The notes under the pieces: model-generated
What the model was told of the DNA's origin: nothing
The model's database searches: none
What the model saw: only the letters and a program-made list of their open reading frames with translations
Translations under genes and position numbers: made by a program
Source of the DNA: Pseudomonadota bacterium
GTDB taxonomy: Bacteria; Desulfobacterota; Desulfovibrionia; Desulfovibrionales; Desulfomicrobiaceae
DNA length: 64,000 nucleotides
Direction: 5' to 3'
NCBI GenBank assembly: GCA_018902545.1
Contig: JAHIQM010000004.1
Span: 124,882 to 188,881, forward strand
Shown: one piece after another, positions 1 through 64,000 of the stretch
How the letters are laid out: the number at the start of each line of letters is the position of its first letter
Numbering within the stretch: the first letter of the stretch is position 1

Positions 1-2
1 AG

Positions 3-290
3 ATTCTGGCCCGGTTCGATCCGCAGTCTGAGAACGAGAAAAAGAACGTGCTCGACTTCGGTCTTGATCTCAACCAGATCCTGACCACGGACACCCTCAT
101 CCGCGACGACAACGTCTTTTTCGCGGCCACGGGCATCTCCGGCGGCACATTCCTGGGCGGGGTGACCTACACCGGCAACGGCGCAACCACCCACTCCCTG
201 GTCCTGCGCGGCAAGACCGGCACCATCCGTCGCATCACCTCCACCCACCAGTGGGACAAGCTGATGCGCTTCTCGTCAATAAAGTACTAG
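3..290 (+). CDS. glpX: Class II fructose-1,6-bisphosphatase GlpX, C-terminal part (gene begins upstream of window)
   Basis: Open frame from position 3; FFAATGISGGTFLGGV and THSLVLRGKTGTIRRI match the GlpX C-terminus. Confidence 0.85.
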   Translation: MLARFDPQSENEKKNVLDFGLDLNQILTTDTLIRDDNVFFAATGISGGTFLGGVTYTGNGATTHSLVLRGKTGTIRRITSTHQWDKLMRFSSIKY

Positions 291-312
291 CCAGACAAGC
301 TCACAAAACATC

Positions 313-355
313 AAGCGCCTCCCGCCGAAGCTCGGCCGGAGGCGCTTTTTCGTTT
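313..355 (+). terminator. Intrinsic terminator after glpX
   Basis: aagcgcctcc ... ggaggcgctt stem followed by a T-tract. Confidence 0.75.
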
Positions 356-423
356 CATAATAGTCAAATTGCTCCTACTTCCCTACGCCCGCTGCATACG
401 ACAAAATCGCAACGAAGCTCAAG

Positions 424-597
424 GTCCGGTACCGTCATGGTCTTGGGGCCCGTCGGCTGTCTGACTGAACCAGGCATCGTTTGTTGAATCGTTGCCTATG
501 CGCACGCCCGCTTTCCCGTCCTGCACGCAACGATTCAACTCTACGAGGCCCGAGAAGGAGTTCCGGCGGGTCCCAAGACCATGACGGCACCGGGCCG
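424..597. ncRNA. Rod-like structured RNA candidate (6S-like architecture), unassigned
   Basis: 29-bp terminal inverted repeat (424-452 with ~569-597), internal 13-bp perfect IR gttgaatcgttgc/gcaacgattcaac and an asymmetric internal region; intergenic and ~175 nt. Confidence 0.45.
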
Positions 598-639
598 CTT
601 TCCGCAACGTGATTTCTTCCCTGCCAACATCAGGAAGTC

Positions 640-1173
640 CTAAAGCCCCCTGCTCTCAAACCAGCGGAAAACCCCAAGCACAACAGCGATAAACACGATT
701 ATCACGACCCACGGTGAGACACCCAGGGCCTCGGGCAACCCGATCTTGCCGAAGTCCGCCCAGGCGAGAACAGTGCTCTTGAAAAAGGGATACAGCTCCG
801 CGTAGATGGCCGCACCTGCAACCATCCCGGCGATGGCGAAGATGGCGTGCCAGCGTCCTTCGCCCAGGGCCCCCACGGAGGTTCCCGGGCAGTAGCCCAT
901 GACCGCCCAGCCCGCGCCGAACAGGGCTCCGCCGACGAGGATAGCGCCCACGTTCATGGGCTTGTGGCTCATGGTGATGATACCCGCGTTGGACAGGATG
1001 GCCACCCCAATCATGCCCACCATGACGGCCGAGAGCATGAACTTCAAAATGGTCATGTCTTTCAGCAGCATGGCCCCGATCTGCTTCTCGAAGCGCAGCA
1101 CCCGCCCCTTTTGCAACAGGAAGCCGAAAAGAATGCCGGTGACCAGTCCCAGAATCTGATCCGTGCCCATCAT
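640..1173 (-). CDS. YeeE/YedE (sulfur/thiosulfate transport family) membrane protein
   Basis: 177 aa, hydrophobic; GILFGFLLQKG and GALFGAGWAVMGYCPGT motifs. Confidence 0.85.
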   Translation of the reverse strand: MMGTDQILGLVTGILFGFLLQKGRVLRFEKQIGAMLLKDMTILKFMLSAVMVGMIGVAILSNAGIITMSHKPMNVGAILVGGALFGAGWAVMGYCPGTSVGALGEGRWHAIFAIAGMVAGAAIYAELYPFFKSTVLAWADFGKIGLPEALGVSPWVVIIVFIAVVLGVFRWFESRGL

Positions 1174-1712
1174 GACCTCCTTCCATAAATGAAAGCCGCC
1201 ACGACTATGCCGACGGCAAAGAACATGGTCAGGGCAACCAGGCCGCTGACGGAAAGCTGCATCATGCCGCTCAGGCCGTGCCCGCTGGGGCAGCCGTCCG
1301 CCATGCGCGCGCCGATCATGGCCACAATGCCGCCGAGAAAGGCACCGACGGCGCGTTTTCCTACAGACGGACCGAAACGCTTTGCCCAGATCGGGGGCAC
1401 GCTTTCGAGCTTGAAGCTCTTGTCCGTGGCGGAGGCGATGAGCGACCCGACAAATATCCCCAGCACCAGCATGAACTGCCAGTCGATCTTGATTTTTTGC
1501 TGGGTGAAATACTCATTGGCCTGCACGTGCTCGGGCACGATCTGCTGCTCGATGACGCCAGCGCCGCGCACGAAGGTGGTCGACGCCCCCAGATAGCTGG
1601 TTTTTCCGAGCCACGCGGTGGTGGCATAGGCCGAAAGGATGGCCAGCACACCGACCAGGGCTCCGGCAAGGTAAGGATTCCAACCACCGGAACCCTGTTT
1701 TTTCATTTGCAT
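1170..1712 (-). CDS. YeeE/YedE family membrane protein (partner of the downstream gene)
   Basis: WNPYLAGALVG and GARMADGCPSGHGLSG motifs; GGAGG RBS before ATG 1712; 4-nt overlap with next gene. Confidence 0.85.
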   Translation of the reverse strand: MQMKKQGSGGWNPYLAGALVGVLAILSAYATTAWLGKTSYLGASTTFVRGAGVIEQQIVPEHVQANEYFTQQKIKIDWQFMLVLGIFVGSLIASATDKSFKLESVPPIWAKRFGPSVGKRAVGAFLGGIVAMIGARMADGCPSGHGLSGMMQLSVSGLVALTMFFAVGIVVAAFIYGRRS

Positions 1713-2136
1713 ATGACAAACCTCCTGTTTGATATCCGCCACGATAGCGCAACAGAACAAGTCAACGCAAGCACATGCTGCAATGACGCAATATCTGGTT
1801 CAAGGTGATCCATATCTCGCAGCAAAAAACGTGTACATACAATTTTTTTGAAACGCAGCATTCACCACCAGCGCGCCCGAAGCACTGCTGGTGAGCAGGT
1901 TAATACGGATCAAATTGGTCCAAAATGCACTTCGCGCCCCCCCCTTGAACGGAAGAGACAACCACTATCACAGAGCCTGGCCTGCCAGGGCAATTCCAAG
2001 ACCGGGTCACCCCGGCGCAGCCACCGTGTGTGCTTTGGGGCTTAAGGCGTGTCCATCATGTGCTCTGACCCTGCTTGGCCCTTTTCATGCCACCAAATCA
2101 CTTGATTGTTCCATATTTCACATGTTAGCCTTTTTT

Positions 2137-2289
2137 ATGAAAATGACCTTTATCACTTTGTCAGTACTTATTTTTTTGTCTGGGATCGTCTTGCTGACTG
2201 TGGCAACCCGCAGATTTGGCAAACCCAATCGCAACATTGATGTCAGCTTTGATGAGTTGAAAAATATGGAACTCAGGAATAGGAAATAA
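2137..2289 (+). CDS. Possible small single-pass membrane protein
   Basis: MKMTFITLSVLIFLSGIVLLTVA hydrophobic stretch then a charged tail; no clear RBS. Confidence 0.25.
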   Translation: MKMTFITLSVLIFLSGIVLLTVATRRFGKPNRNIDVSFDELKNMELRNRK

Positions 2290-2383
2290 TAGCCGCTGAC
2301 CTGAACAGAGGCCGCCCCTTTTGCAAAAAGTCGCGCATCAAGGGTTACACTGCGCGAACCAAAAAATGTTTCGGAGCGCTCTC

Positions 2384-2887
2384 ATGGAAGACATCATCCT
2401 GCGGCCCATCGGCATCATCCGCTCCCCTTTCACCGACCGCTCCAACATGCCCATTCAACCCTGCGGAGCCCGGGATGTCACCGGGCGGGTAGAAATCGAT
2501 GCATCCCTGACCCCCGGCCTCAAGGACCTTGCCGGGTTTTCCCATATCTATCTGCTCTACCACTTCCACATGAGCCAGGGGTTCGACCTGACCGTGGTCC
2601 CGTTCATGGACCCGGCCAGTCGCGGCCTCTTTTCGACCCGCGCCCCCAGACGGCCCAACCAGATCGGCTTGTCCATCGTGCGTCTGGAACGGATAGAGGG
2701 AAATGTGCTGCACATTCTGGACGTGGACGTTCTCGACGGCACCCCTCTTCTAGACATCAAGCCCTACTTCAGAACTTTCGACGCCTTTCCCGAGGCCGTG
2801 TCGGGATGGGCCGAATCCCAGCAAGCCCAGGCGGACCAGGTCCGCTCGGATGAACGCTTCGTCAAGCCCTCAGCACAGCCCGAATAA
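2384..2887 (+). CDS. trmO: tRNA m6t6A37 methyltransferase TrmO (TsaA)
   Basis: LRPIGIIRSPF, GLFSTRAPRRPNQIGLSIV and DGTPLLDIKPY motifs. Confidence 0.9.
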   Translation: MEDIILRPIGIIRSPFTDRSNMPIQPCGARDVTGRVEIDASLTPGLKDLAGFSHIYLLYHFHMSQGFDLTVVPFMDPASRGLFSTRAPRRPNQIGLSIVRLERIEGNVLHILDVDVLDGTPLLDIKPYFRTFDAFPEAVSGWAESQQAQADQVRSDERFVKPSAQPE

Positions 2888-2920
2888 CTGTCCGCAGTGG
2901 TCGTCAGGCTGTAAATCATC

Positions 2921-2950
2921 TTGACACAGACGCGGCGAAAGCAATATTTT
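2921..2950 (+). promoter_or_regulatory. Sigma70-type promoter for riboswitch 1
   Basis: TTGACA (2921-2926), 18 nt, TATTTT; predicted start falls at the 5' end of the aptamer. Confidence 0.55.
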
Positions 2951-2956
2951 AGCAAA

Positions 2957-3081
2957 TGAAGGGGAGTAGCTCCCAGAGACAAGGTCAACAACACTGGCGC
3001 TAAAACCGCTTGGCCTTGTTGTCGGATTCCACCGATGAGCAAGACCTTCAGCATGACAATCCATGCTGGAGGTCTTTTTTT
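2957..3081 (+). ncRNA. yybP-ykoY (Mn2+) riboswitch with overlapping intrinsic terminator, copy 1
   Basis: tgaaggggagtagc ... ggtcaacaacac ... gagcaagaccttca; terminator agaccttcagcatg/catgctggaggtct plus T7 overlaps P1. Confidence 0.9.
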
Positions 3082-3112
3082 GGCCTCCGCAAAACCCGAG
3101 GAGGTACGCCAC

Positions 3113-3268
3113 ATGTCCCAAGAGCAAGCCGAGAAGAAAAATCCTGCACTCCGTCACTACGGCAGCATTCGAGTGGGCCCCGCCGGCCATAACGAGGAGT
3201 GGTATCTGGGCCACCTTTGGGCCCGGCCAATACCGCTCTGTGCACGACACTCGCTGCTTCATATCTGA
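3113..3268 (+). CDS. 51-aa ORF directly after riboswitch 1 (small protein or truncated remnant)
   Basis: Strong RBS GAGGAGG before ATG; no recognisable family. Confidence 0.45.
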   Translation: MSQEQAEKKNPALRHYGSIRVGPAGHNEEWYLGHLWARPIPLCARHSLLHI

Positions 3269-3304
3269 TTCGTTGGAATTTTTATAACAGGAAGAGTAAC
3301 CTTC

Positions 3305-4282
3305 ATGCTGCTGCCAATCATTGCCATCGTTTTCGGCCTGCTTATGCTTGTGTGGAGCGCGGACCGCTTCATCGATGGCGCATCCGCCACCGCTCGCCAT
3401 TACCACATGCCCCCCCTGCTCATCGGCATGGTCATCGTCGGATTCGGCACATCCGCTCCCGAAATGGTGGTTTCGGCCCTGGCCTCCATGCAGGGCAACC
3501 CAGGCATTGCCGTGGGGAACGCTTATGGCTCCAACATCACGAACATAGCGCTCATCCTGGGCGTGACCGCGATGATGAGGCCGATGGCGGTGCATTCACG
3601 CGTGCTGCGCATGGAACTGCCGATGCTCACCGGCATAACGCTGTTGGCGGGCTATCAACTGCTGGATGACGAGATCTCGCGTCTTGATGCCGTAATCCTG
3701 CTCTTGGTCTTCGCGACGCTCATGTTCTGGACGATCCGTCAAGGAATGCGCAAGAAGACAGACGCGCTTGGTATTGAAATCGAGCAGGAAATGGCGGACG
3801 GCGTGATGCCGCTGCGAAAGGCGGTGTTCTGGCTGGTTGTCGGACTGTGTCTGCTCGTAGCCAGTTCACGGATTCTGGTGTGGGGAGCCGTGGAAATCGC
3901 CCACGCCATGGGAGTCAGCGACCTGATCATCGGTTTGACCATCGTGGCGCTCGGCACCTCGCTGCCGGAGCTGGCTTCTTCTATCCTTGCCGCCCGCAAA
4001 GGCGAACACGACATCGCCCTGGGCAACATCCTTGGGTCCAACCTGTTCAATACCCTGGCGGTAGTCGGGATCGCCGGGAGCATTTCTCCCATGACGGTAG
4101 CCCCGGAAGTCTTCTCGCGCGACATCATGACCATGACGGTCTTGACCGCGTCACTGTTCATCTTCGGCTATGGCTTTCGCAAGCCGGGATCAGGCAGGAT
4201 CAACCGCTTCGAGGGAACGCTCCTGCTGGCCGGCTACATCGGATACAACGCCTACCTGGCGCGCAGCGCCTTTGCCGGGTGA
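3305..4282 (+). CDS. Ca2+/Na+ antiporter (CaCA, YrbG-like), paralog 1
   Basis: Two alpha repeats GFGTSAPE and ALGTSLPE; GNAYGSNITN and GNILGSNLFN. Confidence 0.92.
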   Translation: MLLPIIAIVFGLLMLVWSADRFIDGASATARHYHMPPLLIGMVIVGFGTSAPEMVVSALASMQGNPGIAVGNAYGSNITNIALILGVTAMMRPMAVHSRVLRMELPMLTGITLLAGYQLLDDEISRLDAVILLLVFATLMFWTIRQGMRKKTDALGIEIEQEMADGVMPLRKAVFWLVVGLCLLVASSRILVWGAVEIAHAMGVSDLIIGLTIVALGTSLPELASSILAARKGEHDIALGNILGSNLFNTLAVVGIAGSISPMTVAPEVFSRDIMTMTVLTASLFIFGYGFRKPGSGRINRFEGTLLLAGYIGYNAYLARSAFAG

Positions 4283-4439
4283 TGGCGGAAACCCGCTGCC
4301 GGAGACAATTTCCGGCTCCCGTGCGCCATACGGAACAAAGCTGTGACCTGAACTCACACCGACTGGAACTCGCCCGGTGACGAACCTTGGGAACATAGCC
4401 CAAGCGGCTCAGCACGAGCCCGGTCAGGTGCCGGGCTCC

Positions 4440-4638
4440 GCCGGCTTCGTCATAGATGCCGTACAGCTTGCCGGCATTGCCGCCACCGTCGGAGAGCACA
4501 GGGAACGGCACGGTTTTGGCCGTGATCATTTTGACAACTCGTCATCGGCCCACATCTTGTGTACAAACATGCTATCTGTGCTCATAGACAGGGCCTGTAC
4601 CCCATCTTGGAGAATTCATCATGCTTCTCGGCGACCTC
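4440..4638 (-). pseudogene. Internal fragment of a PrxU-type (AhpC/TSA) peroxiredoxin, two frameshifts
   Basis: Reconstructed EVAEKHDEFSKMG/VQALSMSTDSMFVHKMWADDELSK/MITAKTVPFPVLSDGGGNAGKLYGIYDEAGG; catalytic N-terminus absent. Confidence 0.7.
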
Positions 4639-4743
4639 AACATTTTGCAAATGATTTATTCCAAATAATCTGAAATATGCATGGATTAATGCAGACAGTT
4701 CCCGCGCTGAGCAAAGGTCACAAATGAATTTAGGAGAAAATGA

Positions 4744-6075
4744 ATGGATATCGCTCTATTAGCATTCCTCATTGTACTCAACGGCGTGTTCGCCATGTCG
4801 GAGATAGCCCTAGTGACAGCGCGGAAAAGCCGCCTTCAGCGAATGGCTGATGACGGCGACAAGTCCGCTGTTGTCGCCATGCGTCTGGGGGAAGACCCCA
4901 CGCAATTTCTCTCCACTGTCCAAATCGGGATCACCGCCATCGGCATCATGAACGGCATCGTGGGTGAAGCTGCGCTGGCTGGCCCTCTTGCCGGCGTGCT
5001 CACCCAACTTGGCCTTGACGGACAAACCAGTTCGATAACGGCAACCACCCTTGTCGTAGTGGTCATCACATACTTTACCATTGTTGTTGGCGAGTTGGTG
5101 CCGAAAAGAATTGGCCAATTCCATGCGGAGGGCATCGCAACTTTTATGGCCAAACCAATCTCGTTGCTGGCCGCCATATCACGCCCGTTTGTCTTCCTGC
5201 TCTCCATTTCCACTGACGGTCTGTTGCGACTTCTGGGGAAAAAGGAATTGGGCAGCGCCAACCTCACGGAAGAAGATATCCACTCCATGCTGGCCGAAGG
5301 ATCGCAAGCGGGGCTGATTGAAAAGCAAGAGCATGAAATAATGCGCAATGTGTTCCGTCTGGATGATCGTCAAATCGCATCGCTGATGACGCCACGTAGC
5401 GAAATTATCTATCTTGACATAGACAAACCTTTGGAAAGCAGTCTGGAAAATCTGATGAATTCTGACCATTCAAGATATCCGGTTTGCCGTGGCGGATTAC
5501 ACGAAACTATTGGGATCATTACCGCAAAGAGATTGCTCAAACAACGTATCAGAGGTGAATCAAACAGCATTCAAGACTATCTCCAGCCCGCTATTTTTGT
5601 GCCGGAAACTCTTACAGGAATAAAATTGCTGGAGCAATTCCGCGAATCGGGCGTTCAGATGGTTTTTGTCATAGACGAATATGGAGAAATATTGGGTCTC
5701 ATTACACTTCAGGATGTTATTGAAGTGCTCACAGGAGAGTTCAAACCACGCGACCCTGAAGATGTATGGGGTGTTCAGCGCCAAGATGGGTCATGGATTC
5801 TTGACGGCCTCATTCCTATCCCAGAACTCAAGGATCGACTCAATTTGAAAACCGTGCCCGAAGAGCACAAAGCACGGTACAACACGTTGAGCGGCATGAT
5901 GATGTGGCTTATCGGCAGCGTTCCTCGCACGTGTGATGTGGCCGAGTGGGAAGGATGGAGGCTTGAAGTCATCGATCTGGACGGCAACAGGGTCGACAAG
6001 GTTCTAGCCAGCAGTTTAAAAAATTCAGAAACTCATAGTGAAGCATTGAAACCTGAACAAAAAGAATGCACTTAA
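4744..6075 (+). CDS. HlyC/CorC family transporter (CNNM-CBS-CorC domains)
   Basis: LNGVFAMSEIALV, STVQIGIT, VGELVPK, HSRYPV, DEYGEILGLITLQD motifs. Confidence 0.92.
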   Translation: MDIALLAFLIVLNGVFAMSEIALVTARKSRLQRMADDGDKSAVVAMRLGEDPTQFLSTVQIGITAIGIMNGIVGEAALAGPLAGVLTQLGLDGQTSSITATTLVVVVITYFTIVVGELVPKRIGQFHAEGIATFMAKPISLLAAISRPFVFLLSISTDGLLRLLGKKELGSANLTEEDIHSMLAEGSQAGLIEKQEHEIMRNVFRLDDRQIASLMTPRSEIIYLDIDKPLESSLENLMNSDHSRYPVCRGGLHETIGIITAKRLLKQRIRGESNSIQDYLQPAIFVPETLTGIKLLEQFRESGVQMVFVIDEYGEILGLITLQDVIEVLTGEFKPRDPEDVWGVQRQDGSWILDGLIPIPELKDRLNLKTVPEEHKARYNTLSGMMMWLIGSVPRTCDVAEWEGWRLEVIDLDGNRVDKVLASSLKNSETHSEALKPEQKECT

Positions 6076-6084
6076 TATATCATT

Positions 6085-6705
6085 TTATTTTTTGAAGTAT
6101 TTTCTTTCATAAGCCATGCAAGCCAAGGCGAGAAGCAAGAGGATAAGACCAAGTACAACGACTATTGCACGAGTTCCAAGCCATTGAATGAAAAAGAACG
6201 AAACAGCTATGGCGCCGGAAATGCTTCCCAAAGTCGAGATTGCATAAACACGACCAGCAGTTCGGCCTATTTCATCCAGTCCAGTGGCGCTCAACTTGAT
6301 CACGAAAGGAGAAACCATCCCCATGAGCACCGACGGCACCAAGAAAAACAGCATGCTGATCAGGAGCACGGAAAACCGAAATTCAAGACCCAGATCCGCA
6401 ATGTACTTGCCGACCGGCAGATAGACTAGCGGAAGGACCAGAATGCAAACCGCAGCAGACGCCAGTATCTTGGCCAGCACCACCAGGCTCGGACGTTTGT
6501 CAGCCTGGATGCCTCCGAGCCAGTAGCCGATACTGAGGGCCAGCAGAAAGACGCTGATCAGGCTTCCCCAGACATAAACTGAATTTCCGAAATAAGGGGC
6601 CAGTATCCGACTGGCTACAATTTCCAGCCCAAGCAATACTCCACCGGACAGAAAAGCCACGCTGTAGGCGAGGAGATCAAGGGGACGTGGCATGTTATTT
6701 CTCAT
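6085..6705 (-). CDS. Membrane protein matching the transmembrane half of fused MFS/spermidine-synthase proteins
   Basis: GLEIVASRILAPYFGNSVYVWGSLISVFL and GRVYAISTLGSISG motifs. Confidence 0.8.
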   Translation of the reverse strand: MRNNMPRPLDLLAYSVAFLSGGVLLGLEIVASRILAPYFGNSVYVWGSLISVFLLALSIGYWLGGIQADKRPSLVVLAKILASAAVCILVLPLVYLPVGKYIADLGLEFRFSVLLISMLFFLVPSVLMGMVSPFVIKLSATGLDEIGRTAGRVYAISTLGSISGAIAVSFFFIQWLGTRAIVVVLGLILLLLALACMAYERKYFKK

Positions 6706-7603
6706 CTTTCAAAAGGTTTACCGGCGCGTGATCATCGGTCAAAATTTTCGTACTGGCAGGCCAAGTCGGATTTGACTCGAAAAGGTTGTCGAACATACCC
6801 TTCAAATCGAGACGTTCCGGCTTGCGCGCGACTTCCAACTCCACGATCCTGCTACGGACCTCCTCGGGAGAGGGCAGGTTGCTTGGCGCGGCCACAATAA
6901 TTCTGTTTGTCGACCACTTGCCTATATAATGATGAAAACCTCCGAAAACCGCGTGGTATGTTGCCGATTCACGATCGGCAAGGGCCTGATTGGTCCAGGT
7001 GTTTGAGCAGACTACGCCGCCCGGCGAGAGCCGCTCACGGACAATCTCCAGAAACTCGCGCGTAGTCAGATGGAAAGGAATATAGCCACCATGATAGGCG
7101 TCGAGTAAAATCACATCAAACTGCTCTGTCGTGCGTCGCAGCCAGCGACGGGCATCCTCCACCACAAGCTTCATCTTTGCGTCTTCCGCATAACCGAAAT
7201 ACTGCCTCGCCATTGCTACGATCTCGGGGTCGAATTCAACATTCGTGATTTCCGCATCGGGATAGATCATCCTGAGAGTGCGAGTGACAGTTCCGCCCCC
7301 AAGTCCTACCACGAGAATTTTTTTCGGCGCATCCACATAGCCCGACACCAGCATCATCATTCCCGTGTACTCATAAACATGTCGATACGGATCATTCAGA
7401 TCCATGGCACTCGACCTGTCCAACAGCGACCCAACATGCATCCTACGTATTCCATTAGCCTCAGAGATATAAATAGTCTGATACGGAGATTCCTTCTCAT
7501 GAATAATATCACCAGATGTCGGCAGCAGATACAAAGAAACAATTGATACTAAAAAAATAATTGCAACAAAAAATAAAACAAATCGCGTCAAATATTTTTT
7601 CAT
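6695..7603 (-). CDS. Spermidine synthase-like SAM-dependent transferase with N-terminal membrane anchor
   Basis: ESPYQTIYI, VVGLGGG, VEFDP, FDVILLDAY and ILTDDHAPV motifs. Confidence 0.85.
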   Translation of the reverse strand: MKKYLTRFVLFFVAIIFLVSIVSLYLLPTSGDIIHEKESPYQTIYISEANGIRRMHVGSLLDRSSAMDLNDPYRHVYEYTGMMMLVSGYVDAPKKILVVGLGGGTVTRTLRMIYPDAEITNVEFDPEIVAMARQYFGYAEDAKMKLVVEDARRWLRRTTEQFDVILLDAYHGGYIPFHLTTREFLEIVRERLSPGGVVCSNTWTNQALADRESATYHAVFGGFHHYIGKWSTNRIIVAAPSNLPSPEEVRSRIVELEVARKPERLDLKGMFDNLFESNPTWPASTKILTDDHAPVNLLKDEK

Positions 7604-7737
7604 CTCACACCATTTTAAATATCAAAGTTGTTCTGCGGCAAACGATGGGTAAGTATTCTTTCGTACGACAATTTAACACTTGGAACTGAAGAAGGATTCT
7701 TGATGTCCTCATCCTGAAAGTCCTGCCATTGCCCCTT

Positions 7738-7793
7738 TTTGACTTTCGAAGTGGTAAACGCGTTGCGCTCCCATGTCCAGCGAACCTGTCACC
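7738..7793. repeat. ~56-bp dispersed repeat, copy A (copy B at 46124-46180)
   Basis: Shared blocks tttgactttc, tggtaaacgcgttgc, cccatgtccagcgaacct in the same orientation. Confidence 0.75.
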
Positions 7794-7824
7794 AAGCCGC
7801 GTAGTCTGGCCGAACCGGACACAG

Positions 7825-8919
7825 TCAACATACTTGAAAGTCGGGCTCCGCGTCTGCGTTGACAAAAACGTGCATCAGATGTCCCGGAACATGCAGAGCG
7901 ACCGTCTCACCCTCCGGAAACGCCGAAACGCACGGAACCCTGGCATGAAGGTGCACGTCGTTTCCCGTCGATCTGTCCGGCACTTGCAGGTGAACCAGGG
8001 TGGCTCCAGGCAGGAGCCGCGTGGCCAGGACCTTTGCCGCAACCACCTGGCCAGTGCCAAGGGAGGTGCAGGAGGTTGAGACCTGCACTGCGTCGGGCCT
8101 GAACATCAGGGTCACGCGAGCGCCGTCCGGCAGATTTCCGACGTCGACCCCGCCAAGCACGGTCTCTACGCGGCCCGCGCTCACCGTTCCGTAGAGCGTG
8201 TTCACTTCGCTGAAAAAAGTGGCCACAAAAGGCGTGGACGGACGCGAATACAGCTCCACCGGAGTCCCGGTCTGCACCACCCGGCCTTCACGCAGCAGCA
8301 CGATCCGGTCGCCCATGAACATGGCCTCCTCGGGATCGTGCGTGACCATGACGGTGGCAACCCCGCTTTCTTTGAGCACATGCAGTGTCTGATCCCTGAT
8401 CTGGACCCGCAAACGCGCGTCCAGGCTGGAAAAGGGCTCATCGAGGAGCATGATGCGCGGGTCCGGGGCCAAAGCCCGGGCCAGGGCCACGCGCTGCTGC
8501 TGGCCTCCGGACAGCTCGTGCGGGTAGACCCCAGCGTGATCCTGCATGTTCACCCGGCCCAATGCGGCGAGAGCCTTGGAGCGTCGCAACGCCGGATCCT
8601 TCATGCCGACCAGCCCGAACATGGCGTTTTCGAGCACCGTAAGATGCGGAAAAAGCGCCAGATCCTGAAAGACGAACCCGATGCCGCGCTGCTCTGGCAA
8701 GAGCTGCTGACGGCCGTCGGCCATAATCCGCCCATCAAGGAGGATGCGCCCGGACTGGACCTCCTCAAGCCCGGCGATAAGCCGCAGCAGGGTTGTCTTC
8801 CCGCACCCCGAAGGCCCGAGAAGGCAGAGCACCTCCCCGGGATGCACTTCAAGACTGATGTTGTGCAGGACGGTCTTGGTCCCGAAATGATGTTCTATTT
8901 TTTCAATTAAAAGAGACAT
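7825..8919 (-). CDS. fbpC: Fe3+ ABC transporter ATP-binding subunit (FbpC/AfuC-like)
   Basis: GPSGCGKT, LSGGQQQR, LLDEPF; operon with permease and binding protein. Confidence 0.88.
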   Translation of the reverse strand: MSLLIEKIEHHFGTKTVLHNISLEVHPGEVLCLLGPSGCGKTTLLRLIAGLEEVQSGRILLDGRIMADGRQQLLPEQRGIGFVFQDLALFPHLTVLENAMFGLVGMKDPALRRSKALAALGRVNMQDHAGVYPHELSGGQQQRVALARALAPDPRIMLLDEPFSSLDARLRVQIRDQTLHVLKESGVATVMVTHDPEEAMFMGDRIVLLREGRVVQTGTPVELYSRPSTPFVATFFSEVNTLYGTVSAGRVETVLGGVDVGNLPDGARVTLMFRPDAVQVSTSCTSLGTGQVVAAKVLATRLLPGATLVHLQVPDRSTGNDVHLHARVPCVSAFPEGETVALHVPGHLMHVFVNADAEPDFQVC

Positions 8920-8931
8920 GTGCGTTCCTTT

Positions 8932-10566
8932 TCACTGCGACGTGTTCCAGCCAGGGCGCGACCGGGCGATGAGCATGCTGGCCAGAATGACCGGAATGAT
9001 CCCGGCGACGACGATGGCCAGGGACGAACTGGACGATTCCTTGAGCAGCCCGTCGGAAGCCAATTCATAAGACCGCAAGGCCAGGGTGTTCAGTCCGAAA
9101 GGACGCATCATCAGCGTCGCGGGCAATTCCTTCATCACGTCCACAAAGACCAGCACCCCGGCCGTGAACAGGCTTCCTTTCATGATCGGGGCGTGCACCC
9201 TGCGCAAGGTCTGCGTCGCGGACAGACCCAAAGTCCTGGCCGCCCCGTCCATGCTGGGAGTCACTTTCTGCAGACTGGCCTCGACGGTGTTGGTCGATAT
9301 GGCCAGAAATCGGATCAAGTAGGCAAAGACAAGAGCCGTCCAGGTGCCGGTCAGCAGCAACCCGGTCGAAACTCCGAACATATTCACAACGACTCGATCC
9401 AGCATGTTGTCCACGAAAGTCAGCGGCAACATGACACCAAGGGCGATGACCGCTCCAGGGATCGCGTAGCCAAGAGACGCCGTCTGTACGGCGAAGGAGG
9501 TCAGCCTGCCGGGTGAAAGGCGACGCCCGTAGGCCAGGATGACCGCCACTGCCACAGCAAGAACGGCGCTTATTCCGGCCAGGGCAAGGGTGTTGCGGGC
9601 CATGACGAAAAAGCGCGCATCCACCAATGCCCATGTCTGCCATGTCCACAGTGTCATGGCGGCCACCGGGATGAAAAAACCGAACAGCACGGGGACGAAA
9701 CAGACGCAAAAAGCGAGGGCCGCCTTAGGCCGGGACAGGCGGTAGCGGCGGATTTGGCGATAATACCCCGTGGTATGGCTGACCCGCCCACGTCTGGACC
9801 GCTTCTCCACAAGAATCAGGGCCAGGATGAAAATCATGAGCACCGACCCGAGCTGCGCCGCCACTGCAGGCTGGCCCTGACCGAGCCAGGTACGGTAGAT
9901 TCCGGTCACGAAAGTATCTACCGCCAAAAAGCTGACCAGACCGAAGTCGTTGAGCGTCTCCATAAGGACAAGCGCCACACCGCCGGCCACGGCGGGCCTG
10001 GCCAGAGGCAAGGCCACATGCAGAAAAGTGCCCCATGCCCCATGGCCCAGGGTCCTGCCGGCATCGAGCACGCACACGGACTGTTCAAGGAATGCGGCCC
10101 GGGCAAGAAGGTAGACATAGGGGTAAAAGACCAGGGTCATCATGAGCATCGCGCCGGGCAGGGACCGTATCTGCGGAAACCAGTACTCCGTCGCAGAGCG
10201 CCACCCGAAGCTGTCGCGCAGAAACGATTGGACCGGGCCGCCGTATTCCAGCAGCCCGGTATAAGTGAAAGCGATGACATAGGCTGGAATGGCCAGGGGA
10301 ATGATCAGGCTCCATTCGAAAAAACGCCGCAACGGAAAACTGGTCATGCACACAAGCCAGGCCGTCCCGACGCCCAGAACCATGGTCCCCGCGCCGACTC
10401 CGAGCATCAAGGCGAGAGAATTGAAGACATAGTGCGGCAGCACCGTGGATGCCAGATGCCGCCACACGTCCAGCGACGGGGTGAACAGGAAGGTCGCGAT
10501 CACAATAACCGGGACAGCCGCCAGGGCCGCAATGCCCACAACCGTTACCTTCCAGAAATTCACCAT
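8932..10566 (-). CDS. fbpB: Fe3+ ABC transporter permease (FbpB-like)
   Basis: 544 aa with two permease repeats; LAIPAYVIAF, DAGRTLG and DGAARTLG EAA-like loops. Confidence 0.88.
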   Translation of the reverse strand: MVNFWKVTVVGIAALAAVPVIVIATFLFTPSLDVWRHLASTVLPHYVFNSLALMLGVGAGTMVLGVGTAWLVCMTSFPLRRFFEWSLIIPLAIPAYVIAFTYTGLLEYGGPVQSFLRDSFGWRSATEYWFPQIRSLPGAMLMMTLVFYPYVYLLARAAFLEQSVCVLDAGRTLGHGAWGTFLHVALPLARPAVAGGVALVLMETLNDFGLVSFLAVDTFVTGIYRTWLGQGQPAVAAQLGSVLMIFILALILVEKRSRRGRVSHTTGYYRQIRRYRLSRPKAALAFCVCFVPVLFGFFIPVAAMTLWTWQTWALVDARFFVMARNTLALAGISAVLAVAVAVILAYGRRLSPGRLTSFAVQTASLGYAIPGAVIALGVMLPLTFVDNMLDRVVVNMFGVSTGLLLTGTWTALVFAYLIRFLAISTNTVEASLQKVTPSMDGAARTLGLSATQTLRRVHAPIMKGSLFTAGVLVFVDVMKELPATLMMRPFGLNTLALRSYELASDGLLKESSSSSLAIVVAGIIPVILASMLIARSRPGWNTSQ

Positions 10567-10577
10567 CCGCTCCTTTG

Positions 10578-11615
10578 CTATTTCCAGCCGCCGCGATCCA
10601 TGGCCCGGACAGCCTCCGCATTGAACTTCTCGATGTTCGACAAGTTCAGGTCATCGGCCTTGAAGTCCCCCATATCGGCAACAACGCCGCTGGCTTTGAC
10701 TGCGGGATTTACAGGATATTCATTATTTTCCCGTGCGTAAATCTCCTGAGCGATTTCACCAGAGAGAAATTCGAGCAGCTTGATGGATTCCGGGATGTTC
10801 CGAGCACTCTGGGTCACGCCTCCCCCACTCAAGTTCATGTGCGCACCACGGTCATTCTGATTGGGCCACAGCACGCGCACGGCTTCGGTCACTTTTCTGT
10901 CCTCGGGTTTATCCGAAGCAAGAAGCCTTGCGAAATAATAACTGTTGGCCACCGCCACCGCGCATTCTCCCGAAGCAACAGCCTTGATCTGGGCCGTATC
11001 GTTGTCCTGGGGCTTGCGCGCGAAGTTGTTCACGAACCCCTTGATCCACGCTTCGGTCTTCTCCACGCCGTCGTGGGCTATAAAAGATGCAACCAGGGAC
11101 TGATTGTAGACATTGGAAGAACTGCGCACGCAAATCACCTGACCGAGTTCTGGATCTGCCAGGGCCTCGTAGGTATCGATCTTGTCGGGCGCGATGCGCT
11201 GCGGATCGTAATAGATCACGCGGGCACGGGCGGAAAGACCGTACCAGTAACCTTCGACGTCCCGGTAGGACTCTTCGATGTTCCCAGTCAAAATATCCGA
11301 AGCCACGGGCTGTAACACCCCCGCCTGCTTGGCCGCGACCAGGTTACCCACATCGACGGTGATCAGCACGTCAGCGGGGCTGTTGTGGCCTTCGCCGCGA
11401 AGACGCTCCAGCAATGCGGGTCCCTCGCCGGTCAGCAGTTTATACGATATTCCTGTCTGACTGGAGAACTCATCCAGCAAGGGCTTGATCAGATGCTCCT
11501 GGCGGGCGGAATACACGTTCACCTCAGCCGCGAAAGACTGCCCGAGGAGGCCAAACGTCGCAACCAGCGCGAAAAAGATTGTTCCAAAAAAAGTTTTATG
11601 TCTCGAAAATTTCAT
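10578..11615 (-). CDS. fbpA: Fe3+ ABC transporter substrate-binding protein (FbpA/FutA-like)
   Basis: Signal peptide, VNVYSARQ, ICVRSSSNVYNQSL, ANSYYF tandem Tyr ligands; GGAGG RBS before ATG 11615. Confidence 0.88.
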   Translation of the reverse strand: MKFSRHKTFFGTIFFALVATFGLLGQSFAAEVNVYSARQEHLIKPLLDEFSSQTGISYKLLTGEGPALLERLRGEGHNSPADVLITVDVGNLVAAKQAGVLQPVASDILTGNIEESYRDVEGYWYGLSARARVIYYDPQRIAPDKIDTYEALADPELGQVICVRSSSNVYNQSLVASFIAHDGVEKTEAWIKGFVNNFARKPQDNDTAQIKAVASGECAVAVANSYYFARLLASDKPEDRKVTEAVRVLWPNQNDRGAHMNLSGGGVTQSARNIPESIKLLEFLSGEIAQEIYARENNEYPVNPAVKASGVVADMGDFKADDLNLSNIEKFNAEAVRAMDRGGWK

Positions 11616-11926
11616 GCCAAATAACCTCCATGAAAACGAAAAGTTTCCGGTAAATTTCCCAAAAAAAGAGACCGTCCGCCTCCTGGGCCGCAACAATTTA
11701 ATTCTGACAACTCATCGAACATTCTTCCAGGACCTTGAAACACGTTGCCAAACGGGCCTTTCCAGCTACTGGACAAATCTGGACGAACACTGAATTACCC
11801 TTGCCGAGCTATCTAGTCTTTTCAGGTCCGGATTGGCAAGCATTATTTGATGCGTCTAATTAATACCCCATCTCAGCACATCCTCGCGAACCCCGGCAGA
11901 TCAAGATTAACTAACCCGTTTGAAAC

Positions 11927-11992
11927 AAAAAAAAGGCCCTGCAGCATAATGACTGTAAGGCCCGATTTTCCTTGGCGACGAGAAAGACTTGA
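11927..11992 (-). repeat. Hairpin plus T-tract (minus strand) with adjacent tRNA-3'-like relic; shares a 22-mer with 29109-29130
   Basis: tgactgtaaggcccgattttcc versus tgactgtaaggcccgaatttcc (21/22); stem followed by T8 on the minus strand. Confidence 0.55.
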
Positions 11993-12285
11993 TGCCCTGC
12001 ATGATTCAACAACCCAAAATTACACGTCTATTTTCAAAAAAAATCTCTGCCGTTGATTATTGACTCATTCAAATCAACCACAGACACCCGGCTCCAGCCG
12101 GACTTAAGACTCCCTCCGCAATGAAAAGGCCGCCAACAAAAGCCCATGCAATAGCGCTTGTTCATCAACAATCTCATGTGAGAACTTCTCTGCTCACCAA
12201 CTCATCAAGACAGTCCTGAAAGAATACTCTGTTTCATGGCAATTTGGCCGATAAGATTCGCGATCGGGCAAAGAGGCGCGAGCTC

Positions 12286-12966
12286 TTATGCTTGTTTGGC
12301 CTGACGCTCCAGTTCCATCTTGAAGGACGGATCAAGCTTCAGCTGGCGAGCCAGTTCGTCCAGGTAAGCACGCTCCATGAAATTCTCCTCGTCGACCATC
12401 AGCAGGCTGGCCAGGTACATTTCAGCGGCAATCTCCGGAGTTGTGGCGGAAGTCGCGATTTCCGCAGGATCCATGGGCTTGCGCAGCTCCTGGTCAACCC
12501 AGAACTGCAGTTCCCGGTCATCGGTCAACTGCGCGATACTCTGGTCGATCAATTGCCGTTCACGATCGTCAATATGACCGTCTGCCTTTGCAGCCGCGAT
12601 GATCGCCCGAAGAACCGCCTTTCCATGAACTTCGACTTCGGAAGCAGGAATCCTGTCCACCGTCCGGGGTTGCGGTATTTGGGGTGCGGAGGAGTTGTTC
12701 TGCTGCCAGGTGTTAAAAGCCTTGTAAGCCACCACTCCGAGCGCCGCCAGACCGCCGTATTTTAACGCCGATCCACCGATCTTCCGTGCTTTTTTACTGC
12801 CCATAAGCACCCCGATTGTGCCAGCAGCCAAAGCGCCGCCTCCCATTCCCGTAAGCAGAGAACCCAAGGGATTTCCTTGAGCAGGAGCATTCCCGGGGTT
12901 TCCAGCATTTTGCAGTGCCCCAGAACCTGACTTTAACAATTGATCAAGAAGATTCATAATACTCAT
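12286..12966 (-). CDS. DUF533 (YebE / TerB-like) family protein
   Basis: YGGLAALGVVAYKAF, AIIAAAKADGHIDDRE and EMYLASLL motifs. Confidence 0.85.
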   Translation of the reverse strand: MSIMNLLDQLLKSGSGALQNAGNPGNAPAQGNPLGSLLTGMGGGALAAGTIGVLMGSKKARKIGGSALKYGGLAALGVVAYKAFNTWQQNNSSAPQIPQPRTVDRIPASEVEVHGKAVLRAIIAAAKADGHIDDRERQLIDQSIAQLTDDRELQFWVDQELRKPMDPAEIATSATTPEIAAEMYLASLLMVDEENFMERAYLDELARQLKLDPSFKMELERQAKQA

Positions 12967-13122
12967 GATATAACTCCTCATAAAGATGAAATGACAATGT
13001 AAAAAAAGCAGGATTTAAACTCGACTCTGTATTTGCTTCATATCCAAAAAATAACATTCCGGTGTACATACCTCCAGCAAGCGCTTTCCATTCACATGGC
13101 ATGAGACCTCAAAACAAAAGGA

Positions 13123-14319
13123 CTAAACAATTTCTTGCGCTCTTGTATACGGATTCTGCTGGAACAACATCCAAGTCAGCGGCGCAGTGGACAAGACTAA
13201 CAGCACACTCATGGCGATGGATATCCCATACGATCCGGTGGCGTCGGCTATCATGCCGCCCAGTGGCGGACCGATGAGCGCCGCCAGGCCGTACCAAAGG
13301 AAGCAAATGGGATAAAGACGTGGAAATAGCCCTATCCCAAGTTGCTCGACAATTGAGGCTGCATAGACAACGAAGCAGCCACCAAACCCGATGCCCGTGA
13401 GCAGTACGGCGGAGAGCACAAGGGCTGGTACGGACGGAAGCAGAAAGAGCAGCATGCTAAGACCGAGGAAAGCCTGGGAGAGGAAGATGGTCATGCGCGA
13501 ACCGAACCGGTCGTGCACCTGCCCCCAACCGATCCGGCCCATGGCGTTTCCCAGAGCAAAGACCGATATGGCCACGGTGGCAGTCGAACTTCCAAGCCCC
13601 AGGGACAAGGCCATGGGCTTGAGATTGCCCACCACAAGCAGGCCGGCGAAGGTCCCGCAGAACATGCCCAGACACAGGAGCAGAAAATTGCGCGACGTCA
13701 GCGCGCCGGTCGGAACCTGCATTTGGCGCCCTGACGCCCGCTGTATTCCGGTGCCACTGCCGCGGGGAGGTTCGCGCAAGAGCAACGCGCTGCAAACGGC
13801 AACAAGACCGCACCCGAGGCCGATGAATCGGAAGACGTGCATGACGTCCATGCCGCGAGTGACAAGCAGATGCTCGGCCACGAAGCTTAAGAATATGGCA
13901 CCGGCTCCGAAACCGGCCACGGAGACGCCGGTCACAAGCCCCTTCTTGTCAGGAAACCACTGCATGGCCACCGTCAGGGGACAGATGTACCCGAACCCGA
14001 TCCCCGCGCCCGCGACCAGGCTCAGGCTTATGAGCAGCAGGAGAAAATCGCCCTGGGAAAAGGACGCCATCACATACCCTGCAGCAAAAAGCAGCGCGCC
14101 GATGAGCGCCGTCACGCGTGCGCCCCGGCGCTGCATGAATTTCCCGGCGGGAATCATGACACTGGTAAAAACCGCTATGGTAGCCCCAAAAATCAGCCCG
14201 CACTGGCTGGTGGTCAGCCCGTAACCGGATTTCAGCAGTGGAACAAATTCGCTCCAGGCATAAATTCCGCCAAGTATCATCTGCATCAGGCAGCCGGCGC
14301 CCAAGACAGCCCATTTCAT
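13123..14319 (-). CDS. MFS transporter, oxalate/formate antiporter (OFA)-like
   Basis: 12-TM pattern; LGGIYAWS, WFPDKKGLVTG, GRIGWGQVHDRFG. Confidence 0.85.
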   Translation of the reverse strand: MKWAVLGAGCLMQMILGGIYAWSEFVPLLKSGYGLTTSQCGLIFGATIAVFTSVMIPAGKFMQRRGARVTALIGALLFAAGYVMASFSQGDFLLLLISLSLVAGAGIGFGYICPLTVAMQWFPDKKGLVTGVSVAGFGAGAIFLSFVAEHLLVTRGMDVMHVFRFIGLGCGLVAVCSALLLREPPRGSGTGIQRASGRQMQVPTGALTSRNFLLLCLGMFCGTFAGLLVVGNLKPMALSLGLGSSTATVAISVFALGNAMGRIGWGQVHDRFGSRMTIFLSQAFLGLSMLLFLLPSVPALVLSAVLLTGIGFGGCFVVYAASIVEQLGIGLFPRLYPICFLWYGLAALIGPPLGGMIADATGSYGISIAMSVLLVLSTAPLTWMLFQQNPYTRAQEIV

Positions 14320-14624
14320 CGCACGTCCTGCCTGACACCTTCGAGGACATCGAGCACTTCGCCGATACGGCAGGTGCTCTCCAGGGGATGCCGCAGATGC
14401 TTGTCGCGCTGAATGGTGTACTCCACACGCCGCCCATCGCGCTCCCCGGCCAGATAGCCGGCAGCGCGCAACTCTGCGACGATGCGCTGAACGGCGCGCT
14501 CCGTGATGCCGACCTCACGCGCGACATCCCGCATGCGCATGCTCGGGTCCCTGGACAGACACAATAAAACGTGTGTGTGATTGGTCAAAAAGGTCCACAC
14601 GGATTCATAAGGAGCTGAAGTCAT
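14316..14624 (-). CDS. Small winged helix-turn-helix regulator (MarR/AsnC-like)
   Basis: WTFLTNHTHVLLCL, RMRDVAREVGITERAVQRIV; 4-nt overlap with the MFS gene. Confidence 0.85.
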   Translation of the reverse strand: MTSAPYESVWTFLTNHTHVLLCLSRDPSMRMRDVAREVGITERAVQRIVAELRAAGYLAGERDGRRVEYTIQRDKHLRHPLESTCRIGEVLDVLEGVRQDVR

Positions 14625-14685
14625 TGCCTGTCTCTCGTAAAGAAGTGAATGAACTCGCTGTCTAACTACATTTATGCGCAGCATG

Positions 14686-14709
14686 ATTCACGAAAACAGT
14701 TTCGTGAAT
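14686..14709. promoter_or_regulatory. Perfect palindromic operator candidate
   Basis: ATTCACGAAA-acag-TTTCGTGAAT, ~60 nt upstream of the wHTH start. Confidence 0.7.
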
Positions 14710-15458
14710 AGAGCAGCTTTCTGCTCATCAATTCCTTTCGTGTCAAGTCCTCAGTGGCAAAGATGTCATGGTGCGGGCATGTCATTATTCCATGCCGATT
14801 CAAAGAATGCGGTCAGTTTCATGCAAGTGACCAGCTGACAAAGTACCCTCATTCGCGCCAATATTGACAAGCAGAACCAAAAGGCTCATTTAAAAAAAAA
14901 GCGATTTTTTTGATTAGATATTCGCACCAACATCAACAAATGGAGCATTACCAACTCTAAAATATGAAATCTCCGTTAATGACCGAATTGTACAACAACA
15001 AGGTTTTAATACCTGTTCTAAAAAAATGATCAAATGCGCAAATAGTCTATTACGACTGACTATTTCTCTATTATTAGTATTCTGCGCTCATCCTATCTCC
15101 AAAGAATGCGCTCAGGACACTGTACAATCGTTTACTAATAGTTCCAGCATGGTTTATTTCACTCCTGCCATTCTGGAATCAACGCTTGCTACTGTTAGTT
15201 CAACCTCTAAAGAAAGCTATAACTCATCAGATAAATCTTTCCAATATGCATTAACTCTACACCAAATACTCTTAAATTCAACACAGCCGCTATTTTCTAT
15301 TCATTTCAACGATATTGATTGTTTTGCTAATAAAATTTGGCTCGCTGCAACAGCCACTCGCGCTCCTCCTATATTCACATCCTAAATAAGCGTTCTATCT
15401 TTCACCAATACAGTTCGCTGTATGTAGTGATACTTATTTAATTGAATATGGAGTTGTT

Positions 15459-15629
15459 ATGCAAAACAATAATGCACACCCCGATCGCACCACGCCGCCT
15501 TCGCGACATCCAGAAATTGACTATACACCCAAAAAATACAATTTGACTGAAAGTATCCAAATAATGCTGAAATTCTTTTCTATAACAGGCATTATTTTTT
15601 TTTACTTTGGATTTTCGAACGTTAGCTAG
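15459..15629 (+). CDS. Possible 56-aa small membrane protein
   Basis: GGAG 5 nt before ATG; C-terminal hydrophobic segment IMLKFFSITGIIFFYFGF; below the ORF-track cutoff. Confidence 0.4.
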   Translation: MQNNNAHPDRTTPPSRHPEIDYTPKKYNLTESIQIMLKFFSITGIIFFYFGFSNVS

Positions 15630-15719
15630 CTGAATTACATTATTGCGTTTCGATAATTTATGAGGGAGAAATTATCTCCCGCATGTCCAGCGCACAATTT
15701 AAATTTAGTGAGCCTAATA

Positions 15720-16289
15720 ATGATCCTACAAAAACAAAACACCATTCACTGGAACTACTTTATTGCACTTGAAAATGACCTTTCTTTTCTTTCTCGTTTT
15801 TTAGAAATCACGACATCAAATTTCTCCAGCTACTCAATTGAACTTGGCCGCATTCTTTTTGCTGCAGCTTCAGAAGTTGAGGTTGTTGCCAGATTGTATT
15901 GTCAAAAAATTGATAATATTCACGTTACAGAAAACATAGGAAATTACAAAGCAATCATAACTAAACAACACCCAGACTTCCATGCAATCAAGATACACAT
16001 GCCAATACATGGGATCACTTTAAACCCTTGGAATAAATGGAAGACAGAAACTCAGCCACTTTGGTGGCGTGCATACAATAAAGCAAAGCACGAACGTAAT
16101 GAACATTTTGCGGAAGCAAATTTAAAAAATGCCCTTAATGCAACAGCTGCACTTCATATTTTGCTAATTTTACTTTACAAGAAAGAAGCAGAGGCCGGTG
16201 AGCTTATTCCAAATTCACAGATTTTCTTCATTGGAGAACCATTTTCACTCGATGTACAAATGTCGAAACAAACAAGATCTATTTATTAG
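15720..16289 (+). CDS. AT-rich hypothetical protein
   Basis: 189-aa ORF with globular composition (HWNYFIALE, WWRAYNKAKHER, NLKNALNA); function not recognised. Confidence 0.7.
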   Translation: MILQKQNTIHWNYFIALENDLSFLSRFLEITTSNFSSYSIELGRILFAAASEVEVVARLYCQKIDNIHVTENIGNYKAIITKQHPDFHAIKIHMPIHGITLNPWNKWKTETQPLWWRAYNKAKHERNEHFAEANLKNALNATAALHILLILLYKKEAEAGELIPNSQIFFIGEPFSLDVQMSKQTRSIY

Positions 16290-16539
16290 AAATTTACGTC
16301 TTTAAACAATAATTCAAAATCCTGATTGCGCAATTTTATGAGAAGACAAAACCCGAATTGATTAGAATTGAATACATAACCGTTAAAACAGAACGATTAT
16401 TCATGAAGGTCACAGTTACGTATATTGCCATTGATTTCAATCGGCAAGACGCAATATTTACGCGCGTATCATAATGTTCAACCCAAATAAGACGACGTCT
16501 AAAGCAGCTTGATCTTCATTAAACTGCTGTTTTGCTTAA

Positions 16540-16860
16540 AAAAAAATTGAAATTTGAAATTTTTTCATAGTGGATAGTCCTGGAAATAAAATTGCCACAA
16601 ATTTCTACCTAACATCACAGAGATAATTAATAAATTTAAAAATAATTTAATATAACTATTATTATTTTGATTTTGTATTTTTAATATAAAAAATACAACA
16701 ATTTATCATTTTCATAAGTGATTTGAAAATGAATTTTTTACTTTTGTGTTAAATGAATTTTTTTTATTTTTATTTTTTTATTGACAAAAATTTTAATATA
16801 CAACCTAATTTGCGTAAATATAATTTTTTTATCTTGACTTTTGAATTTAGGTAAAACATT
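16540..16860. other. Extremely AT-rich intergenic/promoter region
   Basis: Long A/T tracts with very few G/C in an otherwise GC-rich window; TTGACA at 16781-16786. Confidence 0.8.
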
Positions 16861-16867
16861 TGTACTT

Positions 16868-16990
16868 CAGCATTGCTGAGTTCCGCCCAGGGCGGAAGCG
16901 GGGGACCCAATTCATTGGGGCGAATCGCATACGCGTAGGGCACCTTTCGGCCCGAGCCCGTCAGCTAACCCCGTAAGCATCGAAAGGAGA
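16868..16990 (+). ncRNA. c-di-AMP riboswitch (ydaO/yuaA family)
   Basis: gctgag, gcgggggaccca, tggggcgaat, gtagggcacc, cccgagcccgtcagctaaccccgtaagc; pseudoknot cctttcg (16943-16949) with cgaaagg (16981-16987). Confidence 0.9.
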
Positions 16991-17047
16991 CCTCCCTTCG
17001 GGGTGAGGCCTCCATACGGTCTACACCTCTTTTTTTGTGGAGGGTTT

Positions 17048-17197
17048 ATGTATTATCCCATCCTCGACATCTTGCGACTTCCTTGCAGCGCAAGTACTTT
17101 TATGTTGCGCCTGCGGCGTAAATCCACATCATCGTCTTCTGCCGTTTTGACTACTCACTACGGTGGCATCGACATTCCTTCTCCTCCGTTACTCTAG
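17048..17197 (+). CDS. 49-aa leader ORF between riboswitch and nuoA
   Basis: GGAGG RBS at 17039-17043 that can pair with riboswitch-proximal cctccat; MYYPILDILRLPCSAST... Confidence 0.4.
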   Translation: MYYPILDILRLPCSASTFMLRLRRKSTSSSSAVLTTHYGGIDIPSPPLL

Positions 17198-17369
17198 AAA
17201 AAGGCAGTCACTACATCTTATCGTGACATTCTTTTTTGAGATTATGCGGTCATATCCATTGGCGTGCCAAGCATTAATGAACTCGGAACAACCCGAGACG
17301 GAATCGCTGTAGCCAAATCTGTTTTGAACAATCTGTTGTCATAAATTTATTCTAGCAGGAGTGATCGTT

Positions 17370-17765
17370 ATGGTCTTCAGCTGGATGAACATGTCCATCC
17401 TCGCGTTTCTGGCGGCCGGCGTTGCGTTTGCAATCGGGCCGATTGTTGTATCCATCCTTTTGGCCCCCAAAGCCAGGGGCGGCGCTTTCGCCGAATCCTA
17501 CGAATGCGGCATTCCGGTACACGGGAGGCAGGCAAGAGTTAGCTTTGGCCTAACCTTCTATTTCTATGCACTCATCTTCATCGCCTTCGACGTCGACGTC
17601 CTCTACCTCTTCCCGGTGGCTGCCATGTATCCAGACACCGTTGGGTGGGTCCCCTTCTGGCAGGTCCTCGTCTTCATTTCCGTGCTGTTCACCGCGATCT
17701 TCTATTTTTCCAGCAAAGGAGTGTTCTCATGGCCCAGACGAATCCGCGTATCACCCCGGCGGTAA
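17370..17765 (+). CDS. nuoA: Complex I-like subunit A
   Basis: [26 protein letters not shown]; AGGAG RBS. Confidence 0.9.
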
Positions 17766-18262
17766 CAGACCTCGAGCCGCCGCTGCTCAGTCTGAAGCCG
17801 GCGCAGCAGGTACTCGACATCTGCAGGGCCATGTCGCTGTGGCCCATGACCTTTGGCCTGGCCTGTTGCGCCATCGAGATGATGGCCGTCGGCATGGCCC
17901 GTTTCGACATCTCACGCTTCGGGGCCGAGGTATTCAGGCCTTCGCCCCGCCAATCGGACCTCATGATCGTGGCCGGCACCGTGACGCGCAAGATGGCCCC
18001 GGCCCTGGTCCGCCTGTACGAGCAGATGCCCGCGCCCAAATACGTCATCGCCATGGGCAACTGCGCCATCTCCGGCGGCCCCTTTGCCGGGGAGCACAAC
18101 TACAACGTGATCGAGGGCGTGGACACGCTCGTGCCCGTGGACGTTTACGTCCCCGGTTGCCCGCCTCGCCCCGAGGGACTCCTGGAAGGGCTCTTCCTGC
18201 TCCAGAAAAAGATCACCGGAAAACGCTGGTGGCCCGAGGCCATGGGAGGAATCGAACCATGA
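17729..18262 (+). CDS. nuoB: Complex I-like subunit B (N2 Fe-S cluster)
   Basis: [38 protein letters not shown]. Confidence 0.93.
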
Positions 18263-18735
18263 GCGCGCATTTTCTCCAGGATCTCCCCTGCCTCTTCGCC
18301 GCGGCCCAGGACCCGCTCAGGACGGGGCTGACCTTTTCCGTCCTGCTCCCGCCGGATCAGGTTTGCCAATCCGCAAGGCTCTGCCGGGACAAAGGCTATC
18401 ACCTCGAGGACGTGACCGTGTCCGAAGTGCAGGAGGGCACCCTGGTGCTCTATCACTACGATCACTTCGACCGCCCGGGGCGCATCTGCTGCATGGCCGT
18501 CAGCCTGGACAACACCATCGACTCCATCGCGGGCATCTTCTCCGGCGCAGATTGGCACGAACGGGAATGCTTTGATTTCTTCGGCACGGTTTTCAACGGA
18601 CACGGAAACCTGCTTCCCCTGCTCCTGCCGCCCGACGTCCAGACGCCGCCGCTCAAGAAACCGGAACAAGGCAAAATATCCCTGACCACGCTCTTTCCCT
18701 GGGCCCAGGCCCCGGCAACCCCGGAGGAGGCATGA
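18259..18735 (+). CDS. nuoC: Complex I-like subunit C
   Basis: [13 protein letters not shown] motif; ATGA overlaps at both ends. Confidence 0.88.
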
Positions 18736-19889
18736 TGTTCACCAGGGAACAGATCGCCGAGCGCGGATTCTACACACAGCACTTCGAACAAGGGAAGCAG
18801 GACAACACCCTCATCCTGAACATGGGCCCCCAGCACCCTTCGACGCACGGCGTCCTGCGCGTCATGCTGGAGATCGACGGCGAGTACATCCTGCGCGCCG
18901 AGCCCGTGCTCGGGTACATCCACCGCATGCATGAAAAGATGGCGGAAGGGAAAACCTACGCCCAGTTCATCACCAACATGGGGCGGGTGGACTACCTGCA
19001 CGCGCTGGCCTGGAACTGGGCCTTCGTTGGCGCGGTGGAGAAACTCGGCGACACGCCGCCCACGCCACGCGCCGAATACCTGCGCGTCATCACCTGCGAA
19101 CTGAACCGCATCTCCTCACACCTGCTCTGGTGGGGCGCCTACCTGTTGGATCTCGGTGCCTTCACCCCCATCCTCTACGCATTCGGCGACCGCGAGGAAC
19201 TCCTGGACATCCTCCAGGATCTGACCGGCTCCCGGCTGACCTACGCATCCTTCACCTTCGGGGGGGTGGTCGCGGACATGAACGACGCACTCAGGGAGCG
19301 CATCACGCGTTTCATCGCGCGGATGCGCGACCGCCTGCACATGTACAAATCCCTGGTCACGGACAACTTCATCCTGCTCGGCCGGGTCGAGGACATCGGA
19401 CACATCCCCATGGACATGGCCGTGCGCTACGGTGCCACCGGCCCGGTCCTGCGCGGCAGCGGCGTGGCCTACGACGTGCGCCGGGCCGAGCCATATTCTG
19501 TCTATCCACAACTGGATTTCATTGTCCCGACGAGTGACCGCACCGATGCTTTGGGGCGCTATCTGGTGCGCATGCAGGAGCTGGAACAGAGCCTCAATAT
19601 CATAGAACAGGCGGTCGTTCAGATCCCCGAAGGCGAAATCCAGGCCAAGATGCCCAAAAAACCAAAAATTCCGGCTGGCGAAGTGTATTTCGCGGTGGAG
19701 GGAGCACGAGGAAAAATCGGATGCTACCTGCAAAGCGATGGCGGCGGCAGCCCGTATCGAATCAAGCTGCGCGCCCCGAGCTTCTCCAACCTGAGCCTTT
19801 TTGCCGAACTGAGCCAAGGCACACTTCTGGCGGACGCTGTATCCATCCTGGGCAGTCTGGACCTTGTCATCCCGGAGATTGACCGATGA
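18732..19889 (+). CDS. nuoD: Complex I-like subunit D (quinone-site type, no NiFe cysteines)
   Basis: NMGPQHPSTHGVLR, GYIHRMHEK, GRVDYL, LGSLDLVIPEIDR. Confidence 0.93.
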   Translation: MMFTREQIAERGFYTQHFEQGKQDNTLILNMGPQHPSTHGVLRVMLEIDGEYILRAEPVLGYIHRMHEKMAEGKTYAQFITNMGRVDYLHALAWNWAFVGAVEKLGDTPPTPRAEYLRVITCELNRISSHLLWWGAYLLDLGAFTPILYAFGDREELLDILQDLTGSRLTYASFTFGGVVADMNDALRERITRFIARMRDRLHMYKSLVTDNFILLGRVEDIGHIPMDMAVRYGATGPVLRGSGVAYDVRRAEPYSVYPQLDFIVPTSDRTDALGRYLVRMQELEQSLNIIEQAVVQIPEGEIQAKMPKKPKIPAGEVYFAVEGARGKIGCYLQSDGGGSPYRIKLRAPSFSNLSLFAELSQGTLLADAVSILGSLDLVIPEIDR

Positions 19890-20848
19890 TAGACCCGCAA
19901 CTTCTGCGCATCCTTATCGCGCTGGTGGGCATTCTGGGTTTCGTGGCCCTGAACGCCCTAGCCCTGGTCTATGCCGAACGAAAAATCGCCGGCCATGTCC
20001 AACGCCGTCCCGGACCCTACGAAGTCGGTCCCCATGGAATCCTGCAACCGCTGGCCGATGCCCTCAAACTCATGGGCAAACAGCTCACCACGCCGCGTGA
20101 TGCGGATCCGGTCATCTTCTGGCTGGCCCCGATTCTCTGCTTCATGCCCGTGGCCCTGTGCATTTTGCCCATCCCCTTCGGACCAAACCTGATCGCTCTG
20201 GACCTCAATCTCGGGATGGTGCTTATCCTCGCCTTCGCGGGTCTGGGTGTTCTGTCCATCTGCCTCGCAGGTTGGGGTTCCAACAACAAATGGGGTCTTC
20301 TTGGCGCAGCCCGGGCCGTGGCCCAAAACGTGGCCTATGAAATTCCCCTGTTGCTGGCCGTCCTGTCCGTAGCCTTCATGACTGGCAGCCTCAATCTGGC
20401 GACAATCACGGAGGGTCAGGGCACATGGCCCTGGCAATGGAATGTATTGCTCAACCCGCTCGGGTTCATCATCTACTTCATCTGCGCCCTGGCCGAAACC
20501 AACCGCGCGCCGTTTGACCTGCCCGAAGCCGAAAGCGAACTGACCGCCGGATTCCACACCGAATACTCGGGCATGGGTTTCGGCCTCTTCTTCATGGCCG
20601 AATACGCGAACATGATCGTGGCCTGCTCCGTGGCCACAGTCCTTTTTCTTGGCGGCTGGAACGGTCCCTTCGCCCCGGGCTGGTGGTGGTTCCTGCTCAA
20701 GATGTACGCCCTCATCTTCCTCATCATCCAGATCCGATGGACGTACCCCAGGGTGCGCTTCGACCAGCTCCTGAACCTGTGCTGGAGGTGGCTCGTGCCC
20801 TTGGCCCTCTTGAACCTGGTGTACGTCACCATCATCGTCAAACTCTAG
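19886..20848 (+). CDS. nuoH: Complex I-like subunit H
   Basis: ERKIAGHVQRRPGP, ETNRAPFDLPEAESELTAGFHTEYSG. Confidence 0.94.
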   Translation: MIDPQLLRILIALVGILGFVALNALALVYAERKIAGHVQRRPGPYEVGPHGILQPLADALKLMGKQLTTPRDADPVIFWLAPILCFMPVALCILPIPFGPNLIALDLNLGMVLILAFAGLGVLSICLAGWGSNNKWGLLGAARAVAQNVAYEIPLLLAVLSVAFMTGSLNLATITEGQGTWPWQWNVLLNPLGFIIYFICALAETNRAPFDLPEAESELTAGFHTEYSGMGFGLFFMAEYANMIVACSVATVLFLGGWNGPFAPGWWWFLLKMYALIFLIIQIRWTYPRVRFDQLLNLCWRWLVPLALLNLVYVTIIVKL

Positions 20849-20858
20849 GAGGCGTCGC

Positions 20859-21368
20859 GTGTACAGACTCGAAGAAATCAAGCGCGCGGCCCAGGGCATG
20901 TGGTCGCTCATCGCGGGCTTGAACATCACCGGGAAATACTTCCTGCAGCCCAACGTTACCATTCACTACCCCCGTCAGGAAGTGGACAACCTGGCGACGT
21001 TCCGGGGCCACATCGAGCTGATCCCCGAGGACGGAGATCCCCTGACCCCGCGCTGCATCTCCTGCGGCACGTGCGCCAAGGCCTGCCCGTCGGGCTGCAT
21101 CACCGTGACCAAGCAGAAGGCCCCCGCGCCCACGCCCGAGGAAGTCGAACAAGGGATCAAGCCCAAGGCGCCCAAGGACCCCGAAACCTTCCGGCTGGAC
21201 TTCACCCTCTGCTCCCTGTGCGGACAATGCGTGATGTCCTGCCCCGCAGACGCGATCAAATTCTCGCAGAACATCAACATCGCGGGATATTCGCGGCAGG
21301 ATTTCTATTTCGATCTCGTAGCCCGACTGCGCTCGCGGCTGCCAAAACATATCAACAAGGCGGAATGA
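20859..21368 (+). CDS. nuoI: Complex I-like subunit I (2x[4Fe-4S])
   Basis: CISCGTCAKACP and CSLCGQCVMSCP. Confidence 0.92.
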   Translation: MYRLEEIKRAAQGMWSLIAGLNITGKYFLQPNVTIHYPRQEVDNLATFRGHIELIPEDGDPLTPRCISCGTCAKACPSGCITVTKQKAPAPTPEEVEQGIKPKAPKDPETFRLDFTLCSLCGQCVMSCPADAIKFSQNINIAGYSRQDFYFDLVARLRSRLPKHINKAE

Positions 21369-21370
21369 CT

Positions 21371-21874
21371 ATGGAAACTCTCGCATTTTTCGCCTACGCC
21401 CTGTACCTGGCCATCATCGTCGGCGGCGGGTTTGTGGCCGTGACCAACCCGGACCTGGTCCGGGCCCTGGTTGGCCTGGTCGCGGCCATGTTCGGCGTCG
21501 CCGGCATGTACTTTCTCATGAACGCGCCTTTCGTCGGCCTCATGCAACTGCTCATCTACGTCGGCGCCATCAGCGTCCTCATCTTCTTCGCCATCATGCT
21601 TACCCGGCCACCCGCTGGAGGAGAGGAGCAGACACCTTCCACGCGCAGACCCATGGCCGTGCTGGCAGCGGCCGCGCCCGTGGCGCTCCTGGGCGTGATT
21701 TGCTTCAAAGCCTTCAAGCAGACCGTGGCCGTGCCCGATGAAACCGGCATCAAGGAACTCGGAATGGGGCTGCTCGGCACCTATGGTCTGGCTTTTGAAC
21801 TTATTTCCGTGGTGTTGCTGGTGGCCATGGTCGGCGCGGTACTGCTCGGATTCAAACGGCGGGAGGAAGCATGA
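21371..21874 (+). CDS. nuoJ: Complex I-like subunit J
   Basis: QLLIYVGAISVLIFFAIML, AFELISVVLLVAMVGA. Confidence 0.9.
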   Translation: METLAFFAYALYLAIIVGGGFVAVTNPDLVRALVGLVAAMFGVAGMYFLMNAPFVGLMQLLIYVGAISVLIFFAIMLTRPPAGGEEQTPSTRRPMAVLAAAAPVALLGVICFKAFKQTVAVPDETGIKELGMGLLGTYGLAFELISVVLLVAMVGAVLLGFKRREEA

Positions 21875-22179
21875 GCTCACTCTTTCTCTTTCATCTGGCG
21901 GGGCTCGTGCTGCTTGGATTGGGTTTTTTCGGTCTAATTCAGCGCAAGACCCTCGTGGGCATGCTCATCAGCGTGGAACTGCTCTTGAATGGCGCGGGCC
22001 TGTCCATCGTCGCCTCGGCCAAACTGACCGCGGCGGACGATGTTCTCGGACAACTCTCCTCGCTTTTGATCATGGGACTGGCTGCGGCCGAGGCGACCCT
22101 TGTTCTGGCCATCATCCTGGTTGTGCTGCGGCGCTTCGGCTCCGTCGAAACCGATACCATATCCACGCTGAGGGACTAA
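21871..22179 (+). CDS. nuoK: Complex I-like subunit K
   Basis: LISVELLLNGAGL, AAAEATLVLAI. Confidence 0.9.
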   Translation: MSSLFLFHLAGLVLLGLGFFGLIQRKTLVGMLISVELLLNGAGLSIVASAKLTAADDVLGQLSSLLIMGLAAAEATLVLAIILVVLRRFGSVETDTISTLRD

Positions 22180-23658
22180 ATGGAAAGCGCAATACTCCTT
22201 CTCCCCCTCATCGTCACCGGCCTCGCCCCTTTGGGTATCTGGATATTCCGCAGCACCCCCAACACCCGCGAAGCGGTCTCCTTCGTCGCGGCGGCCCTGA
22301 CCTTCCTCTTCATGCTCTGGATAGCACCCGCAGTGCTCCGCGGCGAGATCAACACGTACACCTTGTTCACCATCCTGCCCGGCATCACCGTAAAAATCTG
22401 CGCCGACGGGCTGACCATGATCTTCGGGATCGTGGCCAGCTTCCTGTGGTTCCTGGCCACGAGCTACAACGTCGGCTACATGCGGGGCCTGAACGAACAC
22501 GCCCAGACCCGCTACTACTTCTGCTTTGCCATCGCCATCTTCGGGGCCGTGGGTGTGGCCATGAGCGCGAACATTTTCACGCTCTACCTCTTCTACGAGA
22601 TCATCTCCATCTTCACGTACCCGCTGGTCGCGCATCATCAGGATGAAGAGGGATTCAGCGGCGCGCGCAAGTACATGGTCTACCTCATGGGTACCTCGAA
22701 GCTCTTCCTGCTTCCGGCCATGGTGCTGACCTACGTGCTCTGCGGCACCCTCGATTTCCAGCTCGGGGACGTGGTTCACGGCATCTTCCCCGCCGACGCC
22801 GATCCCTTCATGGTGCAGCTGACCTATGTGCTCTATATTGCCGGTCTGGCCAAGGCGGCGCTCATGCCCTTTCACAACTGGCTGCCCTCGGCCATGGTCG
22901 CGCCCACTCCGGTTTCGGCCCTGCTGCATGCGGTGGCGGTGGTCAAGGCGGGCGTGTTCTCGGTCAGCCGGATCATCCTGTCCGGATTTGGCCTTGAGAC
23001 CATGAACACCCTGAACCTGGGCATTCCCACTGCCTATCTGGCCGCCTTCACCATCGTCGTGGCGTCCATCATCGCCCTGACCAAGGATGACCTGAAGGCC
23101 AGGCTGGCCTATTCCACAGTCAGTCAGCTCTCCTATGTGATCATCGGCGTGACCATGCTCACACCTGACGCGGTCACCGGTGGCCTCGCCCACATCGCGC
23201 ACCACGCCTTCTCCAAGATCACCCTCTTCTTCGCGGCCGGAGCCATCTATGTGGCCACCCACAACAAGAAGATCAGCCTCATGGGCGGATTTGGACGCAA
23301 GATGCCCATCACCTTCGCCATGTTCTCCCTGGCCGCCCTCTCCATGATCGGCATGCCGCCGGTCAGCGGGTTCGTGTCCAAATGGTATCTGATCAACGGG
23401 GCCATGCAGGCTCACCAGATAATCATTCTCTGCGCGCTCCTCGGCAGCACAATCCTCAATGCCGGATACTTCACGCCAATCATCTACAGGGCTTTCTTCA
23501 TGGCCCCCGATCCGGGGGTGGACTACGACCACTACTCTGAAGCCCCCATGACCATGGTCATTCCCCTGACCATCACGGCCTGCATCAGCGTGCTGCTGGG
23601 CTTCTATCCAGAGCTCTTCTTCGGTTTCATCAACATTTTCACGGGATTTCGAGGGTAG
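22180..23658 (+). CDS. Antiporter-like subunit, MrpD/MnhD-type (492 aa)
   Basis: LYLFYEIISIFTYPLVAH, KAALMPFHNWLPSAMVAPTPVSALLHA, LAYSTVSQ, HHAFSKITLFF. Confidence 0.88.
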   Translation: MESAILLLPLIVTGLAPLGIWIFRSTPNTREAVSFVAAALTFLFMLWIAPAVLRGEINTYTLFTILPGITVKICADGLTMIFGIVASFLWFLATSYNVGYMRGLNEHAQTRYYFCFAIAIFGAVGVAMSANIFTLYLFYEIISIFTYPLVAHHQDEEGFSGARKYMVYLMGTSKLFLLPAMVLTYVLCGTLDFQLGDVVHGIFPADADPFMVQLTYVLYIAGLAKAALMPFHNWLPSAMVAPTPVSALLHAVAVVKAGVFSVSRIILSGFGLETMNTLNLGIPTAYLAAFTIVVASIIALTKDDLKARLAYSTVSQLSYVIIGVTMLTPDAVTGGLAHIAHHAFSKITLFFAAGAIYVATHNKKISLMGGFGRKMPITFAMFSLAALSMIGMPPVSGFVSKWYLINGAMQAHQIIILCALLGSTILNAGYFTPIIYRAFFMAPDPGVDYDHYSEAPMTMVIPLTITACISVLLGFYPELFFGFINIFTGFRG

Positions 23659-23660
23659 CC

Positions 23661-23921
23661 ATGGAAACAAGCACGCTTGGCGAACTTCTGGGCAAGGCCC
23701 GTCAAAACCTCGGCTTCTGGAAAAAGGTCATGTACATCATCATGATCCTTCTCGTAGGCCTGAACGTCCTCATTTATCCCCACACTCCCCATTTTCCGGG
23801 CGAAGGAAAGCCGGGCTATTGGGCTGTCTTTGCCCTGATCGCCACGGTGCTCATGGTGCGCATCTGCAAGGGTGCGGCCCACACCATTCTGGGCAAAAAG
23901 GAAGGCTACTATGACCGCTAG
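23661..23921 (+). CDS. Small two-helix membrane protein embedded in the operon
   Basis: 86 aa, two hydrophobic segments, GGAG-like spacing and overlap with the next gene. Confidence 0.75.
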   Translation: METSTLGELLGKARQNLGFWKKVMYIIMILLVGLNVLIYPHTPHFPGEGKPGYWAVFALIATVLMVRICKGAAHTILGKKEGYYDR

Positions 23922-25689
23922 TTTCCTGCATCCTTCAATTCCATTCCTGCTGGCGGCGCTTGTCATTCCGTTCATCAGGACGGACAAATACCGCTGGCTG
24001 CTGCCCCTCCCCGCCCTGGTGGCCGTGGGCTCTGTACTGACCATGTCGAACGGCGTGCACGGGCTGATCAGCTATCTTGGCCAGGTCCTGACCACGGGCC
24101 GGGTCGACACCCTGTCCATCGTCTTTGCCCATGTCTTCGCCATCCAGGCGGTCATCGGCTTCATCTACGCCATGCACTTGCAGGACCGCGCCCAGCATGT
24201 CGCCGCCAACCTTTACGTGGCCGGCGGCTTCGGCTGCGTTTTTGCCGGGGACTACCTGACCCTGTTCCTCTTTTGGGAACTGATGAGCATCGCCTCGACC
24301 ATGCTCATCTGGCTGAATCGCGCGCCACGCTCCACGGCTGCGGGCTTCCGCTACTTCCTGTTCCACACCCTGGGTGGCCTGATTCTTCTGGCCGGGATGC
24401 TCATCCGCTACAAGGCCACGGGCAGCTTCGCCTTTGAAGCCATCATCCCTGCCTCGGCCCAATGGTACGACTACCTGATCCTGACCGGATTCTGCGTCAA
24501 CGCCGCCGTGGTGCCCCTGCACGCATGGCTGCCCGACGCGTACCCCCGGGCGACCATCACCGGCGCGGTCTTCATGTCCGCCTACACCACCAAGACGGCC
24601 GTGTATGTTCTCCTGCGCGGCTTCTCGGGCTTCGAGGTGCTGGCCATCGGCGGCACCATCATGGCCGTCTACGGCGTCTGCTACGCCACCATCGAAAACA
24701 ATGCCCGGCGCATCCTGTCCTACCACATCGTGTCCCAGGTCGGGTACATGGTCGCCGGCATCGGCATCGCCTCCGAGCTGACCTTGAATGGCGCCTGCGC
24801 CCATGCCTACGCGCATATCATCTACAAGGGCCTCCTGTTCATGACCACGGGCGCGATCCTCTACGCCACGGGAACGGCCAAGCTCTCGGAGCTCGGCGGT
24901 CTGGTCCGCCGGTTGCCTTGGGTCTTTGTCCTTTACATGGTCGCGGCCGTGTCCATCTCGGGCATGCCCCTCTTCTCGGGATTCGTGTCCAAGACCATGG
25001 TCATCGCCGGGGCCGCCGAGGCGCACCGCACCTGGCTGGCTTTGGGCCTGGAGATTGCCTCCATCGGAACATTCCTGTCCGTCGGGCTGAAGCTTCCCTA
25101 CTTCGCCTTTTACGCCAAACCGGACGACATGACCCGGCCCATCACTCCCATACCTGCCAACATGTACGTGGCCATGGGCATGGGCGCGGCATTGTGCTTC
25201 ATCATCGGCATCCAGCCCGGCCTGCTGTACTCGCTGCTGCCCTTTGAAGCGGACTATGTGCCCTACACTCCGTGGCATGTGCTGCAAATCTCCATTCTGC
25301 TCGGCTTCACAGGCCTGGGCTTCGCACTCATGGTCCCCCGACTCACTCCGGCGGCCAAGCAAAATCTGGACTTCGAGTTCTTCTACATCTGGATCGGCCG
25401 GCTTTTCCTGATCATCTGCCACTACCCGTTTGCCCTCGTTGATACGTGGTGGAGCGAGATCTACCGCAGGGTCGGCATGGCCGGTCTTCTGGAGCGGGCC
25501 AAGGAAGCCAATCATTTTGATTGGCATATCATCGATGGCATTCTGGACGGAAGCGCCCTTGGCGTGCGCGGCATTGGCCGCCGTACGGCTTCAACGATCA
25601 ACGGCAAGCTTCAGGACTATATTGGCGGCGCGGTGATTCTGGCATTTGGCATCAGTGCCGTGGTGATGCTTTTCACCCTGCTTCGCTAA
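23911..25689 (+). CDS. Antiporter-like subunit, MrpA/D-NuoL-type (592 aa)
   Basis: FWELMSI, PLHAWLPDAYP, LSYHIVSQVGYM, HIIYKGLLF; C-terminal extension HFDWHIIDGILDG ... GKLQDY as in NuoL/MrpA. Confidence 0.87.
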   Translation: MTASFLHPSIPFLLAALVIPFIRTDKYRWLLPLPALVAVGSVLTMSNGVHGLISYLGQVLTTGRVDTLSIVFAHVFAIQAVIGFIYAMHLQDRAQHVAANLYVAGGFGCVFAGDYLTLFLFWELMSIASTMLIWLNRAPRSTAAGFRYFLFHTLGGLILLAGMLIRYKATGSFAFEAIIPASAQWYDYLILTGFCVNAAVVPLHAWLPDAYPRATITGAVFMSAYTTKTAVYVLLRGFSGFEVLAIGGTIMAVYGVCYATIENNARRILSYHIVSQVGYMVAGIGIASELTLNGACAHAYAHIIYKGLLFMTTGAILYATGTAKLSELGGLVRRLPWVFVLYMVAAVSISGMPLFSGFVSKTMVIAGAAEAHRTWLALGLEIASIGTFLSVGLKLPYFAFYAKPDDMTRPITPIPANMYVAMGMGAALCFIIGIQPGLLYSLLPFEADYVPYTPWHVLQISILLGFTGLGFALMVPRLTPAAKQNLDFEFFYIWIGRLFLIICHYPFALVDTWWSEIYRRVGMAGLLERAKEANHFDWHIIDGILDGSALGVRGIGRRTASTINGKLQDYIGGAVILAFGISAVVMLFTLLR

Positions 25690-25711
25690 CTTCGAACCAA
25701 GGACAGGTATT

Positions 25712-27250
25712 ATGACTGCATCATCCTTTCCGGTCCTCAGCGCGCTCATCTTCTTCCCCCTGGGCGCGGCCGCGGCCCTCCTGGCGGTGAAGAATGTCGA
25801 TCTCATCCGCAAGCTGACTCTGGTCGCGGGCATTATCGAAATCGCGCTGGCTCTGCCGCTGCTGGGCTTCGACCTTTCCTCGGGCGCCTTCCAGTTCGTC
25901 GAGAAGGCGGCCTGGGTGCCCCAATGGGGCCTGACCTATTCCCTCGGCGTGGACGGCATCAGCCTGCTCATGGTCTTTTTGACCGTGGCCTTGCTGCCCC
26001 TGTGCGTCCTCTGCTCGTGGAACTACATCTCCAAACGGATCAAAGAATTCCATATCGTTCTGCTGCTCATGACTTCTGCTTGCGTAGGCGTTTTCGTGGC
26101 GCTTGACTTCGTGCTCTTCTACCTCTTCTGGGAAGCCATGCTCGTGCCCATGTACCTGCTCATCGCGGTGTGGGGCGGGCCAAACAAGCGCTATGCATCG
26201 ATCAAGTTCTTCCTCTACACGCTGGCCGGTTCCACCCTGCTTCTGGTGGCCATCATCGCCTTCTACGTCGCGGGCGGAACGTTCTTTATCCCGGGACTGA
26301 TGACCAAGACCTTCAGCCCCGAGTTGCAATTCTGGACCTTTTTGGCCATGGCGCTCGCCTTTGCCATCAAGTGCCCCATGTTCCCCTTCCACACATGGCT
26401 TCCGGCCGCGCACGTGGAAGCGCCCACGGCCGGCTCCGTACTGCTGGCCTCGGTGCTCCTCAAAATGGGCACCTACGGCTTCCTGCGCTTTTGCATACCG
26501 CTGGCTCCGAACGCCTGCGTGACCTTCGCACCGCTCATGATCGCACTGTCCATCGCCTCCATTCTGTATGGCGGCGTCATCGCCTTGGGCCAGAAGGACA
26601 TGAAAAAGCTCATCGCCTACTCCTCGGTGGGACACATGGGCTTTGTCACCTTGGGCATCTTCCTGTTCAGCCAGCGTGGCGTGGAAGGAGCGATCATGCA
26701 GATGCTCAACCACGGCATCACCACCGGCGGACTGTTCATGCTCGTGGGCGCCGCCTATGAACGCAGTCACAGCCGCGAGATCGCGGACAACATGGGCCTT
26801 GGCAAATTCCTGCCGGCCTACATGTTCTTCTTCGGACTCTTCTCGCTCTCATCACTCGGGTTTCCGGGCACCAACTCCTTTGTGGGCGAGGCCCTGGTGC
26901 TCGTGGGCGCGTTTCAAAACAGCCTTTTGGTTGGCGGCCTGGCCATTCCGGGTGCCATGCTCGCAGCGGCCTACATGCTTCGCCTCTTGCAGAAACTGGC
27001 CTGGGGCCAGCCAAGTTGCGGGGCAAAGTTTGCTGACTTAAGTCGAAGGGAATGGATCTACCTGACTCCACTGGCAATCTTAGTCTTCTATATCGGCCTG
27101 GCTCCGACCTTGACGCTGAGGGTCATGGATCCGTCCATTGACAACCTGCTCAAAGAGTTCACGGCCAAGACCACGAACATCGCGGAGCACGACGCACCCG
27201 CCGGTCTGACTCAATACCTGGCACTCATCGGCAAGGAGGCACGTCCATGA
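25712..27250 (+). CDS. nuoM: Complex I-like subunit M
   Basis: GVDGISL, FWEAMLVPMY, PFHTWLPAAHVEAPT, IAYSSVGHMG. Confidence 0.92.
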   Translation: MTASSFPVLSALIFFPLGAAAALLAVKNVDLIRKLTLVAGIIEIALALPLLGFDLSSGAFQFVEKAAWVPQWGLTYSLGVDGISLLMVFLTVALLPLCVLCSWNYISKRIKEFHIVLLLMTSACVGVFVALDFVLFYLFWEAMLVPMYLLIAVWGGPNKRYASIKFFLYTLAGSTLLLVAIIAFYVAGGTFFIPGLMTKTFSPELQFWTFLAMALAFAIKCPMFPFHTWLPAAHVEAPTAGSVLLASVLLKMGTYGFLRFCIPLAPNACVTFAPLMIALSIASILYGGVIALGQKDMKKLIAYSSVGHMGFVTLGIFLFSQRGVEGAIMQMLNHGITTGGLFMLVGAAYERSHSREIADNMGLGKFLPAYMFFFGLFSLSSLGFPGTNSFVGEALVLVGAFQNSLLVGGLAIPGAMLAAAYMLRLLQKLAWGQPSCGAKFADLSRREWIYLTPLAILVFYIGLAPTLTLRVMDPSIDNLLKEFTAKTTNIAEHDAPAGLTQYLALIGKEARP

Positions 27251-28653
27251 TGCTCACGCTTCTTCCTGAAGCCCTGTTGCTTGGGCTCATCGTCATCCTT
27301 TTTGTCCAGGTCATAGTAAAGCCGGGCCAGGATTTGGCAGCCAAATGGCTGCCCTGGGCCTGTCTTGGACTTCTCGCCGCAACAGGAACAAGTCTCGCCC
27401 AAACGGGCCTGATGTTCGGCAAGACATACCAAATCGATGCACTTTCGCAATTCATCAAACTGGCCGTGGCCGCCGGGTTATTCATGGCCGTGGCCAATGC
27501 GAAGGGGCAGGCCACCCTCAAAGAACCCATGCGCACGGACTATTATCTCCTGCTGTGCATATCCGCCTGGGGGCTCATGCTGCTGGCCAGTTCCGTTGAA
27601 CTGATGACGATCTACATCTCGCTCGAGATCTCCTCCTACGCCCTCTATGCCCTGGTCCCCCTGCGAGCCGGAGACAAGCGGGCGGCAGAGGCCGGGATCA
27701 AGTATGTGCTCTTTGGCGCGGCCGCCACGGCGGTGTCCCTGTATGGTTTCGCGTACATCACCGCCGCCCAGCACACCACGTTCCTGGCGGAACTGACCAC
27801 CAAGGAATGGGATTTCGCGACCAACCCCGGCGCGCTCGTCGGCCTTGTCATGTTCCTGGCCGGGTTCATGTACAAATTGGCCCTGTTTCCGTTCCACTTC
27901 TGGTGTCCGGATGTGTACCAAGGCGCAAGCAACGAGACGGCCGCATACGCCGCGACCCTGCCCAAGCTCGGAGCCGTGGTCATCCTGGTCCGACTCGCCT
28001 CCCTGCTGGTGCCCGGACAACCCGGCATGACCATCCTGGCCATCCTCGCCGCCGTATCCATGACCTTTGGAAACCTGTCGGCCCTGGTCCAGGACGATGT
28101 AAAACGCATGCTCGGCTATTCTTCCATCGCCCATGCCGGATACGTTGTCATCGGCTTGGTCGCGGGCACGGCGGAAGGACTGGCCTCAGCCACCTTCTAT
28201 GCGCTGGTTTATGTCCTCATGAACCTGACCTGCTTCTGGGTGGTCTGCCACCTGTCCAAGGATGGCCGGAACATGCTGTACTCGGATCTGGATGGTCTGC
28301 ACCAGCGCAGCCCGGTCTTGGCGTTCGTGCTGGCCGTGGCCGCCTTTTCGCTGGTCGGCTTGCCGCCCACAGCCGGTTTCATGGGCAAGCTCTTCCTGCT
28401 GACCTCGGCCTGGGGGCATGGCTATGACTGGCTGGTCATCATCGCGGCGTTGAACACAGCCATCTCCATCTACTTCTATCTCAGCCTGGTGCGCCACGCA
28501 TACACCCACGACCCGGTCGCCACCCCTGCACCGGCAAAGGAAGGCGGGTTGGCGCTGGGCACGATATTCGCGAGCATAATCCTGTTGCTCGGCATCCTGC
28601 CGGCACCTGTTTACGACTTGGCCATGCAGGCAGGCAAAGCTCTTTTGCCTTAA
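27247..28653 (+). CDS. nuoN: Complex I-like subunit N
   Basis: AEAGIKYVLFG, FPFHFWCPDVYQGA, KRMLGYSSIAHAGY, GLPPTAGFMGK. Confidence 0.92.
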   Translation: MMLTLLPEALLLGLIVILFVQVIVKPGQDLAAKWLPWACLGLLAATGTSLAQTGLMFGKTYQIDALSQFIKLAVAAGLFMAVANAKGQATLKEPMRTDYYLLLCISAWGLMLLASSVELMTIYISLEISSYALYALVPLRAGDKRAAEAGIKYVLFGAAATAVSLYGFAYITAAQHTTFLAELTTKEWDFATNPGALVGLVMFLAGFMYKLALFPFHFWCPDVYQGASNETAAYAATLPKLGAVVILVRLASLLVPGQPGMTILAILAAVSMTFGNLSALVQDDVKRMLGYSSIAHAGYVVIGLVAGTAEGLASATFYALVYVLMNLTCFWVVCHLSKDGRNMLYSDLDGLHQRSPVLAFVLAVAAFSLVGLPPTAGFMGKLFLLTSAWGHGYDWLVIIAALNTAISIYFYLSLVRHAYTHDPVATPAPAKEGGLALGTIFASIILLLGILPAPVYDLAMQAGKALLP

Positions 28654-28767
28654 CAATGCAGAAGTTTTTATACTGAATATCTTGATGAATTAAAATTCAC
28701 GTTTAAACATTAAAGCCCCAGTTTATTTTGGAAAAATCAGTTTTTTTGTATTTAAAAAGGAGATATT

Positions 28768-28968
28768 ATGTTTGGAGTTGGAGTTCAGGAAATGCTTGTA
28801 GTTCTCGTAATTGCACTTATTGTATTTGGAGGAAAAAATCTTCCACAGATTGGTGCTAATATGGGAAGGGCCATTATTAATTTTAAAAAAGGCATTAACG
28901 ACACAGGGGCGAGCGAAGAAAATCCACTGGCGAGTGTGATAAAAGCGGAAGAAATGAAAAACCAATAA
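28768..28968 (+). CDS. tatA: Twin-arginine translocase TatA/TatE subunit
   Basis: GVQEMLVVLVIALIVFGGKNLPQIGANMGRAIINFKK; AGGAGA RBS. Confidence 0.88.
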   Translation: MFGVGVQEMLVVLVIALIVFGGKNLPQIGANMGRAIINFKKGINDTGASEENPLASVIKAEEMKNQ

Positions 28969-29092
28969 CACAGTCTTTGCGTGTGGGATTATTCACCACG
29001 TTCACCTGCACCAGAATGACGAAGAGACGTGGCCTTTGGAAGGTTTTTGATTTGGACTCAGGTCGTCTTTGATGGTGCGGGATGTAATGAAA

Positions 29093-29145
29093 GGGCCTTA
29101 CAGTGCGTTGACTGTAAGGCCCGAATTTCCGGCGCGGTGGCAGGC
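29093..29145 (-). repeat. Perfect 12-bp hairpin with adjacent tRNA-3'-like relic; related to 11927-11992
   Basis: gggccttacagt-gcgttg-actgtaaggccc; followed on the minus strand by tttcatt. Confidence 0.55.
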
Positions 29146-29260
29146 TCCCCGTATTAACACACAACCCATGGATGTTGAGGACGCCTGATTATATCTTCAA
29201 TCTCTATCCGGTTCTGACAAACGCCCTGAAAGAAGCGTTGCAGGCGATGGATTATCACAC

Positions 29261-31531
29261 ATGATTTTGAATATTCCAAGCCTCGTCACCCGCCACCCTC
29301 TCTTGTGCCTGGCCCTATCCTTGTTGTTGGCCTTTCCGTTCCTGCTCCAACTGCCCTATGTTCAGACCGTGGACAATGTGGACTATTTCACCATCGAGGA
29401 TGACCCGGATGTAGCCTTTTACAAGACCATCAAGGACACCTTCGGGGATGACGAGTTCTTTGTGATCGCTTTTTCCAGCCCGGAGATGTTCACGCCTTCT
29501 CTACTGCGCATGATTGCGACGATCACAAAAGAACTGGAAGCCATTCCCGAAGTCGAGGAGGTGCAGAGCCTCGCCAATGTGGATTATATTCACGGCGCCG
29601 AGGAATACTTCGAGGTGCGGCCGTTCCTTGAGCATATCCCCGATGATGCCTTGGGGCTTGACATCCTCAGGCGACAGGCGCTCAGCAATCCTTTGTATGT
29701 CGGCAACCTGATCTCCACCGACGGAAACACCGCGGCCATAGTGGTCTCTCCCAAAACGCACAGCGCGGAGGACGGCAGCTTCCGCAAACGTCTGCTCGAA
29801 CAGACCAAGGCGGTGCTGCACAATCACCGGGGCGTGGTCGATCAATTCCATCTGGCCGGTTGGACCATGACCAATTTCAGCCTCAGCCAGTTCATGAAGT
29901 CGGATGTGGCCACGTTCATCCCCTTGACGTACCTTTTCATCACCCTGACCATCTGGCTGACCTTCCGCAACCTGCGTCTGACGCTGCTGGCCCTGGCCAA
30001 CATTTCCATCTGCACCGGCGCCACCATGGGCCTGTTCCCTTTGCTCGGCATCACCCTGAACAACGTGACCACCATCGTCCCGCCCCTGGTCATGGCTCTG
30101 GCGCTCACCGACACGGTTCACATTTTCTCCCATCTGGACAAAAAACTGCTGGCTCAAAGCCAAAGTCCTGCCGAGGCATTGAAAATCGTTCTGAAACGGG
30201 TGCTCATCCCCAGCTTCCTGACGAGCCTGACGACCGCAGCGGGGTTTATTTCCCTTGTCCTGAGCGACATCCCGCCGATCAAGGAGTTTGGCTATGTGGC
30301 CTCGATCGGAATGGTCTTTGAGTTCGTTTTTTCCTTCCTGCTGCTGCCGCCCCTGCTGCTCCTGTGCAACCCTGGGAAAATCTTCATCCATGACAGCAAC
30401 GGCCAGGGTTTCAACGCTTTTCTTTCCGGGCTGTCCAATTTGGTGCACAGCTATCCGCGACGCATCACCGCAGTCACCGCACTTCTGCTGCTGGGCGCGC
30501 TGTGGGCCGCCTCCACGATAAAGGTGGAAACCAACCTCCTTGAATACTTCAAACCCTCCAGCACGCTTCGGCACGAATTGGAGTACGTCGAATCACGCCT
30601 GAGCGGCGTAGGCACCGTGGACATTTCCCTCAAAGCCCAGGAGCGGGATGCATTCCGCGACCCGGCGAACCTGGCCGTCATCGAACGCGTGCAATCATTG
30701 GCCGAGACCCTGCCCGGCGTGGACAGGACCATATCCTTTGTGGATTTTTTAAAAGACATGAACATGTCCTTTCATGACGAGAATCAGGACTTCTACAGCA
30801 TCCCTGACAGCCGGGAGCTGGTCTCCCAATACCTACTGCTCTACGATTCCGGCGACATGGAAGATTTCATCACCACGGAATACGACCATGCCCGAATCTT
30901 GATCCGCATTTCCGAACACAATTCCGCGAGCCAGGCCAGGATAATCGCCGCGCTGCGGTCCTTCATCGACCAGAACGAAAACAGCGGCCTGCAGATTCAG
31001 GTCACAGGCAGGGCCGTCCAGGATGTGAACACCATCGATGCCCTGGTCCAGGGGCAGGTGCAGAGCCTGACCATGGCCGCAGGGGTGATCTCCCTGATCA
31101 TGATCCTCGCCATGCGCTCTCTTGCCATCGGCTTACTGAGCCTTGTCCCGAATATGGTTCCGATTGTCCTCAATTTCGGGATCATGGGCGCCTTAGGAAT
31201 CCCTTTAAATACCTCCACAGCCCTAATTTCCGTGATCGGCCTTGGTATCGCAGTGGATGACACCATTCATTTCCTGACAGAGTACAACCTGAGACGAGCC
31301 GAGAAAATGCCCATCCCGGAAACATTGCGGCGAGTCACCATGGACAAGGGTCTGGGCATTTGTTCATCCACGGTGATCCTCTTCATCGGATTCAGCGTGC
31401 TCATGCTCAGCAATTTCGTGCCCACCATGAGCTTCGGATTTTTAAGCGCGGTAATCATGATAACGGCCTGGATTGGGGATATGATCGTGCTCCCGGCGGT
31501 AGTGCTTTCGTTTTGCAGAAAGAAAACATGA
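29261..31531 (+). CDS. RND/MMPL family exporter
   Basis: 756 aa, two repeats of TM plus periplasmic domain; LALTDTVH and GIAVDDTIH motifs. Confidence 0.9.
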   Translation: MILNIPSLVTRHPLLCLALSLLLAFPFLLQLPYVQTVDNVDYFTIEDDPDVAFYKTIKDTFGDDEFFVIAFSSPEMFTPSLLRMIATITKELEAIPEVEEVQSLANVDYIHGAEEYFEVRPFLEHIPDDALGLDILRRQALSNPLYVGNLISTDGNTAAIVVSPKTHSAEDGSFRKRLLEQTKAVLHNHRGVVDQFHLAGWTMTNFSLSQFMKSDVATFIPLTYLFITLTIWLTFRNLRLTLLALANISICTGATMGLFPLLGITLNNVTTIVPPLVMALALTDTVHIFSHLDKKLLAQSQSPAEALKIVLKRVLIPSFLTSLTTAAGFISLVLSDIPPIKEFGYVASIGMVFEFVFSFLLLPPLLLLCNPGKIFIHDSNGQGFNAFLSGLSNLVHSYPRRITAVTALLLLGALWAASTIKVETNLLEYFKPSSTLRHELEYVESRLSGVGTVDISLKAQERDAFRDPANLAVIERVQSLAETLPGVDRTISFVDFLKDMNMSFHDENQDFYSIPDSRELVSQYLLLYDSGDMEDFITTEYDHARILIRISEHNSASQARIIAALRSFIDQNENSGLQIQVTGRAVQDVNTIDALVQGQVQSLTMAAGVISLIMILAMRSLAIGLLSLVPNMVPIVLNFGIMGALGIPLNTSTALISVIGLGIAVDDTIHFLTEYNLRRAEKMPIPETLRRVTMDKGLGICSSTVILFIGFSVLMLSNFVPTMSFGFLSAVIMITAWIGDMIVLPAVVLSFCRKKT

Positions 31532-32006
31532 CAGGCTACCTCAAAATAGCGATCTACTTCGTCACTGCAGAATGCTGACTTTCACGTATGTGTAAAGTAC
31601 ACTTAAGTTCTCAATTTTCTTTATTACACGCATCTCACCATTTTTGAAAAGCCAAAACATTTTTTCAAAGGGGCTGATTGCATTCTTGGCAGGTCAAAAA
31701 GAGTCATAATTAACCAGACTGCAAAGAACACCCGCAAACAAACAAGCTCATCTTGCGTGCATTGTACGAGCTGGGGAAAATCTTACAAGCATACCCCCTC
31801 AGGGAGAAATGGCGTTCTTGATCGTAATCGGTTCGTCATGGAGAGGTTTCGATGAGCTGTTGGGAGAAAATACCGATACACGTAGGGCCAGATCAGTATT
31901 GAGTTCTTCGCTCAAACAAGACACCATCCCCAAGTTTCTCGCGTCGACTGGCCTGCTTTTTCAACATGGAGCACCTCTCGACACGAAATGAAGAAGGGAG
32001 ACGCTC

Positions 32007-32245
32007 ATGGACAATCAGCCCTGATTGCACTGCGAGACCGGTTTGATGGCTTTAGCCAAACTGTTCCGGGCGAAGATATTGAATTCTGGTACGCCCGGGA
32101 TCTGATGGAGCCGTTGGGCTATGTCCGCTGGGAGAACTTTCAGACCGCCATCCAGCGGGCCATTACATCTTTTGAACCAACAGGTTATGAGCCAAACGAC
32201 CATTATCGTGGCGTCACGAAAATGATCAAGCTGGGCAGTGGTGTA
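32007..32245 (+). pseudogene. DinD / BRO-N-like DNA-damage-inducible protein, frameshifted 5' fragment
   Basis: RBS plus ATGGACAATCAG then frameshift into ALIALRDRFD...EFWYARDLMEPLGYVRWENFQTAIQRA...GVTKMIKLGSG; truncated. Confidence 0.7.
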
Positions 32246-32334
32246 GGACCTTACAAAATTTTTGCGCCTACTCATTTGCAAAAAAAGCCGACAAATAATT
32301 CGTTAATTCTTACAATTGGCACCTCTAACAGCCT

Positions 32335-32593
32335 TCCTCCAGTTACAAATCATATTTGGCGTTCTATCGCTTTGCGGAATTCGAACGAAATATCCTGAGA
32401 GAACGCCAGCGTGAGGGTGTCGAGAAGGCCACGGCCACAAATATGCCATGGCAAGGGTGGCAGGAAAAAGAGTGTCAACCGGAACAAGGTGCGAGCAGTG
32501 CCAGAGCAAGGCGTCTCATTTCGAAAGATTGCAGAGCAACTCGGATGTAGCCTTTCCAGCGTCCAGCGCGTTATTTACGAGGAAACTCAGTAA
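32335..32593 (+). pseudogene. Serine resolvase/invertase C-terminal fragment with HTH, frameshifted
   Basis: FAEFERNILRERQREGVEKA / KGGRKKSVNR...GVSFRKIAEQLGCSLSSVQR. Confidence 0.78.
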
Positions 32594-32745
32594 ACGAACT
32601 CAACTTCAATCGGTGATCGCATTTCGTCGGCATTTACCTTCTTGCTATTTGGATGTAGATTCTTACATCGCGCCTTTAAATCAGCGTAGGCATAATTTAT
32701 GCTACGAGGTAACAATCAAATTCCCATAGAACCTCAGGAGAAAAC

Positions 32746-33147
32746 ATGGAAGAGTATCTTAAGCAAGCAATCGAAATCGTAAAAGCCCAAGCATCTGTGC
32801 GCAACATGAAAGAGGAAGAGATCACATCCATGATCAAAGCCTTGGCTGGCAGCATTCGTGGAGTCGCTGAAGGTGTAGCACCTGTTGTCGAAACCGAACC
32901 CGCTGTCGATCCCAAAAACGCCATCAGAGAGAAAAGCGTCCTCTGCTGCGAGTGTGGAAAATCATTCAAAGTTTTGACTAAGCGCCACCTTATAACCCAC
33001 GGACTCACTCCCGAACAGTACAAGGAAAAATATGGCTACAAGAAAGGTACTTCTCTTGTGGCAAAATCCTTGGCTCGGGATCGCCGCAAGACTATGCAGG
33101 ACATGAAGCTGTGGGAGAAGCGCAAGAAAGCGGTCAAAGCCGAATAA
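32746..33147 (+). CDS. mucR: MucR/Ros family zinc-finger regulator
   Basis: PAVDPKNAI...CCECGKSFKVLTKRHLITHGLTPEQYKEKYG...LVAKSLARDRR. Confidence 0.9.
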   Translation: MEEYLKQAIEIVKAQASVRNMKEEEITSMIKALAGSIRGVAEGVAPVVETEPAVDPKNAIREKSVLCCECGKSFKVLTKRHLITHGLTPEQYKEKYGYKKGTSLVAKSLARDRRKTMQDMKLWEKRKKAVKAE

Positions 33148-33166
33148 CGCAAAAAAAATCCCAGTC

Positions 33167-33205
33167 TAGGCCGACTTCGCTTTATCCCGGGAGTCGGCCT
33201 ATTTT
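33167..33205 (+). terminator. Probable intrinsic terminator after mucR
   Basis: taggccgactt / gagtcggccta stem then tttt. Confidence 0.6.
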
Positions 33206-33611
33206 GATATGCAACGCTGATCGCTACATTTCTGTTCAACTGTTTTGGCCTGAGGCCAGTGAAACACGAACCCATGGCCTCCGGCGTGACCTGACCCCGC
33301 CTTCTGCATACACAGGCCCAAGATGGCCTCTGGCGTGACCTGCCTCGTCATATGTGGCGGTTATGTTGGATCTGGCGAATTGATTAGAGGACTCCCTCTG
33401 CTCGTGCCACTCTGCCTTTTCCGTTTAGTCTCTTATAATAAATATGTTGTGATCATAAACGCCTGCGACCATCTTTCGGCACGGATGTTGCCAAAACGCT
33501 CGGGAGTCTGGACCGTATTCTTTTGGTCGCTGAAATGCTCAGTTTCAACAAAATGGCGCAGAGTTATGACCATATAACTGCCAGTGAGAGCTGGTTAAAA
33601 GGAGAGATCGT

Positions 33612-33809
33612 ATGGACAAAAATATTCGAAAAGAAAATTTCAAGGAAAACAAAGGCGGAATGAAAGATAATTGGGCAATGAGGGATGATGAGCTTGCAGA
33701 ATTTGACGGAGAACTGGAAAAGATGTCTGATATTTTGCAAGAATATATAAATTTGAAGTATGATGTGGATGACACTACACTATTTTTGATTAACACAAAT
33801 ATTAAATGA
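33612..33809 (+). CDS. Small acidic hypothetical protein
   Basis: 65 aa; AGGAGA RBS; AT-rich. Confidence 0.5.
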   Translation: MDKNIRKENFKENKGGMKDNWAMRDDELAEFDGELEKMSDILQEYINLKYDVDDTTLFLINTNIK

Positions 33810-33919
33810 GCCTTGTCACTGGAATAAACAATTGGGATCACAACTGATTCCTTCTTTCCGGTCCGCATTTGGATGATTAACGTTAAGGCGCTGTAATCCG
33901 TAGGGTGGATGAGCGTCTC

Positions 33920-34010
33920 GACCACGTCCCGCTCAAGAGCCTGCTCGGCCATGACCTATGCCCGAAACCAGTGGAACCGGGTCGTACGTTACGTGGACGA
34001 ACGCGTCCCC
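33920..34010 (+). mobile_element. IS66-family transposase (TnpC) fragment
   Basis: DHVPLKSLLG/MTYARNQWNRVVRYVDE resembles the IS66 PKSLLGKAIxYxLNQW segment; frameshifted. Confidence 0.6.
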
Positions 34011-34283
34011 GTAGCGCAAACCACGCAAGAAATGCGGGCGCTCATGCCGCAGCACGTGGGCAGATCCCTTCTCCCAAGCCTCCCCAAGCCAAAGCCGCGC
34101 AAAATAGTAAAGACTCCTGCTTCTATCGCAACTCAGACACCTCCGTGAAAGATGCGGATGCCTGAGCGCTTACAGATAATAGGCCTCCCCGCTTTTCCCA
34201 CATCGCCATCCTCACCAGCGACATTTGTTCGGCGTAGTCCACCCCAAGCCTTCTCTCGGCGGCCCGCTCGCTGAACTACCGAT

Positions 34284-34402
34284 CCATTCGAAATTTGGTT
34301 CGGATGCACCTCAAAATGCTGTGCCAACTCGGCAAACATTATGTCCCCAGACATCGCTGCTTATGCCACCATCGCCATGATCAATTCCGCTTGTAGGTGT
34401 CC
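34284..34402 (-). mobile_element. IS3-family OrfA (HTH) fragment
   Basis: MVA*AAMSGDIMFAELAQHFEVHPNQIS with an internal stop. Confidence 0.6.
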
Positions 34403-34439
34403 AGGATAGTAAAGTATCCGCGCTAGGGTTTGTGCAAAT

Positions 34440-34760
34440 TTCTGGAAAATTTATTTCGAAATCCACACATGTATAATTTCTTAATTTAAAAATTAGTTTA
34501 TGATTATCAACAATGACATAAATTTTTTATAATTTTAATATTCAACTTCGATATTTATATTTATAACATGTTTTAAATTCAATTTATATAAATTATAAAT
34601 ATTTACTTTACATTAAATAAATAATGCCCTAATCATAAATAATGATAATAAGAGAAAATAATTATTCAAAACTTTTTTTTAAAATCAATTAACAATGTTT
34701 TTGCAAATCGACACTTACTCAGAACAGCGACAAATTATTAATTATTATTAATTTCAGATG
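34440..34760. other. Extremely AT-rich intergenic region upstream of the corrinoid operon
   Basis: Long A/T tracts, sharp contrast to flanks. Confidence 0.75.
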
Positions 34761-34884
34761 CTTAGAGCTAATGTAGCCAAAGAGCAGATACTTGCACAGT
34801 TGAACGTTGCACACCTGCGTATTGCCAAACTTGAAGCTCAGCACTTGGGATGGGAGTTAGATCAGAAGCGGTAATTCCGATGCT

Positions 34885-35031
34885 CTGAATACGCAGGTCC
34901 CCATCATCCCCATGACCGGTGACCGTGAGAGATTTCTTGAAGCTGGCATGAACGACTACATCGCTAAGCCGGTGCAGGTCGTGGAACTCAAGAAGGCGCT
35001 GAAGCGGGTGTTGGATGTAAAGCGCAAATGA
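34885..35031 (+). pseudogene. Relic 3' end of a receiver domain (hybrid kinase tail)
   Basis: LNTQVPIIPMTGDRERFLEAGMNDYIAKPVQVVELKKALKRVLDVKRK*; no upstream frame. Confidence 0.75.
34921..35001 (+). repeat. 81-bp perfect direct repeat, left copy
   Basis: Identical base for base to 38893-38973. Confidence 0.92.
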
Positions 35032-35094
35032 ACAAACTGATGTTGATGAGTGCAACTCAAGGGATATTAAGAACACACTTTTAAGGACATTAGG

Positions 35095-35757
35095 ATGGAG
35101 AGATATTGTATGTATGACCCCTCAGACTCCATGCTAGACACCGCGTTTTGGGGTGCGCTGATGCGCTCGAACAGGCACGACGCAGAGCAAATCATGCGAC
35201 AATTGTTGGTGCAGACCTCACCGCCGGGCAGCGCTGAGAAACTCGTCGTCACTGCGCTTGAGCGCATTGGTGCGGACTGGGAATCAGGCCGGGCGGCCCT
35301 CTCGCAAGTGTATATGAGCGGAAGGATCTGCGAAGAGCTCATGGCGTTGATCTTTCCGAGAACCCCTGATGGGAACAACGTTTCTGGCCGGTGCGCCATC
35401 GTATTGCTGAATGACTATCACACCCTTGGCAAGCGTATCGTGCTTTCGGCACTGCGAGCTTCCGGCTTTTCCATACAGGATTGGGGACAGATGACACAGG
35501 AGCAACTCGTGGCCAAAGCCCTTGAAAGTGATGTCGAAGTGCTGCTGATTTCCACGCTCATGCTTGCCTCTGCCCTCAAGGTCAAGGATCTCAAAACTGA
35601 ACTTGATGCGAAGGGGTTCAACGGCAAGCTGTTGGTAGGCGGAGCCCCTTTCCGGCTGGACAAGAGGCTCTGGAAAGACGTCGGGGCGGATGCCACTGCC
35701 GACAATGCCATGGACTCGATACGTGTCCTTTCATCGCTACTTGGGAGGCAATCATGA
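35095..35757 (+). CDS. Cobalamin-binding (corrinoid) protein, MtaC/MtbC-like
   Basis: Cap domain IGADWESGRAALSQVY; DYHTLG (DxHxxG), ISTLM (SxL) and LVGG motifs; alternative start 35110. Confidence 0.9.
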   Translation: MERYCMYDPSDSMLDTAFWGALMRSNRHDAEQIMRQLLVQTSPPGSAEKLVVTALERIGADWESGRAALSQVYMSGRICEELMALIFPRTPDGNNVSGRCAIVLLNDYHTLGKRIVLSALRASGFSIQDWGQMTQEQLVAKALESDVEVLLISTLMLASALKVKDLKTELDAKGFNGKLLVGGAPFRLDKRLWKDVGADATADNAMDSIRVLSSLLGRQS

Positions 35758-36800
35758 AAGCCATGTCCTCAATGGAACGCGTGCTGACAACACTTGGGCA
35801 TCGCGAGCCAGACCGTGTTCCGCTGTTCCTGCTGCTCACCATGCACGGGGCCAAAGAGCTTGGGCTTGGTATCAAGGAATACTTCGGCAACGTCGAACAC
35901 GTTGTCGAGGGCCAGTTGCGGATGCTGAAAAAATACAGGCACGACTGTCTGTATCCCTTCTTTTATGCACCCATCGAAGTCGAGGCCTGGGGAGGTGAGG
36001 TCATTTACGCTGACGATGGCCCGCCCAATTCAGGCGCGCCCGTGATCACCTCGGCCGAGAAAGTCGCCAGCCTCTCCCCACCGGATGTGTACCGCACCCC
36101 CTGCCTGCTCAAGGTTCTCGACGTCATCAGCGGGCTCAAGGCCAACGTCGGCGGCACAGTTCCGATCATTGGGGTGGTAATGTCACCCTTTTCCCTGCCG
36201 GTGATGCAAATGGGCTTCGGAGCCTATTTTGAGTTGATGCACGAGCAGCCTGATTTTTTTTGGAAATTGATGCGCGTGAACGAGGCGTTCTGCTGTGACT
36301 GGGCCACCGCGCAGCTCAAGGCCGGTGCCACGGCAATCTGCTATTTTGATCCGGTTTCATCTCCGACGATCATTCCGAGGGAGCATTACCTCGAAACTGG
36401 CTTCGTCATTGCCAAAAGAACCATTGCCTCCATCCAAGGACCGGTTGCTACTCATCTCGCCTCCGGGCGTTGTATGGGCATCTCTGATCTCTTGCCGCAG
36501 ACAGGAACTGCTGTGGTGGGCGTGAGCATGGAGGAGGATTTGGACGTGTTGAAGAGCGCTTTTGCGGGCAAGGCCACCATTATGGGCAACCTGAATGGAA
36601 TAGCTATGCGAAACTGGAACGCTGAGGATGCGGAAAAGGCCGTGAAGAAGGCTGTTTCTCTCGCCGCCAGAGGCGGTGGATTCATCCTTAGCGACAACCA
36701 TGGGGAAATCCCCTGGCAAGTTCCCGAAGACTCTCTATTGGCCATTGGTGAGGCTGTGCGAGAATGGGGACGCTATTCTCTTGGAGGCGATCATGACTGA
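35754..36800 (+). CDS. UroD/MtaA-CmuA family protein (methylcobalamin methyltransferase-like)
   Basis: MSSMERVLTTLGHREPDRVP, IIGVVMSPFSL, IMGNL, GGGFILS; ATGA overlap with the corrinoid gene. Confidence 0.88.
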   Translation: MKAMSSMERVLTTLGHREPDRVPLFLLLTMHGAKELGLGIKEYFGNVEHVVEGQLRMLKKYRHDCLYPFFYAPIEVEAWGGEVIYADDGPPNSGAPVITSAEKVASLSPPDVYRTPCLLKVLDVISGLKANVGGTVPIIGVVMSPFSLPVMQMGFGAYFELMHEQPDFFWKLMRVNEAFCCDWATAQLKAGATAICYFDPVSSPTIIPREHYLETGFVIAKRTIASIQGPVATHLASGRCMGISDLLPQTGTAVVGVSMEEDLDVLKSAFAGKATIMGNLNGIAMRNWNAEDAEKAVKKAVSLAARGGGFILSDNHGEIPWQVPEDSLLAIGEAVREWGRYSLGGDHD

Positions 36801-39012
36801 CCGTTTGTCTCTGGTAGTTTGCGATAACTTTACAGAAGAGGTCCGGGCGGTCGTCGAGACCTTGGGTTTCCTGGACGTTGATGTACTGTCCGTACCCTGC
36901 TCTTGCCATCTTCCACTGACTACTGCTCGTAAGCGGTTTGGCGATGCCTTGGGCTCGGCCATTAACGCGCCCAGACGCGACAGGATGCAGGTCCTCGGAC
37001 GACTGCAGACCATGCAGGCGGACCTGGTCGGAAGCCCTGATCCGGCAAAGGAACGGAGCGCCACTCTGCAATGCTTTGAACTGGTCGCCCCCGCCATTTT
37101 TGTCGAACACTTGCAGTGCGGGGGCGCGTTCACTGTATCGCCCGGCTGGCTCCGCAAATGGCGTTCGGTCCTGCGAGATTGGGAAGCTGATCAGAAGACA
37201 GCGCGGGAGATGTTTCAGGAAACAGCCAGGAAGATCATCCTGTTGGACACGTTCGGCAGGGCCGAGGATGTCGCACACCTGCACGCGTTCGCCGGCCATG
37301 TCGGGCTTCCGGCGGAAGTAGTTCCGGTTGGGCTGAATTACTTAGAGAGTAAACTGGAGAGCACTCTCCTTCGCTGGCGGAATAACATTCTTCAGGACAA
37401 CCTGAGCGATGCTTATAAGAGCATGAGTGACACCCAGATGGTCATGGAGATGGTCAAAGAGATTGCCCAGACCCTTGACGAAGAGAACATCCAGGAAAAG
37501 ATCCGTCGGCTCCTTGAGATGTTAATGGCCCCAAAGTCCGTACGCTTCAAGGAGCTTGCGCAGACAGTCAACACGCAGGAAGAAGGTGGGATTCTATCGC
37601 CAAAGCCGCCAACGCACATAGCCTTTTGGGACGAGACCCTCGCGGGCTTCCGCATTCCCATCCTGCACCAGGGTCTGGTATTGGGCTTGGTCGAGTGCGA
37701 AAAGGTCATGTTTCCAGAGCACAAACGGCACTATTCCCAGATTCTTGATAACATTTCCGAAGTGTTCGGGTTGGCGCTCAACAATTCAAAGGCCTACATG
37801 GAACTTAAGCTTCGGGCCACTGATCTGTCTCAGTTGCGCGAACAGGCCGAAGAGGCAAACAGAACCAAGAGCGCTTTCCTGGCAACTATGAGCCATGAGA
37901 TCAGAACCCCAATGAATGGGATTCTGGGGATGCTGCAACTCCTCCAAACCACTCCCTTGGACGATGATCAACAAGAGTACGTCGATATGTCGACGATCTC
38001 AACGATGAGTCTCCTCAATATTATCAATGATATCCTGGATATTTCCAAGATTGAGGCCGGGAAGATCGATATCGTTGAAAAAGAGTTTGCGTTGTCAGAA
38101 CTCCTTCAGTCGATGCGCGTGCTCTTCAGAGGCCAGATGATCAAGCAGCATAACAAGCTCTTACTTGACGTTGCCGATGGAGTCCCAAGAAAAATCATTG
38201 CCGACGCCAGCCGCATTCGGCAGGTGTTGTTCAATCTCATCGGCAACGCAATGAAATTTACGGAGCATGGCGTTGTATCGGTCAATATTAAGACGGAAAA
38301 GGTTGCGGGTCAGCAGGACAAGATGCGCCTCTGTTTTTCCGTCGCCGATACCGGCATCGGCATCCCGGAGGATCAGCTTGGAAGGTTGTTCACGCCGTTC
38401 ACACAGGTTGAAAACTGCGCAACCTCGAAGCATCAGGGCACGGGTCTGGGACTATCTATTGTCAAGCGTATAGTCGAACTCATGGGCGGCGCGGTGTCCT
38501 TGGAGAGCAAGCTTGGCAAGGGAACGACATTGCAGTTTGATATACTGGTGGGGATGCCTTCAGCCATTATGCCACCGTCCCCTGCCACGCCGAAAGCTAG
38601 CACCGCGCAGGAGCGATCACACTTCCTGAAGGTTCTCCTGGTCGAGGATGACCCGACAAGCCGCATATTTGCCAAACGTATACTGGAAAACTATGGGGCT
38701 GAAGTCATCGCGGCCGACAATGGGGAGGAGGCCCTGGAGGCCTTGGCCAAGGAGGGTTTTCACTGCGTTCTGATGGACATCCAGATGCCCGTCATGGACG
38801 GCATCACAGCTACGAAGACCATTAGGGCCATGAGAGATGAAAACATCCGAAGTATCCCCATCATCGCCATGACCGCTTACACGATGAATGGGGACCGTGA
38901 GAGATTTCTTGAAGCTGGCATGAACGACTACATCGCTAAGCCGGTGCAGGTCGTGGAACTCAAGAAGGCGCTGGAGCGGGTAGCCGAGAAGCTGGGCTGT
39001 GATGGACAGTAG
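36793..39012 (+). CDS. Hybrid histidine kinase: DUF1638-like N-terminus, GAF-like, HisKA, HATPase, receiver
   Basis: VVCDNF, VPCSCH, VSPGWLRKW, KIILLDT; MSHEIRTPMNG; NLIGNAMKFT, DTGIGI, GTGLGL; VEDD, DIQMP; GGAGG RBS, 8-nt overlap. Confidence 0.9.
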   Translation: MTDRLSLVVCDNFTEEVRAVVETLGFLDVDVLSVPCSCHLPLTTARKRFGDALGSAINAPRRDRMQVLGRLQTMQADLVGSPDPAKERSATLQCFELVAPAIFVEHLQCGGAFTVSPGWLRKWRSVLRDWEADQKTAREMFQETARKIILLDTFGRAEDVAHLHAFAGHVGLPAEVVPVGLNYLESKLESTLLRWRNNILQDNLSDAYKSMSDTQMVMEMVKEIAQTLDEENIQEKIRRLLEMLMAPKSVRFKELAQTVNTQEEGGILSPKPPTHIAFWDETLAGFRIPILHQGLVLGLVECEKVMFPEHKRHYSQILDNISEVFGLALNNSKAYMELKLRATDLSQLREQAEEANRTKSAFLATMSHEIRTPMNGILGMLQLLQTTPLDDDQQEYVDMSTISTMSLLNIINDILDISKIEAGKIDIVEKEFALSELLQSMRVLFRGQMIKQHNKLLLDVADGVPRKIIADASRIRQVLFNLIGNAMKFTEHGVVSVNIKTEKVAGQQDKMRLCFSVADTGIGIPEDQLGRLFTPFTQVENCATSKHQGTGLGLSIVKRIVELMGGAVSLESKLGKGTTLQFDILVGMPSAIMPPSPATPKASTAQERSHFLKVLLVEDDPTSRIFAKRILENYGAEVIAADNGEEALEALAKEGFHCVLMDIQMPVMDGITATKTIRAMRDENIRSIPIIAMTAYTMNGDRERFLEAGMNDYIAKPVQVVELKKALERVAEKLGCDGQ
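38893..38973 (+). repeat. 81-bp perfect direct repeat, right copy (inside kinase receiver domain)
   Basis: Identical to 34921-35001. Confidence 0.92.
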
Positions 39013-39170
39013 CTTTCACAGACCATCCAATACCGTTTCCTAATTTCAATAAAATAACGCATCATATCAACAGACTTGAAAAATTACGGTGGAGCGGCCT
39101 GCAAGCAGGCTTGAACGACGTCCAGATCGCGTTCAAACTTTCGTGGTATTGATTACGCAAGGCGCCTTTT

Positions 39171-39295
39171 CCTCCAAATACGAAAGCCCCGGAGCTTGTG
39201 GCTCCAGGGCTTTCGTTCGTTGTTGTGTTTACCGGCTAGGCTATGCCGAGCAGATACCAGTAGGGGTCGAAGCTTCGTTCGACCAATCGAGCAAG
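39171..39295. repeat. ~125-bp direct repeat, left copy: fic 3' end plus terminator
   Basis: Matches 45299-45425 with about 7 differences; contains the aaagccccggagc...gctccagggcttt hairpin. Confidence 0.9.
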
Positions 39296-39313
39296 CTGTT
39301 GGACGAAGGGACC
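39236..39313 (-). pseudogene. Relic last ~25 codons of a Fic paralog
   Basis: GPFVQQLARLVERSFDPYWYLLGIA* versus APFAEQLARLVERSFDPYWYLLGIA* of the intact gene. Confidence 0.82.
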
Positions 39314-39328
39314 TATATTTTGAATAAT

Positions 39329-39673
39329 TCAGTTATCATCAGAATATTTAAATATGAATTTTACTTCACCTGAATTGCCATTGTGATAATAGTCCGCAAC
39401 CTTAGAATTTTTTTCGTGCTCATTCATTGGCCATGAAGTCGGAACATCGCTCGAATTAGACCAAAACATTATCTTACAATAATCGTTATTAGCACAGATG
39501 TCTTGTATTGCCTCTTTATAAACACTTTCATCTCGCTCCCTTTCTTTTGATACGACAACAAATGTCATTATTCCTCTTTTCCCAGCAACAATCCAGTCTT
39601 GAGCATGCAAAAAAGTAGAGACAAATAAAAATATTAAAAATATTACTATGGATTTATTGAACAAACAACGCAT
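39329..39673 (-). CDS. AT-rich secreted hypothetical protein
   Basis: Signal-peptide-like IVIFLIFLFVSTFLHA-QDW; two Cys; start could be TTG 39688. Confidence 0.65.
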   Translation of the reverse strand: MRCLFNKSIVIFLIFLFVSTFLHAQDWIVAGKRGIMTFVVVSKERERDESVYKEAIQDICANNDYCKIMFWSNSSDVPTSWPMNEHEKNSKVADYYHNGNSGEVKFIFKYSDDN

Positions 39674-39887
39674 TCTTTTCCCCAACATTACTTAAGAAGT
39701 TAAATTTCAATCCCGAGGATTTTGAAAACCACACCCAAACTAATAGCATCATCTCAAGAATTATTCTTTTTGAAAAGAGTGATTTTTTGCATGCCATTTG
39801 AGCCACTTGCTACATATCTTTTTTTATGGACTGTTTTTGTCAGAATTATGCTTGACGAGTCGTTGTGCCACATAATAATCTTCAAAG

Positions 39888-40012
39888 TGAAGGGGAGTAA
39901 CTCCCAAAGGCAAGATCAACAATCTCGGCGCGAAAGCGCTTGGTCTTGCCGTCGGAACCCACCGATGAGCCAGACCTTCAGCATGATAACCCATGCTGGA
40001 GGTCTTTTTTTT
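39888..40012 (+). ncRNA. yybP-ykoY (Mn2+) riboswitch with terminator, copy 2
   Basis: tgaaggggagtaac ... gatcaacaat ... gagccagaccttca; same terminator as copy 1; TTGACG and AATAAT/CATAAT boxes upstream. Confidence 0.9.
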
Positions 40013-40044
40013 AAAAGGACCTCCAGCCAACCACAGGAGGCTCC

Positions 40045-40956
40045 ATGAAGAACGTTCCCGCACCGCTATCCTGCGCTGCCGCTGCGCATCCAGGATTGGC
40101 CTATCTTTTTTTTCCGCTTATAGCCCTGACCCTTCTTCTCTTTGCCTGGCCCGATCTGGCGGACGCCAAACGTATGGGCGGCGGCGGATCTTTCGGTAGC
40201 AAGCCTTCATACAACAGTGGCTACAACAAGCAGGCTCCTCCAGCCAAAGACTCGCCAGCCATGGCGCAGCAGGCCGCGCCGAACGCCCCGTCCCGCTTCG
40301 GTGGACTTGGCGGCATGTTTGGCGGCCTGCTTATGGGTGGCCTACTTGGCTCCATGCTTTTCGGAGGTGGCGGCTTCGCGGGACCCGGCATGCTCGACAT
40401 GCTCCTTCTGGCGATGGGCGGATTTCTCCTTTTCAAGTTTATCAAATCCCGCAGGGCGGCCACGGCAAACTCCGCGCCCTATGCCTACGCTGGGAACGAA
40501 GAACCTCGTGATACAACGCCTCATGGTGGATGGGGGCAGCAGCGTCTTGAGCCACAAACACCACAGGGACCCGTTTTGCCGAAAGGGTTAGATGAGCAAG
40601 AATTCCTGACAGGGGCCAAAGCTCTTTACACGCGACTGCAAGCCTCCTGGGACCGCCGGGATATCGACGACATCCGGCAGTTCACAAGTCCGGAAGTCCA
40701 TGAAGAGATCGCGCGTCAGGCGACTCTTGATCCTGCGCCAGGCCGCACGGAAATCCTGATGCTCGAAGCACGCGTGCTTGAGGCTCGCAGCGAGGGGACT
40801 GAAACCGTGATCAGCGTTCTCCTTGACGCCATGTTGCGCGAAGACGGCCCCAACGCCACGGCGGAACAGGTCAGAGAGGTTTGGCATATCCGCCGCGACG
40901 AAAGTGCTTCCCCTCCGCAATGGATGTTGGAAGGCATCCAGCAACTGACTTTGTGA
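40045..40956 (+). CDS. Tim44-like domain protein with Gly-rich N-terminal membrane region
   Basis: AKRMGGGGSFG, GGLLMGGLLGSML, FLTGAKALYTRLQASWD, EVWHI...WMLEGIQQ. Confidence 0.88.
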   Translation: MKNVPAPLSCAAAAHPGLAYLFFPLIALTLLLFAWPDLADAKRMGGGGSFGSKPSYNSGYNKQAPPAKDSPAMAQQAAPNAPSRFGGLGGMFGGLLMGGLLGSMLFGGGGFAGPGMLDMLLLAMGGFLLFKFIKSRRAATANSAPYAYAGNEEPRDTTPHGGWGQQRLEPQTPQGPVLPKGLDEQEFLTGAKALYTRLQASWDRRDIDDIRQFTSPEVHEEIARQATLDPAPGRTEILMLEARVLEARSEGTETVISVLLDAMLREDGPNATAEQVREVWHIRRDESASPPQWMLEGIQQLTL

Positions 40957-41159
40957 CGAGTTGCTTTAAACCTGCACGGCACATTGCCAAAGCCAATGTG
41001 TCGTGCGATACTTTTCTTATATCGTCATCCACCGGGCGCATAAGCAGCGGATCACTGCTTTATTTGATCTATTGAACAGTTGCCGCCGGACACGAGGAAA
41101 ACGCAAGACACGAAAGGGCGATTCCGACCCTCCTGCGGAATAAGGGGTCGGCTGACAAT

Positions 41160-41831
41160 ATAGACAAACCCTTGGAAAGCAGTCTGGGAAGTCTGATGAA
41201 CTCGGACCATTCCAGGTATCCTGTTTGCCATGGTGGATTGCATAATACTATTGGGATTATCACCGCAAAAAGATTGCTCAAACAACGCATAAAAGGTGAA
41301 TCAAACAGCATTCAAGACTATCTCCAGCCCGCTATTTTCGTACCGGAAACCCTCACTGGGATTAAACTACTGGAGCAATTCCGCGAATCCGGCGTTCAAA
41401 TGGTCTTTGTCATTGACGAGTACGGAGAAATATTTGGTCTCATTACACTGCAAGATGTGCTTGAAGCGCTCGCAGGTGAGTTCAAACCACGCGATCCTGA
41501 GGATGTTTGGGGTGTTCAGCGCGAAGATGGATCATGGCTTCTTGACGGTCTCATTCCTGTTCCAGAACTCAAGGATCGACTCAATTTGAAAGCCGTACCC
41601 GAAGAGCAAAAAGGGCGGTACAATACTCTAAGCGGCATGATGATGTGGCTTATCGGTAGCGTTCCTCGTACGTGTGATGTGGTCGAGTGGGAAGGATGGA
41701 GGCTTGAAGTCGTTGATCTCGATGGTCACCGGCTCGATAAAGTTCTAGCGAGCAGGCTGGATGGCACACAAGAGAATAGCGTTAAGCCTGGATCAACGTC
41801 GAATAGCTGCGATGTTCCTCTACCAAAATAG
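41160..41831 (+). pseudogene. 5'-truncated HlyC/CorC paralog (CBS and CorC domains only)
   Basis: Closely colinear with 5419 to ~6010; membrane domain missing, no start or RBS. Confidence 0.85.
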
Positions 41832-41990
41832 CAAATCTCCAATTGTGGGAGAAGCGCATGAGGGAAAGACCGCCGAGTCCGAACCGAAAAATAATGCAGA
41901 TAACTGACTAGAACAAAGACAGCCATGGAAACGATCGGGGGTCCACCCAAAGGATCTGGTCCACTGGTTTTCAAGGAGCCCAAATTTCAC

Positions 41991-42956
41991 ATGACACTCG
42001 CTTTTATCGCTGTTGTTTTTGGTCTGGCTCTTCTGGTCTGGAGCGCCGACCGTTTTGTCGAGGGCTCGGCCTCTGTCGCCCGTCATTTTGGCATGCCGCC
42101 GCTTTTGATCGGTATGGTTATTGTCGGCTTCGGCACCTCCGCACCTGAAATGGTGGTTTCGGCCCTGGCCGCCTTGCAGGGTACCCCGGGAATTGCGCTT
42201 GGTAACGCCTACGGCTCCAACATCACCAATATAGCGCTAATCCTGGGGATCACGGCGCTTATCAGCCCCATCGCCGTACATTCAAGTGTTCTGCGCAGGG
42301 AGCTGCCCATTCTAACGGTTGTGACCATTCTCGCAGCATGGCAACTCAAGGATGGTGAAATTTCGCAGTTCGATGCCGTGGTGTTGCTTGCTGTGTTTGT
42401 CGGGTTGATGGCCTGGACCATCTGGCAAGGGTTGCAGAACAAAGAGGATGCGTTGGGAATAGAGATGGAGCGGGAACTGGATGCCCACGTAATTCCAATC
42501 CGCCGATCCGTTTTCTGGCTGGCGACCGGACTGATGATGCTCATCGTGAGTTCCCGCATCCTGGTGTGGGGAGCGGTTGAAATCGCCCATGGCTTTGGAG
42601 TCAGCGATCTGATCATCGGACTGACTGTAGTCGCAGTGGGCACCTCGCTGCCGGAACTGGCCTCGTCGGTAATCGCCGCCCGGAAAGGAGAGCATGACAT
42701 CGCCCTGGGCAACATCTTGGGCTCCAACTTGTTCAACACTCTGGCGGTGGTGGGCATCGCCGGTGCGATCAGTCCACTGGCCGTTGGACCGGAGGTTTTC
42801 AATCGGGACATAATGGTAATGACCGCACTGACCCTGTTGCTGTTCGTCATTGGCTACGGGTTCCGGGGACCGGGCCGTGTCAACCGCGTCGAGGGCGTGC
42901 TGCTCCTGGCCTGTTACATGGGATACACGACCTACCTGATCAGCACGGTTTTCTGA
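41991..42956 (+). CDS. Ca2+/Na+ antiporter (CaCA, YrbG-like), paralog 2
   Basis: GFGTSAPE, VGTSLPE, GNAYGSN, GNILGSN; AGGAG RBS. Confidence 0.92.
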   Translation: MTLAFIAVVFGLALLVWSADRFVEGSASVARHFGMPPLLIGMVIVGFGTSAPEMVVSALAALQGTPGIALGNAYGSNITNIALILGITALISPIAVHSSVLRRELPILTVVTILAAWQLKDGEISQFDAVVLLAVFVGLMAWTIWQGLQNKEDALGIEMERELDAHVIPIRRSVFWLATGLMMLIVSSRILVWGAVEIAHGFGVSDLIIGLTVVAVGTSLPELASSVIAARKGEHDIALGNILGSNLFNTLAVVGIAGAISPLAVGPEVFNRDIMVMTALTLLLFVIGYGFRGPGRVNRVEGVLLLACYMGYTTYLISTVF

Positions 42957-43068
42957 CACCGGTCATAGATCGATCCGACTCCCGGTTTGAAAACCGTAAC
43001 TGCATACGAAAACCGGATACGAAGTTGTTGCTACTTAAACTCAGACGTTACCCAAGGATTTGAACAAT

Positions 43069-44172
43069 ATGGACAATAAGCCTCAAATTCAAAAATCAGA
43101 ACAGGTCCGACTGGAAAAATTCACATTTCTCATGATGCTTGTGCTCGTGAGTCTACTCTTTGTGCTCTTGCTCTTGCCTTTTTGGGGAGCGATCTTTTGG
43201 GCATGTATCATTGGTCTGATTTTTTCGCCTATGTACCAACGTCTGCTCAGAATGGGAAAACCAAAACCCAATCTGGCGGCACTGGCATCACTATTGTTTT
43301 GCTTTGTAATAGGCATCATTCCCTCATTGTTTGTAATCATCTCCTTTTTTCGAGAAGGCTCAAGTCTTTATAATCGTCTCAAAAGCGGAGATTTTGACCT
43401 TGCAGGTCGCATCGAACAAATTCAAACAGCTTTTCCAAGCATTAATAAGTTTTTCAATCGATTTGATCTAGATATCAACACCATTCAAGAACAACTTTCT
43501 GATTTTGCACTCACTGCTAGCGGTTATATCGCGCAAAATGCAATTTCATTAGGTCAGGGAACTTTACAATTTTTTATCGCTCTTGGATTGATGCTTTATA
43601 TGGCGTTCTTCATGCTCCGTGACGGTGATAAAATTGTTGAGCTACTTGTTCGTGCTTTGCCCTTGGGTGATGAACGTGAATATTTGCTTATTAACAAGTT
43701 TGCCGAAGTCGTACGTGCGACGGTGAAAGGAAATCTGCTTGTTGCAGCCGTTCAAGGAATGCTGGGAGGGTTTATTTTCTGGGTTCTCGATATTCATGGG
43801 GCGTTGTTATGGGGGGTCGTGATGACGCTACTCTCGTTAATACCTGTCATTGGAGCCGGATTGATCTGGGGACCGGTCGCTATTTATCTGTTTGCTATTG
43901 GCGAGTGGTCTCAAGGAATGATTCTTGTAGCATTTGGAGCAGGCGTTATCGGATTGGTGGACAATATTCTGCGCCCCCTTCTAGTTGGTCGAGATACCAA
44001 ATTGCCTGATTATATCGTTCTGCTTTCGACGCTTGGCGGTTTTTCATTGTTTGGGATTAACGGATTTGTTCTTGGTCCTTTGGTTGCGGCCCTTTTTATT
44101 GCATTTTGGGAAATTTTTATACGGGAATTCAACACTTCAAAATCAAGCAACTCCAATGAAAATTCAGCATGA
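43069..44172 (+). CDS. AI-2E (PerM) family transporter
   Basis: ATVKGNLLVAAVQG, LSLIPVIGAGLIWGP, VDNILRPLLVG, GFVLGPLVAA. Confidence 0.9.
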   Translation: MDNKPQIQKSEQVRLEKFTFLMMLVLVSLLFVLLLLPFWGAIFWACIIGLIFSPMYQRLLRMGKPKPNLAALASLLFCFVIGIIPSLFVIISFFREGSSLYNRLKSGDFDLAGRIEQIQTAFPSINKFFNRFDLDINTIQEQLSDFALTASGYIAQNAISLGQGTLQFFIALGLMLYMAFFMLRDGDKIVELLVRALPLGDEREYLLINKFAEVVRATVKGNLLVAAVQGMLGGFIFWVLDIHGALLWGVVMTLLSLIPVIGAGLIWGPVAIYLFAIGEWSQGMILVAFGAGVIGLVDNILRPLLVGRDTKLPDYIVLLSTLGGFSLFGINGFVLGPLVAALFIAFWEIFIREFNTSKSSNSNENSA

Positions 44173-44247
44173 TTTTGAATGATAAAGAAAAAACTTGACC
44201 AGATAATGCATGATTGATCAATAAAGATTATGCGTAGGAGGACTTAG

Positions 44248-45120
44248 ATGAAACGAGTTGTTCTGTTTTTGTTGACTAATATTGCGGTGATGCTGGTACT
44301 GTCGATCAGTGCCCGTATTCTGGGTGTCGACCGCTTTTTGACCAGCAATGGATTGAACATGGGCATGCTGCTGGCATTTTCCGCCCTGATCGGTTTCGGA
44401 GGATCCTTTATTTCGCTGATGATGTCCAAAACCATGGCGAAATGGAGCACCGGCGCAAAGGTTATCGAGCAGCCGGGCAATCAGGAAGAAGCATGGCTCG
44501 TGGAAACCGTCCGACGACTGGCAGCCAAAGCCGGATTGCCAATGCCCGAGGTCGCCATCTATGAAGGCGCTCCCAATGCCTTTGCCACTGGTCCGAGCAA
44601 GTCCAAATCGCTGGTGGCCGTATCGACCGGATTATTGCAAAGCATGAACCGAAAACAGGTGGAAGCGGTGTTGGCCCATGAGGTCGCGCACATCGAAAAC
44701 GGCGACATGGTGACCCTGACTTTGATCCAAGGTGTGGTCAATACCTTCGTGATCTTCCTGGCGCGCGTCGTTGCCTACGCGGTGGATAGTTTTCTGCGCA
44801 AGGGCGAAGAATCGAGCGGCCCGGGCATCGGCTATTGGGTCAGCAGCATTGTATTTGAAATCCTTTTCGGCGTCCTGGCCAGTATCGTGGTTTTCTACTT
44901 TTCACGCCAGCGCGAATACCGGGCGGACGCAGGCGCTGCAGCGCTGATGGGCGACCGACGGCCGATGATTGATGCCCTGCACGCCTTGGGCAATCTTCAA
45001 GCCGGCCAATTGCCCAAGGAAATGGCGGCCAGTGGGATTGCAGGTGGCGGCATGATGGCGCTGTTCAGCAGTCACCCGCCCCTTGAATCGCGGATTGCAG
45101 CGCTGCAATCCGCAAGCTGA
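44248..45120 (+). CDS. htpX: Membrane zinc metalloprotease HtpX
   Basis: [41 protein letters not shown]. Confidence 0.93.
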
Positions 45121-45133
45121 GAAATTGCACCGG

Positions 45134-45163
45134 CCCCCCCTGCTCTTTTTTACAGGCGGGGGG
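45134..45163. terminator. Hairpin between convergent htpX and fic
   Basis: ccccccctg / caggcgggggg stem. Confidence 0.5.
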
Positions 45164-45298
45164 AAATCCACAACGCATACTCGAACTGTATCGGTGGAAA
45201 AACGGAACGCGGCTATCAGACAGAAAACTGGCGTCCGTTCACCGCAACTTTGTTCAGAGCAAGGATGAACTTGCACAGCCGTGTATCGATCATTAAGT

Positions 45299-45425
45299 CC
45301 TCCAAATACGAAAAGCCCCGGAGCTTGTGACTCCAGGGCTTTTCGTTCGTGTTGTGTTTACCGGGCTAGGCTATGCCGAGCAGATACCAGTAGGGGTCGA
45401 AGCTTCGTTCGACCAACCGGGCAAG
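45299..45425. repeat. ~127-bp direct repeat, right copy: fic 3' end plus terminator
   Basis: Matches 39171-39295. Confidence 0.9.
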
Positions 45426-46112
45426 TTGCTCAGCGAATGGGGCGTAATCCGTATCCTTCCCCGCCTTGTCCAGATTCTCGTAATAGGCGGCCCGATCCTC
45501 CACCGGGATGATGACGGTCGGAAATCCTGCCCGCATGAGTTCCAGGTTCATGACGAGCCTAGAGGTCCTGCCGTTTCCGTCCCGGAAGGGATGGATGATG
45601 ACCAGGTCGGCATGCATCTTGGCAGCCCTTTCAACGGGATGAAGGATTTGGGCCTCGCCATGGTACCAGTCGAAGAAGCTCTGCATGCGTTCGCTTATAT
45701 GGAGGTGATCAGGCGGCGTATGCCCTGCGCCTGAGATGATGACGTTGCAGCCGCGATAACGCCCGGCTTCGTTGTCGATACCCCGCAGGACAAGCTGATG
45801 CAACTCCTTCAATATGCGCTCATCAAGCGGGACGTTCTCCTTCACGAGACTTTCCAGATAGGTGATGGCGTCGGCATGGTTGATGGCTTCGAGGTGGTGC
45901 CGCAGCGGTTTGCCGCCGATGGTCAAGCCCTCTTCAAGGACAACTTTGGTCTCCATGAGGGTCAGCGTGTTTCCCTCGATGGCGTTGGAATGGTAGGTGT
46001 ACCTCAGCACCATGTCCTTGCGCAGGTTCTGGACAAGTTCCGGCGCAAGGGGACGATGAGCGTCGAGCTTGGACTTCAGAGCGTCCAGATTGGCCAAGGC
46101 GTCATGGTGCAT
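45366..46112 (-). CDS. Fic family protein (class II, intramolecular inhibitory motif)
   Basis: HPFRDGNGRTSR catalytic motif; N-terminal SNAIEGN. Confidence 0.92.
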   Translation of the reverse strand: MHHDALANLDALKSKLDAHRPLAPELVQNLRKDMVLRYTYHSNAIEGNTLTLMETKVVLEEGLTIGGKPLRHHLEAINHADAITYLESLVKENVPLDERILKELHQLVLRGIDNEAGRYRGCNVIISGAGHTPPDHLHISERMQSFFDWYHGEAQILHPVERAAKMHADLVIIHPFRDGNGRTSRLVMNLELMRAGFPTVIIPVEDRAAYYENLDKAGKDTDYAPFAEQLARLVERSFDPYWYLLGIA

Positions 46113-46123
46113 GGGATATCCTG

Positions 46124-46180
46124 TTTGACTTTCAAGATTTGGTAAACGCGTTGCCCGCCCATGTCCAGCGAACCTACCAC
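46124..46180. repeat. ~56-bp dispersed repeat, copy B (copy A at 7738-7793)
   Basis: Same three conserved blocks; ends just upstream of the fic RBS. Confidence 0.75.
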
Positions 46181-46400
46181 AACCCGCAATCGGTCAGCTA
46201 ATGGCTAAATGGGTATGTCCGCAGTATTCGGTATTCCCCTCCATCCAACGGGAGAGACAGGAAACCCTGAGCGTCGCCCTCTGTATCATCAGGGGTAGCC
46301 CCGCCTTTTCACGTTAAAGAAGGAGTCGGCAAACCGCGCCGGAACCCAAAAAAGAAAAAGCCACTGAAATTTTTACATTTCAGCGGCTTATCTTTTTAGC

Positions 46401-46485
46401 TGGTGTCGAAGGGGGGACTCGAACCCCCACGGGAAATCCCACTACCCCCTCAAGATAGCGTGTCTACCAATTCCACCACTTCGAC
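46401..46485 (-). tRNA. tRNA-Leu (GAG)
   Basis: Acceptor gtcgaag/cttcgac plus ACCA, D-loop tggaattggtag, anticodon arm ctatc-ttGAGgg-ggtag, variable arm, ggttcgagt T-loop; 85 nt. Confidence 0.95.
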
Positions 46486-46571
46486 ATCTAAGCATTCAAA
46501 TTTGCGTAACTAATCCCGCAAACCGGAGATGCAGTCTTTAGCTGCGCCCCTATGGTTTGTCCAGTATTTTT

Positions 46572-46916
46572 TTACTGATTTTTTTCCTGCGCCGCAGGCT
46601 CTTCAGCAGGGGCCGTGGTTACTCCGGCGGGGGCTGCGGGAGTCTGGGTCACGGGCATATCGATGACGATGGATTCCTTGGGGGACGTATGCTTCTGCGT
46701 GCTGACGTAGGTAAAAACCATGGAGGTAAGAAAAAACACGGTCGCCGCTCCGGCGGTCAGTTTGCTGAGCAAACCGCCCGCACCGGTGGATCCGAAAACG
46801 GAGCCGCCGCCACCACCGAAGATTATCCCCATGCCCTCCTTGCCGGATTGCAGCAGGACGAGAACGACAAGGGTGACACAGGCAATGATATGTATGGTTA
46901 TCATCAGGGAGTTCAA
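46572..46916 (-). CDS. secG: Preprotein translocase subunit SecG
   Basis: LVLLQSGKEGMG..FGGGGGSVFGSTGAGGLLSKLT; tpiA-secG-tRNA-Leu context. Confidence 0.93.
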   Translation of the reverse strand: MNSLMITIHIIACVTLVVLVLLQSGKEGMGIIFGGGGGSVFGSTGAGGLLSKLTAGAATVFFLTSMVFTYVSTQKHTSPKESIVIDMPVTQTPAAPAGVTTAPAEEPAAQEKNQ

Positions 46917-46932
46917 GAAAATACCTCCTAAA

Positions 46933-47682
46933 TTATGCTAGCACGATCTGACTGAAACTGTCCGCTTTGAGACTTGCGCCGCCTACCAGCACACCGTCCA
47001 CATTGTCAAGGCGGATGATGGCCGCGGCGTTGTCCGGCTTGACCGAACCGCCGTAGAGAATGCGTACGCGCCCCCCCTCCTGCGGCAACAGGGACTTGAG
47101 TTTGGCGCGCACGAATGCGTGTGCAGCCAGGACCTCATCCGGGCCGGCGACCTCACCGGTACCAATGGCCCAGACCGGTTCGTAGGCCACGGACAGATTT
47201 TCGGCCCTGGCCGTAGTCAGCACTTCGGCCAGCCCGCTTTCGAGCTGGCGGGCCAGGACTTCTTCGATCTGCCCAAGCCGACGTTCGACAATGGTCTCAC
47301 CGATGCACAGGATCATGTGCAGACCCGCTTCCAACCCGAAAGTCACCTTGCGGCCGATCAGTTCGTTCATCTCGCCCAGCACATGCCTGCGTTCGGAGTG
47401 CCCGGCCAAGGCATGGGTGCAACCCAGGTCCAGAAGCTGCTCGGGTGCGATTTCGCCGGTGAAGGCTCCCTGTTTCGACGGATAGAAATTCTGGGCTCCG
47501 GCGTGGCATCCAGCCTGCTTCAGGATGGGGCACACGGCCTGCAGCATGGTCAAGGAAGGGCAGACAAGCACTTCACGGTCCGCAGGCATCTCACCCAGCA
47601 AACCAGTCAGTTCCTCGGCAGTCTTCACGCCCTCTTCCACTGTCTTGTACATCTTCCAGTTGGCGGCCATGAGCTTCTTCAT
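46933..47682 (-). CDS. tpiA: Triosephosphate isomerase
   Basis: AANWKM, GHSERRH, VAYEPVWAIGTG, YGGSVKP, LVGGASL. Confidence 0.96.
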   Translation of the reverse strand: MKKLMAANWKMYKTVEEGVKTAEELTGLLGEMPADREVLVCPSLTMLQAVCPILKQAGCHAGAQNFYPSKQGAFTGEIAPEQLLDLGCTHALAGHSERRHVLGEMNELIGRKVTFGLEAGLHMILCIGETIVERRLGQIEEVLARQLESGLAEVLTTARAENLSVAYEPVWAIGTGEVAGPDEVLAAHAFVRAKLKSLLPQEGGRVRILYGGSVKPDNAAAIIRLDNVDGVLVGGASLKADSFSQIVLA

Positions 47683-48860
47683 GACTTCTTCTCCAGCGCG
47701 GTAAAGGCAGGCAGCTCCTTGCCCTCCAAGAATTCCAGGAACGAACCGCCCCCGGTTGAAATAAAGGAGAACTTGTCCGACATGTTCATCTGCTCGACGA
47801 TGACGTTGGTATCGCCGCCGCCGAGGATGGTCATGCCGGAGATGGCTCCCAACACCCGGCACAGGTTGATGGAGCCCTGGGCAAAGGCCGGATTCTCGAA
47901 CGCTCCCATGGGCCCGTTCCAGATCACGGTCCCGGCGTTCTTGATGACCTCTGAGAAGAGGGTGTGCGAAGCGGGCCCGGTGTCCAGAATCATTTCGTCT
48001 TCGGGGATATCCTGATAGGTGCGTACGCCCGAGGCGATGCCGCCCTTGGGATCGGTGCCAAGGATGAAGTCCACGGGCAGGTAGAACTTGACGCCCTTCT
48101 CCCGCGCCTCGACCATGATGACCATGGCCTCTTCGAGCAGGTCGTCCTCCACCAGGGACGTGCCGACCTCGAAACCCTGGGCCTTGCGGAAGGTGTTGGC
48201 CATGGCTCCGCCGACGATCATGGAATCGACCTCTTCGAGCAGCGCTTTCAGAATGCCCAGTTTGGAGGAAACCTTGGCCCCGCCGATGATAGCCACGAAG
48301 GGTCGCGCCGGATTTTCCAGGGCCTCGCCCAGATACTGCCATTCTTTCTTGAGCAAGAGGCCGCCGCAACAATCAGTGATGTATTCCGTGACGCCGACAA
48401 CAGAGGCATGGGCCCGGTGGGACGCGCCAAAGGCGTCGTTGACGTAGACCTGCCCGAGCTTGGCCAACTCGCGGCTGAAGTCCGGATCGTTCTTGGTCTC
48501 ACCGGGATGGAAGCGCAGATTTTCGAGCAGCAGGACCTCGCCGGGTTTAAGCGCCTCGGCCATGGCCTGCACCTCGGGGCCGACGCAGTCCGGGGCCATG
48601 CGCACCTCGCGCCCGAGCAGTTCGGCCAGGCGAACGGCCACGGGCTGCAGGGAAAATTCCGGCGCAGGGGCACCCTTGGGCCGCCCGAGATGAGAACAGA
48701 TCACCAACGATGCCCCGCCCTCCAGGGCCAGCGCCAGGGTCGGCAGACTCTGTTTGATACGGTTATCATCGACAATGGCCCCATCCTTGAGGGGTACGTT
48801 GTAGTCGACGCGCATGAGAACGCGCTTGCCGCTGACATTGAGTTCATCGAGAAATCGCAT
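47679..48860 (-). CDS. pgk: Phosphoglycerate kinase
   Basis: RVDYNVP, SHLGRP, LLENLRF, GGAKVSSK, WNGPMG, ISTGGGSFLEFLEG. Confidence 0.96.
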   Translation of the reverse strand: MRFLDELNVSGKRVLMRVDYNVPLKDGAIVDDNRIKQSLPTLALALEGGASLVICSHLGRPKGAPAPEFSLQPVAVRLAELLGREVRMAPDCVGPEVQAMAEALKPGEVLLLENLRFHPGETKNDPDFSRELAKLGQVYVNDAFGASHRAHASVVGVTEYITDCCGGLLLKKEWQYLGEALENPARPFVAIIGGAKVSSKLGILKALLEEVDSMIVGGAMANTFRKAQGFEVGTSLVEDDLLEEAMVIMVEAREKGVKFYLPVDFILGTDPKGGIASGVRTYQDIPEDEMILDTGPASHTLFSEVIKNAGTVIWNGPMGAFENPAFAQGSINLCRVLGAISGMTILGGGDTNVIVEQMNMSDKFSFISTGGGSFLEFLEGKELPAFTALEKKS

Positions 48861-49076
48861 ATGATCTCCTCCCATGGGGCTATTGGCTGTAATGTTCGGG
48901 CACACGCCCGCTCTGGATTCCGTAAGGGAATCACTGAAAAATGACAATGGCCGGGCCAAAACAGATCGGGCTTGAATGCGAACAGATACTTGATCCCAGC
49001 GCTCAAAGCACGCACAATGGGCATTACATTTCCGTTTTCCAAGGACTCTCCCATGCCGAAAACCTGCATCTCACCC

Positions 49077-50246
49077 ATGACTATGAATAGCGCCATCCTG
49101 ACCCGCAGCTGCGAGCAACTCGAATACGTGCGCCTCATCCGCCGCGAGTTGCACCGCTTTCCCGAGGTCGGAACGGATTTACCCCGGACCAGAGCCCTGG
49201 TGCTGCGCGAACTGGGCAAGCTGAATCTGAACGTGCGTGAAGATGTGGGCGGCGGCATCGTGGCCGACCTGCAAGGGCCGCAGGGCAGCCCGCGCATCGC
49301 CCTGCGCGCCGACATGGACGCCCTGCCCATGCAGGAGGAGTCCGGGCTCGACTTCGCATCCGAAATACCCGGACAGAGTCACATGTGCGGGCATGACGCC
49401 CACACGGCCATACTGCTGGGCGTGGCCAGGCTGGCGGCAACCCAGGCCGGGCCTCTCAGAAACCATGTACGCTTTCTCTTTCAGCCCAACGAGGAATTCC
49501 AGCCCGGCGGGGCCAGAGCCATGACTGAGACCGGATGCCTGGACGGTGTGGATCAGGTCTACGGTATGCACGTTTGGCCAGGACAGCCCACAGGATGGTT
49601 CGGAACGCGGCCAGGCCCGCTCATGGCCCGGCCAGACGTCTTTTCCATCACCGTCACCGGCAAAGGCGGCCATGCCTCGGCCCCGCAGAATTGCACCGAC
49701 CCGATATTGGCCGCGAGCCAGCTGGTCACCTTGCTTCAGGGCATCGTCTCCCGCCGGATACCACCGGGGGAACGCGCTGTGCTGAGCGTGACCCGTTTCC
49801 AGGCCGGGAGCAGCTACAATATCATCCCGGACACGGCATTCCTGCAAGGCACGGTGCGTACCCTGAGCGATGACACTGGGGATCTTGTTCAAACGGAAAT
49901 GCAGCGGCTCGTCTCGGGCCTGGCCGTGAGCATGAACGTGCGGGCGGAGCTGGATTACCAGCGCGGCTACCCGGTGGTGGTGAATGACGCGACCTGCACG
50001 GCCCTCGCCGTTACTGTGCTGCGCGGCATCTCGGCCAATGTTGATGCGGGAATCGATCCGGTCATGGCGGGGGAGGATTTTTCGTATTACCTGAACAAGG
50101 TTCCGGGCTGCTTCATCTTCATGGGATGCGGCCCCTGCGGCGCAGACGGCAGGGGCGGGCTACACAACGCCTGCTTCTGCCTGGACGAAGACTGCCTGCC
50201 CTGGGGAGTGGCGGCCTTTGCCGCATTGGCCCTGCAAGAGGCATAG
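49077..50246 (+). CDS. M20 family amidohydrolase
   Basis: RRELHRFPE, LRADMDALP, HMCGHDAH, FQPNEE, GEDFSY; start uncertain (49077/49083). Confidence 0.9.
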   Translation: MTMNSAILTRSCEQLEYVRLIRRELHRFPEVGTDLPRTRALVLRELGKLNLNVREDVGGGIVADLQGPQGSPRIALRADMDALPMQEESGLDFASEIPGQSHMCGHDAHTAILLGVARLAATQAGPLRNHVRFLFQPNEEFQPGGARAMTETGCLDGVDQVYGMHVWPGQPTGWFGTRPGPLMARPDVFSITVTGKGGHASAPQNCTDPILAASQLVTLLQGIVSRRIPPGERAVLSVTRFQAGSSYNIIPDTAFLQGTVRTLSDDTGDLVQTEMQRLVSGLAVSMNVRAELDYQRGYPVVVNDATCTALAVTVLRGISANVDAGIDPVMAGEDFSYYLNKVPGCFIFMGCGPCGADGRGGLHNACFCLDEDCLPWGVAAFAALALQEA

Positions 50247-50307
50247 GTCGAGCGGGTCTGCCCTGCCTCGGTTTTCGGCCTTTTCTCGCGGGTGGAAATT
50301 GTGCGTG

Positions 50308-50370
50308 AATTCCGTAGGGGCGAAAAATTCGCGTCAATTCCGTTAGGGCGAAAAATTTTTCGCCCCTACA
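50308..50370. repeat. GTAG-type REP-like palindrome, one partial and one near-complete unit
   Basis: aattccgtaggggcgaaaaatt then aattccgttagggcgaaaaatttttcgcccctac. Confidence 0.65.
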
Positions 50371-50459
50371 TGTATCGCCCTGGAATCAATCATCACATCA
50401 ACGCCACAATCCCGTCCGGGCGGCCCGCACCACAAATGGGCAGGCACATCGGCCTGCCC

Positions 50460-50786
50460 CTACGGCTGCTCGTAAAAAACGTAGGTCGCGAACTCCGAAA
50501 CCTCGAAATAGACCTTCTTCTCGTCCACGCCGGGCAGGCCGTCCAGGTTGGTGTCGGCGATGCCGTATCCGAAGCGGTAGCCGCGGGGCTGGCTGTCGGA
50601 AGTGCCGTAGGCCGTGGAGAGTTTGTCTATCTTCACAAAGCGGCGAACGAGCTTTTCCCCGGAATAGACTTCGAGCACCCCATTGGTGCCGGTCCAGTTC
50701 TGAATGGTCCGCCCGAGCTGGTTCTGGGCTTCCTGCGTGCACCCCAAAAGACTTGTCAGCAAAAGCGCAAACAATAATTTTTTCAT
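50460..50786 (-). CDS. Small lipoprotein, unknown function
   Basis: MKKLLFALLLTSLLGC lipobox; GGAG RBS. Confidence 0.8.
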   Translation of the reverse strand: MKKLLFALLLTSLLGCTQEAQNQLGRTIQNWTGTNGVLEVYSGEKLVRRFVKIDKLSTAYGTSDSQPRGYRFGYGIADTNLDGLPGVDEKKVYFEVSEFATYVFYEQP

Positions 50787-50827
50787 TTTTTCTCCATCTT
50801 TTTGAGTCACAATTACGATGAGGCTTT

Positions 50828-51550
50828 TTAGTCCGTCCCATCCCCGCGCCGCCATTTGGTCCAGGCCGGAAGATTCTCCCAGGCATTGCGCATCTGCCCC
50901 TCGTAGGCGTCGGTTAACGGATCGAGTGTGCGCAGGGCGGCCTTGAAGGCCGAACCGTGGTTGCGGTGTTCCACGTGACAGAACTCATGCAGGACGACAT
51001 TACGGACCAGGGGCGGCGAAAGGAAAAGCAGCTTGGCGTTCAGACTGATGGTGAACCGTGCCGAACAACTGCCCCAGCGTCCGCCCTGATTGCGCACCTG
51101 CACGCCACCGATGGGCACGCCGTACTGTGCGGCCAGCTCTAGGCAATAAGCAATAAGATGCGTCTTGCCCAGACCCACCAGCCACATCTGCAGCAAGGTG
51201 GCTCCATCCCCGACCTTGCCGCACGGCAGAAACACGCGCAGGTCTTCCTCGCCTGCATGCAACTCGGCGCGGGGACCTTCCTCGTAGCGTACGGAAAATC
51301 GGCGGTCCAGAAATTCCAGCCGGATCGCATCCGGCAGCGGATTCTGCCCAGGAGCCTCGCCCCTGTCCTTCAGTTCGGCCAGACGCTCCATAAGCCACCT
51401 CTGGTGCCGCTCCAGAATGGAAGGCACCTCGGAGGTCGATACGCGATACGGCAACACGACCTCGATCCCCCGGCAGGAACGCATCTTGAGCCATACCTTG
51501 CGGGCGCGGGGGCTGCGAATCACGGTAACGGGAATGGAGTGCCAGTGCAT
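50828..51550 (-). CDS. M48/SprT-like zinc metalloprotease (YgjP/DUF45 type)
   Basis: RSPRARK, RWGSCS, VVLHEFCHVEHRNHGSAF. Confidence 0.9.
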   Translation of the reverse strand: MHWHSIPVTVIRSPRARKVWLKMRSCRGIEVVLPYRVSTSEVPSILERHQRWLMERLAELKDRGEAPGQNPLPDAIRLEFLDRRFSVRYEEGPRAELHAGEEDLRVFLPCGKVGDGATLLQMWLVGLGKTHLIAYCLELAAQYGVPIGGVQVRNQGGRWGSCSARFTISLNAKLLFLSPPLVRNVVLHEFCHVEHRNHGSAFKAALRTLDPLTDAYEGQMRNAWENLPAWTKWRRGDGTD

Positions 51551-51583
51551 AAATGAAAAGGGCGGCTTGCGCCGCCCTCCTAT

Positions 51584-54500
51584 TTACCAGATGTTTTCGC
51601 GTTGAACTGCCAGGGCTTTGACCTGCTCGTCAAAGTCGGAGAACCCGGCCTGATGCAATGCATCAAGAACCGTGGTTCCCCAATCCCAGTTTGAGTAGAT
51701 GACCGGCTTGTGGAAGATGCTGCGGAAGGATGCCAGTTCCTGGCGATAGAAGTTCTCCTTCACGCTGCCAAGATTGGACTGCAGCTGTTCGTGCAGACGG
51801 GCCAGCTCCCCGTCGTACCAGTCCATGAGGTCGGGACCGGAGGTGTTCTTCTTGAGGATGTGCTCGTAGCGGTTTTCGGCCAGCAGCATGTGCAGCCGTT
51901 CCAGATGCTGTTCCTTGAGCCAGGCGCCCAGGCCCGAGAGCGAGATGTTCTCAGCCTCCACCTCAGCCACGTCAAACTTGGTCTGCTGGTAGGTGTCCGG
52001 CACGACGGAGGCCGAGACGATGCCCGCGATGCAGACCAGGCCGCGAATGATCTTGGAGTTGGACACGCCCTGACCGCAGAAGCCGACCTTCTTTCCGAAC
52101 TTCTGGCCGGTGAAGATGGTGGTCAGGATGGCCCACACCACCGCCGGGTCTTCTTCATCATAGATGTGGCGCAGGCGCGCGTTGTCACGGTCCGTGCCGA
52201 GCACAAGCTGGGTCATGTCATTAGAACCGATGGAGAAGCCGTCGAATTCCTTGATGAATTCCTTGGCCAGCACAGCGTTGCTGGGAATCTCGGACATAAG
52301 GATGATCTTGAGGCCAGAGTCACCGGAGTGGATGTTGTGCACCTGACCCAGATAACGCTTCATGGAGCGCGCCTCTTCAAGGGTGCGCACGAAAGGCAGC
52401 ATCAGGTGCAGGTTCGAGCCGCCGAAAGCGCCGCGCGCCAGCTTGAATGATTCCAGTTCCCAGTCGTGGATGTCGCGGGACACGCCCCGATATCCGAGCA
52501 TGGGGTTATCCTCATGGCCCTCGAAAAGGATGCCGCCCAAAAGGTTGCGGTACTCGTTGGTCTTGTAGTCCGTGGTGCGGTAGACGATGGTCTTGCCGTG
52601 AAAAGCCATGGAGAAAAGGGCCAGGCCCTGGGCCAAACTCTGGATGTAGAGCTCTTTGCCGCTGCGGTAGCCGCGCGACTTGAGGATTTCGCGGATCTTC
52701 TCGGGCAGGGTGCGGACCATGTCCATCTCCTGCTGCAGGCCGACCTTCTTGGCGACGTCTTCGCGCATGGCGGAGATTTTATCCAGGATGGCGATGATGA
52801 CCGGTTCGTGCTCGATGCGGGCCACGTCCCTAGCGATGGAGTCCTGAAGCTCCAGGCGGCGGCGCTGGGAATGGGGATCTCCCCCCAGATTCTCCAACTC
52901 GTCGGAATAGCCCATGATGACCACGACATGGTCTTTCAGCTTGTGCGAAGTCTTGAGCACCTCGAAGCGCTGGGTGGCGAACTCAAGGTGTTCGTCGAGC
53001 TTCTTGTCCAGTTCACGTAACTGGCGGTGGATGGCCAGGACCTCGTCGGTGCCCTTGGCGCCTTCCTTCTCGGTCAACTCTTCCATCTTGCGCGCCAGGC
53101 CGGTGACGATGCCCACGTAGCTGCGCAGTTTGATGTCCAGGGAAATGGTGCCGGCCGCCATCTGGTCGGAAACGATCTTGGTCAGATCGTTTTCGAGGAT
53201 GGTCAGCTTGGTATTGACCACCGACTCAAGGGTACCAAGGTCGTAGGCCTCCAGGGCCAGGGGGTGGACGCCGATGTTGCCGAGCATGAACTCGGCGCGC
53301 AGCAGTCCGACCTCGAAATCAGGCACTTCGCGTAGTCGGGACAAAAACAGAGACTGCCCCACGTCGGCCAGAATAAGCCCGACCTTTGTCTTGGTGGGCG
53401 GGAATTTGCTGACGTCGATCTCGCCGCCCACGTCGATGAGCGGCAACAGGCCCCGGTAGATCTTGCCACGCGATCCATCCACGGTCACATCGTGGCCGTC
53501 CAGGGTACGCAGCTTCTCCAGACGCTTGATGCCGATGACCGCAGGTATCCCAAGCTCGCGGGAGGTGATGGCCGCATGACTGGTGTCACCGCCGGCATCG
53601 GCCATGATGGCCGAGGCAATGCGCATGCCCGGCACCATGTCCGGATCCGTGCGTTCGGCGGCCAGGATGTTGCCCTTGCTAATCTTGTTCAGTTCCAGGG
53701 CGGAGCGCAGGTAACGCACCGAGCCCTGGCCTGCACCGCGGGATGCGCCGTTGCCTTCCAGAAGCACTTCGGCGTCCTTGGCGGCCACGGGGTCCACTTC
53801 TTTGCGGCGCATGAAAATGGTGTGCGGATGGTGCTCCAGGTCCTCGTTCCAGCGGGTCTCGGGACGGGCCTGCACGAACCAGAGGCGGTCCCACTGGTCG
53901 ATGCAGAACTCGGAGTCCATGATCATGCCGCCGTAGCCTTTGCTGATGCAGCGCACGCCCTGGGCCACGGACTCGGCCTGGGCCAAAGACAGGGACCAGC
54001 GGTAAGCCATGTCCTCGGCCACGGCCTCGACCTTGGTGCCGCGCCCGGACTCCTTGTAGACGATGCGCTTGTCCTTGCAGCCCATGTAACGGATGACGAT
54101 TTCCTGCCCGTCCTCGCGCTGGAATACATAAAACTTGTCGGGGGTGACCAGGCCGCTGACCACGGCCTCGCCCAGACCATAGCTGGCGTCGATGGAGACG
54201 AGGTCGTTGCGCGTCGTGCCCCGGCACCCGGTGGAGGTGTCGGCGGAAAAGGCCGTGCCGGAGATGACCGGGTTGATCATGCGCATGAGGCACACCGACA
54301 ACGAGGTATTCTCGATGGCCCACTCCTGCTTGGCCTTGATGGCGATCTGATCGTCCCCGGTCTGCTCGGCCCTGGCCACGGCGTCGAGGATGGCCTCGCG
54401 GCGATAGGTCATGGATCGCAGATTGTAGGCGGAGGCGCAGTCCCAGTGGTAGGCCTGGACCACGTAATTCTCGCCGACGATGTTCAGGTACGTGTCCTGC

Positions 54501-55177
54501 AGTCCAGCGAAAGCCTTCTTGCGGCTGTCCTCGCCCGCCGCGGAAGAGCGGACGGCCACGGGCTCATTCTCAAGGCCAGCTTCCTTGCAGATGTCGAGGT
54601 AGGCTCCGCGCACGGCCTCGACCACATCCTTGGGCAGGTCGACCGAGAGAATCGCCGCCTGCACGATCACAGAGCGTTTGCGCAGCTGATCGATGCCTTC
54701 GGGAGAAACGGCGAACCCTTCAACCACGTTGTTGACGAAGGTGCGCAGGCGGATCAGCGTCCCCTCATGCTTCCGGGCGGCCTCCTTCACGTCGAGGGCG
54801 ATCTTGCGGACGAACTTCTGCAGAAATTCCGAATCCTTGTTGATCTCGGCATCGGTCCAGTCCATGGAGTCGTAGGCCTTGTCCACCGAAGAACGGACCA
54901 GGGCGGCGTTGACCCTGGTTTCGTCGAGAAGCATGTGAAATGCGATGGAGGAGATGGCCCTGAATTGCGGAGCCCTGATACCTTCAATGGTGCTGATTAT
55001 GGCGGTATTGTAGTTCTTGCCGCCAACCAGCAACTCGGCATCCTCGCCGATAGTCACGATGTCCTTGCCGGTCAGGACCAGCTGTTTCTGGATCTGCTCA
55101 ATCGCGGCTTGAGATGTCGCGGCCTCCGCGGACGTTTCGGCTTTTTTCTTGGGACTCTTCTTATCGCTCTCAGCCAT
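51584..55177 (-). CDS. ppsA: Phosphoenolpyruvate synthase / pyruvate,water dikinase family protein (long form, 1197 aa)
   Basis: VGGKN, VAVRSSA..ED, FAGLQDTYL, VQARPET, DTSHAAITSRELG phospho-His motif, GFSIGSNDMTQL. Confidence 0.88.
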   Translation of the reverse strand: MAESDKKSPKKKAETSAEAATSQAAIEQIQKQLVLTGKDIVTIGEDAELLVGGKNYNTAIISTIEGIRAPQFRAISSIAFHMLLDETRVNAALVRSSVDKAYDSMDWTDAEINKDSEFLQKFVRKIALDVKEAARKHEGTLIRLRTFVNNVVEGFAVSPEGIDQLRKRSVIVQAAILSVDLPKDVVEAVRGAYLDICKEAGLENEPVAVRSSAAGEDSRKKAFAGLQDTYLNIVGENYVVQAYHWDCASAYNLRSMTYRREAILDAVARAEQTGDDQIAIKAKQEWAIENTSLSVCLMRMINPVISGTAFSADTSTGCRGTTRNDLVSIDASYGLGEAVVSGLVTPDKFYVFQREDGQEIVIRYMGCKDKRIVYKESGRGTKVEAVAEDMAYRWSLSLAQAESVAQGVRCISKGYGGMIMDSEFCIDQWDRLWFVQARPETRWNEDLEHHPHTIFMRRKEVDPVAAKDAEVLLEGNGASRGAGQGSVRYLRSALELNKISKGNILAAERTDPDMVPGMRIASAIMADAGGDTSHAAITSRELGIPAVIGIKRLEKLRTLDGHDVTVDGSRGKIYRGLLPLIDVGGEIDVSKFPPTKTKVGLILADVGQSLFLSRLREVPDFEVGLLRAEFMLGNIGVHPLALEAYDLGTLESVVNTKLTILENDLTKIVSDQMAAGTISLDIKLRSYVGIVTGLARKMEELTEKEGAKGTDEVLAIHRQLRELDKKLDEHLEFATQRFEVLKTSHKLKDHVVVIMGYSDELENLGGDPHSQRRRLELQDSIARDVARIEHEPVIIAILDKISAMREDVAKKVGLQQEMDMVRTLPEKIREILKSRGYRSGKELYIQSLAQGLALFSMAFHGKTIVYRTTDYKTNEYRNLLGGILFEGHEDNPMLGYRGVSRDIHDWELESFKLARGAFGGSNLHLMLPFVRTLEEARSMKRYLGQVHNIHSGDSGLKIILMSEIPSNAVLAKEFIKEFDGFSIGSNDMTQLVLGTDRDNARLRHIYDEEDPAVVWAILTTIFTGQKFGKKVGFCGQGVSNSKIIRGLVCIAGIVSASVVPDTYQQTKFDVAEVEAENISLSGLGAWLKEQHLERLHMLLAENRYEHILKKNTSGPDLMDWYDGELARLHEQLQSNLGSVKENFYRQELASFRSIFHKPVIYSNWDWGTTVLDALHQAGFSDFDEQVKALAVQRENIW

Positions 55178-55346
55178 CTTCTCCTCCTCTTTCGTGCGCA
55201 TATCGAAAGCAAATGTGATCGCCCGCAATAAAACTGGGCTTGGGGTACATGCCGACGTATCCGTACGTCAACACTACAAAACCGTCATGACACGAAAAAA
55301 AAATCTGCAAAAGTTCTTGACAGAAAAGAACGGGTCCGTGGCCCGC

Positions 55347-58300
55347 CTAGACCTTCTGACCGCAAGACGGGCAGAATTTGAAGTCATCTCTGGTCACCGG
55401 GGCCGCACAGGTCGGGCATTTCCGGGGCGCGGGCACCAGTTCGACCAGCAATTCCCCTTCCTTGACCGGCACCATTTTCTTGTCTTCCTGGTAATCGGCA
55501 AACTTGAGCACGCGTTCGACCATGCCTTCCACCGGAGAAAGAATTGATTTCTCCTGCTTCATGATGGAGATGTTGAAAAGCTCCTCGCCTTTTTTCACCA
55601 TATCGCCGGGCTTGACGTGCACGACCCACAAGTCGCCACTGGACGGGGATCCAACATGATACGGGTTGCGGGCATCGGCCATTTCCACGCCGGAGTCGTC
55701 CTTGCCCGTGGCCTCGGCCACCTTGACCTGTACGGAAAAGGATTCTGAATCGAGGGAATAGGAGACAAGGCTCATGCCAAGATCATCCGGCCGCGAAATG
55801 TGCTGCATGGACAGGACATGATGCTTGCCCTGGCTGTCCTTGAACATAACCTCGTCTCCGGCCTTGAGGCCTTCGAACCAGACATGCAGAGGCAGGCGGT
55901 TGCAATCCCCGTATCTGCCCACGAACTTTATGGTGTTTAAAGCGTCACCGGGATGGTTCAGATACATGATTAGTTCCTCGTCCACGGGGGTGCGCCCGAT
56001 GTGCTCGGCCAGGCTCAGCTGCTCCTTGGCCACGTCCACGTCCAGAAGCGTCGTCAGCGGGGAAGACTCGGTGCGCCGTGAAATGGCGTCCCGGTATTCC
56101 GGGCCGAAAGCAGATTCATATACCCAATCTGGCGGAAAGCCCAGGGGCAAGCGTCCGAATTTGCCCAAGAGCAGGTCGCGGAAGGCGTCGTTGGCATCCT
56201 GGTAGATACTGAGGCGCTCGGCGCGGGTCTCTTCGGACAGCGTCTCTTCGGGCACAGTCACGACCTGATCGAGCACAGTCAACAGCCTGCGAACGCCGCG
56301 CCGCCCTCCACGTTTGTAGGCCCCGGTCACGGCCAGGAAAGCCGTGTTCCAAGTGATCTGCGAGCCTGGGGTCACGTCGTGATAGCGCACGAGCTTGCGG
56401 ATGCCGGCTAGAAACTTGAGCATGAAGGGCAAGAGGTGGATGTAGCCCTGCTTCATGGCCCCTTCCTGGGAAGAAGACGTCGCGCCACCGGGCATGCCAT
56501 GCTCGATGACGTCGTAGTCGATGCCCTGGAAATACGGCGCAGTATAGCGGTCGTAGTATGGCATGATCTGTTTGAGCACGAACCCGGTGGTGCGGATCAT
56601 GTCCTTGTTCAGATTGGTTTTGAGTCCCAGCTCTTCTATATAGGCCGCCGTGGAGAGGACTTCGCCCTGCCCGTACCAGCGCACAGCCGCGCCGATGGCC
56701 GTATCCACGATATGCGCTCCGGCCTTGGCCGCTGCAGCCACGGCGGGCACGAAAAGGCCATCGGTGTAATGGCGGTGCGAATGGATGACCAGTTCAGGAT
56801 AGGCTTTACGGATGGTCGAGACCACTTCGGTCATGAACACGGGCGGGCAGACTCCGGCCATATCCTTGAGGCCAAGAATGATGAGTCGTTCGGCCTTCTT
56901 CTTGGAGCAGCCCGCGACCTGGGCCGTCATGTCGATGATCTCCTGCACCGCGCCGAGGTAGTGCTGCACGTCGAAGCCCTTGGCAAAAGACATGGAGATG
57001 GCCGGTTCCCAGATGTTCTTCTTTGAGTTCAGGGCCACTTCGGCGAAGGGGCGCATGTTCTCGATGTGATTCAAAAAGTCGAAGCAGCGGATGACATCAT
57101 AGTGCTCGCAGATCATCTCGCCGGTGCGGCGCATGATGTTGCGCGGCTGCGGCTTGTAGCCGAGCACGTTGGTCGAGCGGATGAGAATCTGCTTTAAGGT
57201 CTTGGGGGCGAACTCGTTCCATTCCCGGGCCTCGGTGAACGGGTAGGTCATGTTGGCCAGCATGGCCACATGGAAATGCGCCCCGCCGCCATTCTCCAGA
57301 GAGAAGAACCCGCAGTTGTCCAGATACGGCCCGATGATGCGGTCCTCGGCCAGACGGAAGCGGTTGCCGGAGTTGGACTGGGTAATGTCGCGCGTGGTGG
57401 TGTCCGAAAAATGGACGTGATCGGAGTCGCGGATGTAGGACAAAATGGCGTCCCGATCGCCGCGCGGGTATGGGTATTCGTAATACTCGGGCTCGATGCC
57501 CGGCAGGGACGGCTTGAAGGCGTCCATGCGCTTGCCTTCCCGGGTGCGGTACTCACCAAGCTTCACGTGCGGGTTGTACCCGTGGGCCGAAATCTCGGCC
57601 ACCAGCCGCGAGAGGCGCACGGCCTCGGACTCCTTGTCCATGTAGATCATGAGTTCCGGCGCGCTGGACACGAACTTGGTGTCATAGTCCCCGGCGCGGA
57701 AGCGGGGGTGGGCGATGATCTGACGGTGGAACTGGATGGTGGTCTTGATCCCGCCGATGATGTACTCGCCCAGGGCCCGCTCCATGATACCCAGCACCTT
57801 GTTCCACTGCGGCCCGTAGGCGATGAGCAGGGCGGCGGCGGAATCGTACTGGGACGGAAAGTCGTAACCGCCGCACACGCACGAGTCCACGCGCACCCCG
57901 GGACCGCCCGGAGACATGTAGCGGGTAAGGCGCCCGGCATTGGGCGAGAAGTCGTTCTGCGGATCCTCGCAATTGATACGGACCTGGATGGCATGGCTCT
58001 TTGGCGTGCAGTTGGCGTCGGTCAGGCGCAGCTTGGCCCCGAAGGCCACGGCGATCTGCTCCTCGACAAGGTCGATTCCGTAGCGGCACTCGGTGATGCC
58101 GTGCTCGACCTGCAAGCGGGTGTTGACCTCGATGAGATAGGCGCGACCCGTAGCGTCAACCAGAAACTCCACCGTGCACAGGGAGTAGTAGTCCACTGCA
58201 CGGACCAGCTGGCGGGAATACTCCTTGAGCTGTTCGCGCAGTTCCTCGGTCATGCCCTGCCAGGGCGACGGAGTGATCTCCACCAGCTTCTGGTGGTTGC

Positions 58301-59039
58301 GTTGTACCGTGCAATCGCGCTCGTCAAAGGCAAATACATTGCCGTACTTGTCGGCGACGACCTGGATCTCGATGTGCCGGATGCCGGTCAGCAGCCGCTC
58401 CACATACAGGCGCGGATTGCCGAAGGAAGCCTGGGCCAGGGTCGAGGCCTTGACAAAGGCGTCGGCCAGCTGATCCTCGCTGAAAACTTCGTAGATTCCC
58501 CGACCCCCACCGCCGCCCTCGGCCTTGAGCATGACCGGTAGTCCGATCTGGTTGGCCACAGTCTTGGCCTCCTCCACGGAGACCGCCCCTTCGGAGCCCG
58601 GCACAACGGGAATTCCGAGCTTCTGCGCCAGAGCGCGGACCTGCACCTTGTTGCCCAGCAGACGCATGGCCTCGGAGGTAGGTCCGATGAAAAGGATGCC
58701 GGCGGCGGCGCATTTGGACGGAAAGGAATCGTCCTCGGAGGCAAAGCCCCAGCCGGGGTGGATGGCCGCCACGCCCCTGGCCTTGGCCATGGAGATGATC
58801 TTGTCGATGTCCAGATAGGCACGGGAGTTCTCGCCGAGATGCAGAAGTTCCTGAGCGCCGGAGGTGAAGGGAGCTGTTTTGTCCACATCCGTCGCCGTGA
58901 TCATGGGTATGGCCTGGAAAACTTCCTTGATGGAGCGGACGATTCTGCGTGCGGGGATACCGCGATTGGCCACAAGAATCTTTTTGCCTCGGATCTCCCG
59001 GGCCACTTCTTCAAAACTGCGGGGAATTTGTGAACTCAT
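55347..59039 (-). CDS. pyc: Pyruvate carboxylase (single chain BC-CT-BCCP)
   Basis: LVANRG, HPGWGF, GGGGRG, QRNHQKLVE, EVNTRLQVEH, DTTTRD, LKDMAG; biotinyl lysine in SIMKQE. Confidence 0.93.
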   Translation of the reverse strand: MSSQIPRSFEEVAREIRGKKILVANRGIPARRIVRSIKEVFQAIPMITATDVDKTAPFTSGAQELLHLGENSRAYLDIDKIISMAKARGVAAIHPGWGFASEDDSFPSKCAAAGILFIGPTSEAMRLLGNKVQVRALAQKLGIPVVPGSEGAVSVEEAKTVANQIGLPVMLKAEGGGGGRGIYEVFSEDQLADAFVKASTLAQASFGNPRLYVERLLTGIRHIEIQVVADKYGNVFAFDERDCTVQRNHQKLVEITPSPWQGMTEELREQLKEYSRQLVRAVDYYSLCTVEFLVDATGRAYLIEVNTRLQVEHGITECRYGIDLVEEQIAVAFGAKLRLTDANCTPKSHAIQVRINCEDPQNDFSPNAGRLTRYMSPGGPGVRVDSCVCGGYDFPSQYDSAAALLIAYGPQWNKVLGIMERALGEYIIGGIKTTIQFHRQIIAHPRFRAGDYDTKFVSSAPELMIYMDKESEAVRLSRLVAEISAHGYNPHVKLGEYRTREGKRMDAFKPSLPGIEPEYYEYPYPRGDRDAILSYIRDSDHVHFSDTTTRDITQSNSGNRFRLAEDRIIGPYLDNCGFFSLENGGGAHFHVAMLANMTYPFTEAREWNEFAPKTLKQILIRSTNVLGYKPQPRNIMRRTGEMICEHYDVIRCFDFLNHIENMRPFAEVALNSKKNIWEPAISMSFAKGFDVQHYLGAVQEIIDMTAQVAGCSKKKAERLIILGLKDMAGVCPPVFMTEVVSTIRKAYPELVIHSHRHYTDGLFVPAVAAAAKAGAHIVDTAIGAAVRWYGQGEVLSTAAYIEELGLKTNLNKDMIRTTGFVLKQIMPYYDRYTAPYFQGIDYDVIEHGMPGGATSSSQEGAMKQGYIHLLPFMLKFLAGIRKLVRYHDVTPGSQITWNTAFLAVTGAYKRGGRRGVRRLLTVLDQVVTVPEETLSEETRAERLSIYQDANDAFRDLLLGKFGRLPLGFPPDWVYESAFGPEYRDAISRRTESSPLTTLLDVDVAKEQLSLAEHIGRTPVDEELIMYLNHPGDALNTIKFVGRYGDCNRLPLHVWFEGLKAGDEVMFKDSQGKHHVLSMQHISRPDDLGMSLVSYSLDSESFSVQVKVAEATGKDDSGVEMADARNPYHVGSPSSGDLWVVHVKPGDMVKKGEELFNISIMKQEKSILSPVEGMVERVLKFADYQEDKKMVPVKEGELLVELVPAPRKCPTCAAPVTRDDFKFCPSCGQKV

Positions 59040-59056
59040 ATATATCTCCGTGCCTG

Positions 59057-59905
59057 TTATATTTGACCTTCCAACCACCCCTCAAGGCGCAGCGAACCGG
59101 AGTGCAGGATCTTTCTTTCACCATCGGCGAGAAGGACTACACCGCCATCCGGACCTATCCCCGCATGTGCTCCACAAACCGATGATCGATTGTCGTCAAC
59201 GCACACCAGGGCCCCGAAATAGGCTAGAACTGTTTCAACTGACTGGGAAAACACCAGCGGGGTCGAGTCAGAAAGTTCAGCACTGTAACGAAGCCGACCA
59301 AAATTCACAAGACGCAACCACAGACCAAAAATGGACATTCCGCGCAGAAGCGTCCCCAGGCTTGTCGCGACGCAGGCGCGGTCGTGGCGCAGCTCCGCAT
59401 CGGCGGGGCATGAGGCGACATTGAGCCCAATTCCGGCCAGCAGCACATCCCCGCGCTCCTCGATGAGGATTCCGCCCATCTTGCGACCGTGAAGCAGAAT
59501 ATCGTTCGGCCATTTGAGCTTCACCGGCACGCCGAGTTCGCCAAGCCCCACGCACAGGGCCCAGCCGACCAGAACGGGTAGCATGCCTTGCCACGGACCG
59601 GGGGGCATGGGCAACCGCCAGGCCGCGAACAGATTGCCGGACTCAGAAACCCAGGTCCGCCGCATCTGCCCCCGGCCCGCCCACTGCCGGGTGACCAGGA
59701 CCGAATCCCAGGGGTCAAGGGCGCCCTGCCCGGCCAGATGCATGGCCACATCCAGGGCCGACGAGCATGGCCCGCAAAGATAGACGCGCTCGTCCGGCGT
59801 GGCCGCCCCGGGTTCGCCCGCGCCCAGGATGACCGAAGCGTCTTCGTTGGCCGGAGAAAATGCGTCCGTGACGCCGGAAATCTTGGGAGTCCAGAGAATG
59901 GGCAT
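59057..59905 (-). CDS. birA: Biotin-protein ligase
   Basis: QWAGRGQMRRTW, LKWPNDI, KMGGILIE, AGIGLNV; adjacent to pyc. Confidence 0.92.
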   Translation of the reverse strand: MPILWTPKISGVTDAFSPANEDASVILGAGEPGAATPDERVYLCGPCSSALDVAMHLAGQGALDPWDSVLVTRQWAGRGQMRRTWVSESGNLFAAWRLPMPPGPWQGMLPVLVGWALCVGLGELGVPVKLKWPNDILLHGRKMGGILIEERGDVLLAGIGLNVASCPADAELRHDRACVATSLGTLLRGMSIFGLWLRLVNFGRLRYSAELSDSTPLVFSQSVETVLAYFGALVCVDDNRSSVCGAHAGIGPDGGVVLLADGERKILHSGSLRLEGWLEGQI

Positions 59906-59929
59906 GGGATGGTTACCGTTCAGACGTGA

Positions 59930-61201
59930 TCAGGACTTGCCCTGTTTCTTCTGCATGAGCAGGCGCTTGAGTTCGGACTTGTCGCCCGCACGGTACACCT
60001 GCGCGGATTGGGAACGAACTGGCGCGGGACGGGGCGCGGCAGGCCGCGGCGCTTCCGTCCGGGCCTGTTCAGCAGGAGCGACGACGGCGGGCTGCGGTTC
60101 AACCGGAGGCGCAGACGGGATCGACGGCGCTGGGGCGGGACGCGGAGGGAGCCCTGGCGACGCTGGCGCGGCGGGGGCGGTACGAGCCGGGACCAGGGGC
60201 GCGGCCGGGGGCGCAGGCGCTGCGACCTGCCGGGGCTGAACTGCCGGAGCGGCCACCGGTGCGGGCCGGGGTGCAGGCAGCGAGGGCCGGGCAGCGGCCG
60301 GTACGGACGCGGGAGCAGGGGTCTGCGCGTACGTGAACCCTGTAGGCGTCATGGGGGTGGCCCCGGCTACGGGCTGATAAAAGAGGGAGCGCATGTAGCG
60401 TTTCGGTTCGAACATGCCCGTCACGCCGGTCAGGGATTCGGTGGAACCGATGATCAGGGACCCGTCGGGCTCAAGCACAGTGGCGATTTTCTCGAAAACG
60501 GCCTTTTTGTCCGCAGGGGTGAAATATATTGCCACGTTGCGACAAAAAACGATGTCGAACCTGCCCATCCCGGCAAAAGGCTTCATCAGGTTGAATTTCT
60601 TGAAGACCGCCATGGCGCGGATCTCGTCCTTGATCTTCCATCCATCGCCCATGAGCGTGAAGTACTTGTTCAGCGTCTGCGGGGCCAGGCCGCGCTCGAT
60701 TTCGAATTTGTTGTATTTCCCGTAACTTGCCTTGGTCACGGCGTCATCGGAGATGTCCGTGCCAAGGATCGAGATCTGAAAATTATTCAGATTGCCCAAG
60801 GTCTCGCGCAGGGCGATGGCGATGCTGTAAACCTCCTGCCCGGTGGAACAGGCCGCGCTCCAGATGCGCAAGGGCACGGTGCGACCGGGGGACGCTTTGG
60901 AGCGCGCGTCAATGAGGTCCGGCAGGATCTTGTGCTTGAAGACTTCAAAGGGCGAAGTATCGCGGAAAAAGAGGGTCTCGTTGGTGGTGATGGCGTTGAC
61001 GATCTCTTTTTCCATGTTGCCGCTGCGGTCGGATTTGGCCTTGGCGTGCAGATCCATGTAGGAGGAGCACGCGTACTGCTGCATCATGGACCTGAGCCGG
61101 GTCTCGATGAGGTAGGTCTTGGTCGAGTCCAGGGCCACGCCACACAGGGCATAGATGTACTTGGAGAAGACGCTGAATTCGTCTGCGGTGATGGTCGTCA
61201 T
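59930..61201 (-). CDS. cheR: Chemotaxis methyltransferase CheR with long Pro/Ala-rich C-terminal tail
   Basis: TTNETLFFRD, WSAACSTGQEVYS, GTDIS, FDIVFCRNVAIYF. Confidence 0.93.
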   Translation of the reverse strand: MTTITADEFSVFSKYIYALCGVALDSTKTYLIETRLRSMMQQYACSSYMDLHAKAKSDRSGNMEKEIVNAITTNETLFFRDTSPFEVFKHKILPDLIDARSKASPGRTVPLRIWSAACSTGQEVYSIAIALRETLGNLNNFQISILGTDISDDAVTKASYGKYNKFEIERGLAPQTLNKYFTLMGDGWKIKDEIRAMAVFKKFNLMKPFAGMGRFDIVFCRNVAIYFTPADKKAVFEKIATVLEPDGSLIIGSTESLTGVTGMFEPKRYMRSLFYQPVAGATPMTPTGFTYAQTPAPASVPAAARPSLPAPRPAPVAAPAVQPRQVAAPAPPAAPLVPARTAPAAPASPGLPPRPAPAPSIPSAPPVEPQPAVVAPAEQARTEAPRPAAPRPAPVRSQSAQVYRAGDKSELKRLLMQKKQGKS

Positions 61202-61229
61202 TTTGCCGCCACTGTTGCGGTTGGCACAG

Positions 61230-62303
61230 CTAACGCACCGTGCGGATGATCTCGGAGGCGATCATCTGCAGGGGCGAGACCACATCCACGACACCGGCCT
61301 CGACGGCCATTTTGGGCATGCCGTAAACCACGCAGGATTCCTCGTCCTGGCCGATGGTCACGGCTCCAAAGCTTTTCAGCACCTTGAGGCCCAGGGTCCC
61401 GTCCCCGCCCATGCCGGTCATGATCACGCCGGTGGACAGGGCTCCGTATTCGCGGGCCACGGAGCGAAACATGTAGTCCACCGCCGGTTTGCAGTTATTC
61501 TCGGGCGGATCGTCGGTGACCTGAATGATCTTGGCTCCGCCAGTGCCCGAAGCCACGCGCATGTGCTTGGCGCCCGGGGCGATATAGATGACGTCGGGGC
61601 GCACGATCTCATTGTTCTCGGCCTCACGGACCTCGTACTGACACTTGGCGTCCAGGCTCTCGGCCAGGGATTTGGTGAAAACGGGCGGCATGTGCTGAAC
61701 CACGAATATGGGCACGCCGAGTTTGGGAAGCTGCGGCAGCATCTTGGTCAGGGCATTGGGTCCGCCGGTGGAGATGCCGATGGCCACCGCTTTGGACTTG
61801 CCCATGCGCCTGGACGAAGCCAGCACAGCGGGCGCCGCCGGGGCGGGAGCGGGAGCGCCCACGGGTCGCGGCCGCTGCTTGAGAAGAGCTCGAAGCTCCA
61901 TCCGCTTGGCGTAAACCTTGATCCTCGGACCCAGAGCGCTGCGAAGCAACTGCACGTTTTCCTGCATGACCTGGGCGTCGGGCTTGGTGATAAAATCAAA
62001 GGCACCGAGCTCCAGGGCGCGCATGGTGATTTCGCTGCCGCGCTTGGTCAGGGTGGAGAGCATGATCACGCCCACATCCGGATACGTTTTCTGGATCTCT
62101 TCCAGAGTTTCCAGTCCGTTCATGATCGGCATTTCCACATCAAGGGTAATGAGGTCCGGCTTGAGGGACGCGATGCGGGTCAATGCGATCTTACCGTTGT
62201 TCGCGGTGCCGACCACTTCAACCCCGGGCATCTCGGCGAGAATATCGCCGACCACCTTGCGATACATGATGGTATCGTCCACAACCAGAACACGCAGATT
62301 CAT
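61230..62303 (-). CDS. cheB: Chemotaxis methylesterase/response regulator CheB
   Basis: VVDD, LDVEMP, GISTGGP, VQHMP, KPAVD, MTGMGGDG. Confidence 0.95.
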   Translation of the reverse strand: MNLRVLVVDDTIMYRKVVGDILAEMPGVEVVGTANNGKIALTRIASLKPDLITLDVEMPIMNGLETLEEIQKTYPDVGVIMLSTLTKRGSEITMRALELGAFDFITKPDAQVMQENVQLLRSALGPRIKVYAKRMELRALLKQRPRPVGAPAPAPAAPAVLASSRRMGKSKAVAIGISTGGPNALTKMLPQLPKLGVPIFVVQHMPPVFTKSLAESLDAKCQYEVREAENNEIVRPDVIYIAPGAKHMRVASGTGGAKIIQVTDDPPENNCKPAVDYMFRSVAREYGALSTGVIMTGMGGDGTLGLKVLKSFGAVTIGQDEESCVVYGMPKMAVEAGVVDVVSPLQMIASEIIRTVR

Positions 62304-62323
62304 CCGGACTCCTAGAGATATGA

Positions 62324-62773
62324 TTAATCGTCGGCCAGCACTTCGCCGACATCCAGCACGGCAATGAGATCCTTGGAGGACTTGAGCACTCCCTGGAAAT
62401 ACTTGCCTTTCAAACCTTTGATGTTGGAAGGGGTCGGCTCCACCGCTTCCCATTTGGAAGTGACCACGTCGGTGATGCGGTCCACCAGCAACCCGATGTT
62501 TTCGTCACGGGAATTAACGATGATGATGCGGCTGGTTTCCGTGGTCTTCGACGGCGCGAGACCCAGCTTGCGCCCCAAGTCGATGATGGTCACGATGCGT
62601 CCGCGCAGGTTCATGATGCCCAGCACATAGGCCGGTGCCTGCGGCACTTTGGTCATCTCCATCTGCCTGTTCATCTCCTGGATGAGATTGATGTCAATCC
62701 CACACAGGGCCGAACCCACATAAAAGCAGGATAGCTGCAAGGCACCCGTCTTCTCTTTGACCTGCTGTTTCAT
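62324..62773 (-). CDS. cheW: Chemotaxis coupling protein CheW
   Basis: TKVPQAPAYVLGIMNLRGRIVTIIDL, GLLVDRI. Confidence 0.94.
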   Translation of the reverse strand: MKQQVKEKTGALQLSCFYVGSALCGIDINLIQEMNRQMEMTKVPQAPAYVLGIMNLRGRIVTIIDLGRKLGLAPSKTTETSRIIIVNSRDENIGLLVDRITDVVTSKWEAVEPTPSNIKGLKGKYFQGVLKSSKDLIAVLDVGEVLADD

Positions 62774-62875
62774 GCACTTCTCCTTGAAAGAGCTCTAGGC
62801 ATCACTCATACACCGCACATTTTTCTCGAAGCCGCAAAGCGTCCGGGATTTTCCTCTGCGCCAGCGCCCCGATCA

Positions 62876-64000
62876 TCAGGAGGCGTACCGCTTCAACCAA
62901 TCGTAGATGGACTGCAGGAGCCGCTCCTTGTCCAGTTTGACCTGATAGTCGTCGATGCCCGCAGCTTTGCCGCGCGCAACGTCCTCATCACCGGCCAGGG
63001 AGGTCAGGGCGATGATGGGTACAAGGGAAAAGCGCTGGTCCTGCCGGATGCGCCGGGACAATTCGAACCCGTCCATGTTCGGCATCTCGATGTCGGTAAC
63101 CACGAGATCGTAGCGGCCGGGATCGGCGTTAAGCATGTTCCAGGCCACCACCCCGTCCTCGGCTACATCGATGGAATAGCCGTCATCCTCGATGAACTTT
63201 TTGACCTGGTTGCGGAAAAAGTCCGAATCCTCGACCAGCAGCAGGTGCGGAACGCCCACCTCACCTGCGTCATCCGCGATCTCGATGCTCCCGCGCACGG
63301 CGAACCAATCGGGCTGAACGGACTGGATGAGCTCATAGATATCGACGATGAGCGTCGTGTTATCGCCGATGACCGCCGAGCCGCTGATTCCGGGCTGCTT
63401 GAGGGTGAAGCTGTCGATGGCCACCTGCGCCTCGATGGCGTCCACCGGAGGCTTGGCCAGAAGCCCGATTTCATGACCGGCCATGAGGAAGACGATGACG
63501 ATGACCTCACCGGAAACATCCAGCATATTGACGTTGGTCGCCTGATCCAGGGAGAAGACGGGCAAAGTCCCGCCCCGGTACTTGATGACCCGGCGGCCGC
63601 CGACCTCCTCGATTTCCGCCGCGTCAATGAGCTCCACCCGGGCCACAAGGTCGAGAGGCACGGCGCAGTATTCCTGCGGGGTGTTGCGGAAAACGAAAAG
63701 GGAGAGCTTGTCCTGACCGCTGCCGGCCTCGGCTTCCTTGGTCACCTGTTGCTTCTCGCGGGCAATGCTCAGGCTCAGGTCGCCCAGGCGGCCAAGACCG
63801 GCAACGTCGAGAATGAGCGCCACGTGGCCGTCGCCCATGATGGTCGCGCCCGCATAACCTTGACAGTCCTTGAAATGCCGCCCCAGGGGCTTGACCACGA
63901 TTTCCACCGAGTCGTGCAGCTGATCGACCACCAGACCGTAACGGAACTGTCCGGCCGAAACCACCACGAGGTTGACGTCGGCCAGGGTACACCCGGCCTC
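62876..64000 (-). CDS. cheA: Hybrid CheA C-terminal part (CheW-like domains plus receiver); gene begins beyond the window
   Basis: Open to the window edge; IVVKPLG, GATIMGDGHVALILD, VEDS, TDIEMP; heads cheW-cheB-cheR. Confidence 0.9.
   Translation of the reverse strand, partial: EAGCTLADVNLVVVSAGQFRYGLVVDQLHDSVEIVVKPLGRHFKDCQGYAGATIMGDGHVALILDVAGLGRLGDLSLSIAREKQQVTKEAEAGSGQDKLSLFVFRNTPQEYCAVPLDLVARVELIDAAEIEEVGGRRVIKYRGGTLPVFSLDQATNVNMLDVSGEVIVIVFLMAGHEIGLLAKPPVDAIEAQVAIDSFTLKQPGISGSAVIGDNTTLIVDIYELIQSVQPDWFAVRGSIEIADDAGEVGVPHLLLVEDSDFFRNQVKKFIEDDGYSIDVAEDGVVAWNMLNADPGRYDLVVTDIEMPNMDGFELSRRIRQDQRFSLVPIIALTSLAGDEDVARGKAAGIDDYQVKLDKERLLQSIYDWLKRYAS

Follow-up and report, generated by a model that had tools for sequence, protein, structure and literature searches.

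The window analyzed here, a 64,000-nt stretch of a Desulfomicrobium contig, carries on its forward strand a c-di-AMP riboswitch aptamer, the only RF00379 copy in this genome, followed by a predicted expression platform, a short leader ORF and a 13-gene operon, nuoABCDHIJK-mrpD-small ORF-mrpD-nuoMN, which extends from the nuoA start at 17370 (with AGGAG 8 nt upstream) to 28653 (Table 1). All ten subunits of the complex I membrane arm and Q-module (NuoA, B, C, D, H, I, J, K, M and N) are matched by Pfam and NCBIfam models, most genes of the nuoA-nuoK block (17370-22179) overlap or abut their neighbors, and no genes for the NADH-oxidizing module (NuoE, F, G) were found within 17370-28653. The place of nuoL is occupied by two MrpD-like genes and an 86-aa ORF (22180-25689). 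Both MrpD-like products exceed the cut-offs of MrpD-type models (NF006236 at 788 bits, NF009310 at 700 bits) and fall under those of the NCBIfam NuoL models, in agreement with the Mrp-type subunits proposed in a first-pass annotation of this DNA; the 86-aa ORF has no family match in Pfam or NCBIfam. So-called headless Nuo complexes are known in Desulfovibrionales from comparative genomics of sulfate reducers, and complex I variants with extra Mrp-type pumping subunits exist as well; the present operon likewise combines nuoABCDHIJKMN and MrpD-type antiporter-like subunits with the absence of nuoEFG.

Table 1. Features of the riboswitch leader and the nuo/mrp operon (window coordinates).
Feature	Position	Strand	Basis
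Promoter-like region: TATACA-16-TATAAT (16797-16824) and TTGACT -35-like box (16834-16839)	16797-16839	+	Consensus scan, alignment
c-di-AMP riboswitch aptamer (RF00379, ydaO/yuaA class), pseudoknot strands included	16864-16994	+	cmscan
Alternative hairpin H1, candidate antiterminator	16986-17013	+	RNAfold
Predicted intrinsic terminator: 11+11-nt bulged stem (17000-17029), then U7 (17030-17036)	17000-17036	+	Fold
Shine-Dalgarno (SD) GGAGGG of leader ORF	17039-17044	+	Complementary to anti-SD 16990-16996
49-codon leader ORF (MYYPILDIL...AVLTTHYGGIDIPSPPLL*) with own SD	17048-17197	+	Conservation across genomes
Spacer, leader ORF to nuoA	17198-17369	+	Alignment, blastn
nuoA	17370-17765	+	Pfam, NCBIfam
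nuoB	17729-18262	+	Pfam, NCBIfam
nuoC	18256-18735	+	Pfam, NCBIfam
nuoD	18732-19889	+	Pfam, NCBIfam
nuoH	19886-20848	+	Pfam, NCBIfam
nuoI	20859-21368	+	Pfam, NCBIfam
nuoJ	~21374-21874	+	Pfam, NCBIfam
nuoK	21871-22179	+	Pfam, NCBIfam
MrpD-like antiporter subunit	22180-23658	+	NCBIfam
86-aa ORF	23661-23921	+	88-99% identity in five relatives
Second MrpD-like subunit, 605 aa	23872-25689	+	NCBIfam
nuoM	25712-27250	+	TIGR01972, 563 bits, over cut-off
nuoN, last operon gene	27247-28653	+	TIGR01770, 341 bits, over cut-off

By identity, the aptamer is a genuine full-length c-di-AMP riboswitch. A search with Rfam cmscan, which the first-pass annotation had suggested as a check on its call of a complete ydaO/yuaA aptamer with pseudoknot, returned RF00379 on the forward strand at 95.5 bits (E 2.7e-21), well over the gathering score of 38 bits; the match spans model positions 1-134 untruncated and includes both pseudoknot strands, CCTTTCG (16943-16949) and CGAAAGG (16981-16987), which in all ten related leaders are either invariant or carry an A to G change. 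The RNA probably binds c-di-AMP. The aptamer is also under purifying selection: its identity to the nuo-linked copies in five further species is 88-93%, with 35-66% difference at nuoA synonymous sites, and among all nuo-linked aptamers the identity is 88-100% (nuoA pS 0.16-0.66), amounting to a rate of change about five times slower than that of nuoA synonymous sites, with Rfam scores of 90-98 bits retained in all six copies. Four of the genomes with a nuo-linked aptamer have no second copy that might serve as a gene-conversion donor. In two others (G013 and G020), gene conversion from a kup-linked copy could maintain the nuo-linked aptamer without selection for nuo control; species-specific substitutions are indeed common to the copies within each of these genomes.

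The host is equipped for c-di-AMP synthesis. The genome search for a diadenylate cyclase, likewise proposed earlier, found the DAC domain (PF02457) in two proteins, namely CdaA with its CdaA_N domain, whose gene adjoins a YbbR/CdaR gene (cdaA-cdaR), and a sensor-DAC protein of DACND-DACNH-DAC architecture. A search of the same genome found no kup or kimA-like genes, and both types of K+ importer are lost from it entirely.

Aptamer and platform lie in this order in a gene-strand 5′ leader, as the riboswitch class requires. The TATACA-16-TATAAT site upstream was reported by the consensus scan, and the alignment shows TTGAC just upstream of the aptamer to be invariant in all six nuo-linked leaders; in this genome the conserved -35 box is paired with a weak -10 element, and the sole gene-strand promoter-like site in G013 (TTGACA-17-TATTTT) is located immediately 5′ of the aptamer. 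Between aptamer and nuoA, the consensus scan of four genomes detected no sigma-70-like promoter on the gene strand, including the 17200-17360 segment for which a separate nuoA promoter had been considered, although the 330-nt distance leaves room for a promoter type outside the model of the scan. A sigma-54 candidate at TGGCGTGCCAAGCA (about 17264-17277) was rejected on manual inspection (wrong GG-to-GC spacing, unconserved).

The predicted platform consists of two parts, of which one is built around competing hairpins. H1 recruits two G's from the pseudoknot strand along with the anti-SD ACCUCCC (16990-16996) and the 5′ arm of the terminator, so that H1 and terminator compete for the same nucleotides and loss of the two G's to the pseudoknot costs H1 about 6 kcal/mol (RNAfold energies of -14.1 kcal/mol with and -8.0 without them; -10.5 to -11.4 vs. 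-4.6 to -5.3 kcal/mol in four relatives). H1 is also seen in the unconstrained fold. The terminator itself folds at -16.0 kcal/mol, and equivalent hairpins of variable stem sequence (-10.1 to -13.9 kcal/mol), each followed by U7-U9, are present in four other leaders of the same type; the leader comparison found the T-run missing from G013, G020 and every kup leader. In G013 and G020, nuo control would for this reason depend on Rho or on a polarity effect. The other part, complementary anti-SD and SD boxes, is found in 10/10 folded leaders, both nuo- and kup-linked, nearly all of which are predicted to form the anti-SD:SD helix. Minimum-free-energy folds yield a clean switch in G000 and G018, and not in G007 and G014.

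Directly after the predicted terminator and the anti-SD/SD pairing, the first cistron that follows the aptamer is a conserved 49-codon leader ORF rather than nuoA. The first-pass annotation had placed nuoA ~380 nt past the aptamer with no other substantial gene between them; the distance (376 nt from the aptamer end) and the common strand hold, and the gap turns out to be occupied by this ORF with an SD of its own. The ORF is open in all seven sequences compared, being intact, with length and stop unchanged, across five genomes and 63 codons long in G013 and G020. Its last 19 codons are under coding-type, peptide-level constraint, as judged from the substitution pattern of codons 31-49 (pN 0.07-0.15 vs. 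pS 0.38-0.63; 4, 5 and 11 variable sites at codon positions 1, 2 and 3); codons 1-30 evolve in a neutral-looking manner, pN/pS is about 0.6 in the G013/G020 version, and the peptide is unconserved between the two leader types. An 80-nt segment inside the ORF is C-rich and G-poor (C 34-42%, G 6-16%) in 6/6 leaders. A terminator-like match also located inside it (17082-17094) was discarded, having a stem of only 5 bp that is unconserved in relatives. Of the spacer downstream, only the last ~40 nt (the 5′UTR with the nuoA SD) are common to the riboswitch-less nuo operon of G010, and the G007 spacer holds an insertion of ~140 nt.

Among 25 Desulfomicrobium species, the aptamer is found about 380 nt upstream of nuoA in six of the seven that bear the nuo operon, so that the link, which the first-pass annotation had proposed to check in relatives, is conserved there; the seventh (G010) has the same operon without a riboswitch. 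A contig labelled Phycisphaerales (L085) shows the aptamer-nuo arrangement too. On a GyrB tree, built from tblastn segments (the assembly is without the rplL-rpoB-rpoC region), nuo module and riboswitch are gained and lost together. The outgroup search covered 80 nuoA-related loci and found no aptamer outside Desulfomicrobium-type contigs, and an empty-site analysis of the downstream MMPL gene against G023 yielded a match to the gene itself with no synteny. Across 401 genomes of the order, 60 of the 66 RF00379 copies are upstream of kup or kimA-like K+ importer genes, and the six Desulfomicrobium copies are the only ones upstream of nuo. The gene association usual for this class (K+ transport, osmolyte uptake, cell wall), which is typical and not defining, is thus replaced here by a leader ORF and nuo. 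The link is confined to an accessory module that is patchily distributed within a single genus, so it is no general property of sulfate reducers.

The kup- and kimA-like-linked leaders of Desulfovibrionales have the same aptamer, the same anti-SD AGACCUCC and GGGGCCUUCC-type box, and the same spacing between aptamer core and first ATG (+86 to +94) as the nuo leader, and are its likely parents to judge from these sequence features. They differ in that the transporter gene is directly next and a U-tract is absent, whereas the nuo-linked leaders contain a short ORF, with a terminator gained in this branch. Since the nuo leader shares this kup-type platform and ATG offset, it most likely derives from the capture of a K+-importer riboswitch of kup type; the G013 and G020 leaders seem to retain, in addition, some coding sequence from the 5′ end of kup. 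The leader ORF is possibly a relic of the Kup N-terminus. The G013 leader gives a local alignment to kup DNA at the collinear offset (z = 4.8) and scores 13.2 bits with an HMM of the Kup N-terminus built from 4 sequences, a value matched by 0/500 shuffles; the leader ORF of this genome reaches 1.9 bits (matched by 8/500 shuffles), its stringent DNA local alignment with kup is not significant, and Pfam returned no match for the leader peptides even at E = 10. With a broader Kup N-terminal profile, under which the score of this genome's ORF was reached by 138/1000 shuffles, most of the signal of the leader ORFs is removed, and the case for a kup origin is therefore based on the platform in common rather than on the peptide.

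Taken together, we consider it probable that a functional c-di-AMP OFF riboswitch heads a single transcript comprising promoter, aptamer, two-part platform, leader ORF and the 13-gene nuo operon. The long transcript would start from a promoter at about 16797-16860. At high c-di-AMP, the ligand would lock the pseudoknot through its 3′ strand (16981-16987), H1 would lose two G's and about 6 kcal/mol, and the terminator would form and end transcription before the leader ORF and nuo; in transcripts that escape, the freed anti-SD would pair with the leader ORF SD, and the untranslated C-rich leader would be exposed to Rho. At low c-di-AMP, prior formation of H1 would permit read-through, translation of the leader ORF and expression of nuo. 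Such a scheme implies that c-di-AMP acts on nuo transcription, that the switch operates in the OFF direction, that the leader is co-transcribed with nuo and that Rho presumably contributes. As to its origin, the branch including this genome probably gained the U-tract after capture of a kup-type leader, and translational switching would thereby have become transcriptional and capable of governing a long operon.

The same leader could, alternatively, govern the leader ORF alone, as a small peptide or regulatory ORF, with nuo being expressed mainly from its own unrecognized promoter in the 170-nt spacer. This we regard as unlikely: it would suit the position of the ORF as the immediate downstream cistron with a peptide-constrained end, the 172 nt from its stop to nuoA, the operation of the same operon without riboswitch in G010 and the spacer insertion tolerated in G007, yet the spacer is devoid of promoter-like sites in the four scanned genomes, the ancestral sequence before nuoA is limited to ~40 nt, the sole terminator candidate in or 3′ of the ORF is the unconvincing 5-bp stem, and aptamer and arrangement are kept despite the divergence of the peptide between leader types and the pN/pS of about 0.6 in G013/G020. 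We see still less reason to invoke another logic of nuo control, such as an ON switch or one acting mainly via translation or Rho instead of the intrinsic terminator. The lack of a clean two-state picture in some minimum-free-energy folds, the leaders without U-tract and the invariably C-rich, G-poor segment in the leader ORF are compatible with it; however, characterized riboswitches of the RF00379 class, as far as is known, turn expression off on ligand binding, the H1/terminator energetics agree with this direction, and the anti-SD:SD design of kup leaders must repress the K+ importer at high c-di-AMP to fit known physiology.

Least credible in our estimate is that a rearrangement destroying kup simply stranded the riboswitch before nuo, where it has no adaptive regulatory role. 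The kup-type platform, the kup 5′ coding stretch in G013/G020, the loss of kup and kimA-like genes from this genome and the neutral evolution of leader ORF codons 1-30 would all be expected of such an orphan, but not the conservation of the aptamer far beyond neutral sites in the four donor-less genomes, the Rfam scores still retained by the six nuo-linked copies, the rise of a new U-tract terminator in one branch or the maintenance of an open ORF in seven sequences; moreover, even if stranded, an aptamer whose terminator works would keep the downstream genes under c-di-AMP control. We retain the OFF switch heading the leader ORF and nuo as the preferred reading. Of the refuting conditions set by the first-pass annotation, those checked here (a separate nuoA promoter, loss of the link in relatives, a host unable to make c-di-AMP) all came out in favor of its view. 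Its idea of an ion pump under c-di-AMP control is partly supported, as regards the riboswitch-nuo link, c-di-AMP synthesis and the Mrp subunits, and requires amendment in that the leader ORF, not nuoA, is the first cistron.

Among known systems, the Bacillus subtilis ydaO (kimA) and yuaA (ktrA) riboswitches share the RF00379 aptamer class, the 5′ leader position and the terminator-based OFF design predicted here; they control K+ importers, whereas the Desulfomicrobium copy, from a lineage of Gram-negative sulfate reducers, stands before a leader ORF and a complex-I-like operon of 13 genes. The Bacillus thuringiensis kdpFABC riboswitch, a characterized example of this class, is described as controlling the transcription of its operon (PMC6488665). 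That operon likewise comprises several genes for ion transport, which is energy-consuming in that case. Its product Kdp imports K+ as an ATPase and serves K+ homeostasis directly, in contrast to Nuo, a redox-driven ion pump; the nuo leader differs also by the ORF between switch and operon. The searchable literature contains no report of a headless Nuo or Mrp-extended complex I under a c-di-AMP riboswitch, and a full-text search for c-di-AMP, riboswitch, nuo and complex I combined retrieved no paper. We rate the locus as an aptamer of standard type whose class of target has not been described before.

C-di-AMP is a messenger for K+ and turgor, and to our knowledge its biology has hardly been explored in Gram-negative anaerobes. 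The described riboswitch regulon comprises K+ and amino-acid transporters as well as cell-wall-remodelling and osmotic-shock proteins (PMC7266159). Our analysis suggests that an energy-conserving pump may be under the control of this messenger in a few species of Desulfomicrobium, with turgor control of energy conservation as the corresponding physiological hypothesis. A more specific adaptive scenario, which we put forward tentatively and consider rather doubtful as a whole, is that headless Nuo with two extra MrpD-type cation-channel subunits was drafted into the K+/turgor regulon via a captured kup riboswitch: in that case, electrogenic extrusion of cations would be turned on alongside riboswitch-controlled K+ uptake or, in genomes that lost kup, in its place, the captured kup start would have become a regulatory leader peptide ending ...DIPSPPLL, and the new intrinsic terminator would extend control to the 11-kb operon.

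The reach of the finding is limited, as the module is patchily distributed and known from no more than six or seven species, all of a single genus. The case can be tested directly, since the assembly has the look of one from a cultured isolate and there are relatives that carry the module as well as relatives that lack it. The locus may also provide a rare record of stepwise riboswitch exaptation, from a parent kup leader via capture before a new operon and decay of the coding start to a leader ORF to the gain of a terminator. If true, the conserved same-transcript link to a complex-I-type pump would place membrane energization itself under c-di-AMP.

The whole-window Rfam scan returned gathering-level matches to two families only, one tRNA and the c-di-AMP riboswitch RF00379, the latter covering the full model (1-134) with 95.5 bits (E 2.7e-21; gathering cut-off 38 bits). 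Both pseudoknot strands are present and the match lies on the strand of the nuo genes, which confirms the complete aptamer described by the first-pass annotation; the 3.7-Mb host genome has no other RF00379 copy. The aptamer itself is an ordinary member of its family, but its target is not ordinary. The operon downstream lacks nuoE, nuoF and nuoG and, as had been proposed, includes Mrp-type subunits, two proteins that pass NCBIfam antiporter models, though falling below the NuoL cut-offs. The 86-aa ORF between their genes, with 88-99% conservation across five relatives, has no Pfam or NCBIfam match and probably represents an unrecognised small subunit of the complex.

Features of the riboswitch-nuo region and the additional Rfam match (window coordinates)
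Feature	Position	Strand	Basis or remark
RF00379 aptamer	16864-16994	+	Rfam scan
Pseudoknot strand CCTTTCG	16943-16949		read from sequence
Pseudoknot strand CGAAAGG	16981-16987		read from sequence
AGACCUCCC			directly 3' of pseudoknot strand
Hairpin	17000-17029		followed by U7 at 17030-17036
GGAGGG	17039-17044
Leader ORF, 49 codons	17048-17197		ATG at 17048
nuoA	17370-17765	+
nuoB	17729-18262	+
nuoC	18256-18735	+
nuoD	18732-19889	+
nuoH	19886-20848	+
nuoI	20859-21368	+
nuoJ	~21374-21874	+
nuoK	21871-22179	+
MrpD-type subunit, first	22180-23658	+	NCBIfam antiporter model, 788 bits
86-aa ORF	23661-23921	+
MrpD-type subunit, second (605 aa)	23872-25689	+	NCBIfam antiporter model, 700 bits
nuoM	25712-27250	+
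nuoN	27247-28653	+
tRNA	46404-46485		Rfam scan

The association with nuo is kept in relatives. Among 25 Desulfomicrobium species genomes nuoA is present in seven, and six of these carry RF00379 approximately 380 nt upstream of the orthologous nuo operon; for the seventh (G010), neither the genome nor the 577 nt obtainable ahead of nuoA gave an RF00379 match. The nuo-linked aptamers are 88-100% identical vs. 16-66% difference at nuoA synonymous sites, and past the expression platform the leader is unalignable between its two types. RF00379 is single-copy in four of these genomes (this one among them), where gene conversion therefore cannot account for aptamer conservation; by these sequence comparisons, purifying selection acts on the aptamer at this site. 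A Desulfomicrobium-type aptamer, leader ORF and nuoA (NuoA 91% identical) also occur together on a contig submitted under the name “Phycisphaerales bacterium UBA7708” (DLFY01000310.1), which is probably a mis-binned Desulfomicrobium contig.

Of 80 nuoA-related loci drawn from the genome collection (Adiutrix, Syntrophus, Syntrophorhabdus, Desulfovibrionaceae and others), those on Desulfomicrobium-type contigs alone carry the aptamer, an Rfam check having covered the 19 nearest loci and G010. In the GyrB tree, species with the riboswitch-nuo arrangement are interspersed with close relatives having neither operon nor riboswitch (G021 adjoins G018 and G014; G024, G002 and G019 adjoin G013), and thus the module is accessory, gained or lost as a unit. 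A comparison of 17370-28653 with five relatives' loci (L015-L018 and L020) revealed a mosaic: the leader, NuoA-D and NuoI of this genome are closest to the type of G007, G018 and G014 (NuoI 93-95% vs. 80-82%), while for NuoH, the 86-aa ORF and the two MrpD-like subunits the best agreement is with G013 and G020 (97-99% vs. 88-95%), a pattern suggestive of intra-operon recombination among species of Desulfomicrobium. An MMPL/RND-type gene following nuoN (29191-31534) is outside the conserved module: it shows 90% DNA identity to a gene of G023 without flanking synteny, and the best matches in G007 and G018 (69-73% identical) are on another contig than the nuo operon. In G013, an intact riboswitch-kup gene is convergent to the MMPL gene, 17 kb from the nuo riboswitch. 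The assembly of this genome is rated 99.8% complete and has no N-runs; no rplL, rpoB or rpoC N-terminal sequence was found in it, a gap that probably coincides with a break between contigs.

The origin of the leader is indicated by an order-wide sample of 401 genomes, in which DNA downstream of every RF00379 copy was collected. Of 66 copies in 49 genomes, 60 directly precede a gene for Kup (K_trans) or a KimA-like APC permease, the sole exceptions being the six Desulfomicrobium copies before nuo. Because location before K+ importer genes is the order-wide norm, the comparison clearly points to capture of a kup-type leader in front of nuo, in that direction. G013 and G020 hold both nuo- and kup-linked copies, and each of these genomes has species-specific substitutions common to its two aptamers. 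An anti-SD, a Shine-Dalgarno sequence (SD) and a first ATG positioned +86 to +94 relative to the aptamer core recur in all ten leaders of Desulfomicrobium, whether linked to nuo or to kup; eight contain a GGGGCCUUCC-type box (the two kup leaders of G001 differ there), which in the branch of this genome now serves as the 5' strand of a terminator. In G013, the first ~90 nt past the ATG align with kup at a collinear offset (z = 4.8), and the leader scores 13.2 bits against the Kup N-terminal HMM, a value reached by none of 500 shuffles. The resemblance to Kup in the branch of this genome (YG[GD]ID[IT]PSPPL against YGDIGTSPLY, same codon offset) is only suggestive. The U-tract is confined to this branch, a gain expected if control had to reach a long operon. 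In another family of the order, the riboswitch-linked Kup proteins of two genomes (L128 in G380, L129 in G278) are 84-85% identical to G013 Kup vs. 61-64% for most Kup proteins of that family, which may reflect movement of the riboswitch-kup cassette from one family to another.

The first-pass annotation saw no substantial gene in the ~380 nt before nuoA; the distance holds (376 nt), but the gap is occupied rather than empty, by the 49-codon leader ORF. This ORF is intact in four relatives, with identical length and stop position, and has a 63-codon version in G013 and G020. Its last 19 codons display coding-type constraint (pN 0.07-0.15 vs. pS 0.38-0.63; variable sites 4/5/11 at codon positions 1/2/3), with 10 synonymous and three nonsynonymous changes between this genome and G007 (binomial P = 3e-4), while codons 1-30 look neutral; a C-rich, G-poor stretch of 80 nt lies inside the ORF in six of six leaders. 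The G007 locus has an insertion of ~140 nt between leader ORF and nuoA, absent from the other five leaders.

With the pseudoknot strand set as occupied, the minimum free energy fold of the RNA downstream of it is a terminator hairpin of -16.0 kcal/mol inside an anti-SD:SD helix; equivalent hairpins in four other leaders of this type (-10.1 to -13.9 kcal/mol) are followed by U7-U9, their stem sequence having changed. A competing hairpin, H1 (16986-17013), a candidate antiterminator, takes up the anti-SD and the terminator 5' strand together with two pseudoknot-strand G's, with energies of -14.1 kcal/mol with these G's vs. -8.0 without them in this genome, and -10.5 to -11.4 vs. -4.6 to -5.3 in relatives. 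Ligand binding would lock the pseudoknot and weaken H1, so that the terminator forms and, in read-through transcripts, the SD would be sequestered; without ligand, H1 would form first, allowing read-through and translation of the leader ORF. In unconstrained folds the switch is visible for this genome and G018, and not for G007 and G014. The predicted platform thus amounts to a coherent OFF model, a prediction rather than proof.

Alternatively, nuoA could be transcribed from an internal promoter, a possibility raised in the first-pass annotation. A consensus scan detected no sigma-70-like + strand site in 17000-17370 of this genome or in the corresponding stretch of G018, G013 and G007. What G010, with the same operon and no riboswitch, has in common with riboswitch-bearing leaders is limited to the final ~40 nt ahead of the nuoA ATG, so that no ancestral nuo promoter is kept in the spacer. 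All six leaders have an unchanged TTGAC box 25 nt before the aptamer, although the sequence beyond it is unalignable; the sole gene-strand promoter-like match of G013 (TTGACA-17-TATTTT) includes this box. No convincing terminator was found after the leader ORF, and co-transcription of aptamer and nuo would be the simplest reading. Most promoter-like matches of the region fall within a 570-nt, extremely AT-rich intergenic stretch before the aptamer (16290-16860), which has no counterpart in the unalignable upstream regions of relatives. Two small hairpins also occur in the spacer. The first, in 17203-17240, is GTCAC-N11-GTGAC with a T-rich run after it; it starts ~10 nt past the leader ORF stop, so that its 5' arm would be covered by a ribosome terminating there. 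Three relatives have a counterpart of the second, CTCGG-N6-CCGAG (17282-17297), that differs in sequence. Each might be an additional element of attenuation or of transcript stability.

The host has the means of making the ligand: the DAC domain (PF02457) sought as evidence of a diadenylate cyclase occurs twice, in a 251-aa CdaA with a CdaA_N membrane domain (a YbbR/CdaR gene after it, a pterin-binding, folP-type gene before it) and in a 491-aa protein of DACND-DACNH-DAC architecture. Two TrkH/KtrB-family genes are present, while no Kup, KimA-like or KdpA gene was found in the genome; thus, its only c-di-AMP riboswitch is on nuo. A multi-gene operon under such a riboswitch is described for kdpFABC of B. 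thuringiensis (PMC6488665), and full-text searches, within the literature they covered, retrieved no paper in which nuo or complex I is tied to a riboswitch for c-di-AMP.

Overall, the riboswitch-nuo arrangement represents a K+-importer leader exapted in one restricted lineage. The proposal that c-di-AMP governs this pump has partial support: the link is genuine, is conserved and is subject to selection, while control of nuo itself is what we infer from it. Under the OFF logic, the pump would be made at low c-di-AMP, a K+-hungry state; speculatively, electrogenic cation extrusion and K+ uptake may need balancing, or the MrpD-type subunits may confer a cation-handling role on the complex.

Follow-up and report, generated by a model that had tools for sequence, protein, structure and literature searches.

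Why would a c-di-AMP riboswitch lie ahead of a 49-codon ORF and, further on, a complex I-like operon? This arrangement is found in a 64,000-nt stretch of contig JAHIQM010000004.1 (the window; coordinates refer to positions within it, and all features are on the + strand). An earlier note on this DNA had suggested that c-di-AMP blocks translation of the leader ORF, which exposes a Rho-utilisation (rut) site, so that transcription terminates before nuoA. We compared the leader in the window (the source leader) with its relatives. We propose that the riboswitch was copied ahead of nuo along with the translation start and the first ~50–80 codons of its former target, the transporter gene kup, and that it acts on nuo through this stub.

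The aptamer and its orthologues

The aptamer (ydaO/yuaA, RF00379) is at 16864..16994 (+ strand). It scores 95.5 bits, as compared to a gathering score of 38 bits for RF00379, and the match spans the full model (positions 1–134). The 3.7-Mb source genome has no second copy of this aptamer, and no other Rfam family was found in 16700–17450. The genome also encodes two proteins with diadenylate cyclase (DAC) domains. The promoter probably includes TTGACT, a −35-like hexamer at 16834..16839 (+ strand), about 25 nt 5′ of the aptamer; TTGAC is at the equivalent position in all of the nuo and kup leaders that we discuss below. A consensus promoter scan also marks 16797–16824, and no sigma-70-like promoter was flagged by scan on the + strand in 16900–17370.

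Within the aptamer, CCUUUCG in the loop of a hairpin (16943..16949, + strand) is complementary to CGAAAGG in the tail (16981..16987, + strand), so the pseudoknot that had been noticed earlier is indeed present. The last two Gs of the tail strand are also part of a downstream hairpin, which we will call hairpin (b). The pseudoknot pairing is retained in all relatives, and in some of them with changed base pairs, such as CUCUUCG:CGAAGGG in the family that we call f6 and CUUCUCG:CGAGGAG in L100. A regulatory role for the pseudoknot has been reported for a translational c-di-AMP riboswitch (PMC11963983).

The close matches to NuoA (91–92% identity) are from Desulfomicrobium. This type of nuo operon is present in 7 of 25 Desulfomicrobium species genomes, and 6 of the 7 have a riboswitch leader. 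With three further leaders from assemblies that we found via homologues of NuoA, we have ten distinct leaders, which we divide into clade A (the source leader, L124, L126, L003, L004, L005, and L053) and clade B (L006, L012, and L132). There is no aptamer upstream of nuoA in G010 or in four further lineages. A DNA-pattern search of metagenome contigs for more orthologues returned only duplicates of L053 and L004. When compared to its orthologues in clade A, the source aptamer is 88–90% identical and the platform is 81–85% identical; the promoter, the spacer ahead of nuoA, and codons 1–30 of the leader ORF are 53–65% identical.

The leader ORF is open in all ten leaders

The leader ORF (17048..17197, + strand) has 49 codons, from ATG at 17048 to TAG at 17195–17197, just as the earlier note described it. 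The note's base counts were also exact: the ORF has 47 C and 26 G in 150 nt, which places it in the top 1.6–2.8% of 150-nt segments across the window. The note held that lack of conservation of this ORF would count against its model. Instead, the frame from the conserved AUG is open in all ten orthologous nuo leaders. If alignment columns are shuffled, the probability that all sequences are free of stop codons is 0.0091 for the seven leaders of clade A and 0.0061 for the three of clade B, and each of the other two frames has stop codons in several leaders of each clade. The ORF has no indels within its 150 nt (or 192 nt), while indels do occur in the platform and the spacer. It has 49 codons in clade A and 63 codons in clade B. 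The position of the stop codon is kept in clade A despite exchanges between TAG and TGA, except that the ORF of L124 is 7 codons longer.

Across the whole ORF, the changes within clade A are distributed by codon position as 35/47/59 (p = 0.0075). This signal is stronger at the end of the ORF. Codons 31–49 (SAVLTTHYGGIDIPSPPLL; 17138..17194, + strand) are conserved at the protein level, with 7/12/20 changes by position (p = 0.0048) and NG86 estimates of 0.08–0.38 for dN and 0.27–2.6 for dS. They are also the most C-rich and G-poor part of the ORF (in 17120–17197, 33% of bases are C and 14% are G). In codons 2–30, dN is similar to dS, and the identity of 59–62% implies a rate like that of the spacer. 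Clade B has no codon-position signal (27/26/31). The C-terminus in clade A is of the form ...HYGxIDxPSPP(L/S)(L/S/P/F), and the C-terminus in clade B (..PLHM..GHPDQ) is unrelated. When we compared the leader peptide to our protein collection, it matched only itself, and it has no match in Pfam even at E ≤ 10.

Because the ORF is open, lacks indels, and has a codon signature, we think that selection keeps the stub translatable throughout. In the substitution patterns of clade A, we also read some constraint on the C-terminal peptide. As a counterweight, the clade-specific ends of the ORF and the shifted stop codon of L124 are what a decaying pseudogene might show. (We also considered GTG at 17003 as an alternative start codon that would be served by the tail's AGGAG, and rejected it: it is in frame in the source sequence only.)

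The stub resembles the 5′ end of kup

Other c-di-AMP riboswitches in Desulfomicrobium (L007, L011, L008, and L013) lead straight into the start codon of kup, and the kup that they gate is a full transporter (PF02705, 615.8 bits). These leaders share the tail, hairpin (b), the C-rich and G-rich segments, and the Shine-Dalgarno sequence with the nuo leaders, and the identity of their aptamers is 90–94%. The distance from the tail to the AUG is 72–76 nt in kup leaders versus 68–76 nt in nuo leaders.

The similarity continues past the start codon. The leader of L012 (clade B) is collinear with the kup of the same genome over nt 30–189 (z = 13.8). In the frame of the ORF, tblastn gives 41% identity to kup over 46 amino acids, and the homology extends to kup nt 244 in a different frame. 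For clade A, the best local alignments are also collinear (leader 92–167 versus kup 95–168, z = 2.4–4.1). At the protein level, hhalign places residues 26–43 of the leader ORF on residues 27–44 of Kup (P = 0.008). It sets AVLTTHYGGIDI on AALGIVYGDIGT, which is the first conserved motif of the K_trans domain, and codons 31–49 correspond to the Kup motif LAALGIVYGDIGT. In a tree of the aptamer and platform, clade A is monophyletic (support of 90/99), and the clade B nuo copies are not separated from the kup copies. Judged from these alignments, a kup riboswitch was copied together with the 5′ end of kup, which has since decayed, and this copy forms the platform, start site, and leader ORF.

The source genome, which is 99.8% complete, has no kup gene. 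Given that kup is absent, and that the aptamer has been kept at 88–90% identity between flanks at 53–65%, the regulatory output at nuo seems to be under selection.

The sister family f6 has the same platform. It lies ahead of kup in L111, L112, and L113. In L104, L105, L106, and L107, it is instead followed by a short ORF of 33–35 codons, with a Kup-like start (MPAV.LA..RP), and then by an APC-family permease (PF13520). The stop codon of this ORF is 10–12 nt from the permease in L104, L105, and L107 and 67 nt from it in L106. So, the gating of a short ORF head ahead of a new gene has arisen more than once in the Desulfovibrionales.

How the platform could hide the Shine-Dalgarno sequence

The Shine-Dalgarno sequence (SD) of the leader ORF is GGAGG at 17039..17043 (+ strand), 4 nt 5′ of the AUG, and in all ten nuo leaders there is a G-rich SD 4–8 nt ahead of the AUG. 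Upstream of it is hairpin (b) (16986..17013, + strand; −15.6 kcal/mol), which is an element of the minimum free energy (MFE) structure from RNAfold. Its outer stem pairs G16986–G16989 with C17010–C17013 (GGAG:CUCC). After a mismatch of A16990 and C17009, the inner stem pairs 16991–16997 with 17001–17008 (CCUCCCU:GGG-GAGG). The earlier note had given this hairpin a cUUCGg cap; the hairpin itself holds up, but the register with C16996..G17001 that would form this cap is possible without being that of the MFE, and the loop is not kept among relatives (UUUG, GUUG, and others).

The earlier note's argument that the pseudoknot and hairpin (b) compete for G16986–G16987 is well borne out. In all 16 of the related platforms that we tabulated, the outer stem takes the last Gs of the tail and its partner co-varies: the pairing is AGGAG:CUCCU in clade A, GGGAG:CUUCC in clade B and kup leaders, and GGGGA:UCCCC in f6. 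(For hairpin (b) and for the pairing c′ described below, we replaced counts of covarying columns in MAFFT alignments with tables of duplexes for each sequence, because the f6 rows were shifted by 2 nt and the registers depend on the clade.) The folding energy of 16980–17060 is not above chance (z = −1.43; 18 of 200 shuffles), so the case for these structures rests on comparing related sequences.

Two C-rich segments near hairpin (b) could act as anti-SDs. Anti-SD 1 (ACCUCCC, 16990..16996, + strand) can pair with the SD, which we call c′. Anti-SD 2 (CCUCCAUA, 17009..17016, + strand) can pair with 17036–17043, which we call (c) (8 bp, −13.0 kcal/mol). Pairing (c) is the one that the earlier note proposed, and it is present: CCTCCAT at 17009–17015 complements GTGGAGG at 17037–17043, which gives 7 bp, or 8 bp with A17016:U17036. 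Between the anti-SDs lies a G-rich anti-anti-SD (GGGGUGAGG, 17000..17008, + strand). It pairs with anti-SD 1 in hairpin (b) or, alternatively, with 17018–17029 in another hairpin, (d) (17000–17010:17018–17029; 3′ arm at 17018..17029, + strand; −16.0 kcal/mol). Hairpins analogous to (d) are predicted in L003, L004, and L005. Without ligand, hairpin (b) would hold both anti-SD segments, although the claim that it hides CCTCCAT is correct for CUCC only, and not for the remaining letters.

Overall, at least four C-rich partners are open to the SD (16991–95, 17009–16, 17026–30, and 17057–66), and (c) is one among them. In the kup and permease leaders, c′ joins the 5′ arm of hairpin (b), (GAG)ACCUCC, to GGAGG(UCUC), with 9–13 bp and a duplex energy of −14.3 to −20.3 kcal/mol, and (c) is weak (−4.5 to −7.8 kcal/mol). 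The extensions of c′ beyond its core are lineage-specific: kup leaders of Desulfomicrobium extend it outward, and f6 leaders extend it inward (for instance, ACCUCCGGUAC:GUACCGGAGGU). As compared to the kup switches of Desulfomicrobium, the nuo leaders have a shortened c′ and a stronger (c). Across the ten nuo leaders, the energy of (c) ranges from −9.5 to −18.3 kcal/mol (−9.5 to −13.4 kcal/mol in the seven that were tabulated). The flanking pairs of c′ are lost in the source leader, L012, and L053. In the source leader, just the 5-bp core remains (−9.4 kcal/mol), and the strongest single duplex with the SD is (c), at −13.0 to −14.7 kcal/mol.

These tables split the claim that (c) sequesters the SD: (c) is strong in the nuo leaders, but on duplex comparison, the conserved sequestor across the family is c′ (ACCUCC:GGAGG). 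Covariation cannot help with (c): the outer stem of (b) and the SD leave its bases no freedom to change. For the source leader, the operative anti-SD may be ACCUCC at 16990–95, CCUCCAUA at 17009–16, or both. If we compare whole structures, hairpin (b) alone has −15.6 kcal/mol, and (b) with a local hairpin (CCUC at 17026–30:GAGG) has −20.3 kcal/mol. The inner stem of (b) combined with (c) has −17.9 kcal/mol, and c′ combined with (d) has −21.5 kcal/mol, which is 3.6 kcal/mol better. Pairing (c) conflicts with hairpin (d) and is absent from both of the modelled MFE structures.

The models favor the expected direction, with ligand turning translation off. When the aptamer tail is blocked in the model, the SD becomes more expensive to open in 15 of 19 platforms, with a mean increase of 1.6 kcal/mol; for the source leader, the cost rises from 5.7 to 7.3 kcal/mol. 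In these nearest-neighbor models, the SD is paired in both states and the effect of the ligand is only ~1.6 kcal/mol, so it is the direction that is supported. The leader also has the features of a translational OFF switch: the SD and start codon of a conserved ORF are in reach of the platform, the helices are mutually exclusive, and the availability of the anti-SD is tied to the Gs of the aptamer tail.

From the leader ORF to nuoA

How could translation of the stub affect nuo? The complex I-like operon begins with nuoA (PF00507; 17370..17765, + strand), whose own SD is AGGAG (17357..17361, + strand). An untranslated spacer of 172 nt (17198..17369, + strand), which includes a hairpin (CUCGG at 17282–86:CCGAG at 17293–97), separates nuoA from the stop codon of the leader ORF; in the orthologues, this distance is 134–306 nt. 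The spacer is 53–65% identical to its orthologues, and it varies by indels, one of which is an insert of 132 nt in L005. We looked here for a relay of overlapping ORFs that would lead from the leader ORF to nuoA, but no second ORF is conserved. The overlap or close spacing of stop and start that is needed for termination-reinitiation is absent from the source leader, and is seen only in permease leaders of f6. We also tried long-range pairing between the start of nuoA and the leader, and rejected it as a conserved mechanism (p = 0.32 for the source leader; L003, with p = 0.014, and L053, with p = 0.04, are marginal). Given the 172-nt gap, the lack of a second ORF, and the lack of significant long-range pairing in the source leader, translational coupling is unlikely. 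Since nuoA is so distant from the end of the stub and brings an SD of its own, the signal must go through translation-dependent transcription.

A rut-like composition of the leader ORF had been proposed, and all ten leaders are indeed C-rich and G-poor, with C/G ratios of 1.4–2.9. In the spacer, the ratio is 0.97 for the source leader and about 1.0 for the clade A spacers that we tested (the source, L003, L004, L005, and L053). But the 5′ coding region of kup has ratios of 1.4–1.8. Because this region is likewise C-rich, the composition is largely inherited from kup and says little in favor of a rut site that evolved here. Rho itself is encoded in the source genome (TIGR00767, 693.8 bits, above the cut-off).

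A hairpin straddles the stop codon of the leader ORF (17193..17241, + strand; −12.8 kcal/mol, z = −3.09). It has a lower stem that joins an A-tract to a U-tract, an upper stem of 5 bp (GUCAC:GUGAC) with an 11-nt loop, and then UUCUUUUUU, with a run of six Us. Because it encloses the stop codon, a terminating ribosome would open it. Strong hairpins 1–10 nt past the stop codon are predicted in L003, L004, and L053, with stems of 11–15 bp and tails such as UUCCUGCG without a U-run. A hairpin at this position is also the RNAalifold consensus for clade A, but covariation is scant (a term of +1.75, with one double change). The sequence of the stop hairpin is absent from kup, so it arose in the leader. 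On these predictions, the hairpin may be a pause element or a weak attenuator.

Our proposal is as follows. c-di-AMP would stabilize the CCUUUCG:CGAAAGG pseudoknot, which takes G16986–G16987. The outer stem of hairpin (b), which otherwise keeps the two C-rich anti-SDs on G-rich decoys, would be lost. The freed anti-SD would pair with GGAGG at 17039–43, and translation of the 49-codon stub would be turned down. Up to this point, the steps are read from the sequence and its relatives. For the final step, we infer that the most likely route is the loading of Rho on the untranslated, C-rich and G-poor RNA of the stub. The stop-straddling hairpin, which would be opened only by a translating ribosome, may assist. 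The net outcome would be that high c-di-AMP lowers the expression of nuo. We give even odds to the mechanism as a whole, that is, a switch, a kup-derived upstream ORF, and Rho-type polarity onto nuo.

Other explanations

One alternative is the exact model of the earlier note, in which (c) is a sufficient sequestor, the inner stem of (b) remains folded when ligand is bound, and Rho acts on the naked leader. In its favor, no other single duplex with the SD is as strong as (c) in the source sequence, (c) is consistently strong in the ten nuo leaders, and the flanking pairs of c′ are gone from three of them (the source leader, L012, and L053). Yet the parent platforms (kup and permease) form only a weak (c), (c) shows no covariation, and the structure that this model requires is the poorer one (−17.9 versus −21.5 kcal/mol), with (c) in neither MFE structure. 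We consider this version unlikely. We are more skeptical of Rho-independent attenuation, with the stop hairpin and its U-run acting as a terminator or pause and translation of the leader ORF acting as the anti-terminator. This would make sense of the hairpin's z score, of the stop codon within its lower stem, of UUCUUUUUU directly after it in the source sequence, of the strong hairpins just past the stop codon in L003, L004, and L053, and of a hairpin sequence that is new relative to kup. However, a strong stem and a U-run do not occur together in any orthologue, the hairpin was not flagged by a terminator scan, it is not conserved in clade B, and the RNAalifold term is +1.75.

The leader might also be a decaying relic, so that the riboswitch gates a meaningless stub of kup and c-di-AMP has no bearing on nuo, which is expressed by read-through or from a promoter of its own. 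In favor of this view, most of the leader is a frameshifted kup fragment, codons 2–30 evolve like the spacer, related nuo operons function without a leader, and nuoA has its own SD. On the other hand, the aptamer and platform are 81–90% identical where neutral sequence is ~60% identical, even though kup itself has been lost. Furthermore, the ORF is open and without indels in all ten leaders, and no sigma-70-like promoter was flagged on the + strand in 16900–17370. We view a relic as improbable, on a par with Rho-independent attenuation. Least probable of all, and very much so, is that the stub's peptide is the functional product, either as a small protein or as a peptide that arrests the ribosome or acts as a sensor, in the manner of TnaC or MgtL. 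Shielding of rut sites by arrest peptides has precedents (PMC12360218), and the purifying selection is limited to the last 19 codons, beside the stop codon, in a proline-rich motif. But the C-terminus in clade B is unrelated and lacks a codon-position signal, the ORF of L124 is 7 codons longer, and the peptide has no match in Pfam.

Comparison to known systems

Our proposal resembles the riboswitch of Thermoanaerobacter pseudethanolicus, which has the same class of aptamer and a ligand-induced pseudoknot with the 3′ tail that turns translation off (PMC11963983). In T. pseudethanolicus, the pseudoknot strand holds the proposed SD, while here the GGAG of the tail is not a working SD. Instead, the SD lies about 55 nt further downstream and would receive the signal via hairpin (b); moreover, what is gated is a stub ORF and not the regulated gene. 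The B12 riboswitch of ppe2 in Mycobacterium tuberculosis is also a translational OFF switch with a short upstream ORF, whose translation is needed by the downstream gene (PMC11260477). PPE2 is made mainly by termination-reinitiation at an adjacent start codon (PMC11260477). With 172 nt from the stop codon to nuoA, reinitiation of this type is not available here, but it fits the f6 leaders L104, L105, and L107, whose stop codons are 10–12 nt before the permease.

Masking of a ribosome binding site by a riboswitch leads to Rho-dependent polarity for thiM, ribB, btuB, lysC, and mntP of Escherichia coli, and Rho attenuators that are gated by upstream ORFs include mgtA/mgtL, corA/corL, tnaC, and speFL (PMC12360218). 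Our proposal shares their logic: if no ribosomes occupy the first ORF, then Rho can reach C-rich RNA and silence the operon. The rut sites of the known riboswitch examples are in the coding region of the regulated gene, while here the putative rut site is in the remnant of another gene.

Thus, translational OFF riboswitches, riboswitch-controlled upstream ORFs, and Rho polarity that depends on a riboswitch or upstream ORF are already known. What is new is the use of the c-di-AMP class in this way, the complex I-like operon as target, the gating of an ORF that is a relic of the old target, and a signal that is passed on by a hairpin, in place of a pseudoknot that captures the SD directly. In the literature that we searched, we found neither a c-di-AMP riboswitch nor a case from the Desulfovibrionales with Rho-dependent riboswitch control, and nothing that links c-di-AMP riboswitches to nuo or to leaders from the Desulfovibrionales. 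If our proposal is correct, then a respiratory, ion-translocating complex I-like operon joins the c-di-AMP regulon, beyond the usual targets that relate to K+, osmolytes, or the cell wall. It would also be a c-di-AMP example of control from riboswitch to upstream ORF to operon, so far known for B12 and Mg2+ leaders. And it would illustrate a route for retargeting a translation-level riboswitch, with the stub of the former gene supplying both a start site and a polarity element.

More broadly, we speculate that such a riboswitch is portable because it carries its old target's start codon and first ~50–80 codons. The stub would be under selection as a "coupling ORF" for the entry of Rho, so that a c-di-AMP signal that is read at the level of translation would come to control the transcription of an unrelated operon (nuo); the permeases of f6 would be a parallel case that uses stop-start coupling, and retargeting of this kind would be a general route. 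This broader idea is tentative, and we would bet mildly against it. If it is true, then c-di-AMP is linked to respiratory or ion-pumping capacity. Because the origin from kup is readable in the sequence, these leaders provide a built-in evolutionary series for experiments: kup leaders, the kup-like leaders of clade B, the leaders of clade A with their reshaped stub and new hairpin, and nuo operons that have no leader.

Proposed origin and re-targeting of the riboswitch

In one clade B genome (G013), the riboswitch upstream of the K+ transporter gene kup (contig C1, 23712-23842, plus strand) and the nuo riboswitch (40722-40852, minus strand) are on opposite strands, separated by only 17 kb. In the tree, clade B nuo copies are not resolved from kup copies, a pattern compatible with local duplication or gene conversion.

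Four related loci from a sister family of the Desulfovibrionales (L104, L105, L107, and L106) have a uORF of 33-35 codons that, judging from sequence, would be gated by c-di-AMP riboswitches (uORF at about 1692-1800 in L104, L105, and L107). In all four, the start of the uORF resembles the N-terminus of the local Kup. The uORF stop is followed by the start of an APC-family permease after 10-12 nt in L104, L105, and L107 and after 67 nt in L106. This arrangement is likely a version of the same riboswitch re-targeting that uses stop-start coupling.

Other nuo operons lack the riboswitch: no aptamer was found in the 600-1200 nt upstream of nuo in L122 (genome G010), L127-L131, or L133-L135. These operons are closely related (NuoA is 80-83% identical). 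When we compared the upstream DNA of G010, L127, L129, L133, L134, and L136 to that of operons with the riboswitch, the shared sequence never exceeded the ~40 nt immediately 5' of nuoA: about 30-40 nt with clade B for G010 and L133, and just the Shine-Dalgarno core for L127, L129, L134, and L136. The riboswitch-less operons are potentially useful as natural controls.

Variation within and around the leader

One clade A leader (L005, genome G007) has a lineage-specific insertion of 132 nt, and it sits in the spacer between the uORF and nuoA; hence the spacer tolerates large indels and the uORF does not. In four clade A leaders (L003, L004, L005, and L053), GAGGUGGUCUCCUAUG at the nuoA start region could pair over 8 bp with AGGAGACC, which comprises the riboswitch tail and the anti-SD (shuffle p = 0.014-0.18). 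This complementarity is absent from the window's own leader (shuffle p = 0.32).

In the window, a GTG at 17003, 13 nt 3' of the AGGAG in the aptamer's tail, shares the reading frame of the leader ORF and would give 64 amino acids (17003-17197). This frame link is not preserved in the relatives, where the platform differs in length by 1-8 nt.

Directly upstream of the riboswitch promoter, and following a MarR/HTH-type regulator gene (14316-14684, minus strand), is a 2.2-kb AT-rich island (14700-16860) with a GC content of 18-40%, versus about 60% in its surroundings. The ORFs at 15026-15385 and 15660-16289 within it had no match in Pfam. The island looks like foreign or fast-evolving DNA.

A contig labelled as Phycisphaerales bacterium UBA7708 (L053 / L097) bears a Desulfomicrobium-type riboswitch-nuo leader. 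Over the ~1 kb that was compared by eye, it is apparently identical to a metagenome contig of 93 kb. The contig labelled Phycisphaerales was probably mis-binned.

Follow-up and report, generated by a model that had tools for sequence, protein, structure and literature searches.

A three-gene cassette on the (+) strand of a Desulfomicrobium genome (positions 35095-39012 of the window, the whole 64,000-nucleotide stretch analysed) encodes a corrinoid protein, a URO-D/MtaA-like protein and a hybrid kinase, and we put at about even the chance that it is a corrinoid-state sensor, a putative cytoplasmic input device made of corrinoid methyl-transfer parts. It would most likely represent an undescribed route from B12-cofactor state to signal, because the cassette recurs unchanged before different outputs in distant bacteria. 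A preliminary description of this DNA had inferred methyl-transfer chemistry repurposed for signalling, which is now supported, although by comparative genomics only. That the quantity read is the methylation or oxidation state of the cobalt stays an inference, there being no biochemistry on any member of the family, as does the nature of the signal, which may be a methyl donor, redox or B12 status.

Gene organization and flanking regions

The three genes are translationally coupled through the ATGA and 8-nt overlaps noted in the preliminary description. The corrinoid and URO-D-like genes overlap by 4 nt, the TGA of the former running into the ATG of the latter at 35754 (GGGAGGcaatcATGA), and the URO-D-like gene in turn extends 8 nt into the kinase gene, whose ATG at 36793 has GGAGG 5 nt upstream. 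Each overlap is accompanied by an RBS, and translational coupling of the cassette genes also recurs in relatives. Features of the cassette and its borders are listed in Table 1.

Table 1. Features of the cassette and its immediate borders (window coordinates)
Feature	Position	Strand	Remarks
Upstream leader/promoter region, conserved	34186..34848	+	Includes 80% A+T stretch (~34420-34770)
Receiver-domain C-terminus remnant, 56 codons	34861..35031	+	Between leader and corrinoid gene
Corrinoid protein, 220 aa	35095..35757	+	Predicted B12-binding_2 cap (aa 18-85) and B12-binding Rossmann domain (aa 103-207)
DxHxxG motif, D107-Y-H109-T-L-G112	35413-35430	+	In corrinoid protein (aa 107-112)
URO-D-superfamily MtaA-like protein, 348 aa, without Zn ligands	35754..36800	+	Pfam URO-D
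H234 of URO-D-like protein	36453-36455	+	Position of MtaA Zn-ligand His
H316 of URO-D-like protein	36699-36701	+	Position of MtaA distal Cys
DUF1638 domain, kinase aa 1-198	36793..37386	+	Conserved C10, E16, C38, C94, W119, W123, LLDT motif
Family-specific GAF domain, kinase aa ~200-335	37390..37797	+	Between long signalling helices
Histidine-kinase core	37867..38541	+	HisKA aa 359-423 (H-box SHEIRTP), HATPase_c aa 471-583
C-terminal receiver domain, aa 614-727, and stop codon	38632..39012	+	Pfam Response_reg, 8e-30
Terminator-like G+C-rich hairpin and T-rich tract	39182..39229	+	~170 nt past kinase stop, by eye

The leader region shares 79% identity, over 667 nt, with the stretch immediately 5' of the corrinoid gene in L060/L061, the closest relative, and its best sigma-70-like match, TTATCA-18-TATAAT at 34504-34533, is a consensus match only. 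The receiver remnant forms an open frame (IRSGNSDALNTQVPIIPMTGDRERFLEAGMNDYIAKPVQVVELKKALKRVLDVKRK, then a stop) of which bases 34912-35009 are 96% identical to the 3' end of the kinase's own receiver (38884-38981), and no such remnant is found at the corresponding position in L060/L061. It gives the window copy an odd upstream structure, and this copy also lacks a fourth conserved DUF1638 cysteine (position 72) present in 71% of 132 relatives; both points weigh against the sensor reading. The downstream hairpin (GAAAGCCCCGGAGC-ttgt-GGCTCCAGGGCTTTC, then gttcgttgttgtgttt) was not called as a terminator by a consensus scan.

Corrinoid and URO-D-like proteins

Both domains of the corrinoid protein are recognized by Pfam (B12-binding_2, 3.5e-7; B12-binding, 4.5e-16), and DxHxxG, reported earlier as kept, is invariant together with the SxL and GG motifs in 22 of 22 aligned cassette corrinoid proteins. 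Judged by these residues cofactor ligation is preserved, cobamide binding itself being inferred without experiment. The protein scores 66.7 bits against NCBIfam TIGR02370 (MtaC/MtbC/MtgC type), below the cut-off of 215.3, and by its profile matches belongs to a divergent subfamily of methyltransferase-cognate corrinoid proteins. Its two-domain B12-binding_2 and B12-binding architecture is also that of CarH- or AerR-like proteins, which sense light via Co-C bond photolysis, and it matches the NCBIfam CarH model weakly (5.5e-7, 29 bits versus a cut-off of 400). However, of the published light-response signature of B12 photoreceptors, GxxW, EH, GxxH and GxxxP (PMC11796333), the first element is present (GADW), EH is missing (V-Y nine positions past the Trp) and GxxH is without its G (NDYH). 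Photoreception would also have no need of invariant URO-D-like and DUF1638 partners. Cassette hosts are strict anaerobes from dark sediments, and we give a light sensor almost no credence.

The URO-D-like protein matches PF01208 over aa 6-338 (9.8e-52). Alignment to MtaA (4ay7) places H234-L-A236-S at the Zn ligands 'HiCg' and N-H316-G at 'pgCg', bearing out the earlier reading of HLA and SDNH in place of the Zn-binding HxC and distal Cys. The MtaA Zn-type HxC...C is absent from all 24 cassette homologues and from 120 of 120 close relatives, every one of the latter having H234, A236 and H316. Three split-type homologues lack H316 and one fused-type homologue lacks H234, so that neither residue is, on these alignments, universally required across the wider family. 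At least 97% conservation is seen at 104 of the 348 positions, with ~66% identity across phyla; this strong constraint points to a real, if only predicted, active or binding site rather than to enzyme decay. Scores fall below the cut-offs of TIGR01463 and NF004889 (MtaA/MtbA/CmuA; 83.4 vs 235.4 and 92.9 vs 244, respectively) and of the MtaA and MtbA equivalog models (63-69 bits vs 400-600). Since the protein has neither the MtaA Zn site nor the Asp and RQAGR of UroD, its chemistry is unassigned. Enzyme activity is inferred, with no experiment behind it, and the protein could be a non-catalytic adaptor; methyl transfer between it and the corrinoid protein is likewise inferred from adjacency and translational coupling only.

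Identity of this protein with the uroporphyrinogen decarboxylase HemE was considered and rejected: it scores 44.5 bits against TIGR01464 (cut-off 303), the UroD catalytic Asp ('fsDil') aligns with 'fyApi', and RQAGR is absent (LTMHGAK instead).

Metabolic partners in the host genome

Genes flanking the cassette are unrelated to it (MMPL, ROS/MucR, Tim44-like, CorC fragment, CaCA, AI-2E, HtpX and Fic), and no methyl-acceptor genes are found among the flanking genes of the window. The preliminary description had stated that no substrate-specific methyltransferase, activator or downstream methyl-acceptor pathway is nearby, which holds for the flanks, with the qualification that a RamA-like activase, which could make Co(I), is encoded elsewhere in the genome. 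A catabolic methyltransferase elsewhere, raised at the time as grounds for refutation, was not found: a whole-genome search returned no MttB-family gene, and the only two URO-D genes and only two DUF1638 genes belong to the window cassette and a paralogous split cassette that likewise ends in a kinase. The cassette has no catabolic partner in this genome.

These observations make it improbable, in our estimation, that an ordinary metabolic methyl-transfer pair is encoded by the first two genes, with the kinase as no more than a co-encoded regulator or unrelated neighbour. The best-matching models are indeed of methanogen type (TIGR02370, TIGR01463, NF004889), but every score is far under cut-off and the Zn site for thiol activation is absent. 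The activase is compatible with such a pair, yet 193 of the order's 201 genomes have RamA, with or without the cassette. A stand-alone DUF1638 of Phaeobacter does serve a metabolic corrinoid protein (PMC5764234), whereas in the cassettes a DUF1638 signalling protein is always downstream, including proteins with GGDEF or SpoIIE outputs, which do not regulate an operon directly.

The DUF1638-GAF hybrid kinase

The third gene product is a soluble hybrid kinase with DUF1638, GAF, HisKA, HATPase and REC domains. Its DUF1638 (PF07796) match is borderline by hmmscan (26.0 bits vs a cut-off of 27, E 9.6e-6) and above cut-off in a whole-genome profile search (28.2 bits); family members score 35-60 bits. 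Searching with a fused-family profile recovers the genome's stand-alone DUF1638 protein, itself scoring 95 bits to Pfam, at 1.5e-9, with C10, E16, C94, W119, W123 and LDT common to fused and stand-alone forms. The AF2 model of the domain (pLDDT 89.4, pTM 0.87) has no PDB fold match at E<=1e-3. Profile, alignment and model agree with the earlier proposal of a DUF1638-like N-terminus and not an ordinary sensor fold, and on these predictions the domain is DUF1638, borderline as a single protein and clear at the family level. Of the four Cys motifs first pointed out, three hold up in an alignment of 132 relatives, C10 (VVCDNF), C38 (PCSCH) and C94 (QCF) each being kept in 95-100% of them, while the Cys of LQCGG is not conserved. 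No paper describing DUF1638 as a sensor domain was found in the literature searched.

A GAF domain that had escaped the preliminary description separates DUF1638 from HisKA. Its AF2 model (pLDDT 85.2) has GAF domains as top Foldseek matches (6oap, PDE2/5/6, Lcd1, KdpD), and its conserved signature is GF, P..Y and NAR. The kinase core is well supported by Pfam (HisKA, 2.4e-21; HATPase_c, 1e-28), and with H-box, ATPase domain and receiver all present the protein qualifies as a hybrid histidine kinase. Unlike its Desulfonatronum orthologues, which include an HPt domain, the window kinase has none detectable by Pfam, and no response regulator is found among the flanking genes.

Recurrence of the cassette with interchangeable outputs

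Lack of conservation of the trio would have counted against the original inference. The gene order corrinoid protein, URO-D-like protein, DUF1638 is found in 33 loci from several phyla with otherwise unrelated neighbours, including named Chloroflexi, SAR324 and Magnetococcales MAGs, and the URO-D-like protein as sole query led to the cassette in 3 of 3 sampled named MAGs of other phyla. The C-terminal part of the third gene product is, depending on the locus, a HisKA kinase, GGDEF cyclase or SpoIIE phosphatase, and relatives known as proteins alone have HWE kinase or HD-GYP ends. Of 159 representatives, a HisKA core is seen in 89 and GGDEF in 18, the rest including HisKA_2/HWE kinases, PAS arrays, PAS-GAF-HD-GYP and SpoIIE, so alternative outputs of the kind whose survey had been suggested do exist (GGDEF, SpoIIE/PP2C, HWE kinases and HD-GYP). 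The DUF1638-GAF module is always N-terminal and the C-terminal output variable, a pattern that would be expected for an input domain.

The second cassette of the same genome (contig C12) comprises overlapping genes for a corrinoid protein, a URO-D-like protein, a stand-alone DUF1638 (~191-192 aa) and a GAF-PAS-HisKA-HATPase-REC kinase, and is, from its predicted products, a Rosetta-stone case for the DUF1638-kinase link. This split form, a separate DUF1638 and then a GAF-kinase, occurs in 15 loci, mostly in Desulfomicrobium genomes. The corrinoid/URO-D-like pair always precedes the DUF1638 signalling protein in the loci examined, with the exception of L045, a fused DUF1638-GAF-GGDEF gene without a corrinoid or URO-D gene within 13 kb. 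Low-scoring stand-alone DUF1638 genes elsewhere in the phylum have unrelated contexts, which, like L045, tells against the sensor reading.

The domain order also bears on the direction of information flow. Were DUF1638 a chaperone or reactivation factor for the corrinoid protein, controlled by the kinase, receiver or cyclase, it would be output and not input, consistent with genetics tying stand-alone DUF1638 to B12 reactivation (PMC5764234, PMC12478193). The cluster of conserved Cys in DUF1638 might form a redox or metal centre, but an N-terminal module leading through GAF and a signalling helix into many catalytic outputs is the architecture of a sensor input. We know of no GGDEF, SpoIIE or HD-GYP domain with an input role, and consider this reversal very improbable.

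Some neighbourhoods suggest a sensor of cobamide or cobalt supply, in which the corrinoid protein would report apo versus holo form or cobamide type, the URO-D-like and DUF1638 proteins assist cofactor loading or recognition, and the output tune uptake or B12-dependent metabolism. Cassettes adjoin NikR and a TonB-dependent receptor (L004), NikR and CbiM/CbiQ/ABC (L099), methylmalonyl-CoA mutase and MeaB (L098), or CysG and MTHFR (L100); most contexts, however, that of the window included, have no cobalt- or B12-related neighbour. True UroD uses the URO-D fold to bind tetrapyrroles, and UroD entries are the best PDB sequence matches of the URO-D-like protein, but the UroD substrate-binding residues are missing. 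Moreover, B12 supply is normally sensed via riboswitches, and three proteins with a near-invariant enzyme-like partner exceed the needs of ligand sensing. We therefore regard a supply sensor as unlikely, though not to be dismissed.

Proposed mechanism

For the corrinoid-state sensor that we favour, we envisage a corrinoid protein whose cobamide has His109 as its lower ligand, with the URO-D/MtaA-like TIM-barrel protein docking on the cofactor from above. The docked protein would set the chemical state of the cofactor, most likely through addition or removal of a methyl group at the cobalt; the small-molecule donor or acceptor is unidentified but would be something other than a Zn-activated thiol. 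The state might change by a second route as well, if Co(I) were adventitiously oxidized to Co(II). The DUF1638-GAF module would bind the corrinoid protein in one state, and a change would travel via GAF and the signalling helix into the HisKA/HATPase core, which would phosphorylate its own receiver and then, via an unidentified HPt protein and response regulator, alter cell behaviour. The contacts among the three proteins and the role of DUF1638 as reader are, like the steps before them, inferred, and no experiment exists on any member.

More tentatively, we suggest as one possibility that the signal used across several phyla is a mark, the methyl-Co bond or Co oxidation state, written by an enzyme on a dedicated corrinoid protein. 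The writer/eraser would be the zinc-less URO-D-family protein, answering a C1 compound or redox, and the reader DUF1638, probably with a Cys-ligated metal centre, and GAF, giving phosphorylation, c-di-GMP turnover or dephosphorylation. If true, this would make the cassette the first cobalamin signalling system that is non-photic and enzyme-coupled, and would assign a function to DUF1638.

Comparison with known systems

MtaABC, MtmBC/MtbA and MtsAB of methanogens, bacterial O-demethylases and CmuA likewise pair a small B12-binding_2 and B12-binding corrinoid protein (DxHxxG, His-on) with a URO-D-superfamily TIM-barrel methyltransferase. In both these systems and the cassette the genes are adjacent and co-translated, and both depend, the cassette presumably, on a RamA-type activase encoded elsewhere. 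The cassette differs in having no substrate-specific MT1 (MtaB or MttB type), in the replacement of the Zn-thiolate HxC...C by HxA...H with scores far under family cut-offs, in a third partner that is a DUF1638-GAF signalling protein instead of a metabolic enzyme, and in a host genome without a methylotrophic pathway.

In the split methionine synthase of Phaeobacter inhibens, which has a RamA-like protein, the stand-alone DUF1638 PGA1_c13340 is genetically needed for a separate corrinoid protein (PMC5764234), and genetics likewise link the stand-alone DUF1638 SPO2162 of Ruegeria pomeroyi to the function of a separate corrinoid protein (PMC12478193). DUF1638 is encoded beside the separate corrinoid protein there as in the cassette, but is free and part of a biosynthetic or catabolic system, whereas in the cassette it is fused or coupled to GAF signalling proteins and always preceded by the special URO-D-like protein.

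Protein-bound cobalamin is a sensing cofactor controlling a regulator in CarH/LitR and AerR/PpaA, with a cap and Rossmann architecture (PMC4557120, PMC9144470) in common with the cassette corrinoid protein. Those proteins sense light through Co-C photolysis and make direct contact with DNA or a transcription factor. In the cassette, by contrast, the light signature is incomplete, two more proteins are required, and kinases, cyclases or phosphatases serve as outputs. In H-NOX with its histidine kinase and in NosP with NahK, a separate cofactor protein is encoded beside a soluble (hybrid) kinase that it modulates by direct binding. These pairs use haem as cofactor and have a diatomic gas as ligand, without an enzyme-like third partner or a DUF1638-type reader domain; what the cassette shares with them is a cofactor-protein gene placed beside the gene of a soluble kinase.

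Organization of the cassette and its surroundings

The cassette lies in a 3.7 Mb genome, in the window that spans 124882-188881 of contig C3, and comprises genes for a corrinoid protein, a URO-D-like protein and a hybrid kinase bearing DUF1638 (Table). The preliminary description inferred translational coupling of the three genes from their overlaps, and both junctions bear this out: the stop and start codons of the first two genes overlap by 4 nt (GGGAGGcaatcATGA), and the kinase gene starts 8 nt inside the URO-D-like gene. Its statement that methyl-transfer genes are missing nearby also holds, the neighbouring genes of the window encoding an MMPL exporter, ROS/MucR regulator, Tim44-like protein, CorC fragment, CaCA antiporter, AI-2E transporter, HtpX and Fic, none of which is related to methyl transfer. 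No cobalamin riboswitch or other RNA element was found at the cassette by an Rfam scan, which identified only a tRNA and a complete c-di-AMP (ydaO/yuaA) riboswitch (95.5 bits) elsewhere. The region upstream of the corrinoid protein gene, including an A+T-rich stretch, is 79% identical to its equivalent in the closest relative of the cassette. It is followed by a 56-codon remnant of a receiver-domain C-terminus, missing at the locus of that relative, which repeats 98 nt of the kinase 3' end (38884-38981) at 96% identity and looks like the product of a small duplication or illegitimate recombination. Two further repeats were observed. A ~580-nt sequence recurs at 72-86% identity on contigs C17, C21 and C4 and elsewhere on the contig of the window (C3), and also near the cassette of the closest relative (L060/L061) in opposite orientation, and could represent a small element, either mobile or repeated. 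A terminator-like region 3' of the kinase gene is 94% identical to a second copy ~6 kb further on (C3:170179-170309).

The same genome encodes a second cassette in split form, in which DUF1638 and a GAF-containing kinase are separate proteins. All of its genes overlap, and genes for PAS-GGDEF-EAL and GGDEF proteins lie upstream. Exact-sequence look-up placed the split cassette also in Desulfomicrobium baculatum DSM 4028, a cultured type strain, D. macestii and strain ZS1. The fused form was not detected in any other sampled Desulfomicrobium genome in an order-level profile survey. With both forms present, the window genome offers convenient access to the system.

Table. Coordinates of cassette genes and associated features (C-numbers, contigs; G-numbers, genomes; L-numbers, fetched loci)
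Feature	Location	Coordinates	Strand	Remarks
Corrinoid protein gene	window	35095-35757	+	220 aa
URO-D-like gene	window	35754-36800	+	348 aa
Kinase gene	window	36793-39012	+	739 aa, from ATG with GGAGG 5 nt upstream
c-di-AMP riboswitch	window	16864-16994
~580-nt repeat	window	33324-33905
Conserved upstream region	window	34186-34848
Receiver-domain remnant	window	34861-35031
Terminator-like region	window	39171-39300
Split cassette, corrinoid protein	C12 (L010)	3738-4424
Split cassette, URO-D-like protein	C12 (L010)	4391-5440
Split cassette, DUF1638	C12 (L010)	5437-6012		191 aa
Split cassette, kinase	C12 (L010)	6005-8041		GAF-PAS-HisKA-HATPase-REC
Orphan DUF1638-GAF-GGDEF	L045 (G046:C187)	5450-6934
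Truncated corrinoid and URO-D genes	L006/L007	3496-4820
Broken URO-D gene	L064	3954-4994
DUF1638, corrinoid protein, regulator operon	L096 (G288:C38)	4064-6793
NikR-type regulator context	L004	262-2565
NikR-type regulator context	L099	509-3422

Conservation and exchange of outputs

An initial search with the kinase N-terminus returned 13 relatives, with Desulfonatronum lacustre represented and a DUF1638-GGDEF protein among them, and each context examined had overlapping genes in the order B12-binding, URO-D and DUF1638 protein among otherwise unrelated genes. When 201 genomes of the order were searched with a profile, 28 of them, from 11 of 48 genera, gave matches. Of these loci, 20 were retrieved for annotation with local HMMs; as far as the contigs reach, 19 have the corrinoid, URO-D-like, DUF1638 order followed by a signalling output. 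The exception, and the only orphan among the fused loci examined, is a DUF1638-GAF-GGDEF gene within 13 kb of which neither a corrinoid nor a URO-D gene lies (L045). DUF1638-GAF is fused to HisKA-HATPase-REC at five loci (the window and four others) and to GGDEF at six (the orphan included), while 15 loci have the split form, with a separate DUF1638 of ~192 aa whose gene overlaps that of the following GAF-containing hybrid kinase.

Searching 1.84 billion cluster representatives (50% identity) with a profile recovered 1,289 proteins at E<=1e-3, 338 of them at E<=1e-30; the best 150 are mostly 400-1,176 aa long with an N-terminal DUF1638. The outputs of 159 representatives comprise 89 HisKA kinases and 18 GGDEF proteins, the others being HisKA_2/HWE kinases, PAS arrays, PAS-GAF-HD-GYP and SpoIIE proteins. 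The trio recurs in four further contexts, including a SpoIIE one, and the URO-D-like protein as query revealed the cassette in all three named MAGs sampled (Chloroflexi, SAR324 and Magnetococcales). A phylum sample of 401 genomes added seven signalling-type loci; its weakly scoring stand-alone DUF1638 genes are found in other contexts. In all, the three parts are present together at 33 loci in several phyla, and both the anticipated conservation of the trio and the suggested alternative outputs, GGDEF and HD-GYP, are met with among the relatives. Among fused types, the URO-D-like protein has the highest mean identity (0.58), followed by the corrinoid protein (0.44) and DUF1638 (0.29). Mirror-tree correlations among the three proteins (r 0.58-0.93) are confounded by phylogeny and give no evidence of contact.

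Some loci are damaged or differently arranged. The corrinoid and URO-D genes are both truncated by an IS3-family element in L006/L007, and the URO-D gene is broken into two frames in L064. At L096, one operon encodes DUF1638, a corrinoid protein and an AraC-type transcription factor with a PocR sensor, adjoining a URO-D gene and a TRAP transporter, which suggests that DUF1638 and the corrinoid protein may also feed a DNA-binding regulator.

The three proteins

The corrinoid protein consists of B12-binding_2 and B12-binding domains (Pfam). It retains the D107-x-H109-x-x-G112 motif noted at the outset, together with SxL and GG, as do 22 of 22 aligned cassette homologues, and it scores 66.7 bits against the model for methyltransferase-cognate corrinoid proteins, far under the cut-off of 215. 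The EH element of the cobalamin photoreceptor light-response signature (PMC11796333) is missing, and a CarH-like photoreceptor was rejected on motif grounds.

The second protein matches URO-D in Pfam (9.8e-52) and scores higher with MtaA/CmuA models (83-93 bits) than with hemE (44.5 bits), all far under their cut-offs. Alignment to the MtaA structure 4ay7 places H234-L-A236 and H316 at the zinc ligands His-x-Cys and distal Cys, a replacement recognized in the preliminary description, and all 120 of the relatives compared have H234, A236 and H316. In alignments to true UroD structures the catalytic Asp is replaced by Ala and the RQAGR motif is absent. With the zinc site, catalytic Asp and RQAGR all gone, the protein is neither a zinc-dependent MtaA nor a decarboxylase; catalytic residues together with model scores led us to reject both identities. 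Loss of the zinc site also implies that its small-molecule partner is not a zinc-activated thiol. The best 120 cluster representatives are 63-89% identical to the window protein (mean pairwise identity 68%), with 104 of 348 positions at least 97% conserved, and by source name belong to MAGs of Chloroflexi, SAR324, Magnetococcales, Smithellaceae and Candidatus Parabeggiatoa. As judged from sequence conservation, the near-invariant barrel argues for a real ligand site. Database labels for these relatives are 'uroporphyrinogen decarboxylase family protein' or 'MtbA', the latter of which we think is wrong.

DUF1638 in the kinase scores 26.0 bits in Pfam, below the cut-off of 27, and the same stretch exceeds the cut-off in the whole-genome search (28.2 bits); the other Pfam domains of the protein are HisKA, HATPase_c and Response_reg. 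As modelled by AlphaFold2 from a 25-row alignment (pLDDT 85.2), residues 1-345 begin with an alpha/beta domain (1-180), which is followed by a long helix and then by a GAF domain (about 230-305), from which a further helix leads into HisKA. Foldseek searches of the PDB with this two-domain model were dominated by GAF domains matching the second part, and the first part had no convincing match. Modelled confidently on its own, DUF1638 (pLDDT 89.4, pTM 0.87) had no PDB fold match at E<=1e-3 (best TM-score 0.41), a PDB sequence search with the kinase N-terminus gave nothing meaningful, and fold comparison provided no functional analogy. In the absence of a significant PDB match, we infer that DUF1638 has no solved relative and differs from PAS, GAF and Cache domains; no ordinary sensor fold of these types was found for the DUF1638-like module noted at the outset. 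Cysteines occur in 132 fused relatives at positions 10 (100%), 38 (95%), about 72 (71%) and 94 (98%), and stand-alone forms keep C10, H39, C72 and C94. These residues might reasonably be guessed to form a metal or Fe-S site with four ligands; the Cys at position 72 is missing from the window kinase.

Catabolic and sensory interpretations

The preliminary description allowed that the first two genes might serve a catabolic methyltransferase encoded elsewhere. We found no MttB-family gene in the window genome and no URO-D gene beyond the two in its signalling cassettes, to which its only two DUF1638 genes are likewise confined, one of each per cassette. GGDEF, SpoIIE and HD-GYP outputs, moreover, are not operon regulators. 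A catabolic role therefore has little support. Six of the eight B12-binding matches in the genome lie outside the two cassettes, including one in an 809-aa open frame that we tentatively take to be a MetH-like protein. The genome has one RamA-like activase, and since such activases are present in 193 of the 201 genomes of the order, their presence is uninformative either way for co-occurrence with the cassette.

Several features together form the pattern of a sensory input: the N-terminal module stays constant as C-terminal outputs are swapped, the reader occurs both fused and split, the genes are translationally coupled, and synteny is strict across phyla. We regard the cassette as a sensory input of a new kind. 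That it is a corrinoid-based sensor at all we consider probable. In the mechanism that we propose, the URO-D-like protein would set the state of a protein-bound cobamide, namely methyl on or off cobalt, with oxidation to Co(II) as a possible second variable, and DUF1638-GAF would read this state and drive the kinase. Published genetic evidence connects stand-alone DUF1638 with how a separate corrinoid protein functions (PMC5764234, PMC12478193), making direct contact between the two the simplest assumption. For this division into state writing and state reading, which no biochemistry supports, we regard the chances as even.

The main rival is that the cassette senses cobamide status, and it is kept alive by cobalt- or B12-related neighbours in four unrelated contexts. 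In two lineages unrelated to each other, the cassette is immediately preceded by a NikR-type regulator, accompanied by a TonB-dependent receptor in one (L004) and by CbiM/CbiQ/ABC (CbiMQO) in the other (L099). Methylmalonyl-CoA mutase (MCM) and MeaB are encoded downstream at a third locus (L098), and CysG and MTHFR are neighbours in the fourth context. The NikR, CbiM/CbiQ and MCM/MeaB neighbours could mean that the cassette is connected with cobalt or B12 economy.

Comparison with known systems

Cobalamin serves as an enzyme cofactor, riboswitch ligand and light-sensing chromophore; to our knowledge, no dark, enzyme-coupled module of signal transduction is known in which it is the working part. 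If the interpretation proposed here is right, the 1,289 cluster representatives (50% identity) would belong to a new class of sensory input. DUF1638, which genetics already link with the function of corrinoid proteins, would acquire a molecular role, as would the zinc-less URO-D branch with its striking conservation, and the cassette would point to an unidentified signal monitored by anaerobes from Desulfobacterota to Chloroflexi. Full-text searches on DUF1638/PF07796 and on corrinoid with histidine kinase found no description of the cassette, and only two mentions of DUF1638, both genetic (PMC5764234, PMC12478193). The known B12-based regulators CarH and AerR are photoreceptors and work differently from the cassette (PMC4557120, PMC9144470, PMC11796333). 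Its parts come from corrinoid methyltransferase systems, and its logic resembles that of partner-protein sensors such as H-NOX with its kinase.
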